A stretch of 64,000 bases of DNA from an uncultured Eubacteriales bacterium. GTDB taxonomy: Bacteria; Bacillota; Clostridia; Christensenellales; UBA1242. How positions within the stretch are numbered: the first letter of the stretch is position 1; each line of letters opens with the position of its first letter. Of the stretch, positions 1 through 64,000 are shown piece by piece. Where the stretch lies: assembly GCA_949841245.1 (NCBI GenBank), contig CATKYT010000002.1:7227-71226 (forward strand), given 5' to 3'. Below the pieces are notes generated by a model. It made no database searches and was not told where the DNA came from. It saw only the letters and a program-made list of their open reading frames with translations. Made by a program: the position numbers and the translations under genes.

Positions 1-996
1 CACAACTTGTGGCAAAAATGAAAGCACCGTTCCAACACCACCAAACACAGCAGTGCTTAAAAGTTCATATAACCAAGTTTTTCCAATTGCTCCTTCCACA
101 ACACCTAAAACAGAGTTTGTAAAAAGACCAAGACAACTTTCTAAAATTCCAGAAAGAAAAGCACCAAGAGAAAAGAAAGTTAAATAAAATATTCCCGCCA
201 TTATGGATAAAAAAATAGGAAAACAAAGCCATTTGTTTAAAATAAATTTATCAAACTTGCTTTGTCCATAAACTTTATCTGTGCGTTTAGTGCAATCATT
301 TAAAACAGTTTCAATAAAGTCAAATCTTAATTTAGCCAAGTGTTGTGTGCTGTCTTTTGGAACACTGTTGAAAAGCGTTCCTATTTCAGTTTTTCCATTG
401 TTTAAAAAAAATTTTTCATCTCGTTCATACAATTTAATCAAGTTGTAAAAATCTTTATTTAAGTTTGTTCCTTTCAACAAATTGTCATCCAAATCTTTCA
501 AATAAGGTAATTTTGACAATTTTTTGGGCTTTTTTAGTGCTTTTTTCAAATCATCAAGCCCAATTTTCTTTTCTGCATTAATTCCAATCACAAAAACACC
601 CAATCGTTCACTCAACTTTTTATAGTCAATTTTATAGATTGGTTTTTTGTCTATTTCGTTTACAGCCAAAACCACATCACAACCTTTTTCCAATAAACAC
701 AAAGTAAGATATAAATTCCTTTGCAAATTGTTTTGATCGCAAATGTTTATAATTTTTCTGTCGCTTTCAAAAATCGTCTTAACAGCCACTTCTTCTTCAA
801 AAGAAAGCGGACAAAGCGAATAAATTCCTGGTGTGTCCACAAGGCTGTATTCTTCCCCATCAGCAAAAAATGTCTTAGCCTTAGTGTCAACAGTTACACC
901 ATGCCAATTGCCCACATGTTCATTTGAACGAGTAAGGCTGTTAAACAAAGTTGTTTTCCCAGAATTTGGATTTCCAACAAGCAAAATTTCAGTCAT
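1..996 (-). CDS. feoB: Ferrous iron transport protein B (FeoB), N-terminal part; the gene runs off the window start
   Basis: Hand translation of the minus strand from ATG 996..994 gives MTEILLVGNPNSGKTTLFNSLTRSNEHVGNWHGVTVDTK..DTPG..LAVNEID (GTPase G1/G3/G4 motifs), followed by hydrophobic segments. The frame stays open to position 1. The start overlaps the feoA stop by 8 nt. Confidence 0.85.
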   Translation of the reverse strand, partial: MTEILLVGNPNSGKTTLFNSLTRSNEHVGNWHGVTVDTKAKTFFADGEEYSLVDTPGIYSLCPLSFEEEVAVKTIFESDRKIINICDQNNLQRNLYLTLCLLEKGCDVVLAVNEIDKKPIYKIDYKKLSERLGVFVIGINAEKKIGLDDLKKALKKPKKLSKLPYLKDLDDNLLKGTNLNKDFYNLIKLYERDEKFFLNNGKTEIGTLFNSVPKDSTQHLAKLRFDFIETVLNDCTKRTDKVYGQSKFDKFILNKWLCFPIFLSIMAGIFYLTFFSLGAFLSGILESCLGLFTNSVLGVVEGAIGKTWLYELLSTAVFGGVGTVLSFLPQVV

Positions 997-1219
997 CTTT
1001 CACCTGCACTTTATCCAGCAAACTTGCACGCACGCTTAAAAGATAGCCCCTTATTTGCACAAGAAAAACTTTTTTTGAAAGCGAAGTTGCAACAATTTTT
1101 ACTTTTTGTCCCACAGTGAAACCAAGTTCCCAAAAACGGCGTAAAACACCATCCACTGCATTGTCAAATCGACAAATGGTGTATTGCTTATTTTTCTTAC
1201 ATTTGCTTAAAGGCATCAT
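989..1219 (-). CDS. feoA: FeoA-family small iron transport protein
   Basis: 76-aa ORF; the sequence ..LRRFWELGFTVGQKVKIV.. is FeoA/SH3-like. It sits directly upstream of feoB and overlaps it. Confidence 0.8.
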   Translation of the reverse strand: MMPLSKCKKNKQYTICRFDNAVDGVLRRFWELGFTVGQKVKIVATSLSKKVFLVQIRGYLLSVRASLLDKVQVKDD

Positions 1220-1280
1220 AAAATAATCTATGGACAGGCTTTCATCTTTATTCTTACGACAAATAAAAATCTTAATATTT

Positions 1281-1328
1281 TTTCAATGAATTGTGTAAAA
1301 ACATTTGCTAAACCACAAAATATTGTGT
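1281..1328. promoter_or_regulatory. Two NrdR-box-like 16-mers with centres 32 bp apart
   Basis: 1313..1328 CCACAAAATATTGTGT matches 14/16 positions of the remembered NrdR-box consensus acaCwAtATaTwGtgt. 1281..1296 TTTCAATGAATTGTGT matches 11/16. The proximal box lies in the spacer of the predicted nrdR promoter. Confidence 0.5.
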
Positions 1329-1334
1329 TAAAAT
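1305..1334 (+). promoter_or_regulatory. Predicted sigma-A type promoter of nrdR
   Basis: TTGCTA (1305..1310), 18-nt spacer, extended -10 TGtTAAAAT (1326..1334). SD AAGGAG lies before ATG 1376. Confidence 0.45.
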
Positions 1335-1375
1335 ATTTAAGGATAACAAAAGAATTGTTATAAGGAGAAATTAAA

Positions 1376-1819
1376 ATGAAATGTATATATTGCCAATGTG
1401 AAGAAAGCAAAGTTTTAGATTCAAGAAGCACAGAAGAAACAAATTCAATCAGAAGAAGACGCGAATGTCTTGGATGTGGAAAAAGATTTACAACCTATGA
1501 AACAATTGAAACTGTGCCAATTTTGGTAGTTAAAAAAGATGGAAGTCGCCAAGCATTTAACATTGAAAAAATCAGAAGCGGAATGATAAGGGCTTGTGAA
1601 AAACGCCCTGTTTCCATCTCTCAAATTGACACCATGGCAGAAGATATTGAAAAACAAATTCAAAATTCTTTAAGACAAGAAATTCCATCACAAGAAATTG
1701 GAGAACTTGTTATGCAAAAACTTAAAGCAGTTGACGAAATTGCCTATGTTCGCTTTGCATCTGTCTATCGTCAATTTAAAGATGTTACAAACTTTATTAA
1801 ACTCATCACAGAAATGTAA
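1376..1819 (+). CDS. nrdR: Transcriptional repressor NrdR (zinc ribbon + ATP-cone)
   Basis: MKCIYCQCEESKVLDSR...CLGCGKRFTTYE zinc ribbon followed by ATP-cone-like sequence; 147 aa, a typical length. Confidence 0.92.
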   Translation: MKCIYCQCEESKVLDSRSTEETNSIRRRRECLGCGKRFTTYETIETVPILVVKKDGSRQAFNIEKIRSGMIRACEKRPVSISQIDTMAEDIEKQIQNSLRQEIPSQEIGELVMQKLKAVDEIAYVRFASVYRQFKDVTNFIKLITEM

Positions 1820-1850
1820 TTTCATGATTTACAAACTTTTTAAATAAAAA

Positions 1851-1872
1851 ACAGCCAATTGGCTGTTTTTTT
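1851..1872. terminator. Bidirectional intrinsic terminator between convergent genes
   Basis: Stem ACAGCC/GGCTGT with loop AATT, A-run upstream and T-run downstream. Confidence 0.7.
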
Positions 1873-2368
1873 ATCTTGTATGAATTTCAATTCCACCCTT
1901 ACCACCATTTAAGTCAGGATCTCTTCTTTCAGCAAGTTTTCTTCCGTCAACAAATTCAGATTTAGATTCTTCTCTTGCTTTTTTATTTTCCACATTAAAT
2001 GATTTTTCATCATAAATGTCTTTAATAATTTTGGCAACATCATTCTTGGTCTTCATTGAATTTTCATCTTTTTTAAACATGAATTTGCGAACACGAAATT
2101 TTATATAATCCATTTCAACATCTTTTAAACAAGCAGTAATAATAATTTCAGCTTTTGTTGCATCATTTTGATTGTGACAAAACCCATTATCAACCTTGTT
2201 TATATAATTCTTTGCTATGTTAAATCTTTTATTTTGATCAAATTCATAATGTAAAAGATATGTCAAAAAAGCAAAATAATCTGTCTTACATATGTCTTCA
2301 ACAAACCCTTTGTCAATTGAATTAAACCAAATTTCTCTCAATATTAAAAATTTACTTATCTTAACCAT
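1871..2368 (-). CDS. Hypothetical protein (165 aa), function unknown
   Basis: Clean ORF with its own consensus promoter upstream and a terminator downstream. I recognise no motif. Confidence 0.6.
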   Translation of the reverse strand: MVKISKFLILREIWFNSIDKGFVEDICKTDYFAFLTYLLHYEFDQNKRFNIAKNYINKVDNGFCHNQNDATKAEIIITACLKDVEMDYIKFRVRKFMFKKDENSMKTKNDVAKIIKDIYDEKSFNVENKKAREESKSEFVDGRKLAERRDPDLNGGKGGIEIHTR

Positions 2369-2401
2369 TTAAACTCCTTTGTGTTCTAAACACTAAGTCA
2401 G

Positions 2402-2430
2402 ATTTTAACATATTTCAAACAATTTGTCAA
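2402..2430 (-). promoter_or_regulatory. Consensus sigma-A promoter for ORF 1871..2368
   Basis: The minus strand reads TTGACA (2430..2425), 17 nt, TAAAAT (2407..2402). Confidence 0.55.
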
Positions 2431-2450
2431 TAATCATGAAAAAAACAACT

Positions 2451-2780
2451 CTAAGGTTGTTTTTTATCATTGTTATCTTTGTTTGGAGAACTTAAAATAT
2501 ATGGATTGTTTTTGTTCCCAGGATTAGAAAACAGTTCAACCAGCACAGTGTCTTCACCCACTTTGCAAATCTGACAAAGGGGAATGAAAAGTTCTGTTCC
2601 ACCTTTAAAAACATTCCAAAATGACTTTTCGCCAGGAACAACAATTCCCTGAATGCAACCATTTTCCAAATTAAAAACTATGTCAACAATATGTCCCAGT
2701 CTTCGACCGTCAACAACATTGACAACTTCTTTACACCTAAGTTCCAAAAATGATGTGTCCATGTTTGAAATATATGTCAC
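2451..2780 (-). CDS. YlmC/YmxH-family PRC-barrel protein
   Basis: ELRCKEVVNVVDGRRLGHIVDIVFNLENGCIQGIVVP matches the family pattern (S/C-x-L-x-x-KEVINV-x-DG-x-xLG). The true start may be the internal Met (MDTSFLEL). Confidence 0.7.
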   Translation of the reverse strand: MTYISNMDTSFLELRCKEVVNVVDGRRLGHIVDIVFNLENGCIQGIVVPGEKSFWNVFKGGTELFIPLCQICKVGEDTVLVELFSNPGNKNNPYILSSPNKDNNDKKQP

Positions 2781-2801
2781 ATTATGTCAAAAAAGACTAA
2801 A

Positions 2802-4211
2802 TCAACTGAAAAATTTTATTTTCTTTTCAATCATTTCATCAATGCGGTCGATGTAATCGCCTATAAATTTGCAGTTTGGTTCGCGCTCTATGCGGTTCTG
2901 CAAATTAAACACACGCTTAGAAATTGCCCCAGCACCTATTCCAATGACTGATGAAACATCTTCCATGCTGTCTATGTTGAATATGCACACAGTGTCATCA
3001 CGAAAATAACCGACATTTTCCAAGCCACCAATTTGATGTTTTTGACGATAGATGTAATACGGTTTATAACCATTTTCAATTAAAGTTTTTTCAGCATAAT
3101 CAACCATTTTGACAACATCATTTTTAAACTTAATTTCTTCGCCTTTAATTTTTGCCGCATTTTTAACTGACAAAGTATGAACAGTAATGTTATGCGGATA
3201 AAGTTCCAAAAGGGTGCTTATGGTGCGTTTAAATATGCCAAAGCGTTCTTCTGACAGCCCTGCAATTATGTCCATGTTTACATTAAAATCAAACTCCATA
3301 GCCAACATATAAGCATCTAAAACTTGTTTATTTGTGGTTTTTCTGCCAATTCTTTTAAGAGTAGTTTCGCAAAAAGTTTGTGGATTAATGGAAATGCGTG
3401 TGACACCGTATTTCTTTAAAACTTCCAATTTTTCACGAGTAATTGTGTCTGCTCTGCCACATTCAACAGTAAATTCAGTGACAGGATAAGAAATTTGTGA
3501 CAACAATTTTTCCAATTGCTCGGCAGTCAAAACAGTTGGTGTGCCACCGCCAATGTAAATGGTGCGAACAATATAAGCCTGTTCGGTTATCATCTTTTTA
3601 ACCGCTTCAAGTTCTTTTAAAACCGCATCCAAATAAAGTTCAACTTTGTCCTTAACTGTGCAAAGTTCGTTGGAAATAAACGAACAGTAATTGCAACGCG
3701 ATGGGCAAATAGGAATGTTTATAAACAAATCAACCAATTTGTCATTTTTGATTATGCACTTTTGATTTTTCAAAATTTGCATAACAAGTTTGGCTTTATC
3801 AGAAGAAACATGATAATCTCTCACCAACATTTCAGAAATCAAATGTGGTTTAACTTCCCCGCGTTCCACAAGGTCACGCGCAAATTTTGTTGGTCTTACT
3901 CCGGTAAGAGAACCCCAAGGAAGCGACTTTTTGGAAACAAAAGTCAAAACTTCATAAAGATGATTTTTTAAATTTCGTTTAGTCAAACTTTTTTTAAAAA
4001 GCATATTGTCCGTTTCTGGCAAAACATAATCCTTTTGAAATTGTTTTGACTGTTCACCATAATCCAAAACAATGGTGCTTAAAAGCAAATTGCCATTTGA
4101 TTCAATTTTATGCTCCACAGAAAAAGGCTGGTCACTTTCGTCATAAAACAGATTGACCAAATCTTGCAAATCTTTTTCATATTCATTATAAGAGCATAAC
4201 AATTTCATCAT
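2802..4211 (-). CDS. hemZ: Radical SAM enzyme, HemZ/HemN-like coproporphyrinogen dehydrogenase family
   Basis: CPSRCNYCSF (CxxxCxxC) cluster motif, GGGTPT motif, ~170-aa N-terminal extension, 469 aa. The start overlaps the relA stop (ATGA). Confidence 0.7.
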   Translation of the reverse strand: MMKLLCSYNEYEKDLQDLVNLFYDESDQPFSVEHKIESNGNLLLSTIVLDYGEQSKQFQKDYVLPETDNMLFKKSLTKRNLKNHLYEVLTFVSKKSLPWGSLTGVRPTKFARDLVERGEVKPHLISEMLVRDYHVSSDKAKLVMQILKNQKCIIKNDKLVDLFINIPICPSRCNYCSFISNELCTVKDKVELYLDAVLKELEAVKKMITEQAYIVRTIYIGGGTPTVLTAEQLEKLLSQISYPVTEFTVECGRADTITREKLEVLKKYGVTRISINPQTFCETTLKRIGRKTTNKQVLDAYMLAMEFDFNVNMDIIAGLSEERFGIFKRTISTLLELYPHNITVHTLSVKNAAKIKGEEIKFKNDVVKMVDYAEKTLIENGYKPYYIYRQKHQIGGLENVGYFRDDTVCIFNIDSMEDVSSVIGIGAGAISKRVFNLQNRIEREPNCKFIGDYIDRIDEMIEKKIKFFS

Positions 4212-6292
4212 TCACTCCTGTAAACTTTAATGACATTTTTAATTTGTTCAAAATTATTTATTATAGTGTTTAATTCGTCTTTATTTGAAATTTGAACAGT
4301 TATTTCAAACACAAGTTCGCCATTGATTTCTTTATAAGCAAAGGCTTTCAAATTGTTTTTCAAAGCACGAGAAGCATTGTTTAAAGCATTGACAACCGAA
4401 TTGGAATTTTCTGCAACAACTTTGACTGTGGCAATGAAGTTTGCAACCACACTGTCTTGCCATTCTGCTTTAATCAATCTTTCTTGTTCTAAGTGTTTTA
4501 AATTTGGACATTCTGCTCGATGAATAGTCACACCACGACCATGTGAAATGTAACCAATGATTTCATCACCAGTAACTGGACTGCAACATCCTGCATAACG
4601 AATCAAAAGTCCACTGTCGCCATCAATTAAAACACCTTCTTTATTTCTTTCAACTCTGATGGTGTTCGATTTAAGTTGAGTTGATTTTTCTTTGCTGTAA
4701 AGATTGATAAGTCTGCCAATTACACTTCCTGCTGACAAACTTCCTGCACCAATTTCCGCGTAAAGAACATCCAAATCATCAATCATCATATTTTTGGCAA
4801 TTTGAAGCAGATATTCTTCTTTGGAAGTCTTAGTGAATGTAAGATTTCTTGCTTTAATTTGCTGTTCAACAATCGCCTTTCCAATACGGATGTTTTCGTC
4901 TTTAAGTTCACTCTTAAAAAATGCTTTAATCTTAGACCTTGCACTTGAAGTTTTAACATAAGAAAGCCAATCACGAGATGGACCTTTGCTGTGCTGATTT
5001 GTCAAAATTTCAATTACATCCCCATTTGAAAGCGTGGTTGTAATTGGAACAATTTTTCCATTTATCTTTGCACCAACACAGTTGTTTCCAACATCAGAAT
5101 GAATGGCATAAGCAAAGTCAACAACAGTTGCACCAAGTGGAAATTCCAAAATTTTCCCTTTTGGTGTCTGGACAACAATGGCTTCTCCATATAAATCCAC
5201 TTTCAATGTTTCCAAAAATTCATCAGATGACATTTCATTAGAATTTTCCAAAACTTGTCTGAACCATGCCATTTTTTGGTCAAACTTATTTTGCCCACGG
5301 CGTTTATATTCTTTGTAAATCCAGTGTGCTGCAACACCGTATTCCGATTGTCGATGCATGTCAAATGTGCGAATTTGAATTTCAAGTGGTCTGTTGTTGT
5401 CTGCAACAATTGTGGTGTGCAAAGATTGATAACCATTTGGTTTTGGATTAGCAATGTAATCTTTCACCCTTCCAGGAATTGGTTTATAAATGGCATGAAT
5501 TTTTCCAAGCACCGCATAGCAATCTTCCACAGAATCAACAAGCACTCTCATGGCAATAAGGTCATAAACTTTTCCAAGTGTTATGTTTTTTCTGACCAAC
5601 TTTTTATAGACACTTGAAAAGTGTTTTTGTCGTCCTTGAATTTCACCTTTCTTGCCAATTTCTTCCAAAATTTGTTGCAATTTTTTGCGAGTAAGTTCCA
5701 TTTGCTTTTGGTTATCATCTGCTTTCAAAAGAGCATTATTTTTCAACTGTTCAAAAGCAACTGGTTCCAAAAGTTCAAAACAAAGGTCTTCATAACTTCC
5801 TTTAAATTTTGAAAGTCCCAATCTTTCTGCCAAAGGTGCAAAGATGTCTTTAACCATATTGACAAAACGATTTTCTTGTTCGCTCATAGGATTATGTATT
5901 TGTTGCAAATCATAAAGAATAGTCGCAAATTTGACAATGACAACCCTAAGGTCTTGACAAATGGCGACAAACATTCTTCTGATATCTTCTGCTTCTCCAC
6001 CTTTTGCCAAAGCATCCACATCTTTCAAAATTTTGAAAGTTTCGTAAATTTTTTGCTGCTCGGCATTCAATTTTCCTTTCAAGCCGTCTGCATTTTTTTC
6101 TTCAAATTTTGAAAACTGAAAAAGCACATAAGGCACAAGAAATTCGTTTTGAATGTGATATTCAATCATGGTGTCAATCACAAATTCCAATCTAGGTTGA
6201 TTGATTCTTTTGTCAAGACACAAAGAAATAATTTCTTCGTCTTTTTGATTTAACTTAAAATTTTGTTTAATTTTATTTAAAAGATTTTCCAT
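4208..6292 (-). CDS. relA: Long RelA/SpoT homologue ((p)ppGpp synthetase); the hydrolase domain looks degenerate
   Basis: Synthetase motifs are intact (YDLIAMRVLV, GYQSLHTT, EIQIRT, GVAAHW). TGS (GATVVDFAYAIHSDVG) and a C-terminal ACT-like region are present. HD motifs are missing from the N-terminal domain. Confidence 0.9.
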   Translation of the reverse strand: MENLLNKIKQNFKLNQKDEEIISLCLDKRINQPRLEFVIDTMIEYHIQNEFLVPYVLFQFSKFEEKNADGLKGKLNAEQQKIYETFKILKDVDALAKGGEAEDIRRMFVAICQDLRVVIVKFATILYDLQQIHNPMSEQENRFVNMVKDIFAPLAERLGLSKFKGSYEDLCFELLEPVAFEQLKNNALLKADDNQKQMELTRKKLQQILEEIGKKGEIQGRQKHFSSVYKKLVRKNITLGKVYDLIAMRVLVDSVEDCYAVLGKIHAIYKPIPGRVKDYIANPKPNGYQSLHTTIVADNNRPLEIQIRTFDMHRQSEYGVAAHWIYKEYKRRGQNKFDQKMAWFRQVLENSNEMSSDEFLETLKVDLYGEAIVVQTPKGKILEFPLGATVVDFAYAIHSDVGNNCVGAKINGKIVPITTTLSNGDVIEILTNQHSKGPSRDWLSYVKTSSARSKIKAFFKSELKDENIRIGKAIVEQQIKARNLTFTKTSKEEYLLQIAKNMMIDDLDVLYAEIGAGSLSAGSVIGRLINLYSKEKSTQLKSNTIRVERNKEGVLIDGDSGLLIRYAGCCSPVTGDEIIGYISHGRGVTIHRAECPNLKHLEQERLIKAEWQDSVVANFIATVKVVAENSNSVVNALNNASRALKNNLKAFAYKEINGELVFEITVQISNKDELNTIINNFEQIKNVIKVYRSE

Positions 6293-8643
6293 CAGTTTTT
6301 CTCCGTTGATTTTTTAATCAATAAAAGTTTGTTGTAAAGCAAAGAGTCTGTTAAAGATTTTTTTACATTTTTATTTTGTGTAATTTGAAGATAAGTTTCC
6401 CCACCAACTGAAATTAATTCCAATTGTTTAAAAACCAAAAATGCCACAAAAAATGTGTCAAAATTGATGTTTTCTTTCATTTTTTGCTGATAAACATCAA
6501 AAATAGTGTAACAATTGGCAAAATTTCTTGAAGTCAAAACTTTAAAAACTTTGGCAAAAGTTTCTCTTGAAAGGTCAAGATTGGCATATCTTTCAGTGTC
6601 CATAGTTCTTTCTACAGGAAGGTAAATCTCTGCTTTTGTCACGGTTTGAAGTTCGGCTATAAAACTTTCATCCAAAACAGGAGAAAGAAAGACAATGTGA
6701 TTAAAATTCTTTGCCCAATCTGTTCCTATTGGCGAAAGAAGCAAACTGTTGAAACCACTGCATTCTTCATCAAAAATTCCGATATGATAGATGTTGTCTT
6801 TTGAAAAACTTTTGGAAAAATTGACAAAATCATAAGCCGAATAACACACAAATGCTGTGCCAAAAACACTGTGTTGAGTTCTTGCAACAAACTGCAAAAA
6901 TTGGTCTTTTAAAAAATAAGAAAATTTTGCTGGTCTGTTGTCTTTAAATTCAAGTTGTTGATATTGAATTGGATAAGTGAACATGTGAGCATTTTCCACA
7001 ATAAAACTTCCCATGTCAAATTCATCGACTACACCTTTTTTGCCTTCACCTTGAAATTCAAAAATAAAAGATTTATATCTTGCAAATTTTAAAGCATTAT
7101 AACTCTGAGTAAAATTGAAATAGATAAGTTCCAAATCATCAATTTTAACATCACAATGAGTTGGACAATATTTTCTAGGTTTAATCTCAACATTCTCTGC
7201 ACTTATTCTAAATTTAGGACGAGAATTTCCGCAACCAAAAGGTTCCAACATTTTTAATTCTTCCAGAAATTGGTCAGTAATTTCACTTGATTTTATGTCA
7301 AGATCATAATATTTAATTGGCATAAAGACTTTGTCATTTACTTTTTCAAAAACAAAAGAATTAACTCTGTTGCAAAAGTCTTCATAATTTTTTCTTTTAA
7401 GTGTAAGCCCAGCAGCCATAGTATGCCCACCAAAAGTTTCCAGTATATCTGGCATGCTTGACAAAAGTTCATGAATATTTATGTCATCAATACTTCTTCC
7501 AGAACCATGCAAAATGTCGCCTACCTGTGAAAATAAAAATACAGGTCGATTATACATTTCCACCAATCTTGCACATGCAATTCCCAAAATTCCTTGGTCC
7601 CAAACTTTGGAAGCAAGACAAATAACACGCTTCGAAGAAAGGTCAATTTTAGAAATGGCTTTCTGGCAATCTTCCATTATTTTTGAAGAAAGTTCTTGTC
7701 GCTTTTGATTATGTTTTTTAATTTTGTCAATGTAAGATAAAGCCACTGCAACATCTTCTGTCATGTAAAGCATAAGACTGTCTGCGGCATCTCCCATTCT
7801 TCCAGACGAATTAATTTTAGGTGCAATTTTAAAAGCAATGTCAGTTGAAGTGACACTTGAAAGTGACAATTTGTTGTCTTTAAACAAAAGTTTAAGCCCA
7901 ACAGGCAATTTATCCAAACTTTTAAGCCCGCGTTTAACAATGTTTCTGTTTTCACCTGTAAGTGAAACAATGTCAGCAATGGTGGCAATCGCCGCAATTG
8001 GCAAAAATTCTTCCGCTTTTTTTTGACCTAAAAGTGCTTCTGAAATTTTGTAAGCCAAACCTGTTCCGCACAATTCTGTAAAAGGATAGTCCTGACCTTC
8101 AATTTTTGCATTTAAAACAATTGTGTCTGGAAGCACATCAGGAATTTCATGATGGTCAGTTACACAAATCTCTATGCCTTTTTCCTTGGCATACCTAACT
8201 TCATTTGCACAAGAAATACCACAGTCAACTGTGATAATCAAATCAGGTGCAAATTTTTTTTCAATTTTGTCAATAACATCGCATGTTAAACCATAACCGT
8301 CAACATAACGATTAGGAAGATAATATTGTGCATCGATACCCAGTTTTTTGAGTGTTTTAAGCATTATGGCAGTGGCACTTATTCCATCCACATCATAGTC
8401 GCCAAAAATAAGCACCTTGTCACCAAGTTGTTTTGCCAAATGTATTCTTTCGCACAACTGCTTCATGTTTTTGATTAAAAACGGGTCAAGCAGTTTTCCC
8501 ACTGAAAGATATTCTTCAATTTCTTGTTGATTTGAAAGTCCTTTGGATAAAATTAAATACATTGTAGTTGGCAAAACATTGAATTTCTTAGCATACTCAA
8601 CACACAGGTCGGCATTTTTATTAAAAAACTTTTTGAAAATCAT
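6292..8643 (-). CDS. recJ: Single-stranded-DNA-specific exonuclease RecJ
   Basis: DHH-family motifs (IFGDYDVDGISA, VDCG, VTDHHEIP); 783 aa; the stop overlaps the relA start by 1 nt. Confidence 0.9.
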   Translation of the reverse strand: MIFKKFFNKNADLCVEYAKKFNVLPTTMYLILSKGLSNQQEIEEYLSVGKLLDPFLIKNMKQLCERIHLAKQLGDKVLIFGDYDVDGISATAIMLKTLKKLGIDAQYYLPNRYVDGYGLTCDVIDKIEKKFAPDLIITVDCGISCANEVRYAKEKGIEICVTDHHEIPDVLPDTIVLNAKIEGQDYPFTELCGTGLAYKISEALLGQKKAEEFLPIAAIATIADIVSLTGENRNIVKRGLKSLDKLPVGLKLLFKDNKLSLSSVTSTDIAFKIAPKINSSGRMGDAADSLMLYMTEDVAVALSYIDKIKKHNQKRQELSSKIMEDCQKAISKIDLSSKRVICLASKVWDQGILGIACARLVEMYNRPVFLFSQVGDILHGSGRSIDDINIHELLSSMPDILETFGGHTMAAGLTLKRKNYEDFCNRVNSFVFEKVNDKVFMPIKYYDLDIKSSEITDQFLEELKMLEPFGCGNSRPKFRISAENVEIKPRKYCPTHCDVKIDDLELIYFNFTQSYNALKFARYKSFIFEFQGEGKKGVVDEFDMGSFIVENAHMFTYPIQYQQLEFKDNRPAKFSYFLKDQFLQFVARTQHSVFGTAFVCYSAYDFVNFSKSFSKDNIYHIGIFDEECSGFNSLLLSPIGTDWAKNFNHIVFLSPVLDESFIAELQTVTKAEIYLPVERTMDTERYANLDLSRETFAKVFKVLTSRNFANCYTIFDVYQQKMKENINFDTFFVAFLVFKQLELISVGGETYLQITQNKNVKKSLTDSLLYNKLLLIKKSTEKN

Positions 8644-8763
8644 GTCTTAAACCTTACTTTATAAAGATATTATATAATTTTTTGACACTTTAAGCAAACA
8701 AATTTGTAAATAAATATATATATTTTTTATTTTATAATATTTTATATTTCTTTAATAAATAAT

Positions 8764-8792
8764 TTGACTATTTCGACTTAACATGCTAGAAT
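8764..8792 (+). promoter_or_regulatory. Predicted sigma-A promoter of the aspS-gatCAB operon
   Basis: TTGACT (8764..8769), 17 nt, TAGAAT (8787..8792). Confidence 0.55.
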
Positions 8793-8908
8793 AATGTTGA
8801 AACTTTATGGAGCATAAATGGACAAACAGAATAATCAAAACAACAATAATTTAAGCAGAGATATTTTTTAGAAAATGTTTCTTTTACGCTGTTGTTCTGT
8901 CGTTCAAG

Positions 8909-8937
8909 CGGAGTAGGAGAAAACTATTCCGTTTTTT
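8909..8937 (+). terminator. Terminator-like hairpin inside the aspS leader (possible attenuator)
   Basis: Stem CGGAGTAG/CTATTCCG (8 bp, one G-U), 7-nt loop, then TTTTTT. It ends 18 nt before ATG 8956, just ahead of the AAAGGAG SD. Confidence 0.4.
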
Positions 8938-8955
8938 AATTAAAAGGAGAATTAT

Positions 8956-10704
8956 ATGAGCCAGATTTCACAAAACATTTACAGAACTCACACTTGTGGA
9001 GAGTTAAGAAAAGAAAATGACGGTCAAACTGTCACACTCAGCGGTTGGATTAACACCGTTCGCGACCATGGTGGCATAACTTTCATTGACCTTCGTGACC
9101 ACTATGGAAGAACACAACTTGTTCTTAACGCACTTCCTGACTTCAAACTTTCTAAAGAAAGCGTTATTAAAGTGGAAGGAACAGTTCGTTTAAGAGCAGA
9201 CAATAATTTCAACGAAAAACTTCCAACAGGACAAATTGAAGTTGTTGTTGAAAAAATTGAAATGCTTGGAGAATGCAAGCAAAATCTTCCATTTGAAATT
9301 GAAACAAGCCGAAATGTCAATGAAGAAGTTCGCCTTAAATACAGATTTTTAGATTTAAGAAATCCAGAACTTCAAAATAACATTATTTTCCGTTCAAAAG
9401 TCATTCAAGATTTAAGAACCGAAATGATTGCACTCGGCTTCAACGAAATTCAAACACCAATCTTGACAGTTTCTTCACCAGAAGGTGCAAGAGATTACAT
9501 CGTGCCAAGCAGATTGCATCCAGGAAAATTTTATGCCCTTCCACAAGCACCACAACAATTTAAACAACTTTTAATGGTTGCTGGAATGGATAAATATTTT
9601 CAAATTGCACCATGTTTTCGTGATGAAGATGCCCGTGCTGACAGATGCCCAGGAGAATTCTATCAACTTGATATGGAAATGAGTTTTGCAACACAAGAAG
9701 ATGTGTTTACAGTTATGGAAACAGTTTTGCCAAAAATTTTTGAAAAATACGGCAAAAGCAAAGTTGACCATGTTCCATTTGTTCGCATTCCTTATCGCGA
9801 AGCAATGGATAAATATGGCACAGACAAACCAGACCTTAGAAATCCACTTGTAATTACAAACATTACAAATGTTTTCAGACAAACAACTTTCAAGGCTTTT
9901 GAAAACAAAACTGTTAAAGCCATCTGTGCCCCAGCCGCTTCCCTTCCAAGACGCGGTTTTGACGAACTTACAAACTTTGCTTTGGAAAACGGAGCAAAAG
10001 GTCTTGCTTGGGTTAAAGTTGGTGAAAACAACGAACTTACTGGCCCAATCATCAAGTTCATGACTGAAACAGAACAAAAAGAAATGATTGAAACATTGAA
10101 TGCAAAAAATGGAGATGCCATCTTCATTGTTGCTGATGAAGATAAAGTTTGTGCAAAAGTGCTTGGACTTTTAAGAACTATGCTTTGTGACAAACTTGGG
10201 CTTTTGGAAACAGGAGTTTACAAATTCTGCTGGATTGTTGATTTCCCTATGTATGAACTCAATGAAGAAACTGGCGAAATTGATTTCTGCCACAACCCAT
10301 TCAGCATGCCACAAGGTGGTTTGCAAGCACTTGAAACCAAACAGCCACTTGATATTTTGGCTTATCAATATGACATCATTGTAAATGGTGTTGAACTTTC
10401 ATCAGGTGCCGTTCGTAACCATGACATCAACATCATGCTTAAAGCATTTGAAATTGCGGGATATGACGAAAAAACAATTGAATCAAAATTTTCTGCTCTT
10501 TACAACGCTTTCAAATTTGGCGCTCCACCTCACGCAGGAATTGCACCTGGTGTTGACAGAATGATTATGCTTTTGTTGGAAGAAAGTTCAATTCGTGAAG
10601 TTGTAACCTTCCCTATGAACAAAAAAGCACAAGACCTTATGATGGGTGCACCAGGAGAAGTAACAGAAAAACAACTTAGGGAAGTTCACATTAAACTTAG
10701 ATAA
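8956..10704 (+). CDS. aspS: Aspartate--tRNA ligase, bacterial type
   Basis: 582 aa; class II aaRS motifs (FRDED, GGLQALE.., GIAPGVDRM). Sits upstream of gatCAB. Confidence 0.95.
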   Translation: MSQISQNIYRTHTCGELRKENDGQTVTLSGWINTVRDHGGITFIDLRDHYGRTQLVLNALPDFKLSKESVIKVEGTVRLRADNNFNEKLPTGQIEVVVEKIEMLGECKQNLPFEIETSRNVNEEVRLKYRFLDLRNPELQNNIIFRSKVIQDLRTEMIALGFNEIQTPILTVSSPEGARDYIVPSRLHPGKFYALPQAPQQFKQLLMVAGMDKYFQIAPCFRDEDARADRCPGEFYQLDMEMSFATQEDVFTVMETVLPKIFEKYGKSKVDHVPFVRIPYREAMDKYGTDKPDLRNPLVITNITNVFRQTTFKAFENKTVKAICAPAASLPRRGFDELTNFALENGAKGLAWVKVGENNELTGPIIKFMTETEQKEMIETLNAKNGDAIFIVADEDKVCAKVLGLLRTMLCDKLGLLETGVYKFCWIVDFPMYELNEETGEIDFCHNPFSMPQGGLQALETKQPLDILAYQYDIIVNGVELSSGAVRNHDINIMLKAFEIAGYDEKTIESKFSALYNAFKFGAPPHAGIAPGVDRMIMLLLEESSIREVVTFPMNKKAQDLMMGAPGEVTEKQLREVHIKLR

Positions 10705-10718
10705 AAATTGGAGTAAAT

Positions 10719-10991
10719 ATGAATAAGATTGAACACTTAGAATATCTCAGTAAACTGGAATTTTCTGGCGAAGAAAAAGAAAAATTTGAAAAAGAATTTG
10801 AAAATATTTTAAAGTTTGTCGATGAAATCGCCAGCCTTGAACTTCCAGATGGTCTTGACAAAGACACACCAATAACACTTGACGAACTTAGAGCAGATGA
10901 ACCACAACCAAGCATTCCACAAGAAGATGCTCTTGCCAATGCACCAAAACAAAAGGACGGATGTTACCTAACACCGCTGGTGGTTGAATAA
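10719..10991 (+). CDS. gatC: Asp/Glu-tRNA amidotransferase subunit C
   Basis: 90 aa; LSKLEFSGEEKEKF..; the stop overlaps the gatA start. Confidence 0.9.
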   Translation: MNKIEHLEYLSKLEFSGEEKEKFEKEFENILKFVDEIASLELPDGLDKDTPITLDELRADEPQPSIPQEDALANAPKQKDGCYLTPLVVE

Positions 10992-12412
10992 TGAATTTTT
11001 CAGAATTGACAGTTTTGCAGATTAAAGATTTAATTGCAACAAAAAAGGCAACATGTGAAGAAGTTGTTAAACATTTCATCAAAGTTTGTGAAGACAAAAA
11101 AGATTTGAACGCTGTTGTCGAAATTTTTTATGATGCCATTGACAGAGCAAAAGAAATTGACCAAAAAATTGCAAAAGGTGAAAAACTTGGTGCTCTTGCC
11201 GGTGTCCCTGTTGCCATTAAAGACAACATTTTATATAAAGGCAAAAAAATGGGATGTGCAAGCAAATTCTTGCAAGGTTTTGTTGCACCTTATACATCAA
11301 CAATTGTTGAAAAATTGTTGAAAGAAGATGCAATCATAATTGGCAGAACAAACATGGATGAATTTGCCATGGGTTCAAGTTGTGAGAACACCTGCTATGG
11401 TGCTTGCCATAATGCTTTAAATCCTGATTATGTTGCTGGCGGAAGCAGTGGCGGAAGTGCGTCTGCTGTTGCTGGTGGACTTGTTCCTTGTGCAATAGGA
11501 ACAGACACTGGTGGTTCAATCAGACAACCTGCATCTTTATGTGGCATTGTTGGCGTTAAACCAACATATGGCACGGTTTCAAGATTTGGAATTGTGGCTT
11601 TTGCAAGTTCTCTTGACCAAGCGTCACCTTTCACAAAAGACCTTGAAAGTTCACTTTATGTGCTTAAAATCATGGCAGGAAAAGATGCTCATGACGGCAC
11701 AACCATTGATAATCAATTTCAAAAAAATTTAAAATCAAAATATACTCTTGGCATTTGTAAACAATTGATGCAGGCTTATAAAAATGCATCCAATGACAAG
11801 CATTTTGATGAAACTATTGAAAAATTAAAGACCAAATTTGAAATCATTGAAGTAGATGTTCCACACATCACCAACTCTTTGGCTTCTTATTATATTCTTG
11901 CCCCAGCAGAAGCAACTTCCAATCTTGCCCGTTTTGACGGAGTTAAATATACACGCCGTGCAGAAAACACAAAAGACCTTGAAAGCGTCTATGTAAAAAG
12001 CAGAAGTGAAGGATTTGGAAAAGAAGTTAAACGCAGAATTATGCTTGGAAACTTTGTTTTGTCAAGCGGATATTTTGATGCATATTACAACAAAGCAAAA
12101 AAAGTTCAACGCCTTATAAGACAAGAATTGAAAGAAGCGTTTAAAAATTGTGATGCCATAATTATGCCTACAACTTTTGGAACTGCGTTTAAACTTGGAG
12201 AAAAGCTTAATGACCCACTTGCAATGTATTTGGAAGATTTGTTTACAGTTCCAGCAAACATTGCAGGAATACCTGCCCTTTCTGTGCCTTATGCAACAGC
12301 AGAAAATGGATTGCCACTTGGAATGCAATTCTTTGCTGATGAAAAAGAAGAAGAAAAAATGTATGACATTGCAAAGACCTTTGAACAGACAATTAAAGGG
12401 GGTGCGTTATGA
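10991..12412 (+). CDS. gatA: Asp/Glu-tRNA amidotransferase subunit A
   Basis: Amidase signature GGSSGGSASAVA..GTDTGGSIRQPA; 473 aa. Confidence 0.95.
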   Translation: MNFSELTVLQIKDLIATKKATCEEVVKHFIKVCEDKKDLNAVVEIFYDAIDRAKEIDQKIAKGEKLGALAGVPVAIKDNILYKGKKMGCASKFLQGFVAPYTSTIVEKLLKEDAIIIGRTNMDEFAMGSSCENTCYGACHNALNPDYVAGGSSGGSASAVAGGLVPCAIGTDTGGSIRQPASLCGIVGVKPTYGTVSRFGIVAFASSLDQASPFTKDLESSLYVLKIMAGKDAHDGTTIDNQFQKNLKSKYTLGICKQLMQAYKNASNDKHFDETIEKLKTKFEIIEVDVPHITNSLASYYILAPAEATSNLARFDGVKYTRRAENTKDLESVYVKSRSEGFGKEVKRRIMLGNFVLSSGYFDAYYNKAKKVQRLIRQELKEAFKNCDAIIMPTTFGTAFKLGEKLNDPLAMYLEDLFTVPANIAGIPALSVPYATAENGLPLGMQFFADEKEEEKMYDIAKTFEQTIKGGAL

Positions 12413-13830
12413 GTTTTTTAGAACAATATGATGTAGTAATTGGCTTAGAAATTCATGCCGAACTAAACACAAAAACAAAAGTTTTTTGTGGATGTAAAAA
12501 TCAATTTGGACAAACTCCAAACACCAACACCTGCCCTGTTTGCACAGGCATGCCAGGGGCTTTGCCTATCCTAAACAAACATGCAGTAGAACTCGCCATA
12601 AAATCAGGCTTGTCATTTGGTTGTGCAATTTCTCCTTATTCAGTATTTGAAAGAAAAAATTATTTCTATCCAGATTTAAGCAAGGCTTATCAAATAAGCC
12701 AACTTGTCTATCCCCTTTGCGTAGGCGGACAAATAACACTTGACAATGGAAAAACAATTCGCTTAAACCGAATTCACTTAGAAGAAGATGCTGGAAAACT
12801 TACTCATCTTGGAAAAGCAACAGGTTCACTTGTGGACTATAACCGTGGTGGAACTCCACTTATTGAAATGGTTACAGAACCAGATTTATCTTCCGCAAAT
12901 GAAGCAGTTGAATTTTTGAAAAAAGTTCGTGAAGCACTTATATTTGAAGAAATTGCGAATTGCAAAATGGAAGAAGGCGGAATGCGTTGTGATGTCAATC
13001 TTTCTTTAAAGAAAAAAGGCTCGAAAGAGTTTGGCACAAGAACAGAAATGAAAAATCTTAATTCTTTCAAAAGTGTGCAAAGAGCCATTGAATATGAAGC
13101 AGAACGCCAAGCAGAAGTGCTTGCTTCTGGCGGAGTCATCGTCCAAGAAACAAGAAAGTGGGACGATGAGCGCGGCGAAAGTTTTGCCATGAGAAGTAAA
13201 GAACAAGCACAAGACTATCGTTATTTCCCTGACCCAGATTTATTGCCAATTGAAATTTCAAAACAAAACATAGAACACATCAAAAACGAAATGGTTATGC
13301 TTCCAAGCGACAGAAGAAAAAGATATATGGAAGAATTTGGTTTGCCAGAATATGATGCTCAAATTTTGACATCTACAAGATATATTTCAGACTATTTCGA
13401 AAACTGCGTTCAACATTTCAATGCGCCAAAGAAAATAAGCAACTGGATTATGGTTGACCTTCTTAAACTTGTAAAAGATCAAGAAGAATTCACCTTCCCT
13501 GTAAGCGAACAACATCTTTCAACAATCATCAAAATGGTGGAAGAAAAAACAATAAACAAAACAGTTGGACTTCAACTTCTTGACAAAGTCATTGAAACCG
13601 GAAAAGAGCCTGTTTCCCTTGCAAAAGAAATGAATTTGCTTGTCACAATTTCAGATGAACAAATCGTTGACCTTCTTGAAAAATTGAAAAGTGAAAACGC
13701 AAAAGTTGTTGACGACTACAAAAAAACTCCTGAAAAAGTAATCGGTTTCATAGTTGGTTTTGTAATGAAAAACACTGGTGGAAAAGCAAACTCTAACCGT
13801 GTCCGTGAACTTATTGCCGAAAAGTTTTAA
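12409..13830 (+). CDS. gatB: Asp/Glu-tRNA amidotransferase subunit B
   Basis: GLEIHAELNTKTKVFCGC..; 473 aa; 4-nt overlap with gatA. Confidence 0.95.
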   Translation: MSFLEQYDVVIGLEIHAELNTKTKVFCGCKNQFGQTPNTNTCPVCTGMPGALPILNKHAVELAIKSGLSFGCAISPYSVFERKNYFYPDLSKAYQISQLVYPLCVGGQITLDNGKTIRLNRIHLEEDAGKLTHLGKATGSLVDYNRGGTPLIEMVTEPDLSSANEAVEFLKKVREALIFEEIANCKMEEGGMRCDVNLSLKKKGSKEFGTRTEMKNLNSFKSVQRAIEYEAERQAEVLASGGVIVQETRKWDDERGESFAMRSKEQAQDYRYFPDPDLLPIEISKQNIEHIKNEMVMLPSDRRKRYMEEFGLPEYDAQILTSTRYISDYFENCVQHFNAPKKISNWIMVDLLKLVKDQEEFTFPVSEQHLSTIIKMVEEKTINKTVGLQLLDKVIETGKEPVSLAKEMNLLVTISDEQIVDLLEKLKSENAKVVDDYKKTPEKVIGFIVGFVMKNTGGKANSNRVRELIAEKF

Positions 13831-13850
13831 GATGTAAAAAATAATAAAAA

Positions 13851-13874
13851 AGATGGTTTAAAACCATCTTTTTT
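13851..13874. terminator. Bidirectional intrinsic terminator after gatB
   Basis: Stem AGATGGTT/AACCATCT with loop TAA, flanked by A-run and T-run. Confidence 0.75.
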
Positions 13875-14481
13875 ATTCCTTAATTTTGCTTTCTGTGTCA
13901 ATTGTTCTAACTTCCGATTTTGTTGTTATTTCAGCATTTGCAACTGCACTTGTGTTATCAGCAAGATTTGATTCTTCACTTTGTATTCTTTTTTGAGTAC
14001 TTTCCCAAATTTCATCAAAACTTCTCATTTTAATTTTTTTGGCTTTTTGATTCAACATTTCTTCAATGTCAGAATAATCTTCTGAATTTTCTCGTCTTAT
14101 TTTATAAATGTCAAAAGCAAACTTACCAGTCAAAGCACCAGCACCTATACTTAAAATTGAACAAAAAATACTTACCTTTGAAAAATTTTCTGCTTTAACA
14201 TTATTTTCAGTATACATTTCATACAGATCTGGTGAAACATTTTTCATGAATGAACATATCATTCCAGTGTCGTTTTCTTGTTTTAAAATTGAAACTATTT
14301 TTTCGCCTACTTCATCATTAAGTTTTTTAGAATTCAAAAATTCTGTTATAATGTTTTTATTTTGTTTTTGAATATTTTTACCTTCTGCAAGAGTAAAGCC
14401 AGAACCTACATTAGCACCAGCAATAACAGCCATACAGCAAACCAAACAAGCAATTTTTGATTTCAAACCTTTTCTTTTCAT
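13873..14481 (-). CDS. Hypothetical secreted/membrane protein
   Basis: Start trimmed to ATG 14481 (GGAG 7 nt upstream). Signal-like N-terminus MKRKGLKSKIACLVCCMAVIAGANVG and one internal hydrophobic helix. Confidence 0.55.
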   Translation of the reverse strand: MKRKGLKSKIACLVCCMAVIAGANVGSGFTLAEGKNIQKQNKNIITEFLNSKKLNDEVGEKIVSILKQENDTGMICSFMKNVSPDLYEMYTENNVKAENFSKVSIFCSILSIGAGALTGKFAFDIYKIRRENSEDYSDIEEMLNQKAKKIKMRSFDEIWESTQKRIQSEESNLADNTSAVANAEITTKSEVRTIDTESKIKE

Positions 14482-14565
14482 AATCTTCTCCATTTCTTTC
14501 ATTTTAACACGAAAAAACAATGATGTCAATACCAAATTTTTAAAAATAACAGATGGATTCATCTG

Positions 14566-15105
14566 TTATTTAGATTCCTTTGCAAAAGTTTTTTTATATA
14601 AAATTTTGGCATTTTTAATACATTCAATGGCATCTTCTCTGCCACCAAGTTTTCCTATATTAACTTTTTTATTTTCAAGTTGTTTATAAACAGTTAAAAA
14701 ATGCATAAGTTCATCAAAAATATGTTTAGGCAAAGCATTTATGTCACGATAGCAATTATAAGATGGGTCAGCAAAAGGTATAGCAATAATCTTTTCATCA
14801 TGTTCGCCCCTGTCAAGCATGCTGACAACACCGATTGGATAACATCTTACAAGACTGTTCATCTTGATGGACTCACTGCAAAGAACAAAAACATCCAAAG
14901 GGTCCTTGTCATCACAATATGTCTTAGGAATAAAACCATAATTCATAGGATAGTGAGTTGCTGTGTAAAGCACCCTGTCCATAATGATAAGTCCTGTTTC
15001 TTTGTCAAGTTCATACTTAACTTTACATCCTTTTTCAATTTCAATAAACGCAATGAAATCGTCAGGTGCAATTCTTTTTTCATCAATTTCTTTCCAAATG
15101 TTCAT
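14566..15105 (-). CDS. ppa: Inorganic pyrophosphatase, family I
   Basis: 179 aa; EIEKGCKVKYELDKETG..DRVL..YPMNYGFIP..DPLDV. Confidence 0.9.
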   Translation of the reverse strand: MNIWKEIDEKRIAPDDFIAFIEIEKGCKVKYELDKETGLIIMDRVLYTATHYPMNYGFIPKTYCDDKDPLDVFVLCSESIKMNSLVRCYPIGVVSMLDRGEHDEKIIAIPFADPSYNCYRDINALPKHIFDELMHFLTVYKQLENKKVNIGKLGGREDAIECIKNAKILYKKTFAKESK

Positions 15106-15280
15106 ATGTTCAAATCTCCATAAAATAAAATAGAATGCTTTTCAAGCACCCCTTTATTATACCTTATTCATGTTAAATAAGTCAATTTAAAGAACTAACA
15201 AAAATACTTCTTTAACAAATAAATTTATAATGTAATGTTTTTTAAAGACAAGATAATATAAATATTTTTATGTAAAACAC

Positions 15281-15309
15281 TTGCCAAAAAAGTTTATATA
15301 TGATAAAAT
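15281..15309 (+). promoter_or_regulatory. Predicted promoter of the tRNA-Leu transcription unit
   Basis: TTGCCA (15281..15286), 17 nt, extended -10 TGaTAAAAT (15301..15309). Confidence 0.5.
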
Positions 15310-15328
15310 AATGCAGTAACAAATAAAA

Positions 15329-15344
15329 ATGCCGAAGTGGCGGA
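15329..15344 (+). repeat. Direct 16-nt copy of the tRNA-Leu 5' end (ATGCCGAAGTGGCGGA)
   Basis: Identical to 15488..15503, 159 bp downstream. No matching 3' acceptor strand follows, so this is a fragment and not a second tRNA. Confidence 0.85.
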
Positions 15345-15449
15345 TAACTCATCAAAATGATTTTAGAAACATAAAATTGATTATCACACTTTCGACAATA
15401 AGCATCGTTTAATCGTTGCGAAGAAACTTTGTTTCTTCTAGTGCAGACG

Positions 15450-15465
15450 GTGCGTCTGCCATTCC
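15450..15465 (-). repeat. Inverted 16-nt copy of the tRNA-Leu D-arm/anticodon-stem segment
   Basis: GTGCGTCTGCCATTCC is the exact reverse complement of tRNA positions 15501..15516 (GGAATGGCAGACGCAC). It overlaps a local hairpin GCAGACG-gtg-CGTCTGC (15443..15459). Confidence 0.85.
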
Positions 15466-15489
15466 ATATGGCAAAACCCAACTAAATAT

Positions 15490-15575
15490 GCCGAAGTGGC
15501 GGAATGGCAGACGCACGGGACTCAAAATCCCGCGAGGGCAACTTCATGTGGGTTCGACTCCCACCTTCGGCACCA
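15490..15575 (+). tRNA. tRNA-Leu (anticodon CAA), class II, CCA encoded
   Basis: Cloverleaf drawn by hand: acceptor GCCGAAG/CTTCGGC, D stem GCG/CGC, anticodon stem CGGGA/TCCCG with loop CTCAAAA, long variable arm, T stem GTGGG/CCCAC with loop TTCGACT, discriminator A + CCA. Confidence 0.9.
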
Positions 15576-15788
15576 AATCATTAAGGAGTCCTTATGTTGG
15601 ATAAGGAAAAAATAGAAATTCTTCTTGCTAACTATTCTTCTTCTAAAATTTCTGAAATGTCAAAAAAATATGATGCTTAATTCACAAATAAAAAAACCAT
15701 ATACAGATGAAGAATTTAAAAAGCATTCTGACAAGATTTTAGAACGAGAACTTCCTTAAAGAATTTATTACTATGACAAAAACAAAAA

Positions 15789-15811
15789 ACTAGGATTATT
15801 TCCTAGTTTTT
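15789..15811. terminator. Bidirectional terminator
   Basis: Stem ACTAGGA/TCCTAGT with loop TTATT, A-run before and T-run after. It overlaps the TAG stop of ORF 15803..16780. Confidence 0.6.
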
Positions 15812-16780
15812 ATTTATCACATTTAAATCTTTTTGTTTAGTTTTATTTTCAGGCTTAATTTTAATTTCAGCAGTTTTCAAAGGAAGTTTTGAAATTTGCT
15901 TTAATATATTTTTGGCATGCAAACTAAATGAATAAATATCTTTGTTTGCAATAGAACTATATGCGTAAGCATAAGGTAAATAATGTTCGCCACTGACTTC
16001 TGAATTTTTCAATGATCTGTTCAACATTTTTATCAACTTGATTTTTAAATCATAACTGTTATGAATTGTTGTTTCTTTATCATTTTTATTTAAAAAAGTT
16101 AAAGTTTGATTTGAATTTTTAGGATATTTAATTTTTAATGCGCCAGAGACATCGTGTCTTAAATTTAAAAATTCAAAGGCATCCAACGGATTTTTAGAAT
16201 TTTTATATTCATTTAAATATGCATTTTGTGCATCATATAAATGTTTTGCATATGGAGTGTTATTAAACAATTTTTCTGCATTATTTTGACTTGTTTTTAT
16301 ATTTTCGATTTGAACAGAATTAATTCCCCAACTTTCAAGTGTGCTGGTCATAATATACAAACTGTGACTGTTGATTTCCATATTTTTAATAAGTTTTTTC
16401 ACAGTCATAAATTCATTTTCAAATTCAACTATGTCATGAAGATGCAAACCAGCAATGATTTTCAAAATTTCAGGATTATTTTTATTTCCATGTTCTTCAA
16501 TCAATTCAACATATTTTCGAACTTTATAATCCAATGTTTCAGCATTAAAAAGATAGTAAGCAAGAGCATCATTACAACCACTTAAAGCCAAAGTTTTTAA
16601 AGCTTCTTCAACTTCACCAAATTTTAAATTTATTTGATGATAAGATGCGAGTTTAATAAAGTCTTCATATGCATCGTTTGATCTTTTTTCTTCCAATATT
16701 TTTCTTAAATGCGTTCCCACATTGGCATTTAGTATATCATTAATTTGTATTCGTTTATCTTTCTTACCATAAAATTTCAT
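15803..16780 (-). CDS. Hypothetical protein (325 aa), probably alpha-helical; no recognisable motif
   Basis: Clean ORF between the tRNA-Leu and rpoC terminators. Very K/N-rich. Confidence 0.55.
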   Translation of the reverse strand: MKFYGKKDKRIQINDILNANVGTHLRKILEEKRSNDAYEDFIKLASYHQINLKFGEVEEALKTLALSGCNDALAYYLFNAETLDYKVRKYVELIEEHGNKNNPEILKIIAGLHLHDIVEFENEFMTVKKLIKNMEINSHSLYIMTSTLESWGINSVQIENIKTSQNNAEKLFNNTPYAKHLYDAQNAYLNEYKNSKNPLDAFEFLNLRHDVSGALKIKYPKNSNQTLTFLNKNDKETTIHNSYDLKIKLIKMLNRSLKNSEVSGEHYLPYAYAYSSIANKDIYSFSLHAKNILKQISKLPLKTAEIKIKPENKTKQKDLNVINKN

Positions 16781-16865
16781 AGCACTTCTCCCTAATGCCT
16801 TATTATAACATTAATTTATTCATATTTCAATATCTAATGAGAAAATAATTTATCTTTTTTGCAAG

Positions 16866-16890
16866 AAAAAAGACCAAAATAAATTGGTCT
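16866..16890 (-). terminator. Intrinsic terminator downstream of rpoC
   Basis: Stem AGACCA/TGGTCT with 8-nt loop; a T-run follows on the minus strand. Confidence 0.6.
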
Positions 16891-16903
16891 TTTTCATTTT
16901 AAT

Positions 16904-19900
16904 TTAGTTCGCCAAAACATCTTTATTTTCAACTTTAACAGGAACAACAGTTCTGTATTTTTTAAGACCTGTTCCCGCTGGAATAAGTTTTCCAATAATA
17001 ACATTTTCTTTAATACCGATAAGATTATCCACCTTACCTTTCAAAGCTGCATCAGTTAAAACTCTTGAAGTTTCTTGGAAAGAAGAAGCAGACAAGAACG
17101 ATTCAGTTGAAAGTGAAGCTTTGGTAATTCCAAGAAGAATTCTTCTGACAATTGCAGGTCTTCCACCTTCTTTCAACACTCTTTCATTTTCTTCTTCACA
17201 ACGAGAAATGTCAACAACATCACCAGTAAGAAGATTGGTGTCACCAGAATCTTCAATCTTAACTTTTTTAAGCATTTGTCTGATGATAATTTCAATATGC
17301 TTGTCATTAACTTTAACATCTTGACTTCTGTAAACTGAGATAACTTCTGAAAGCAAATATTGTTGAAGTCCTTTAAGACCTTTTGTAACAAGAAGATCAG
17401 CAGGGTTGATTGCACCAGCAGTGATTTGTGTTCCAGGTTCAACAGTGTCCCCATTCTTAACTTTCAAAACAGCAGGTTTTCTTACTTCATAATCTACATC
17501 GCCTTCACCAGTAATGATTGTAACGAGATAATTCTTAGCATCTTCTTTAATCTTGACTTTACCAGCAACTTCACACAATACACATTCACCCTTTGGTCGT
17601 CTTGCTTCAAAGATTTCTTCAACCCTTGGCAAACCTTGAGTAATATCAGCAGCAACCGCAGCACCACCAGTGTGGAATGTTCTCATGGTCAACTGAGTTC
17701 CTGGTTCACCGATTGATTGAGCAGCGATGATACCAACTGCTTCACCATGTGTAACCATATCTTTGCCAGCCAAGTTTCTTCCATAACATTTTGCACAAAC
17801 ACCATGTTTGCAACGGCAAGTGATAAGTGAACGAATTTGAACTTCCTTTATCCCTGCCTTAACAACTTGTGTTGCTTGTTCCTTAGAAATCATTGTGTTT
17901 GCAGGAACAATAACAGCCTTAGTTTTAGGGTCAACAATATCCTCAACAGCAACTCTGCCATAAATTCTTTCGTCCAAAGTTTCTTGAATGAAACCGTCAA
18001 CAATAAGATCAGAAACAGTAACACCCTTAACTTTTTCGCCTGCGTCAGCAAAACAGTCTTCAGTTGTGATGACTACATCTTGTGCAATGTCAACAAGTCT
18101 TCTTGTCAAATAACCAGAGTCAGCAGTTTTAAGCGCTGTATCAGACAAACCTTTTCTGGAACCACGAGAGTTAATGAAATATTCAATAGGTGTCAAACCT
18201 TGTTTAAATGAAGATTTGATTGGTGTGTCATTCTTAACACCAGAAGCAGTTGCTTTAATACCAATCATACCGCAGTCTTGGTTCAACTGAGTGTTGTTAC
18301 CACGCGCACCAGAAAGAACCATCAAACTGAATGGATTGAAAGTATCCAAATCTTTAACAACGGCATTTTGAACTTCGTTTACAGCTTCATTCCAAATGAC
18401 AATGTTTTCACTGACTTTTTCATCCTGAGTAATAAGTCCACGGCGAAGCAATTTTTCATTTTCCAAAACCTTTGCTTCTGCTTCTTTCAAAATTTCAGCC
18501 TTTTCCTTTGGTTCTTGAATGTCATAAATATTAACAGAGATAGAAGCCAAAGTTGAATATTTGTAACCGATGTCTTTAATTCTGTCAACAAGTTTAGAAC
18601 ATTCACTTGTTCCAAATTTATCATAACAGTCAGCAACAATCTTTTTAAGCTCTTTTTTCATAACAGGTTTATTGATTTCAAGTTCGCAGATATTTTCCGG
18701 ATTTGAACGATCAACATAACCCAAATTTTGTGGAATAATGTTGTTAAACAAAATTCTTCCAACAGAAGTTGTAATTCTTTTTGTGTAAGTTTTTCCATCA
18801 ACTTCTTTTGAAAGTCTTACAGTAATTTCTGCTTGCAAATCTAAGTTCTTAGTTTGATAAGCATAAATAACTTCATTTTTAGATGCATAAATAGAGCCTT
18901 CACCCTTTGCACCTGGTTTCAAAAGAGTTAAATAATAACATCCAAGCACAACGTCCTGAGCAGGTGTAACAATAGGTTCACCATCTGCAAGTTTCAAGAT
19001 GTTGTTGGAAGCAAGCATCAATGTTCTTGCTTCTGTTCTTGCGTCAATTGAAAGTGGAATATGAACAGGCATTTGGTCACCGTCAAAGTCGGCGTTGAAC
19101 GCAGCACAAACAGAAGGGTGAAGTTTAATAGCCTTTCCTTCAACAAGCACTGGCTCAAAAGCCTGAACTGAAAGTCTGTGAAGTGTAGGTGCTCTGTTTA
19201 AAAGCACTGGATGGTCTTTAATTACATCCGCCAAAACATCCCAAACAATTGGTTTTTCTCTTTCAATCATGCGCTTAGCACTCTTGATGTTGTTTGATTG
19301 ATTAAGGTCAATCAATCTGTTTATAATAAATGGTTTGAAAAGTTCCAAAGCCATTTCTTTTGGAAGTCCGCATTGATACATTTTAAGTTCTGGACCAACA
19401 ACAATAACTGAACGACCAGAATAGTCAACACGCTTACCAAGCAAGTTTTGTCTGAAACGACCTTGTTTACCACTGAGCATAGCAGTCAAAGATTTAAGAT
19501 CTCTTTGTTTAGAGCCTTGAACAGGTTTTCCGCGTTTACCATTGTCAATCAAGTTGTCAACAGCTTCTTGAAGCATTCTCTTTTCGTTTCTTACAATTAC
19601 TTCTGGAGCACCAAGTTCCATAAGTTTTTTCAATCTGTTATTTCTGTTAATCACACGGCGATAAAGATCATTAAGGTCAGAAGTTGCATATCTTCCGCCA
19701 TCCAATGGAACCATAGGTCTAAGGTCTGGTGGAATAACAGGAATTACATCCAAAACCATCCAAGTTGGATTATTTCCACTCTTTCTGAAAGATTCAACGA
19801 TGTCAAGTTTCTTTGCAGCCTTAATTTTGCCTTGACCCTTAGCGTTTTCAATTTGTTTTTTAAGTTGTTCGCTTTCTTTATCAAGGTCAACATGTGAAAG

Positions 19901-20437
19901 AAGCACTTTAATCACTTCTGCACCCATGCCAGCGTCAAAACTTCCATAACCAAATTTTTCAACGGCATCACGATATTCTTTGTCGTTTAAAATTTGCTTA
20001 TATTCAAGGTCAGTGTTTTTAGGGTCAGTAACAATATAATTGATATAATAAACAATTTGTTCCAATGTCTTAGGAGTCAAATCCAAAAGAGTCCCTATTC
20101 TGGAAGGAACAGATCTGAAATACCAAATATGAGTAACAGGAGTTGCAAGTTCAATATGACCCATTCTTTCACGGCGAACTTTGCTTCTTGTAACTTCAAC
20201 GCCACATTTATCACAGACAACACCACGGTAGCGTATTCTCTTATACTTACCGCAATGACATTCCCAGTCTTTTTTAGGTCCAAAAATCTTTTCACAGAAA
20301 AGACCATCTTTTTCTGGCTTTTGAGTTCTGTAATTAATAGTTTCAGGTTTTGTAACTTCACCATGTGACCATTCTCTAATCTTTTCAGGTGAAGCAATAC
20401 CGATTCTAATTTTTTCAAAGTTGTTTAATTCAAACAT
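16904..20437 (-). CDS. rpoC: DNA-directed RNA polymerase subunit beta'
   Basis: 1177 aa; zinc motif [20 protein letters not shown] and catalytic NADFDGDQM. Confidence 0.98.
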
Positions 20438-20643
20438 TCCGTTCTCCTTACTGATTTCACAGTTTTATTTTTGTTTTTTATCTTAACTATATTTCTCTAC
20501 ACATTGAAATTAATATTTTTCTTTCAATTCAGCACCCTGAATATCTGCTTTGTGTGTTCCAATTTAACAGAACTTTAATTTGACTCAACAGATTTAGATT
20601 CCGTTAAACATTTTTTCCGCTTCTTATTCTTACAAAGACCAAC

Positions 20644-20829
20644 TTCGCAAAAGAGTCGCCGTTATTTAATTTTACCAAATTAAGTAGCGACAAATCGCCA
20701 ACGACCGATTTTTGCTTACTTGATGTCCTAAGTGCGATTTCATTTGGTCGCTAAAAGGCGAGAACAAACGAAAAAGCGTAACTTTTGACAATCTTTGATT
20801 GGCAAAATAAGCAAAAGTGCAGTTATCGC
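20644..20829. repeat. Intergenic repeat, copy A (within the rpoB-rpoC spacer)
   Basis: Aligns by eye with 52337..52515. Shared blocks: AGTCGCC, CCAAC..CCGA(G)TTTTTG, TTTGGTCGC, GCGA(G/A)AACAA..AAAAGCG, CAGTT(A/T)TCGC. The stop-proximal ~30-nt unit is present twice in copy A. Confidence 0.65.
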
Positions 20830-23800
20830 CTATTCGTCAAAATCATCAAAATCGTCAAACATATCGATGTCATCTACGCCAGCAGGGTTTGTTTCTTCTT
20901 CAATTTCAAGTTCAACATCACTCTTTTCGTCACCACTAACATCACTGATAACATCATCAATGTCAATAGTAATCTTTTTAAGGTCATTTTCAACATCTGC
21001 TTCTGGTCCAATCTTATCTTGTTCATCTTGTGAAAGTTCTGGCAAGTCAATTTCTTCATCATTTTCTGTCAAAATCTTTACATCAAGTGCAAGAGCCTGC
21101 AATTCTTTAACCAAAACTTTAAATGATTCTGGAATTCCAGGTTCGGCAATAGGTTGTCCTTTAACAATTGCTTCAAATGTCTTAACTCTGCCGACAACAT
21201 CGTCAGATTTAACAGTCAACATTTCTTGCAACACATGAGAAGCACCATATGCTTCAAGAGCCCAAACTTCCATTTCACCAAATCTTTGACCACCAAACAA
21301 GGCTTTACCGCCAAGTGGTTGTTGAGTGATAAGTGAGTATGGTCCAATTGAACGAGCATGAATTTTGCTGTCAACCATGTGATTAAGTTTAAGCATATAT
21401 TCGTAACCAATAGTTGTTTTATTTTCAAATGGTTCGCCAGTTCTTCCGTCATAAAGTTGAACTTTTCCATCTTCTGGGAAATTGTTTTCTTTTAAAAGTT
21501 GTTGGATTTTTTCTGCATCCGCGCCATCAAAGTTTGGAGTTGCAACTTTCCATCCAAGTGAACCAGCAACAAGTCCCAAGTGAACTTCAAGCACTTGACC
21601 CAAGTTCATACGAGAAGGAACGCCAAGTGGGTTTAAAACAATGTCAAGTGGACGACCATTTGCCATATAAGGCATATCAGATTCAGGCATAACAATGGAA
21701 ATACATCCTTTGTTTCCATAACGACCTGCCATTTTGTCGCCGACAGAGAGTTTTCTCTTTTGAGCAATGAAAACTTTAACAAGTTCATTTACACCAGGTT
21801 CAAGTTCATCTTTATCTTTTCTTGAAAAGACTTGAACATCGACAACCACACCGCCTTTTCCGTGTTGAACACGAAGTGATGTGTCACGAACTTCTCTGGC
21901 TTTTTCGCCGAAAATGGCACGAAGAAGTCTTTCTTCTGGTGAAAGTTCGGTTTCGCCCTTAGGTGTGACTTTACCAACCAAAATGTCTCCTGATCTTACT
22001 TCTGCACCAATTCTGATAATTCCGTTTTCATCCAAATTTTTCAAAGCGTCTTCGCCCAAGTTTGGAATGTCACGAGTAATAACTTCATCACCAAGTTTAG
22101 TTGTTCTGCATTTTAATTCTTCAACTTTCAAACAGATTGATGTGTAAACATCTTCTCTGACAAGTCTTTCATTAATTAAAATAGCATCTTCATAGTTATA
22201 ACCTTCCCAGTTCATATAACCAACAAGGACATTTTTACCAAGAGCAAGTTCTCCATTATCTGTTGAGTAACCATCGATAATAACATCGCTCTTTTTAACT
22301 TTTTCACCTTTAACAACACAAGGTTTTTGGTTGAAACATGTTTCATCATTTGTTTTATCAAATTTGATAAGTGTATATATGTCCGTTTCACCATTTATAT
22401 TTTTAATTCTAACTTCATCAGCACTTACATATTCAACAACACCATCTTCTCTTGCAAGTTGTGTGTAACCGCAGTCATGAGCAACTTTTGCTTCCATACC
22501 AGTTCCAACAATAGGAGATTCTGGACGAAGAAGTGGCACTGCCTGTCTTTGCATGTTTGCACCCATAAGCGCACGGTTCGCTTCGTTTGAGTTAACGAAA
22601 GGAATAAGTGAAGTAGCAACAGAAATAAATTGTCTTGGAGAAGCATCTACAAAGTCAACTTGCTTAGCAGGAACTTCCACCGCATAATCCTTATGACGGC
22701 AGATAATTCTTTTGTTGACAAATCTTCCTTCTTCATCAAGTGGTTCAGTTGCTTGTGCAATATAAGCATTGTCTTCAATGTCAGCCATGAAATATTCGCA
22801 TTTGTCAGAAACAACACCTGTTTCCTTATCAACCCTTCTGTAAGGAGTTTCAAGGAAACCATATTCATTAACTTTGGCAAAACTTGTCAAAGTGTTTACA
22901 AGACCGATTGCTTGTCCTTCTGGTGTTTCAATAGGGCAAATACGGCCATAGTTTGTATAGTGAATATCACGAACTTCAGCATCTGCTCTTTCTTTTCTGA
23001 TACCACCAGGACCAACAGCAGAAACACGGCGTTTTTGTGTGATCCCTGAAAGTGGATTTACTTGATCCATAAGTTGTGAAAGCTGTGAAGAAGCAACAAA
23101 TTCTCTTAATGCTCTGTTCACCGCTTTTGGATTTACAATTTGTCTAGGAGTAACTTCTGAAAGTTCCTTTCCTTGCAAAGTTTCTCTGATGTTTGTAACA
23201 AGTCTTGTCACACCAGAACGGAAGTGGTCATATAAAAGTTCACCAACTGTGGCAATGCGTTTATTAGACAAATGTTCAATTTTGTCTACGCCACAAATAT
23301 CTTCCAAAACATCAAGATACATACTGATTGAAGCCAAAATGTCGTCCATAGTAAGAGTTGTAATCATCAAATCTTTTGCGTGTTCTTTGATTGCTTGCAT
23401 TCTCTTTTCTTTGGTTTTGTTATCTTTTAAAATTTCCGCCAAAACAGGATAGTAAACTTCTTCCAAAATTCCCAAACTCTTTTCATCACAAGGGAAAACA
23501 TCTGAAAGTCTAACTCTGTTGTTGCCTCTGATAAGATATTTTTTGTCTGGAAGTTGAATCCAAACTTCGTTTACACCGCTTGCTTTAATTTTGTGAGCAA
23601 TTTCAGCACTTGCAACTGTTCCAGCCTTAGCAATAAGTTCGCCATCAGGAGAAACAACATCTTCAGCAATTGTGTGACCTTCCACTCTTTTTTCAATAGA
23701 CAATTTTTTGTTAAGGTTATATCTTCCAACTCTTGACAAATTATACCATTGATCAGAAAAGAACCAAAGATTTAAATAACTTCTTGTGGTTTCAGCAGAA

Positions 23801-24537
23801 GGAACATCAGCAGGACGAGTCTTTCTTGCAAATTCAATAAGTGCTTCTTCTTGTGTATTTTGAGTTTCTTTTTCAAGAACATTCTTAACGAGTCTATGGT
23901 CACCAAACATCTTAGATATTTCGTCTGCAGTGTAACCAAAACATTTCAAGAAAAGACCAAGAGTAATTTTGTGGCGTCTGTCAAGAACGACTTTCAAAAC
24001 TTCGTTTGCACCTTGTTCAAATTCAATATACATTCCACGCTTAGGAATAATCTGACCACGAAGTGTAGAATTATCTCTTGCTTTATCTCTTAAAAGATAA
24101 TAGTTTGGAGATTTAATAATTTGATTTACAACAACTCTTTCAACTCCATTGAAAATGAAAGAACAATCTTCGGTCATATAAGGAATATCACCCAAGAAAA
24201 CAGTATCTTCAACGGCTTGACCAGTTTCTTCAACGACAAAACGAGCCTTAACATTAAGTGGAATAGAATAAGTTGCACTTCTTCTTTTGCATTCTTTTTT
24301 GTCGTATTTTGGTGTCAAATCCAAAACAGGTTCAAGAAAATGCAATTCTGCCTTTCCAGAATAATCCACAACAGGAGAAAATTCGTTAAGAACTTCTTTA
24401 ATTCCATTTGTAATGAAATCTTTATAAGATTCTTTTTGAATTTCAAGAAGTGGTGGAATATCGATATAATCTTTGAGTTGAGCAAAAGTATATCTTTCCG
24501 CTTTTCCAAATTTCTGCTTTTTCATAATGTTAGACAT
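20830..24537 (-). CDS. rpoB: DNA-directed RNA polymerase subunit beta, with an acidic C-terminal extension
   Basis: 1235 aa; conserved blocks ([30 protein letters not shown]). GGAG SD before ATG 24537. Confidence 0.98.
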
Positions 24538-24721
24538 ATTTCAATCTCCTTATAAACTTTGCGTTGTTATATTTACCATTAAAGTTCAAAAATTCCCAAA
24601 AAACACATTGCGAACATCAAAATAGTAAAAAAAAGACCTTGGAGACAAAAAAAGACCCCAAACTCCATAATTTTAAGTTAATTTTGGTAAATATTTTTGA
24701 ACATCACGCATTAACTAAACG

Positions 24722-24750
24722 ATTATAACAAAACGGTATTAAAAAGTCAA
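24722..24750 (-). promoter_or_regulatory. Consensus sigma-A promoter for rpoB (about 177-nt leader)
   Basis: The minus strand reads TTGACT (24750..24745), 17 nt, TATAAT (24727..24722). Confidence 0.6.
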
Positions 24751-24914
24751 CGCTTTTTAATAACAAATTTTAAATTTTTGTATTTTTTTTGATTAATTAA
24801 AGAAAATCAATGCGGATTTTGTCTGTGGTAATTAAAATAAATATAAATTTCTTCCACACATCTAAATATTAACATATTTTCACTCAAACATACAAACAAT
24901 TTTAACTATATTTC

Positions 24915-24949
24915 AAAAAAAATCATCGCCTAAAACATTAAGCGATGAT
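24915..24949 (-). terminator. Intrinsic terminator of the giant-protein gene
   Basis: Stem ATCATCGC/GCGATGAT (8 bp) with 12-nt loop, followed on the minus strand by T7-8. It begins 6 nt after the stop at 24955. Confidence 0.75.
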
Positions 24950-24954
24950 TAAAT

Positions 24955-27900
24955 TTAAAATAAATGATCAAATTCAATTGCTGTGCCTGTGGTAGAACCA
25001 AAGAAATTAGCAAAGAGAATATAATTACTTCCACCTTGTTCAGGTCTGGTAAATGTAATATCACAGAAGCAAACTGAATTATCAGCAGGAGAGATGCTTT
25101 CAGTTATATATTGTGATTTTGGAATTTCCAAATCTCCATAACTGTCATTCAAAGCATCATCTGTGGATTTTAAAGTAATGGTTACATCAGAACTTGCAAC
25201 TCCCCTGTCCACAACATTAACTTTTCCGATAATGGAAGAATCGACATTTTCAAATGAATAAGAAGCACCATTATCAAAACCAATTATTGCCCCTAAATAA
25301 GCTTTGACAGTGTTTGAGTAAACGCCGACATAAATTCCAAAGTTTGGAACAATGTCAGTGCCCAAAGATGTAATTTCAAATTTATTGCGTCTTTGTTCGT
25401 CACTTGTTGACATGAAGATGTTGACATTTCTGCTTACTGAACCAGCCAAACCACCAACTCCAACTTCGCCTTCTTGTTCATAAAGTCCACCAACTTGCAA
25501 ATTGGATAATACATCAATATTTTCCAAAGTAAGTGTAGCATTGCCAGATGTGTTAATTGAACCTGCAATTCCGCCAACATAACAATAACCAATGATGTCG
25601 GCTTTTACATAAATGTCATTCAAAGCGACAGAAGCATTTATCAAACCTGCAATTCCACCCAAAGAGCCAAATCCTTTGCTTGCACTAATTGTGCTTACAG
25701 CAATAGATTGAGTGGTTTTGACATTATTAAGAACACCACCACTAACCAATCCAGCAAAACCACCAATAGCATTTGCTGTGTAAGGCATGGTTGAGAAGTT
25801 TTTGAAATATGTTCCTGAGCCAATAATTTCAACATTTGAAACATTACCTTTGCTTTCTCCGCAAACAAGTCCACCATAGTTGTAAGCATTGACAACATTT
25901 GCATCCAACATTTTAAGCGTAACTTTATCTACATATGCATTTCTGTCAATAAGACCAAACATAAGACCTGCCTTTGCACCCAACACAGAAACGACTGTAT
26001 CTTTAACAGTGTTGATTGTTTTTCCATTTCCACTTAAAACACCAAAGATAGATCCAGCAAAAGAATAAGAAGTATAATCAGTTGAACTGCTGTTAAACTC
26101 ATTTAAAATAATGCTTTGATTTCTTGCCACAGCATCCACACTTGAATAAACATTTTGGAATTTATAATCACCAAGTGCAAGACCTGCAACACCACCAACA
26201 ATGTTAAGTCCAGAAACATTGATGTTCTGATTTTCACCTAAATCATTGTCAACAAAACTGCTGTCTGTCAATATGTTGATGTTTACAAGTGTTCCACTGT
26301 CAACTTTACCAGCCAAAGTTCCTACAACCCTTGCATTAGAGAAAGAAACCACTTTTGGTAATACAGTTAAATTCATCACAGTGCCAACAGAATTATTATT
26401 AGCACCACCAATTTCAGCAAACAAACCACCATAAATCAGTGATTCCCCAGAAGTCAATGTAATGCCCTTAATTGACATGAAGTTGCCTTCCATATAACCC
26501 ATAAATCTGGTTTTGTTAAGTCTGCTTACATCAGAATATTCAGCATAATCAATGTCAGATATAATTCTGTAATATTTTTCGTTTAATCCAGTAATCTGAC
26601 TGTTTTCAGATGCAATCAATGTTTCAAAGTTTTCAGCATTATTAATAAGAATTGGATTATAAATCGAGCCATAACTGTTTCCAGAATAAGCATAACTGTA
26701 AACAATTGAAACTGCACCTTCATCGCCAACTACTTCACTAACTCCAATCAAATTTCTTTGTGAACGAGCAATAATGTTTGCTGCAACAAGTTCAATTCTG
26801 CCAGTGTTAAATTCACATTCATTGAAATTAGCGTTGTCACTTGCATTGTCATTAAAGAACCAAACTGAATTTACATCTCTGCCATCAGCAACGACATATT
26901 CACCAAAATATTTGGAAATATTGTCATGATAAACCACTTCTCCGTTTACATTTTCAGAATAGTTTCCAAAGTCTTTGATTTGAAGTTCTTTAATGTCTGT
27001 AAACTGATCTTGTGGAATTTTTTCAATGCTTACATTAATAGGTGTTTCATAATCAGCATCAGAAAGATAATAACAATTTTTAATTAAACCATTGGTTTCA
27101 TTTCCATTTGACCCACTTTCCAATTTATTGGACCTTGCAAAACCAAAAGAAGATGCTTGATTACTTGCCAAAACGCTGGTTGAAAAACATCTTTCAATAT
27201 TTCCCGCATTTTCATATACAAATCCAGAAGCAAAGAAACCACGATGCTCCAAATTGATGTTGGAATAACAATCTTTAATGTCCCCTGTGTTTGAATATGC
27301 AAAACCTGAAATTTGATAACCAGACGAAATTCTGTTTTCAGTCCCTTCATAGAACACAGAATTTTTATCAGCCACACCGCTTACATAAGAAGTATAAATC
27401 TTTCCATTGTTTACAACAACAAACCCAGCAGTGTTTCTTACAGCAGTGGAATTTATGATGCTTGAGCCATAATAGTAACTGCTTGTAATAACACCATAGG
27501 AACTGTTTATGCCAACTAAGCCAGCAATGTTTGCATTCCCCCTGATGTTCACTTTAGAACGGGAATGTGTAAGATAAGCATTATTTGTTGCGACAATTCC
27601 GCTGATATAATTTGAAGATGCATCAATTATGTTATTAACAATCAAACTTGCACCATTCAAAGATTCTGCTTGACAATTTGTCACAATTCCGTTGTTTGTT
27701 GAAGCAAGAAGTCCAATGTTAAAGTTTTGAGCAGTAACATTGAAAGTTGTGTCAGATGAAATTCTTATATTGACATTACTTATAATTGCTTCTTCAACAA
27801 TTTCAGCAAAAATTCCAATTTCTGAAACATCAAAATCATATTCCCCAGAGAAATTGATGTTAAAGCCATTTCCATCAAGTCCAGCAATGGAAGCAGTTAT

Positions 27901-30900
27901 TGGCATAAATTGACTTTCGCCTTCGTGTGCTTGTGCATAAACACTGTCGTGCAAATCTATGTCAGAAAGCAAGATATACCATCCATCATCTTCCATAGCA
28001 ATGAAATCTTCATATGTTCTTATTGGAATAGGACTGTTTCTTGTGCTTTGCTGACGAATGTTAAACACAAAGCGTGTTTTAATTTTGTCCAAACCATTTA
28101 CAGAAGCGTTGTATAAACCACCATTAATGTCATAGAAACCTTCGCATTCAAAATAATAAACATTTTCTTGACTGTGATATTCTTTAAGTGCTGTGAAAGT
28201 AAATGAATCAATGACATAATAATCATTCGAGATTTTTCTTCCATTTGTCAATTGTGTGCCCATTGGATAATCGTTTACATCAAACAAATTCCAAGTCATA
28301 TTTTGTGTCAAGTCATTGACAAATTTTGAAACTTGTTGACTTACTCCTGAAATTGAACTGTCAAATTCAATAAATTCACTTATGTTTGACCTAAATTCAA
28401 ATGGATTACCTATTGTGATGTTGATCGCCCCATCTTCCATGCCATAGACAATATCTTCATTGATGCCATCTGTAAACATGTAATTAAGCACATATTCCAT
28501 TACATAAATTTTTAAAACATGATTAGTAATTATGTTGACATTGTCCACAACTTTCTTTGCAATTGTTGTAACTTCAACATAATATCCTGCTTTGTCGGAT
28601 GGATAGAAAATAATGTCATTTGTTACATTTAAAGTGAAAGTTTCTTTATCAAATGAAACAATGTTTTCGGCATTGGTTGAAACTTCCAAAGAATCTGTGG
28701 CAAAATCAAACCCATAACTTTCAAGATGCAATTTATAAGAAAGTCCTCTTGCAAGATAATAATAACCATTTTGTTCTTTCTTTGCATCAAAAACAAGTTT
28801 GGCATAACTTTCAAGTTTAGTTGTTAAATCGATATGTCTATTCTCATTTTCACCAGAAAGTTTTTTTACAGAAACATTAAATCTTACCGAAACACCATCT
28901 TCAACATTGATTGAAGGCAAAGTGTAAATCAAGAAAATTTTCCCCACATAGAAATCGTTGTCTTTTCCAATCACTTCTTCAAGTTTAGTAATCATATCTT
29001 CATATGTGAATGTGTAAACACCATTGACATAAGTCCCGAAATTTGGCACCTTTACATATTCAACGCTGGAAAAAGCATTATATTTTCTGTAAGCAAATTG
29101 GAAAGACGCAATTCCAGCACCCGCATTAGAATTTCTTTCATCATTAGAAATTGTAAATCTGTCAAACACTGCTTCAATAGGGTCAAGGTCAATTTCAAGC
29201 AATCCTTCTTTAGATGGAACTATCACTTGGTCTGGTTCAGTTACATTATTTTTGTTTGAGAAATTTCTGATTTCAAAAGAACTTAACTCTGATTCTTCCA
29301 AAGTCACAACATAAGAAAGTGTTGGAGCACCTTCGGCATTTAATTCACTAGCGAAGAATTCAATTACATAATCGCCAAATATATCTTCTTTAAATCTGTC
29401 TTTAAACAAATCACTGTTGGCATTAACCATTCCTGTGAAGTTAAATACATTTCCAGTCCTTGTAAATTTCAAATTAAATAAGGTGTCTTTATTATCCAAA
29501 ATGCTGTTGATGTAATAAGACCAACTTTGATAATTTGGTTTCAATTGTTCACTTAAATTGTCATATTCTGTGTCTGAAATTATGGAGTTTAAATCAACTT
29601 TTGATGGAAATCTGCTTTGAATCACTTTTCCAAATTTATTGGTTATGCGATAGAACAACAAATCTTCATCATTCGAAGAAGTCACCGTGATGGTGTCATG
29701 GAATTCTTCGTTTGTTTTTACAATATAACCACCCATTGTTTGTGAAACAATTTTTGTTGCTCTGTCACGATAGGTCAGTTTTAAGTTGATTGAAGCGTTT
29801 TCCAAAACATAATAGAAAACAAATTTATTTCCATTTTCATCAGTAACAGGAGTTGCCAAAACTGGAACAATTTGGTAATTATCAATTTCGCCATTGACCA
29901 CTTCTCCATCTTTTCTTAAAAATATAATTGTTTGAGCATCAATGTTTATTGTTGAAAAATAATCTTCACTTGTTTTGTCAGTTAAATCTTTCACTGTCAA
30001 ATTGGCATTTTTTCTCAACTGATAACTTACATTTTTATATGACAAAACACCCGTTTTAGAAATTGAGAATTTTGTTCCATTTACATCTTTGCAATTTTGC
30101 AATTCATAAGATGGCACAAGATTAATTGTTGTATCATTATATCCATATATATTTACATTGCTTCCACTGGATATTGGATTTGAATTTAAACTTGCACCAG
30201 TGTAGAACATAGACATTTCGTCTTTGTTAAAGAAATTTACTACATAAACATAGACAGTTTTTGTGACATTTACATTCAAAATGCTGGACAAGTTAAGCAC
30301 AGCCACTCTGCCAGAATTCAAAACAGTCAGGTTTCCGTTGGAATCCACTGTCAAAACATCTGTGTTTGAAGATGTGATTTTAATGTCATTGCTGGATGTG
30401 GAGAAAGCAAATGGATAGAATTCGCTTCCAACATTTACTGTGTTAAGATCGTTAATTTCATCTTGAATTGAAGCATTTTCGCTTCCAAGACGACCAGTCA
30501 CAGCAAAATAATACATAAAGAACACATCAACATCCGTTGTTTCATCGGATGACATCATAAAAGGATTGTTATCTTTGTCATAATCCATGACAACACTGCC
30601 TTTCTTGAAAGTATATGCTTCTTGCAATTTAATGTCGTTGTCTTCATTATAAACAATTATGTAATCACCATAATATGATGTCTTAGATTGAGAAGAAACT
30701 GCAACAATCGGTCCAGAAAGTGGAGCCCCTCTTGAAAGATAAGAATATGCTTCAAAGTGATAACCAGAATAATCCAAACCATTGAAACCACCAATAGCAA
30801 AGAAAGAATTTGTCACATTTACAGGCAAGTTGCTTTCAACTCGGGTTTTAATAATCATAGAACTGTAAAAGCACACTCTGCCATCATCAATGGCTGAAAT

Positions 30901-39487: not shown

Positions 39488-40565
39488 AATTTAAACACTC
39501 TTTAATCAACATTTTTAATTTATCAATATTGTTTTTGTTTTTTGTGGAAAACAAAATTTGATTACTTTCAATTTCAATTGGCTTGGTCAATAAATCGCAT
39601 TTGTTAAGAACAACAATACGATTATTTGTTGCACCAAGGTCATCTAAAATTTTGTTTGTTATTTCAATGTTACGCTTGAAAAAACTGTCTGCCACATCCA
39701 CCACATGCAAAATTAAATCAGCGTTTTTTACTTCTTCCAAAGTGGCCGAAAAACTTTCCACAAGTTCGTGTGGGAGTTTGCTTATAAACCCAACTGTGTC
39801 GGTCAAAATGCAAAACTCATTATCAGCAAGAAAGAGTCGCCTGCTTGTCGTGTCAAGAGTGGCAAAAAGTTTGTCATCAGCATAAATGCTTTCTTTGGTT
39901 AAAAGATTGAAAAGAGAACTTTTTCCTGCATTAGTATAACCGCCCAAAACAACACTTTTAATTCCATTTTTTTCACGCAAGATTCTGTTTTGCTTGCGGT
40001 TGTTTTTAATCTTTTCAATTTCTTTTTCAAGAGTAACGATTTCGCTTTCAATCTTTCTTCTGTCTAGTTCAAGTTTTGTTTCACCAGGACCACGCATTCC
40101 AGCCCCCTTTCCCCCAAAACGGCCCTGACTTCCCGCCAAAGAAGAAAGTCTTGTAAGAAGATATTTATTTTGAGCAAGTTTAATTTCTGTTTTTCCTTCG
40201 CTTGACTTAGCATTCAAAGCAAAGATGTCAATAATAAGCATAATTCTGTCAAGCACCTTAACACCAAGTTCATCAGAAAGATTTTTCATTTGCGAGCCAG
40301 TAAGTTGAAAATCCACAACCAACAAATCACAAGGATTGTCACGCAAAAATTCTTTAATTTCTTCCACCTTACCGCTTCCCATAACTGTGCGTCTGTTAAA
40401 TGCGTCAACGCTTTGGCTGAAAATTTTAATGACTTCCAAATCCGCAGAAAAACACAGTCTGCTTATTTCTGCAAACTGATATTCTTTATCTCTGTCATCT
40501 TTAATCGGACAAAAAACAACGGCTTTTTCAATTTCTTTTTTGTCTACTTCATAAGTTTTACTCAT
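39486..40565 (-). CDS. hflX: GTPase HflX
   Basis: 359 aa; N-terminal HflX domain, GYTNAGKSSLFN P-loop, DTVGF, NKCD. Confidence 0.9.
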   Translation of the reverse strand: MSKTYEVDKKEIEKAVVFCPIKDDRDKEYQFAEISRLCFSADLEVIKIFSQSVDAFNRRTVMGSGKVEEIKEFLRDNPCDLLVVDFQLTGSQMKNLSDELGVKVLDRIMLIIDIFALNAKSSEGKTEIKLAQNKYLLTRLSSLAGSQGRFGGKGAGMRGPGETKLELDRRKIESEIVTLEKEIEKIKNNRKQNRILREKNGIKSVVLGGYTNAGKSSLFNLLTKESIYADDKLFATLDTTSRRLFLADNEFCILTDTVGFISKLPHELVESFSATLEEVKNADLILHVVDVADSFFKRNIEITNKILDDLGATNNRIVVLNKCDLLTKPIEIESNQILFSTKNKNNIDKLKMLIKECLN

Positions 40566-40614
40566 GAAATTATTTTATCACAAAAAACAAAATTAACAAA
40601 GCAAAAAGCAAAAT

Positions 40615-41283
40615 TTAGTTTGATTTTGCAAGTATTGTTCCTGTTTCTGCCGAAATAATTATGGAATAATTTTCTCCGTCAATGTTGTAAACAGTGAAAC
40701 ACCAAAAAATTTCTTCAAAGTTATTTGCATTTTTGTCAAGAACTCGCAAATAAAATTCTGAATTTAAGTTTTTGCCAGATTTCTTTAAAAGAATCTTTTT
40801 TTCAAACTCTTTGCAAGCAATTTCCAATGCTTTATCACTTGAAATTGCAAATTGGTTTGAAATTGCCACCATATCGACTGTTTGGTCGTTTAAACTCAAC
40901 ACAATTTTTTCATTTCCTGTAAGTTGTCTTTCAAAATCATACATATAAGTGCCGTTAAGTGTGTTTAATTCCATATCCACAACTTGCTTTTCTTCATCAA
41001 TTTCAATGGTAACCCTGACTAATGATGAATTTGGAACAGTGTCAAACTTAATACACAGTAAAGCAAAATCAACTACATCTCCACTTAGCCCATTTGTTTC
41101 ATAATCTTCTTCTCGAACTCCCGAACTTAAAGTGCAATAAAAGGCATCAGTTTCCCCACAAAAATAAGATTTAGTCCACTCGGACATATTTTGTTTCACC
41201 ACTTCCAAGGTTGGTGTTTTACATCCAAAAAATGAAAAGCAAACAGCAACAAGCAAACACAAAACAAACAATTTCTTTTTCAT
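40615..41283 (-). CDS. Hypothetical lipoprotein
   Basis: Start trimmed to the second ATG (41283; GGAG 8 nt upstream). Signal MKKKLFVLCLLVAVCFSFFGC with lipobox FFGC. Confidence 0.6.
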   Translation of the reverse strand: MKKKLFVLCLLVAVCFSFFGCKTPTLEVVKQNMSEWTKSYFCGETDAFYCTLSSGVREEDYETNGLSGDVVDFALLCIKFDTVPNSSLVRVTIEIDEEKQVVDMELNTLNGTYMYDFERQLTGNEKIVLSLNDQTVDMVAISNQFAISSDKALEIACKEFEKKILLKKSGKNLNSEFYLRVLDKNANNFEEIFWCFTVYNIDGENYSIIISAETGTILAKSN

Positions 41284-41373
41284 AAAAAACTCCATAAAAC
41301 TTGTTTATTAACCAAATATATGTTTGCAAATTTTTAAAAATGTGCTAAACTATTTAAGTTAAAAGGAATTTTT

Positions 41374-42294
41374 ATGAAAACATTAAAATTTTATCTTAAA
41401 GATTGCAACAAAAATGGATATTGCCTAGGGGCATACAATTTTATCAACATGGAATTTTTAAAAGGAATTTGTGAAGGATGCAAAGCAACCAATTCGCCAG
41501 CGTTTCTTTCAGTCAGCGAAGGTGCTTTTGATTATATGGACGCAAACTTTGTGAAAGCAATGTTTGATGCCGTTAAAAAGGAATATAAAATTCCATTCTT
41601 TTTGCATCTTGACCACGGCAAAAGTTTTGACATGTGCAAAAAGGCAATAAATTGTGGCTTTGACAGTGTCATGATTGACGGAAGTTCTTTGTCTTTTGAA
41701 GACAACATCAAACTTACAAAAAAAGTGGTGGACTATGCACATAAAAACAATGTGCTTGTCGAAGCCGAACTTGGTGTGCTTGCTGGTGTTGAAGACACTG
41801 TTAAAGCCGACAAATCAATTTATACTGACCCACAAAAAGCCAAAGAATTTGTGGAAAAAACAGGATGTGACACTTTGGCTGTCGCCATAGGAACAAGCCA
41901 TGGTGCCTATAAATTTAAAGGCGAACAAAAAATTCGTTTTGACATCTTAAAAGAAATTGAGAAAGCAATTCCAAACACACCACTTGTGCTTCATGGTGCT
42001 TCCAGTGTTCCACAAGAATATGTTGAAATAATAAATCAAAATGGTGGAGAACTTCAAGGTGCTGTTGGCATTCCAGAGAAATTTCTTACAAAAGCAGCAA
42101 CAAGCCACCATATCATAAAGATAAACACCGACACTGATTTAAGATTGGCTTACATGGCAACATTAAGAAAACATATGAAAGAAAACCCAAAGAATTTTGA
42201 CATCAGAAAAGCAAACAAATTGGCAATAGAAAAAATTGCCGAACTTGTAATCAAGAAAAACACAAAGGTGTTTAAATGCAAAGACAGAATATAA
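41374..42294 (+). CDS. fba: Class II fructose-bisphosphate aldolase
   Basis: 306 aa; HLDHG, GTSHGAYK, LVLHGASS motifs. Confidence 0.9.
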   Translation: MKTLKFYLKDCNKNGYCLGAYNFINMEFLKGICEGCKATNSPAFLSVSEGAFDYMDANFVKAMFDAVKKEYKIPFFLHLDHGKSFDMCKKAINCGFDSVMIDGSSLSFEDNIKLTKKVVDYAHKNNVLVEAELGVLAGVEDTVKADKSIYTDPQKAKEFVEKTGCDTLAVAIGTSHGAYKFKGEQKIRFDILKEIEKAIPNTPLVLHGASSVPQEYVEIINQNGGELQGAVGIPEKFLTKAATSHHIIKINTDTDLRLAYMATLRKHMKENPKNFDIRKANKLAIEKIAELVIKKNTKVFKCKDRI

Positions 42295-43028
42295 GAAGAA
42301 ACAACGACGTTTCACATGAAGGTCACAGACTCAGACTGACAGATTTGGTGGAAAAAGCAGGCATAGAAAATGTCAGTAATATTCAATCTGTTGAATTTTT
42401 CTTGACATACATATTTCCGCGTGGCGATGTAAATCCACTTGCACACAGATTGCTGGACAGATATGGCACATTTGGAAACATTATTGATGCCAGCGTAAAC
42501 GATTTAATAAATGTAGATGGCATAAACAAAAGAAGTGCCAAGAAAATTAAATTGTTTGGTGAATTGATGTATCTTTATTCGTCTTCCAAAATGACAAAAA
42601 GTTTAAGCATAAACAACACTGGCGAATTTTTAGATGCCATGGAAGAACTTTTGCGTTTTCACAACACTGAAAGTTTGTTTTTATTTGCCTTTGACCATGG
42701 TTACAACTTTATACAAAAACGCAGATATGATTTAAAACAAGTCCGCGAAGTCGGAATAGATCCATTGGAATTTTATGAATTTATTTATTCCACAAGACTT
42801 TCTTATTTGGCAGTCGCCCACAATCATCCAAGTGGCACAGCATTGCCATCGCCAGATGACCACAATGCGGTTCAACGAATAAACCATTTAATGATCAACC
42901 TTTCTTGCGAATTTTTTGACAGTTTCATTGTTGGCAGAGATGGAATTTACAGTCAACGCCAAGAAAGTTTTGTCAGAATTTTTGAATCTGTTGACAACAT
43001 AATAAACTTTCTTCAAGCAAAAAAATAA
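42276..43028 (+). CDS. radC: RadC-like JAB/MPN domain protein, paralogue 1
   Basis: N-terminal GHRLRL..FFLTYIFPRGDVNPLAHRLLDRYGTF..; JAMM motif VAHNHPSGTALPSPDD. Overlaps the fba end by 19 nt. Confidence 0.8.
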   Translation: MQRQNIRRNNDVSHEGHRLRLTDLVEKAGIENVSNIQSVEFFLTYIFPRGDVNPLAHRLLDRYGTFGNIIDASVNDLINVDGINKRSAKKIKLFGELMYLYSSSKMTKSLSINNTGEFLDAMEELLRFHNTESLFLFAFDHGYNFIQKRRYDLKQVREVGIDPLEFYEFIYSTRLSYLAVAHNHPSGTALPSPDDHNAVQRINHLMINLSCEFFDSFIVGRDGIYSQRQESFVRIFESVDNIINFLQAKK

Positions 43029-43113
43029 TTTTTAAGCCATGAATTAAAAAAAACACTTTAACTGTTTTGATAAAGCGTTTTTTTAATTATTTAAAATTAT
43101 TTTATATTTCTCT

Positions 43114-43899
43114 TTATTTCAATTTAAAGAATGTGGTTGGTCGCGTCAGAGCAACATCAATTTTAAAGCCGTCCCCTTCCACCAAATCATGTTGCGCAAG
43201 GCGGTCTGTTATGTAATTAAACGCCAAGTCAGGAGAATTGGTGTCTTTACTTAAATGAGCCAAAACAATTTGCTTTGTCCCCGTCTGCACAAGTTTTTCA
43301 ATCAAGTCTTTACTTGCATCATTGGACAAATGACCATTTTTACCAGCAATTCTCATGCGTGTTGCAAGCGGATATTTTTCACAGTTTTTAAGAAGCATTT
43401 GGTCATAATTTGCCTCTACATAAACCAACTGACTTCCTTTAATGTTTTCAAAAATTTGTTCTGTCGTATGCCCTAAATCTGTTAATATGCTGATTTTTTT
43501 GTCATTTTCAGTTAAACTGAAACCAAAACATTTTACATCATGCGGAACTTCCACAGGATTAATTAACAAATCTTTAATTGCAAATGTATCTGAAAAAATT
43601 TTTTTGTTTCTTTCAGAAATTTTGTCAAGTTTATCACAAAGTCCTGTTTTCCAAACTTCATCATGTGCATAAACAGGCACACCAAACTTTCTGGAAAAAA
43701 CATCAACACCTTTAATGTGGTCAGAATGTTCATGCGTAACCAAAACGGCATCTATGTGATTTGCATCTACACCCAAAAGCGATAACCTTTCACAAGTCTG
43801 TTTACATGAAAGACCAACATCCACCAAAATGCGTGAATGTTCTGTTTCAACATAAGTAAGATTTCCTTCACTTCCAGATGACAAATTGATAACTCTCAT
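43114..43899 (-). CDS. MBL-fold metallo-hydrolase (YycJ/WalJ-like)
   Basis: 261 aa; SGSEGN..THEHSDH motif. Confidence 0.8.
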   Translation of the reverse strand: MRVINLSSGSEGNLTYVETEHSRILVDVGLSCKQTCERLSLLGVDANHIDAVLVTHEHSDHIKGVDVFSRKFGVPVYAHDEVWKTGLCDKLDKISERNKKIFSDTFAIKDLLINPVEVPHDVKCFGFSLTENDKKISILTDLGHTTEQIFENIKGSQLVYVEANYDQMLLKNCEKYPLATRMRIAGKNGHLSNDASKDLIEKLVQTGTKQIVLAHLSKDTNSPDLAFNYITDRLAQHDLVEGDGFKIDVALTRPTTFFKLK

Positions 43900-43967
43900 G
43901 ATGCACTTATTTTAACATGCTTCAACAAATTTGTCAATCAACAGTGCCAAACAAAAAAGCAAGAAGT

Positions 43968-44171
43968 TTAATCTTCTCGCCCTACAAGATAGTCAATTGA
44001 AACTTTGAAAAAGTCCGCCAAAACAATAACACCTTCAATATTTGGAATTCTTAAATTCGCTTCCCAATGTTGTATTGTTGATTTAGGCATCTTACATTCT
44101 TTTGCTAATTGTTCTTGAGTCAAACCCAATTCCAATCTCAATTCTTTTAATCTCTCTGAAAACTTATTCAT
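43968..44171 (-). CDS. XRE-family HTH regulator (67 aa)
   Basis: MNKFSERLKELRLELGLTQEQLAKE.. is an HTH_3-type sequence. Confidence 0.85.
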   Translation of the reverse strand: MNKFSERLKELRLELGLTQEQLAKECKMPKSTIQHWEANLRIPNIEGVIVLADFFKVSIDYLVGRED

Positions 44172-44279
44172 TTTTTTATTTAATCTTCTCGCCCTACAAG
44201 ATAGTCAATTGAAACTTTAAAAAAGTCCGCCAAAACAATAACACCTTCAATGTTTGGAATTCTTAAATTTGCTTCCCAA
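43968..44279 (-). repeat. Tandem duplication (212-nt period) of the XRE gene 3' halves
   Basis: 43968..44067 and 44180..44279 differ at 3 of 100 positions by eye. The encoded C-terminal 31 aa are identical. Confidence 0.85.
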
Positions 44280-44383
44280 AATTGAATGGTAGTTCTTGGT
44301 ATACCACTTTCATCAGCAAGTTGTTGTTGAGTTAGACCCAATTCCAATCTTAATTCTTTCAATCTTTCTGGAAATTTACTCAT
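44180..44383 (-). CDS. XRE-family HTH regulator (67 aa), tandem paralogue
   Basis: Start trimmed to ATG 44383 (MSKFPERLKELRLELGLTQQQLADE..). The longer ORF-track N-terminus is hydrophobic and non-homologous. Confidence 0.8.
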   Translation of the reverse strand: MSKFPERLKELRLELGLTQQQLADESGIPRTTIQFWEANLRIPNIEGVIVLADFFKVSIDYLVGRED

Positions 44384-44400
44384 TATTTTCTCAATTAATA

Positions 44401-44412
44401 ACACAATTGTGT
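44401..44412. promoter_or_regulatory. Perfect 12-bp palindrome ACACAATTGTGT (operator-like)
   Basis: Lies 18-29 nt upstream of ATG 44383, just downstream of an extended -10 (TGgTAATAT, minus strand). It sits in the divergent HTH intergenic region. Confidence 0.45.
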
Positions 44413-44448
44413 CATAAATGAATATTACCACAATGGATAAAAAAATAC

Positions 44449-44477
44449 TTGACATGATGCTATTGCATCTTTATACT
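44449..44477 (+). promoter_or_regulatory. Predicted promoter of the plus-strand HTH gene
   Basis: TTGACA (44449..44454), 17 nt, TATACT (44472..44477). Confidence 0.55.
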
Positions 44478-44513
44478 ATAAGCATTAAATATCATTTTAT
44501 AAAGGAGAAAAAT

Positions 44514-44711
44514 ATGAAAATAAATTCTTATTTAATTGAAAACTACATAACAGAAAAAAATATATCACCAAAAATGTTGGCAGAAAAATGTGGAATTTCA
44601 CATCACTGTATGAAACAAATTTTAAGTGGAGATTGCAAAGTCAAGATTGACAAACTTTATAAACTTTGTGCTTACACCAAATTGAAAGCCAATAACTTAT
44701 TGTTTTTATAA
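44514..44711 (+). CDS. Small HTH (XRE-like) protein (65 aa)
   Basis: Start trimmed to ATG 44514 (AAAGGAG SD). ..ISPKMLAEKCGISHHCMKQILSG.. is helix-turn-helix-like. Confidence 0.6.
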   Translation: MKINSYLIENYITEKNISPKMLAEKCGISHHCMKQILSGDCKVKIDKLYKLCAYTKLKANNLLFL

Positions 44712-44714
44712 AAA

Positions 44715-44734
44715 AAAGGGTTTTGAAACCCTTT
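44715..44734. terminator. Bidirectional terminator
   Basis: Stem AAAGGGTT/AACCCTTT with loop TTGA, A-run before and T-rich after. It overlaps the uvrA stop. Confidence 0.6.
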
Positions 44735-47549
44735 AATTTTCTAAAACTTTTTTCAAAAACTGACCAGTATAACTTTCTTTGACTTTGGCAATTTCTTCTG
44801 GTGTTCCAGTTGCAACAATTGTCCCACCTTCATCACCGCCTTCTGGTCCAATGTCAATGATGTAATCAGCACATTTAATGACATCTAAGTTATGCTCAAT
44901 CACAACAACTGAATTTCCATTCCCAATAAGTCTGTCTAAAATGCTGACAAGTTTTTTCACATCAAAAACATGAAGTCCCGTTGTAGGCTCATCCAAAATG
45001 TAAAGTGTTTTACCAGTGTCACGGCGGGAAAGTTCTGTTGCCAACTTAACTCTTTGTGCTTCACCGCCAGAAAGTGTGGTGGCTGGCTGACCAAGTTTGA
45101 TGTAAGAAAGCCCAACATCATACAACGCTTGCAATTTTGATTTAATGGAATTATGATTTTCAAAAAATTGCAATGCTTCTTCCACAGTCATATCTAAAAC
45201 ATCACTGATAGTTTTGCCTTTATATTTGATTTCCAAAGTTTCACGGTTATAACGCTTTCCATGACAAACTTCACAAGGCACAGTAATGTCAGGTAAGAAA
45301 TACATTTCAATTTCTTTAACCCCAGCACCTTCACAAGTTTCACAGCGTCCGCCTTTTATGTTAAACGAAAATCTCCCTGCACCAAACCCGCGTGCTTTGG
45401 CATCAGGTGTGGCAGCATAAAGTTCTCTTATAGCTGTAAACATTCCTGTGTAAGTCGCTGGATTACTTCTTGGAGTTCTTCCAATTGGCGCTTGGTCGAT
45501 GTTGATGACTTTATCTAAAAGTTCGACATTCTTAATTTCTTTAAACTTACCTAATTCCAATTTGCTGTTGTTAAGCATATTTGAAAGATATGGGAAAAGC
45601 ACTCCGTTGACAAGACTGGATTTTCCGCTTCCCGAAACCCCAGTAATCACTGTCATTACGCCTGTTGGAATGTCAACATTAATGTTTTTTAAATTGTTTT
45701 CCTTAGCCCCAACAATTTTAAGATAATCTTTTGGTTTTCTACGCTGATTTGGAATGTCAATTTTTTCATCGCCACGCAAAAACTTGGCTGTTATGGACTT
45801 TTTGTTTTTCATAACTTCTTCCACTGTTCCACAAGCGACAATTTCTCCACCATGCACACCAGCATAAGGTCCAACATCCACAAGATAATCTGCGGCGCGA
45901 ATGGTGTCCTCATCGTGTTCCACAACAATAAGTGTGTTGCCCAAATCTTTCAACTTTTTAAGTGTAGCCAAAAGTTTTTCATTGTCTCGCTGATGCAACC
46001 CAATAGAAGGTTCATCCAAAATGTAAAGCACACCCATAAGTCCGCTTCCAATCTGTGTGGCAAGCCTGATTCTTTGTGCTTCCCCGCCAGATAATGTTTC
46101 GGCTGAACGATTTAATGTCAAATAACCAAGCCCCACATCTTGCAAATAAATTAATCTAGAAAAAATTTCTTTCAAAATTGGTTCAGCAATCTGAGTTTGC
46201 ACTTTGTCCAATTTAAGATCTTTAAAGACTTCAATTAAAGTTTTCACATTTTCGTCACAATAATCAAAAATATCTTTCTTATCAATCTTTACAGAAAGAG
46301 CAGATTCATTCAAACGTTTTCCATGACAAAGATAACAAGGTTGTTCTCTCATGAAACGACCAATTTCAAATTTCATATATTCACTTGTAGTTTCTTTGTA
46401 ACGGCGTCTAAGATTATTGACAATTCCTTCAAATGTCACTGTCATAAACTTTTTAGTGTTGGCATTTTCCACTTGCACTTCAATTTTTTCATCGCCAGAA
46501 CCGTAAAGCAAAATTTTAATTTTATCCTTTGGTAAATCTTTAACAGGCACATTTAAGTTAATGTCATATTTTTCTGCAAGAGAAACAAAATATGCTTTCG
46601 CCATTGTTCCATCTTCACATCTCCAACCAGTTAAATTAAATGCTCCATCCAAAATTGAAAGATGAGAATTTTTCATTACAATATTTTCATCAATATCCAT
46701 GGTGTAACCAAGACCAAGACAGTGTGGGCAAGCACCATATGGAGCATTAAAAGAAAATAATCTTGGAGAAATTTCTTCCAAAGTCCAGCCACATTCGGCA
46801 CATGCATAGTTGGTGGAAAAAAGTTCTCTTTTTTCATCTGTTGCCACCACAACCAAACCATCTGCAAGTTTTAAAGCAGTTTCAATACTTCCAGAAAGTC
46901 TTGCCATTTTGTCGCTTTTGATTGACATTCTGTCAATGACAACATTGATTTCATGTTTAATGTTTTTGTCAAGAGCAATTGTTTCATCCAAAGTAAAAAT
47001 ATTGCCATCAACTTCAACACGCACATAACCACTTTTTTTAAGGCTTTCAAAAAGTTTTTCGTGTCTACCCTTTTGACCACGAACAACAGGAGCCATAATT
47101 GTGATTTTTACATCTTCCCCAATTCCGGCAACAGCATCAACAATTTGGTCAATTGATTGTTGTTTTACTTCTCGATGACAATGTGGACAATAAGGAGTTC
47201 CCACACGAGCAAACAAAAGTCTTAAATAATCATAAATTTCAGTCACAGTTCCAACAGTAGAACGCGGATTTCTGTTTGTCGTTTTTTGGTCAATGGAAAT
47301 TGCTGGCGAAAGACCTTCAATAATTTCAACATCAGGTTTTTGAGCCGAACCTAAAAATTGGCGTGCATATGACGACAAACTTTCAATATATCTTCTTTGA
47401 CCTTCTGCAAATATAGTTCCAAAAGCAAGAGATGATTTGCCAGAGCCACTGACACCAGTAAACACAACAAATTTATCTCTTGGAATTTCCAAACTGACAT
47501 TTTTTAAATTATTTTCTTTTGCACCTTTAATTATAATCGAATTTTTCAT
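44733..47549 (-). CDS. uvrA: Excinuclease ABC subunit A
   Basis: 938 aa; two ABC modules (GVSGSGKSS twice; LSGGEAQR twice); zinc-finger Cys clusters. Confidence 0.97.
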
Positions 47550-47690
47550 AACTGAATTATATCACAAACTAAGCAAAAATAAAAGAAGAATGCAACATTT
47601 TTTGAGTTTTATGTAATTATAAATTTTAATAAAATTAAGAAAAATTTTGAAAAAACATATAAAAATAACAAAAAAACGGCTTAAAACCGT

Positions 47691-49442
47691 TTATTTTGCT
47701 GTTTCAGCATATGTTTTATCTGTGTTGTAAAGACGCCTGTAATAGTCACTTTCTTTCATAAGTTGTTCATGGTTTCCTTGTGCCACAATGCGACCTTCTT
47801 CCATAAGATAAATGCAATCTGCATAGGTTATTGTTGAAAGTCTGTGTGCAATTAAAATTATGGTCATTCGATTTTTAAGGTTTTCAATTACTTTCATAAT
47901 TTCTTTCTGTGAAGCATTATCCAAAGCACTTGTGGCTTCATCAAAAATTAAAATCTTTACATCTCTCGCCAATGCTCTTGCTATGCAAATTTTTTGTCTT
48001 TGTCCACCTGAAAACTGACAACCCCCTTCCCCTATAATGCTGTCCAGTCCATTTGGAAGTTTTTTAATGTGATTAAAAATTCTTGTTTCTTTGCACAAAA
48101 CAAAAATTTCTTCATCAGTTATGTCGGGTTTTATAATTCTAAAATTGTCACGAATTGTTATGTTGAATATGTAAGGAAATTGATTGACAACAGCAATGTT
48201 GTTTTTGATAAAATCTTTATTAAGATTTTCAATCGGAACATTATCAAATAAAATTTTTCCTGCACTCTTTGTGTAAAGGTGAGCAATTAAATTTATGATG
48301 GTTGACTTTCCGCAACCACTTTCCCCCACAAAAGCGACAGTTTGTTTTGGCAAAATTTCAAAGGAAGTATTTTTCAAAACATCTTTCTTGTTGTCATAAG
48401 AAAACTTTACATTTTTAAAAATAATGTTTCCTGAAAAATCATCAATCGTGTCATTTCCATAATTGTCAATTTCATAAAAAGTTGGATTAGCAACGGCAAA
48501 AATTCTGCTTGCACAAACTTCGGCATTTCCCAGAGTTATTCTAAGGTCGCCAAACACAGTGGCAAAATCAAGGATATTGTCTTTATAAATAAAGCAAGTG
48601 TAAAAGATAAGTGGTGTCAAACAATCTTCACGCAAAAGATAAATACATAAAAAGATGAAAAAGAAATTGCAAACATATCTTGCAATGTTGGAAAATTGAT
48701 AAAGCGAAGAACCAACATACCATTCAAAATTGTCTTTTTTGTTGTAATTTAATTGGTCTTTTTTCATTATTTCCAAAATGTTATCCGAACAATTTAAGGT
48801 TTTAATGTCCTTAACACCACGAATTACTTCAATAATTTTGGAATTGACTTTTTCCGCAGAAGCCAAAACTCCGGGTTTATATTTTTTTAAATAATAAACA
48901 CGAACGGAATAGACAATTGAAGTCAAAACAATAACTCCAACCAAAAAAGTTCCCAACCAAACATTTAAGAAAAATATGTAAACTACATAAGCAAACTTAC
49001 GCAAAATGTTGACAATCTTGTTGGCAAAATCTGTAAACCTGACAGACAAATTGTCGATGTCAGAAGTCAGTCTTGTGACAATTAAACCGCTTCCCATTTC
49101 ATCATAACTTTTCATCTGAATTTCCAAAGCACTTTTTAAAATGTTTTGTTGAATGTCAAGTTTAGTTCGATTTTCCAACTGTTTTTGAAAATAAGTGTTT
49201 ACAATCGTCAAGATTGCTGCAAAAGAAGTAATTGCCAAACAAATGCCTGCATTAATAAGTGCTGCATCATAATCACCTGAGTTCATTATGCAGTCAATCA
49301 TCTTAGCCACAAACATGGCATCAAAAAAGAAAGCACAAGAACTTAAAATTAAGATAAAGACATACATAAACAAAAACACCCAATGTTTCATGTAATAATC
49401 TTTTAACAAAATTTTTAAACCCTTAAACTTTCTTCTTTTCAT
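47691..49442 (-). CDS. ABC transporter, fused permease/ATP-binding protein (type I exporter)
   Basis: 583 aa; N-terminal TM domain; Walker A GESGCGKST, signature FSGGQRQ, Walker B ILIFDEATS. Confidence 0.85.
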   Translation of the reverse strand: MKRRKFKGLKILLKDYYMKHWVFLFMYVFILILSSCAFFFDAMFVAKMIDCIMNSGDYDAALINAGICLAITSFAAILTIVNTYFQKQLENRTKLDIQQNILKSALEIQMKSYDEMGSGLIVTRLTSDIDNLSVRFTDFANKIVNILRKFAYVVYIFFLNVWLGTFLVGVIVLTSIVYSVRVYYLKKYKPGVLASAEKVNSKIIEVIRGVKDIKTLNCSDNILEIMKKDQLNYNKKDNFEWYVGSSLYQFSNIARYVCNFFFIFLCIYLLREDCLTPLIFYTCFIYKDNILDFATVFGDLRITLGNAEVCASRIFAVANPTFYEIDNYGNDTIDDFSGNIIFKNVKFSYDNKKDVLKNTSFEILPKQTVAFVGESGCGKSTIINLIAHLYTKSAGKILFDNVPIENLNKDFIKNNIAVVNQFPYIFNITIRDNFRIIKPDITDEEIFVLCKETRIFNHIKKLPNGLDSIIGEGGCQFSGGQRQKICIARALARDVKILIFDEATSALDNASQKEIMKVIENLKNRMTIILIAHRLSTITYADCIYLMEEGRIVAQGNHEQLMKESDYYRRLYNTDKTYAETAK

Positions 49443-49496
49443 CTATTGATTCCAATTAAAATATACATCAAAATGAAATCAATGTCAATTACAAAT

Positions 49497-51464
49497 TTAA
49501 ATATTTTCTTTTTTCCCAAGTCGTTTTCTCAAAATTGCAATTTTGTTTCGAAGTTCAATCGCACGCTCGAAATCAAGTTGTGAAGAAGCGATTTTCATCA
49601 TAGATGTTAAACGATCAATTTCTCTTGGAATATCTTGCTTAGAAATCTTGTCTTCGTTAACTTTTTTGGAAATGTCAAGCGTGTTTTTAATCTCTTTAAT
49701 AATTGTCTTAGGCACTATGTTGTGTTGCTGATTAAATTCTTCTTGCAGTTTTCTTCTTCTTTCAGTTTCACCAATCGCCCGTTTCATAGAGTCAGTTATG
49801 TTGTCCGCAAACATAATCACTCTGCCATTGGCATTTCTTGCCGCACGGCCAATTGTCTGAATAAGTGCACCTTCACTTCTTAAAAATCCTTCCTTGTCAG
49901 CATCCAAAATGCAAACAAGTTCCACTTCTGGCATATCAAGACCTTCACGCAAAAGATTAATTCCCACCAAAATGTCAAATTCCCCTTGACGAAGCCCATT
50001 TATAATTTCCACTCTTTCCATAGTGTCAATTTCCGAATGTAAATATTTAACTTTAAATTCACGATCTGCAAGATAGGTTGTCAAACTTTCTGCCATTTTC
50101 TTAGTAAGAGTTGTAACCAAAACTCTTGCACCCCGCGCAATGGTTTTGCGACATTCTTGCATAAGTTCTTCCACTTGATTTTTAATCGGCCTTATTTCAA
50201 TCTTAGGGTCAAGAAGCCCTGTCGGTCTGATAACTTGTTCCACAACTTGCCCTGCGTGATCCATTTCATATTTGGATGGTGTGGCAGAAACAAAAATGGT
50301 CTGTTTTAATTTCTTTTCAAATTCTTCAAACTTAAGCGGTCTGTTGTCCTTAGCCGCTTCCAAACGAAAACCAAAATCGACAAGTGCAGTCTTTCTTGCC
50401 TTGTCGCCGTTAAACATTGCACGAATTTGTGGAATGGTCATGTGGCTTTCATCAATAATCGTCAAAAAATCATTTGGAAAATAATCAATCAATGTGTAAG
50501 GTGGCTCGCCCGCTTTTCTTCCATCAAAATAACGCGAATAATTCTCAATTCCATTGCAATAACCCACTTCCTGCATCATTTCCACATCATATGCCACACG
50601 CTGACCTATTCTTTCCGCTTCAATAGGTTTGTTTTGCTTCTCAAAGTTTTTAACAGCAATTTCTCTGTCATCCATAATTTGTGAAATGGCATTCTGCAAT
50701 GTGTTGCTTCCAACTGCATAATGCGTTGCAGGATAAATTGCCACAAAACTTACTTCATTAAGCATATTGCCAGTGACAGGGTCAAACTCAAAAATCTTTT
50801 CAATTTCATCGCCAAAAAATCTGACTCTGACGGCCATTTCTGATTGGTTGGCTGGAAAGATGTCCACAACATCACCTTTCACACGAAATGTTGTTCTCGT
50901 GAAGTCCACATCATTGCGGGTGTATTGAATGGCAATCAATCTGCTGATAAGTTCATCGCGGTCAAATTCTTCCCCTTCACGCAATGCAATGTGTAAATTG
51001 TGATATTCTTCAGGACTTCCCAAACCATATATGCAAGAAACCGAAGCCACCACAATTGTGTCCCTTCTTTCCAAAAGTGAAGATGTCGCCGACGAACGCA
51101 ACTTGTCAATGTCTTCATTGACACTCATAACCTTTTCAATGAAAGTGTCAGTGGAAACAATGTAGGCTTCTGGCTGATAATAATCATAATATGAAACAAA
51201 ATATTCCACACGATTGTTGGGAAAAAATTCTCTAAACTCGTTGCACAACTGCGCAGCAAGAGTTTTGTTGTGAGCAATGACAAGGGTAGGCTTATTGACC
51301 CTTTCAATGATGTTTGCCATTGTGAAAGTTTTGCCCGAACCAGTAACCCCCAATAAAACTTGGTCTTTTAACCCATCTTCCAGACCTTCCACCAATTTAT
51401 CAATGGCTTGTGGCTGGTCACCCGCAGGTTTATATTTAGATTGCAATTTAAACTTTTCTTCCAT
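49497..51464 (-). CDS. uvrB: Excinuclease ABC subunit B
   Basis: 655 aa; [14 protein letters not shown], helicase C motifs, C-terminal UVR domain (..[13 protein letters not shown]..). Confidence 0.97.
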
Positions 51465-51506
51465 AACCTTATTCTATCACAAAATAAACCAAAATAAAAG
51501 AAAATT

Positions 51507-51755
51507 TCATTTGTAAAACGATTTTATAAACGCCAACACAAATTCCACCAAATTATTTTCATTTTCCACAATCAACTTGTCATCATGCTCTTGAATTTCA
51601 ATGAACATCTCTTTTTGATGGCGGTTTAAACTTTCAAGAAACCTGTCTTTCAAATCTACACTCTTTCCATTTAATCTCCACTCATTACCCTTCATTTCTC
51701 GCTGTGTCCACGCGTCCAGAATGACACTTTTAATGTCAATATCATATTTAAACAT
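51507..51755 (-). CDS. Hypothetical protein (82 aa)
   Basis: Clean small ORF, divergent from the XRE pair. No recognisable motif. Confidence 0.45.
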   Translation of the reverse strand: MFKYDIDIKSVILDAWTQREMKGNEWRLNGKSVDLKDRFLESLNRHQKEMFIEIQEHDDKLIVENENNLVEFVLAFIKSFYK

Positions 51756-51864
51756 ATTTTTCTCCTTTTAAAGACTATTGTCTTAATTATATTATAATAA
51801 TACTATAGGCTTATGTCAATAATTTTTAGCCCTTTTGTCTTATAATGTAAAAAAGGAGAATAAA

Positions 51865-52068
51865 ATGGAAAAATTATCAAAAAGATTAAAAGAATTAAGA
51901 CAGGAAAAGGGTTTATCACAATCTCAACTTGCTAAAGAAATCCAAGTTAATCAAACAACTATCGGAAAATGGGAAGCATGCAAACGAAGCATTACAGTTG
52001 AATACATAATCGCATTATGTAATTATTTTAATGTATCTGCTGATTATTTAATTGGTTTAGTTGACTAA
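51865..52068 (+). CDS. XRE-family HTH regulator (67 aa)
   Basis: Start trimmed to ATG 51865 (AAAAGGAG SD). MEKLSKRLKELRQEKGLSQSQLAKE.. Confidence 0.85.
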   Translation: MEKLSKRLKELRQEKGLSQSQLAKEIQVNQTTIGKWEACKRSITVEYIIALCNYFNVSADYLIGLVD

Positions 52069-52100
52069 TTAAATTTTTAAAATTAAAGGTTTAAAATATT

Positions 52101-52304
52101 ATGAATAAATTTGCAGAAAGATTAAAAGAATTAAGATTAGAAAAAGGCTTAACTAAAATTCAACTTGCAGCAGAAATTAAATATTCTTCTACTATAATAG
52201 GTAAATGGGAAAACAAAAAGCGAAGCCCAAATATGGAAGCAATCATTGCTTTATGTAATTATTTTAAAGTATCTTCTGATTATTTAATCGGACTTACCGA
52301 TTAA
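52101..52304 (+). CDS. XRE-family HTH regulator (67 aa), tandem paralogue
   Basis: MNKFAERLKELRLEKGLTKIQLAAE..; same length and C-terminal ..DYLIGL motif as its neighbours. Confidence 0.85.
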   Translation: MNKFAERLKELRLEKGLTKIQLAAEIKYSSTIIGKWENKKRSPNMEAIIALCNYFKVSSDYLIGLTD

Positions 52305-52336
52305 ATTTTCTTAAAATCACAATCTTAGCAATAGAA

Positions 52337-52515
52337 TTGCGAATTAGTCGCCAATGTTACTTTTATGGCTCTTAAAAATGAATAATATTTTTTGGGAAAA
52401 ACAAATAAGCAAATTTTCCACGAGTACTTCCAACAAGCAAGCCGAGTTTTTGTGCAAGTTGTGAGTGGTGTTTGGTCGCAGAAATGCGAAAACAAGCCAA
52501 AAGCGCAGTTTTCGC
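52337..52515. repeat. Intergenic repeat, copy B
   Basis: Homologous to 20644..20829. Contains the hairpin GCGAAAAC(14 nt)GTTTTCGC (52486..52515), which ends exactly at the TAG stop of ORF 52516..52875. Confidence 0.65.
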
Positions 52516-52875
52516 CTAGCTTTTAAATATTGCTTTCAAAATAATGCCAAACACAAAACTGACTGTTGCCAAAAAAATGCTTCTTAAAATAAGCATACCA
52601 AAAGTTCGGCGACTTTTTTTGTTGTCTGCAATAAAAGACTGCCCATTTTTCTTTAAATCGACACAATAGAAATAACCATTTTTGCTGTCAGAAACCACAA
52701 AATCAATTAAGTTGTCATTGGAAAGTTGCACCATAATGTCATCAATTTCTTCAATTGACAAAACATATTTTTTAGACAAGGCTTGCGTAATTTCTTGCGG
52801 AGAAATAAGATATGTCCGCTTTTGCTGACACCTTTCACAAAGATATGACATAACCATCTTCTCTTTTCTTGTCAT
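52516..52875 (-). CDS. Small membrane-anchored protein: winged-helix-like N-terminus plus C-terminal TM helix
   Basis: 119 aa; C-terminal MLILRSIFLATVSFVFGIILKAIF. Paralogous by eye to ORF 52995..53381. Confidence 0.55.
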   Translation of the reverse strand: MTRKEKMVMSYLCERCQQKRTYLISPQEITQALSKKYVLSIEEIDDIMVQLSNDNLIDFVVSDSKNGYFYCVDLKKNGQSFIADNKKSRRTFGMLILRSIFLATVSFVFGIILKAIFKS

Positions 52876-52994
52876 AATACGCTCTTTAATAAATTTTTTC
52901 CCAAAAAGAATGTTAATATTCTCAAACTGACAAAAACCAAATCAAAGGCAATGAAATATGTATAAAAGCAAGGCAAAATCGCAAAAATAGCAAT

Positions 52995-53381
52995 ATGATT
53001 GATTTAAAATCTAAACTTGTTTTAAAGATTTTGGCAAACGAATGTGGGAATGGAAACTATAAAATTGTCGAAGTGTCAGACATCATTCTTGCACTTCCAA
53101 GACGCTATCGCATGGACAGCGAAGCAGTGAAACACATTTTAAATTATTTAGAACGCCAAGACATAATCTCAATTAAATATGATGACGACAATGTTTTTTG
53201 CCTAGCAGTTTTGCCTTATGGGTTTGAACTATTGGAAACGGAAAAACCAATTAATTTAAAAGCCAAACCAGTAAAGGAAAAAAAGTGGAATTTTGTCATG
53301 ATTTTATCCAACTTTATTTCTGCACTTGTTGGCACCGTTTTGGGCATTGTAATATGCTATTTTCTTTTAAAATTGTTTTAA
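52995..53381 (+). CDS. Small membrane-anchored protein, paralogue of 52516..52875
   Basis: 128 aa; C-terminal FVMILSNFISALVGTVLGIVICYFLL. The N-terminal region aligns with its neighbour (K.K.V...L...C.......I....I..AL...Y.....E......L.....I). Confidence 0.55.
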   Translation: MIDLKSKLVLKILANECGNGNYKIVEVSDIILALPRRYRMDSEAVKHILNYLERQDIISIKYDDDNVFCLAVLPYGFELLETEKPINLKAKPVKEKKWNFVMILSNFISALVGTVLGIVICYFLLKLF

Positions 53382-53386
53382 AAAAA

Positions 53387-53411
53387 GACTGGAATAATCA
53401 GTCTTTTTTTA
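53387..53411. terminator. Bidirectional terminator
   Basis: Stem AGACTG/CAGTCT with 7-nt loop, A7 before and T6-7 after. Confidence 0.7.
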
Positions 53412-53436
53412 AGTTATATGTGCATATGTGCAAACA

Positions 53437-54180
53437 TTAAGCACCTTTCATCTCTTTTAATGACTTATGAAGTTGGTCAATGTCATAATAAGTTCTTACA
53501 AGACCATCTTTACGCTGACTAAACACTCCATCTTCGCCAATGATGAAAGAGTCAATAAAATTAACTCCACAAGTTTGACAAACTTCATCCACCATGTTGA
53601 AACCATTTACATCCGTGCCAGACGGAAATGCTTTACCAAAAGGATGACAATGAGCAACCACCAAAGAAGCAGGTTTTGCTGTTGCCATGAAACTTGTAAG
53701 TTCCAAAACACTTAAACTGACTTCGTTGTTGCTGTTTGACTTAATTCTTCTTTTGTGAGTAACCATGTTTGCAGGACTTAAAGCTAACAGAATCATGTTT
53801 TCAGAAGTTCGAAATCTAAGATTATCTTCAACAATGTCAATTAAATCAGCAATGCAAGAAACCACACATTTGGTTCCCATTTTGGCAGTGGCATAATAAT
53901 AGAACAACTCGCTGAACATAGAAATCTTTTTTGCGGAACGCTCGTTAAGCCCTGTAACTCTCATAAGGTCATTTACATCAGCATCAATAACATGAGTAAA
54001 ACTTTCATATTCATCCAAAAGACGATGAGCCAACGGATTTACATCACCACGCGGAAAGATGTAAGTCAAGAAAAATTCCATAACTTGGTATTTGCTCATA
54101 TTATCAACACCGGCATTGCAGGCAAGGTCTAAAAGCCTTGCCCTGTGCCCATCATGAATATTTTTCTCATCCTTTTTCAT
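53437..54180 (-). CDS. radC: RadC-like JAB/MPN domain protein, paralogue 2
   Basis: Start trimmed to ATG 54180 (AAGGAG 8 nt upstream). GHRARL..FFLTYIFPRGDVNPLAHRLLDEYESF..; metal motif VAHCHPFGKAFPSGTD. It begins 34 nt after the giant ORF stop. Confidence 0.75.
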   Translation of the reverse strand: MKKDEKNIHDGHRARLLDLACNAGVDNMSKYQVMEFFLTYIFPRGDVNPLAHRLLDEYESFTHVIDADVNDLMRVTGLNERSAKKISMFSELFYYYATAKMGTKCVVSCIADLIDIVEDNLRFRTSENMILLALSPANMVTHKRRIKSNSNNEVSLSVLELTSFMATAKPASLVVAHCHPFGKAFPSGTDVNGFNMVDEVCQTCGVNFIDSFIIGEDGVFSQRKDGLVRTYYDIDQLHKSLKEMKGA

Positions 54181-54214
54181 CTGAATAACTCCTTTAATAA
54201 TTATAATTTTACAC

Positions 54215-57200
54215 TTATTGAATTGTTTGACCAGTGAAATTGCCTGCACTTGCTTTATTAATGAATTCACCACTTGTCCACAAAACTTTTCTGAAACTGT
54301 GTGCCGATCTCGTCCAAACAACACCATTCTCATCATGAGATAATTTTCTTACTACATAATAGTCAATGTCTGTATTTTCATTATGAATTTTTTGACCTAA
54401 ACTGCCGCCGTAATTATAACCGAAGCAATTTTTCATAATACCCCCTCTTGCATCGTTGTGAAATCTTGGACGAATTCCATAAGAGTGATCAACTATATCA
54501 CCCATAGACTTAAACTCTGTGCAATACTTATTTGCATAAGCACCAATAGTAGTAGAATAATTTTTAAAATTTTTATCTGTACTTCCCCATGTGCAATTAA
54601 AATTATTTTCCCAATATCTCCCTGTATCATTTTTTTGAACCATATCCTTTGATGTGATTTCTGAACTGTAAAAACTTGAACTTGTATAAGTTAAATTATT
54701 ATTTTCTGCTCTCAAAACACCAAAAGTTCCAATTCCATCATTTCCTGAGAAATTTTTGATTCTATTGCTGTCATTAATTTGGTTATCTTCGGTTAAATAA
54801 GGGTTTTTAATAATCCTGTTTGATAAAGATGAAACAATGTTTTCATTATTGTCCTTAACAGTTCCATTTACACCACTTGTTGAACCTATTCTTCCAAGTC
54901 CACCTTTATTATTTACATTATAGGAAGATAAAGCATGTCCACCATCTCCGCCATAGCCACCAATACCAGCATGTCCAGCACGTGCAATGCCATTAAACCC
55001 AGAAGCAACAACAATGTTTCCACCACTTGTTCCACCCGAACTGCCATTTGTTTCACTGCCTCCATCCAATTCGTCTGGTCTATAACTGTATGAAAGTCCG
55101 TTTGTTCCATTCTTGCCATTAGCACCATTACCAGCAATTAAAATGTTATGATTGTTATAAGTTCCATCTTTGTAAGTGCTAACCGTAGCATCTGAAATAT
55201 TCGATTTTACTTCTTGCCCCGAAACAATTGCATCCAAACCATTAATGGTTAAATAACTGTTTACTTCTTTAACTTTATTTGAAGCAGTTTTAATTGGTGA
55301 AACATTACTGAGTGTCATGTTTGAAATGTTTCTCATATTTCCATAAAGTGAAACATTATCCAAAATTCCAGCATTTTCATTTTTAGTAAATGCAGAATGA
55401 ACATTTTTACTGTCTGAATAAACTGACCTTAAAGAAACATTGGAAATTACAATCATATCCTTTATTTTGTTGGTGTTGTTTACAAATATATGAGAATTAA
55501 GTGTTGAATTCATTTTAAACAAATAATTGTTTCCAATAATATTTTTTGTGTTGTAACCAACATTTTCATCTTGCAAATAAATATTTGCTGCCACAATAAT
55601 GTTGTCAATTTGTCCAGCGCCGCTTCCAGATTCTTGTAAAACTTCCTTATTGCTTACTTCAATTCTGGCATTATATTTCTTTTCGTATTCGGTTTCATAA
55701 TAATGCCCTGCTGAAATAACTCCATCTTCTTTAATTAAGAATTCATTATTTCCATCTTTTTCTCTGTAAGTCAAATTGCTGTAATTTGGATTATCTCGGA
55801 CAGTAGTGTCTTCATACTGATAATTTTCAGTCAACTTTTCAATTTTATATTCAGTTTCAATTGGTGGTTTTTTCTCCAAATAAGAACATTCAAAATTTAA
55901 ACTTTGATTTGCATCTGTTCTTGCAAACACAATTTCCAATTTTTCTGAATCTGTATATCTTGTATTTCTTATGCTGGAACTTATATATTTCAATTCAAGT
56001 GTTGTGTCTTTATCTAAACTATATCTGTTAAATACATCGAAATTTGGTTTATCCATTTCAACAGGTTCCATCCAATCTATAATTATTTCTTGTCTGTCAA
56101 CTGTGTTTATATATTCAGCTTTGATGTCAGAAACAAACATTTTGCCATTTTTGTAGATAAACTTTTTGCTATTTTTGTGGTAATCAAATTGAACATCATA
56201 AGCAATTTCGCCTTCAACAGCTTCGGGATCTTCGGTCAATTCATAATTGTAAGCATAATATTCAACAGTCAAAGTTCCATCATAATATGAAGTAAATACA
56301 ATATATTTTCTGTAAACTTCTTCTGTAAAATCTCCGCCAGTAAAATCTTCATAACAATAGATTGTTCTGTTATATCCAACTATGTCACCATCTTTCTCAT
56401 ATCTATCTGCACCAGTTTCGAAATAATAATCTTCACTTTTATAAAGTGGATTTTTTTCATGAAACCAGTAATACAAATTTGATTTATATGAATATGCAAC
56501 TTCTTCTTTACTTCCAGAAGATGTCAATGGATAATCTAATTCATTATGTTCTATATGGTCATATACCCCATTAAGATTAGTGTTGGTTAAATAAACTTCC
56601 AATCTTCCTTGTTTGATGTTTTTAAGTTCAATAACATTGTCTGACTTGTTGTCAACTTTACCAAAACCTATGTCAATGATTTCTCCATTGTCATAAACTT
56701 TATATTCATAACCAACTTCATTAAAATTGGTGTTTTTATATTCAAGATAATAATGACTTGGAGTATATTCAAAAGTTTCTGTCACTTCATAGAAAGTGAT
56801 TCCGCCAACAGTTACAGAATTATTATTTGTTACTGTTTGTGCATATTCAGCAAAATTTTCACCTGTAAACACTGCTTGGTTTTGCTTGTTGAATTCAAAG
56901 TTTTCTTTATTTCCTAAAATAACATTTTGATAAACATTGAAATAATTGTCATAGTAAATTAAATCTTCTTTATTGAAATCAGATGTTGAACTTGCAATTT
57001 CAGATTTTGTATAACTAAATGTAAAATCATGGTTTGCAATAAAGTTTAAAATATCTGCTGTGTTGACAATAATTGCCAATTCATCTGTTCCAGTAACTTT
57101 GTAAAGATATATTGTTCCATCAGCAAAATCTATATGGTAATTAAGTTGATTGCCAGTTCCACCCAAATCTCCACCTTTACCAATGAAATTTGTTCCATCA

Positions 57201-60200
57201 AAGCCAATGTAATGATTTTCATCAATATAAATAACACTCTTTGATGTAGCACCAATTTCTGAAGTTCCGTCAGAATTTACAATGTCATATCTATAACTTT
57301 TTAAAGTTCCATCAATATCACTTTCAATTGCATCAATAAGCCTGTCTAATTCTGAAAAAGATTTATCTTCCTTTTCTTTAAATGTAAAGTCTTTAAATTT
57401 TTCAGTTGAATTATTAATCAAATTATACTCAAAATGGTCGTTTCCACTTTCTGTATTTAAATTCTTAGAATCAACAGTAACTTTTGAGAAAACTATTTCC
57501 CCAGCATTTATTAAATAATGTGTTATATTTAATGGTTCGCCAGAAAAACTGTGATTACCTTTAATAAGTAAATATGCTCCTTCATATTCTTCGCCGTTTG
57601 CCATAAATGTAGGAGTGAAAAGACTGCCAGTTTTATCATTAGATGCATATCTTAAAACATCAATATCTAAATAAGTTTCACCATTTAAATTAAAGGTGTA
57701 ACTGTTACCATTTCTTCGTTTACTTATATCTCTTTCAGTCACATTTTGCAAATCATTGACATTATTCATATTTATGTGAAGTGATTTTGAATTTGTTGAA
57801 TCAACCATATCTGTAAGCAAAATATAAGTGTCATTGTTATGATGAATGACCGTATTCTTTGCCAAAATAACACTTTCAATTCTTTCATATTCAAAGTAAA
57901 CTTCAATTTTACTTAAAACATTAGAAACTTCTGCATTAAAGAACAATTCTGCCGTAATTTTATATTGATTTCCTTCATTTGCAATATCTTCAATGACAAA
58001 TTTATTTAATTTTCCACTGTTGTCCACCAAATTAATCATTTCGGCATTAATGGTTTGATTGTTCATGTTTTCTACATTTAAAGTAAATTCTGCAGTAACT
58101 CTAAAAGGAGAATACACATCATTGATGTTGTCTTTGTTGTAAACAACTGCAACAGACTGACCTGCAACATTGAAATCAACAAAATTTTCAATATTAATTT
58201 TTCTTGCTTTATCAATTTTATTTACAAAATTTTCAATTATTTTATTTGCACCTGAAATAGTTGATGATGAGCCTTCTGGTATAATTGAATCAACATTTTT
58301 ATAAGAAGTTTCATTTGTTGGCAAGACATTTAATTCTTTCAACAATTCATCATAACTTTCAAAAGTAACAGATGAATAATATTCTGTATCACAAGCCATT
58401 CCGATATCTTCCAAAGTCAAGCCTACACTACCATAGGAAAGATCTGTACTAATATCAGGTAAGTTTGTTATATTGCTAGAGTTATAGCTGTAATAATCTC
58501 CTCTTCCAGTTCCTCCCACTTTTTCTGCTTTATTTTTATAAAAATAGTAACCAAATATCATATAATCCGCACCAGAAGTTTGTGGAATATCATGGTAATA
58601 GCTTTCTAAAATTGCATTTTTATATTTTCCATCTTCAATATCACCATTTGGTTGGTATGCTCTTGTAATCGTATCTTTCATATAAACTCTGGTTGCAAAA
58701 CCATAAGAATCAATTCCATTTACATACAACTTTTCATCAACCAGATATTTACCATAAGATAATTGATGATTTTCATCATTTCCTAAAATTTTCTTTCTTT
58801 CAAATATCAAATCTTGTGTTTTAATTTTTTGACCAATAACCCCGTCATTAAGTATGTTATCTGTTGAAGTTCCACTGTTGCTAATGTGTTTACTAATATT
58901 AGAGCCATCAACAGAAGGTGCATATCCAAGACCATACGCAAAAACCTTTCTCAACAATCCTTCATTATAAACTGTTGTAACTTTATAAATAAGCTCTACT
59001 GGGACATTTGTATATTCTTTTATTTCGGGATCTCCACTTGCTAGTTTTTTATAAACAGCATTTGTTGAACCTGTTCCAAGTGCTTCAACTTTTGCATCAT
59101 TAAAACATTTTTCAATTTTAAATTCTGCTGTGCCATAGCCAAAGATTCCACCTGCAACGCTGTAACCTAACTTATTGTCTGTTCCATTGTTTGCAAAATT
59201 GCCAACTCCTACCATGCCAGTGTTATATGACTTGCTGACAGTACCTCTATCTACAAAACCTACAATCCCACCCGCAACAGCGTTTTGAGTTTTATTTTTT
59301 GTATAGTTTGCCAAAACTGCGTTTACATTATATGAATCAGTTACACTTCCACCAACCATATAACCCACAAGTCCACCTGTTACAGAATTTAAAGATATAT
59401 TTCCACCTCTAACTTCATTAACTTTGTGTTCATCGTTATTGTTATTGCCAATTTCACCATTAATGCGGATATTTATGTCATCAATAGTATTTTGATTTTC
59501 AGAAACATTTTGAATTATGCCAGCATTAGAAACAACTGATAATTTTGTATTTTGTGAGTAACCGACAACACCACCTGTAAACGATGCTGATGCTGAATTG
59601 GTTATGTTTACAATAGATTCAATATTTTCCATTTCAGAATTTTCTGCACTTCCAACTACACCACCAATTTTTTCTGCACTTAATTCGATATTTCCAATTA
59701 CAGTAATGTTTTTCAATTTGCCATTTGTCATAGTTCTTGCCAAAATTCCAAATGAATTTTTATCAGAAGAATTATTTGTTTGTTCATTAATAATTCTTAA
59801 ATTTTCTATTGTTCCTGTAAATGAATCAAACAAAGGTTTTGTTTCGCTTGCAAAAGTTAAAGTCTTTCTGTTTCCATCCAAAACAAATTCCTTTAATTTA
59901 TTGGCATCTTGTGGATTAAATTCTTTGTCAAGATAATTTTCATCAGTTATATTGACATCATATTTAAGAAGATATTTATATGGCATTTGTGAAATAATCA
60001 TGTCATTAAACTTTTTGCTGTTTAAAACTGCAAGATACCAATCATTTTGATAAGTGTTTGCGGTAGAACCATTTGTGTCAATCAACTCAGAATAATCAAC
60101 TGCTGTGTAAGCATAAGTGCCATCTTTATTGACCACATCAAGTGCATTTTCACCACTGCCATTTTTATCTCTTGTGTAAGTTGTTGTGTTTTTAAGATAA

Positions 60201-64000: not shown

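Follow-up and report, generated by a model that had tools for sequence, protein, structure and literature searches.

The question raised by this locus is what kind of protein is encoded by an open reading frame that is open to the edge of the window (the whole stretch of 64,000 nucleotides that was analysed), contains 3,261 sense codons and ends at a TAA stop codon (54217..54215). In a preliminary description of the window this frame was regarded as a truncated member of a diversifying family of giant GLUG-repeat surface proteins, together with a second long frame; the two are designated giant 2 and giant 1, respectively (Table 1). They occupy (9,786 + 10,482)/64,000 = 31.7% of the window, in agreement with the share of about 32% given there.

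The full length and the N-terminus of giant 2 were taken from a conspecific allele; the window's own N-terminus lies beyond the window. A conspecific assembly that is 99% identical contains the complete gene (locus L006; 98.3% nucleotide identity to the window over 19.8 kb), encoding a protein of 6,668 aa (P0004). The in-window part corresponds to aa 3411–6668 of P0004, and the remaining 5' part of the gene, 10.2 kb long, continues past position 64000. Giant 2 of the window is a protein of about 6,671 aa, and its gene spans about 20 kb (about 6,670 codons). The first codon in the window, the ATG at position 64000, specifies the internal Met3411, which means that the window contains just the C-terminal 49% of the gene. 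The suspicion that this ATG was coincidental as a start was therefore correct; the gene is real, is cut by the window and is twice as long as could be seen there. The comparison of lengths between strains that had been proposed gave 6,668 and 6,673 aa for giant 2 (two alleles, Logan assemblies) and a constant 3,493 aa for giant 1 (4 of 4 assemblies).

Table 1. Features in and around giant 2 (aa numbered from the window edge; positions are those of the window).
Feature	Position	Strand	Basis
Giant 2, C-terminal 3,261 codons and TAA	54215..64000	-	ORF, P0004/L006 alignment
aa 1–95, end of a module begun upstream of the window	63716..64000	-	W-x3-YW...FP-x-I motif (WNANYWQHKQDKLFPQI)
aa 96–930, largest GGxxG block	61211..63715	-	motifs at aa 489–801
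aa 981–1600, within-species divergence hotspot	59201..61060	-	allele comparison
aa 1380–1700, GLUG-positive module	58901..59863	-	PF07581 match
aa 1700–2850, Y/E/D/N-rich orphan region	55451..58903	-	composition, identity
aa 2571–2620, second short within-species divergence patch	56141..56290	-	pS 0.185, 2-aa indel
aa 2851–3261, C-terminal region	54218..55450	-	Asn/Gly-rich stretch and conserved tail
RadC-like JAB-domain gene, 34 nt downstream of giant 2, same orientation	53437..54180	-	start Met53
Terminator-like hairpin after RadC	53377..53413	.	sequence
Giant 1, 3,493-aa paralogous giant, predicted lipoprotein	24955..35436	-	lipobox, homology to giant 2
VirB4-like ATPase, 20 nt upstream of giant 1	35457..38168	-	NF045975

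Giant 2 is a real and intact gene under purifying selection. An assembly artefact, or a disruption of the frame upstream, had been named as what could undo the first reading; neither was found. At least three conspecific assemblies contain it colinear and intact, as does a sister species, where the frame is intact over more than 6,650 codons; the part in the window is intact too. It contains no tandem and no dispersed or long direct DNA repeats, and collapsed or chimeric repeats were rejected for that reason. At the protein level, self-BLAST of P0004 gave no off-diagonal match at E<1e-3, and comparison of phmmer tiles gave a single weak pair (aa 3120–3257 with aa 4859–4994). Short-read assemblies do break in or beside the gene (ENA contig ERR3199652_8636 stops within the 3' end of giant 2, and P0001 begins right at the edge of a contig), as would be expected if the frame were an assembly artefact or a decaying pseudogene. 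However, the absence of DNA repeats and the colinearity in independent assemblies show that it is not an artefact, and with a dN/dS of 0.09–0.27 over 20 kb the probability of either is negligible. A DGR-type hypervariable target was also rejected; no template/variable repeat pair and no reverse transcriptase were present in the window. The GC3 of giant 2 resembles that of the neighbouring genes, and in L006 the start is preceded by a GGAGG ribosome-binding site and a promoter-like site (TTGACT-18-TATAAT).

P0004 begins with a lipoprotein signal peptide, MKKFALGILSVFLIFGGMILTAC, which fits the PROSITE-style lipobox pattern. The test (PS51257-type) requires a basic n-region, a hydrophobic h-region, the pattern [LIVMFWSTAG]2-[LIVMFYSTAGCQ]-[AGS]-C and a Cys about 15–35 residues from the start. 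A signal peptide and a lipobox Cys were found in every complete family member (G1, P0002, P0003 and the other giants), including the giants of L005 and L004 (2,865 aa and at least 3,387 aa, respectively); the N-terminus of giant 1, MAKSLRKVLISVIGAISLLLMGFLFVGC..., running to ...GFLFVGC, matches the lipobox as well. No C-terminal LPxTG or transmembrane segment was found in giant 2, and a sortase anchor was rejected because the C-terminus lacks LPxTG. Giant 2 is probably a lipid-anchored protein on the cell surface, and the surface location assumed for the family in the preliminary description is also what the signal peptide and lipobox on each complete member predict. With a net charge of −283 the protein is strongly acidic, and its N/S/T content is high.

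The number of GGxxG motifs in the in-window part of giant 2, initially put at no fewer than 14, was 19, against 2.8 ± 1.6 in shuffled sequences; 12 of them are GG[LIVMF][IVLAF]G. Giant 1 contains 10 against 1.5 expected. In giant 2 the strict motif occurs 21 times against 0.43 expected. The designation 'GLUG-repeat' stood for one block. PF07581 (Glug) matched the fragment aa 1380–1700 in 4 stretches (E 7.6e-9, 35.8 bits, cutoff 20.5), a match reported by the fragment scan and not by the scan of the whole 3,261 aa. A tile of P0004 also exceeded the cutoff of 20.5 (26.3 bits), and P0004 at aa ~1234 fell under it (19.7 bits). The designation did not stand for the aa 380–1130 block, which Glug left unmatched in Pfam even at E≤10, or for the block in giant 1 (E 1.2, 10.2 bits, below the cutoff). 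Glug matches (4 stretches of about 23 aa and one sub-cutoff) span less than 2% of the 6,668 aa, and more than 90% of giant 2 has no family match. Peptidase_M26_N remained sub-threshold (20.4–21.1 bits, cutoff 27.7).

Whole-protein scans with Pfam and NCBIfam gave nothing significant, and nothing was found with NCBIfam and PHROGs on 700-aa tiles. Searches with Pfam, NCBIfam, PHROGs and PDB sequences revealed no adhesive, carbohydrate-binding or cell-wall-binding domain. GLUG-like repeats have been linked to a solved solenoid, PDB 3N6Z (PMC4021314); PDB sequence searches with the in-window protein, the L003 upstream half and two module profiles returned nothing, and reached neither 3N6Z nor IgA1 protease. 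AlphaFold2 models based on two-sequence alignments were unusable, both for aa 95–930 (pLDDT 39.7) and for the C-terminal 481 aa (pLDDT 26.9), and Foldseek with the former gave nothing (best E 0.63). An exhaustive HMMER search with aa 1700–2850 against 1.84 billion representatives gave 7 matches, one of which was P0004 itself (aa 5105–6257); the distant matches P0005, P0007 and P0010 carry no informative domains, and P0010 is probably spurious. A word-index search with the in-window protein returned P0001 alone and missed the 99%-identical P0004; for the C-terminal 562 aa no homologue was returned from the word-index database of 5.8 billion proteins. Scans of JGI metagenomes found no relatives, and the genome_contigs scan found one locus, L003, which ends about 85 codons short of the gene start. 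A literature search by sample accessions gave nothing relevant.

Within the window the protein is divided into regions of different character (Table 1). The motif of aa 1–95 is kept in the L003 protein and in P0001, and identity to the sister species is 87–88% there. The aa 96–930 block is 34% identical to P0001, with the GG-x-x-G columns invariant. The hotspot at aa 981–1600 (pS 0.107, pN 0.033) accounts for 47 of the 62 amino-acid differences and includes a 5-aa indel (SNAIK). The GLUG-positive module opens with LDGNRKTL at aa 1374 and carries GG-hydrophobic-hydrophobic-G at aa 1446, 1476, 1542, 1577 and 1617. The orphan region that follows lacks Gly motifs, matched nothing in Pfam and is the least conserved part (48–71% identity to the sister species). 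A stretch of about 1,200 aa rich in Y/E/D/N had been pointed out from the letters alone, and the composition of aa 5251–6250 of P0004 (D+E 15–18%, N 10–14%, Y up to 14%) shows that it is real. In the C-terminal region an Asn/Gly-rich stretch, ILIAGNGANGKNGTNG...AGHAGIGGYGGDGGHAL, is accompanied by a conserved tail, ...HSFRKVLWTSGEFIN...; the region is conserved in L003 and in part in P0001. The last 60–150 aa belong to the better conserved parts between species (75% identity). If the anchor is N-terminal, aa 2851–3261 would form the membrane-distal tip.

The relation between the two giants depends on the part compared. Giant 1 aa 2456–3096 is homologous to full-length giant 2 aa 2334–3004 (E 9e-37), and no relation was detectable between giant 1 and the in-window part of giant 2 (BLAST E 0.004; phmmer tiles unmatched). 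The claim that the two form one family thus holds through modules upstream of the window edge and not through anything detectable within the window, in line with the remark that the regions between the repeat blocks do not obviously align. Phmmer tiles of the distal half match neither P0002, P0003 nor the other giants and those of the proximal half do; judged by these comparisons, the distal half of giant 2 is clade-specific. The C-termini differ among the paralogues.

Conservation of giant 2 is polarised, the proximal half being conserved and the distal half fast-evolving. Identity to the sister species is about 90% in the proximal half and 59–81% in the in-window distal half; it is 90% for giant 1 and 93–98% for the neighbouring genes. 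The dN/dS is 0.085 at aa 79–3400, 0.27 in the in-window half and 0.02–0.045 in the housekeeping neighbours. The dS of giant 2 (0.63–0.82) resembles that of its neighbours (0.46–0.89), so an ancient allele or horizontal replacement was rejected as an explanation for the low identity. Among conspecific alleles, pS along giant 2 varies from 0.003 to 0.19 (flanks 0.013–0.074), a mosaic divergence that indicates recombination between strains. The word 'diversifying' in the preliminary description is therefore justified as far as the in-window half evolves much faster than its neighbours and carries recombination mosaics, but its dN/dS of 0.27 is not above 1; with dN/dS <1, relaxed constraint fits the distal half as well as diversifying selection does.

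In L006 the genes upstream of giant 2 are Mfd, LPG_synthase, an M23 peptidase, ACP and a SpoIIID-like gene, and downstream lie RadC, UvrB and UvrA, which confirms that the giants are set among housekeeping genes. RadC is adjacent to giant 2 in L001, L003 and L006. Its orthologues start at Met53 of the longest ORF, so the overlap with giant 2 is only apparent. No terminator was found between the two genes, and the hairpin after RadC is likely, from its sequence, to mark the end of a transcript spanning both.

We read giant 2, at a probability of roughly 0.55, as a giant adhesin-like protein of fibrillar type, anchored by a lipid and variable at its recognition end. What we infer in this reading is exposure at the surface, a solenoid fold, adhesion and a ligand. 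The protein would be exported by Sec; Cys23 would receive a lipid and signal peptidase II would make the cut, leaving the protein attached by its N-terminus to the outside of the cytoplasmic membrane. A conserved stalk would be made up of the proximal 3,400 aa, in which beta-rich domains precede 'LDGNGxTI...GGxxG' modules of the GLUG / IgA1-protease-N-terminal type; these modules are probably beta-solenoids. With more GGxxG modules, the Y/E/D/N-rich orphan region and the Gly/Asn-rich orphan tip, the distal 3,260 aa would point away from the cell and serve as the recognition or adhesion end, binding a host, dietary or microbial surface; this end may be the part under selection by partners, phages or immunity. 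Stretched to its full length, such a chain might in principle measure a large fraction of a micrometre. Of the features by which fibrillar adhesins are recognised, the surface anchor was found (as a lipobox) and a tandem-repeat stalk was not.

The same protein might instead be a protective or structural coat of the envelope, a giant acidic layer on the surface, or a barrier resembling a glycocalyx, that keeps out phage, bile or immune factors, and in which the fast distal evolution would reflect escape from phages or antibodies that use giant 2 as a receptor. The charge and N/S/T content, the predicted lipid anchor, the raised dN/dS and recombination mosaics in the exposed half, and the failure to find an adhesion domain are all consistent with this. 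Yet a single-copy chain of 6.7k aa would be a costly coat material, S-layer (SLH/CWB2) or self-assembly domains were not detected, and the evidence fits coat and adhesin alike; we regard a coat as unlikely. A scaffold with cryptic enzymatic beta-helix domains (a polysaccharide lyase or hydrolase, or an IgA1-like protease) that degrades host or dietary polymers is doubtful to a higher degree. Polysaccharide lyases and tailspike depolymerases commonly adopt the right-handed beta-helix fold, and the sub-threshold M26 N-terminal match described above would suit this reading, but HExxH is absent from all giants, on which ground a metalloprotease was rejected. Moreover, Peptidase_M26_C, Beta_helix, pectate-lyase and glycoside-hydrolase models were unmatched, 700-aa tiles included, and the PDB profile searches were empty.

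The VirB4-like ATPase next to giant 1 raises the thought of a mating or contact adhesin of a minimal VirB4-dependent transfer apparatus, comparable to the surface lipoproteins of mycoplasma ICEs or to PrgB of Gram-positive conjugation systems. The ATPase scored 583.8 bits on the mycoplasma ICE VirB4 model NF045975 (cutoff 590), its pairing with giant 1 is kept in the sister species (L007), and in L005, from a related genus, the orthologues of both giants lie side by side. Against this, VirB4 is absent beside the giants in L004 and L005, the window lacks a coupling protein, a VirB6-like protein, a relaxase and a hydrolase, and the locus is chromosomal, syntenic and embedded among housekeeping genes. 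The preliminary description had asked whether giant 2 also has a VirB4-like partner upstream; extension past the window in L006 gave the genes listed above and no VirB4, and we think a mating function improbable. Slightly less credit still is given to a polymorphic-toxin-like effector, that is, a filament presenting a C-terminal toxin in the manner of CdiA, Rhs or MafB. The long-filament architecture, the C-terminal 560 aa for which the 5.8-billion-protein database offered no homologue and the differing C-termini of the paralogues would suit such an effector, but the last 60–150 aa are conserved between species and not hypervariable, the gene downstream is the conserved RadC and not a variable immunity gene, and no toxin, pre-toxin or immunity family was matched. 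A wider conjecture, to which we attach little probability, is that the two giant lipoproteins and the orphan VirB4 of mycoplasma-ICE type are what can be seen of a lineage-specific apparatus for cell-to-cell contact in these uncultured Clostridia. Giant 2 would then be a non-repetitive tether of about 6,700 aa whose fast-evolving and recombining distal half sets partner specificity, and the tip and the Y/E/D/N-rich region would represent undescribed folds or functions.

Classical fibrillar adhesins (Ebh, SiiE, LapA/RTX and the serine-rich repeat proteins) consist of nearly identical domains repeated in tandem dozens of times; their anchor is LPXTG, a C-terminal transmembrane segment, T1SS retention or T5SS. 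The adhesin-like giant 2 shares with them its very large size, its acidity, a predicted extracellular and cell-anchored position and a distal end presumed to bind a ligand, but differs in its N-terminal lipid anchor and in a chain that is essentially non-repetitive at the DNA and protein level. Among bacterial proteins of more than 5,000 aa, surface or host-attachment proteins make up the second largest functional group (PMC11573180). The GLUG-motif proteins (PF07581) and, in their N-terminal region, the M26 IgA1 proteases (ZmpA/B/C; PF05342) resemble giant 2 in one Pfam GLUG module and, in other modules, the LDGNGxTI...GGxxG pattern and the sub-threshold M26_N match; giant 2 lacks the M26 catalytic domain, HExxH and an LPXTG anchor. 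Giant1–5 of Apilactobacillus kunkeei are likewise Firmicutes proteins of 3,000–8,000 aa with an Asn-rich, atypical composition and an N-terminal signal peptide. As in the present case, several giant genes lie in one chromosomal region and take a noticeable share of a small genome, and the proteins have parts predicted as beta-solenoids and diversify by short intragenic recombination (PMC12863079). They carry an SPI signal, long imperfect and mostly alpha-helical repeat arrays and C-terminal DUF5776/SH3b-like wall-binding domains (PMC12863079), whereas giant 2 has an N-terminal SPII lipobox, almost no internal repeats, no DUF5776 and no sequence similarity to them. Giant genes of Omnitrophota also come from metagenomes, are often broken in assembly and encode beta-helix segments, but their products are 30,000–85,000 aa long and contain numerous transmembrane regions as well as divergent SecA DEAD helicase domains (bioRxiv 10.1101/2023.11.21.568195), none of which applies to giant 2. 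As a giant adhesin-like protein, giant 2 is of an unusual kind, though it has precedents.

Bacteria often deal with the host, food particles, phages and neighbours mainly through giant surface proteins, which short-read metagenome assemblies systematically lose; at least two assemblies break at giant 2. To the repeat-built adhesins giant 2 adds a separate type: about 6,670 aa, an N-terminal lipid and an essentially non-repetitive chain, more than 90% of which is invisible to family libraries. It shows a clean polarity, with a conserved stalk, a variable tip and recombination mosaics between strains. Its function is one that we infer, and it settles no long-standing question. Should the distal half prove to be the recognition end, it would offer a natural marker for the niche or partner specificity of individual strains in this uncultured lineage of Clostridia, and a source of uncharacterised protein folds.

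Translation confirmed that the frame of giant 2 is open to the window edge, giving 3,261 sense codons and then a TAA stop; the window has 26 ORFs of 150 aa or more, this one included. Giant 2 and giant 1, the other giant lipoprotein ORF, jointly take up 31.7% of the window, close to the 32% estimated in the preliminary description. When a genome collection was scanned with in-window residues 1-400, a contig of a sister species was recovered (L003, CATLAM010000001.1, 78% identity), whose corresponding frame has over 6,650 codons without a stop and extends past the locus edge. In-window aa 1700-2850, searched exhaustively with HMMER against 1.84 billion representatives, matched only seven proteins (one probably spurious). 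Among these was P0004, a conspecific full-length allele of 6,668 aa, 99% identical and aligned at its own residues 5105-6257. Its contig, L006 (Logan, 70 kb), shares 98.3% identity with the window across 19.8 kb. In-window residue 1 is the internal Met3411 of P0004, showing that the ATG at the edge is coincidental, as had been suspected. Comparison of strains for length variation, proposed earlier, gave a second conspecific allele of 6,673 aa and two small indels. Allowing for these, the window allele should be approximately 6,671 aa long, and 49% of the gene lies inside the window.

Coordinates of the features discussed (window positions unless a locus from a relative is named)
Feature	Sequence	Position	Strand	Remark
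Giant 2, distal part	window	54215..64000	-	TAA at 54217..54215; edge codon ATG
Giant 1	window	24955..35436	-	3,493 aa
VirB4-like ATPase	window	35457..38168	-	20 nt upstream of giant 1; N-terminal TM hairpin at aa 15-51
RadC-like JAB-domain gene	window	53437..54180	-	directly downstream of giant 2
RadC-like JAB-domain gene	window	42276..43028	+	
Xre-type HTH genes, tandem duplication	window	43968..44171, 44180..44383	-	67 aa; 211-nt direct repeat, 85% identity
HTH_31 genes, small tandem paralogues	window	51835..52068, 52101..52304	+	between UvrB and RadC; 197-nt direct repeat, 71% identity
tRNA-Leu (CAA)	window	15490..15575	+	only RNA gene found in window
M23 peptidase, acyl carrier protein, SpoIIID-like HTH gene	L005	7829..9068		directly 5' of giant gene
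M23 peptidase, acyl carrier protein, SpoIIID-like HTH gene	L006	8445..9698		directly 5' of giant gene
M23 peptidase, acyl carrier protein	L004	8682..9555		SpoIIID-like gene not called
827-aa ORF	L004	26753..29236		between two giant lipoprotein genes; no Pfam match; dissimilar to window VirB4

Collapsed or chimeric repeats had been named as a possible assembly artefact. However, BLAST of P0004 against itself gave no off-diagonal match at E<1e-3, phmmer tiles of P0004 gave one weak internal pair only, and the gene contains no tandem or long direct DNA repeats. The protein is essentially non-repetitive and, since independent assemblies are also colinear, a collapsed-repeat artefact was ruled out. 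In effect, readings of the ORF as an artefact or as a pseudogene are excluded. The sole structural difference between the window and L006 is the Xre-type HTH duplication.

The N-terminus of P0004, MKKFALGILSVFLIFGGMILTAC, fits the lipobox pattern. That of giant 1 in the window is MAKSLRKVLISVIGAISLLLMGFLFVGC, and N-termini of the same kind were found in the related giants P0002 (5,527 aa) and P0003 (4,919 aa) and in two neighbouring giants (at least 3,387 aa; 2,865 aa). None of the giants has additional TM segments, and the C-terminus of P0004 lacks an LPxTG. SPII lipoproteins are exported by Sec, lipidated at the Cys and tethered by the N-terminus. Giant 2 would follow this route, so that its C-terminal, in-window half would be membrane-distal. 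Giant 2 is probably a real surface-anchored lipoprotein.

Pfam and NCBIfam scans of the whole in-window protein gave no match, nor did NCBIfam and PHROGs on tiles, and more than 90% of giant 2 is without family assignment. The in-window part contains 19 GGxxG motifs (at least 14 had been noted; 2.8 +/- 1.6 in shuffles), 12 of the GG[LIVMF][IVLAF]G kind; giant 1 contains 10 (1.5 expected). The Y/E/D/N-rich stretch is likewise real by composition. The label 'GLUG-repeat' holds for aa 1380-1700, which passes Pfam GLUG as a fragment (35.8 bits, cutoff 20.5, four stretches), but not for the largest motif block (aa 380-1130) or the giant 1 blocks, which were not matched. In P0004 a second GLUG match lies just below the cutoff (19.7 bits). 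Several modules open with an LDGNGxTI-like motif and contain GG-hydrophobic-hydrophobic-G motifs at a spacing of 30-47 residues or multiples. According to a published analysis (PMC4021314), GLUG-like repeats are related to the solved solenoid PDB 3N6Z. Module profiles reached neither 3N6Z nor any other PDB chain, AlphaFold2 models of two giant 2 fragments were unusable, and Foldseek with one of them gave no match; beta-solenoid modules are therefore something we infer from the sequence.

The upstream genes of full-length giant 2 in L006 are Pth, Mfd, one for an unknown protein of 623 aa, one for an LPG_synthase_TM protein, three small ORFs, an M23 peptidase, an acyl carrier protein and a SpoIIID-like HTH gene. 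Next comes an AT-rich spacer of 300 nt with a promoter-like site (TTGACT-18-TATAAT) and a ribosome-binding site (GGAGG). The M23-ACP-SpoIIID order is similar to that around spoIIQ-spoIIID in sporulating Firmicutes. The RadC-like gene, a neighbour kept in three genomes, begins 34 nt downstream with no terminator in between; a hairpin lies at its 3' side. The rest of the window is housekeeping (RelA/SpoT, RecJ, AspRS, GatAB, PPase, RpoBC, HflX, FBA, UvrABC).

The VirB4-like ATPase beside giant 1 scored 583.8 bits (cutoff 590) on NF045975, the 'Mbov_0397 family ICE conjugal transfer ATPase' of mycoplasmas, and has no further T4SS gene near it. Its pairing with giant 1 is kept in a sister species (L007, 98% identity) and absent beside the giants of L004 and L005.

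A word-index search with in-window giant 2 matched only P0001 (30% identical; 3,524 aa, N-terminus cut by the contig end), whose locus has the same giant-RadC-UvrB-UvrA order. The upstream synteny (Mfd...LPG_synthase...M23-ACP-SpoIIID) is common to P0002 and P0003, whose homology is restricted to the proximal half. In L005 the 2,865-aa giant comes directly after P0003 and before rpoB; of the homologues of giant 1, which likewise precedes rpoB in the window, it is the best. The two giants of the window thus belong to one family, whose genes are next to each other in a related genus and here have about 19 kb between them. The kinship suggested earlier was found beyond the window edge, upstream of position 64000, where giant 1 aa 2456-3096 aligned with P0004 aa 2334-3004 (BLASTP E 9e-37, 27% identity, 743 columns), whereas no similarity was detected between giant 1 and in-window giant 2 (E 0.004; no phmmer tile match).

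Compared with the sister species, the housekeeping neighbours showed 93-98% aa identity (dN/dS 0.02-0.045), VirB4 98% (0.024), giant 1 90% (0.085), the proximal half of giant 2 (aa 79-3400) about 90% (0.085) and its in-window distal half 59-81% (0.27). Synonymous divergence of giant 2 (0.63-0.82) was inside the neighbours' range (0.46-0.89); non-synonymous change accounts for the excess, and an old or foreign allele was rejected. The rate switches near aa 3400-3700; that the window edge is nearby is coincidental. Of the 62 aa differences within the species, 47 fall in in-window aa 981-1600, and synonymous divergence runs from 0.003 to 0.19 along giant 2 (flanks 0.013-0.074), a mosaic that indicates intragenic recombination. 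'Diversifying', as the family had been called, thus holds in the sense of fast, polarised and recombining evolution, but dN/dS is below 1.

The best-supported reading, with a probability of roughly 0.55, is a full adhesin model: giant 2 would be a lipid-anchored giant fibril whose proximal stalk is conserved and whose distal half is variable, serves recognition and has an orphan tip at its C-terminus (for the last 562 aa the word-index database has no homologue), and it would act as an adhesin-like interface. As rivals, giant 2 could be a protective coat, carry cryptic enzymes, serve as a VirB4-linked mating adhesin or be a polymorphic toxin. P0004 matches the N-terminal region of M26 IgA1 proteases below the cutoff (20.4-21.1 bits, cutoff 27.7), and no HExxH motif was found; the VirB4-like partner considered possible upstream of giant 2 is not present in L006. 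Where testable, each rival was without its defining feature.

Relatives are few, three in the word-index database and the seven recovered by HMMER. The word-index search missed the 99%-identical P0004, which the exhaustive search alone recovered, and short-read assemblies break at the gene; such giant genes are probably under-represented in catalogues. Giant surface proteins are already a known kind, and no long-standing question depends on giant 2, whose function we infer. Unlike repeat-built giant adhesins, such as the Giant proteins of A. kunkeei, it is a non-repetitive chain, and it is a distinct variant in combining this with an SPII lipid anchor, a clear stalk-to-tip conservation gradient, the scarcity of relatives and the large share without family assignment.
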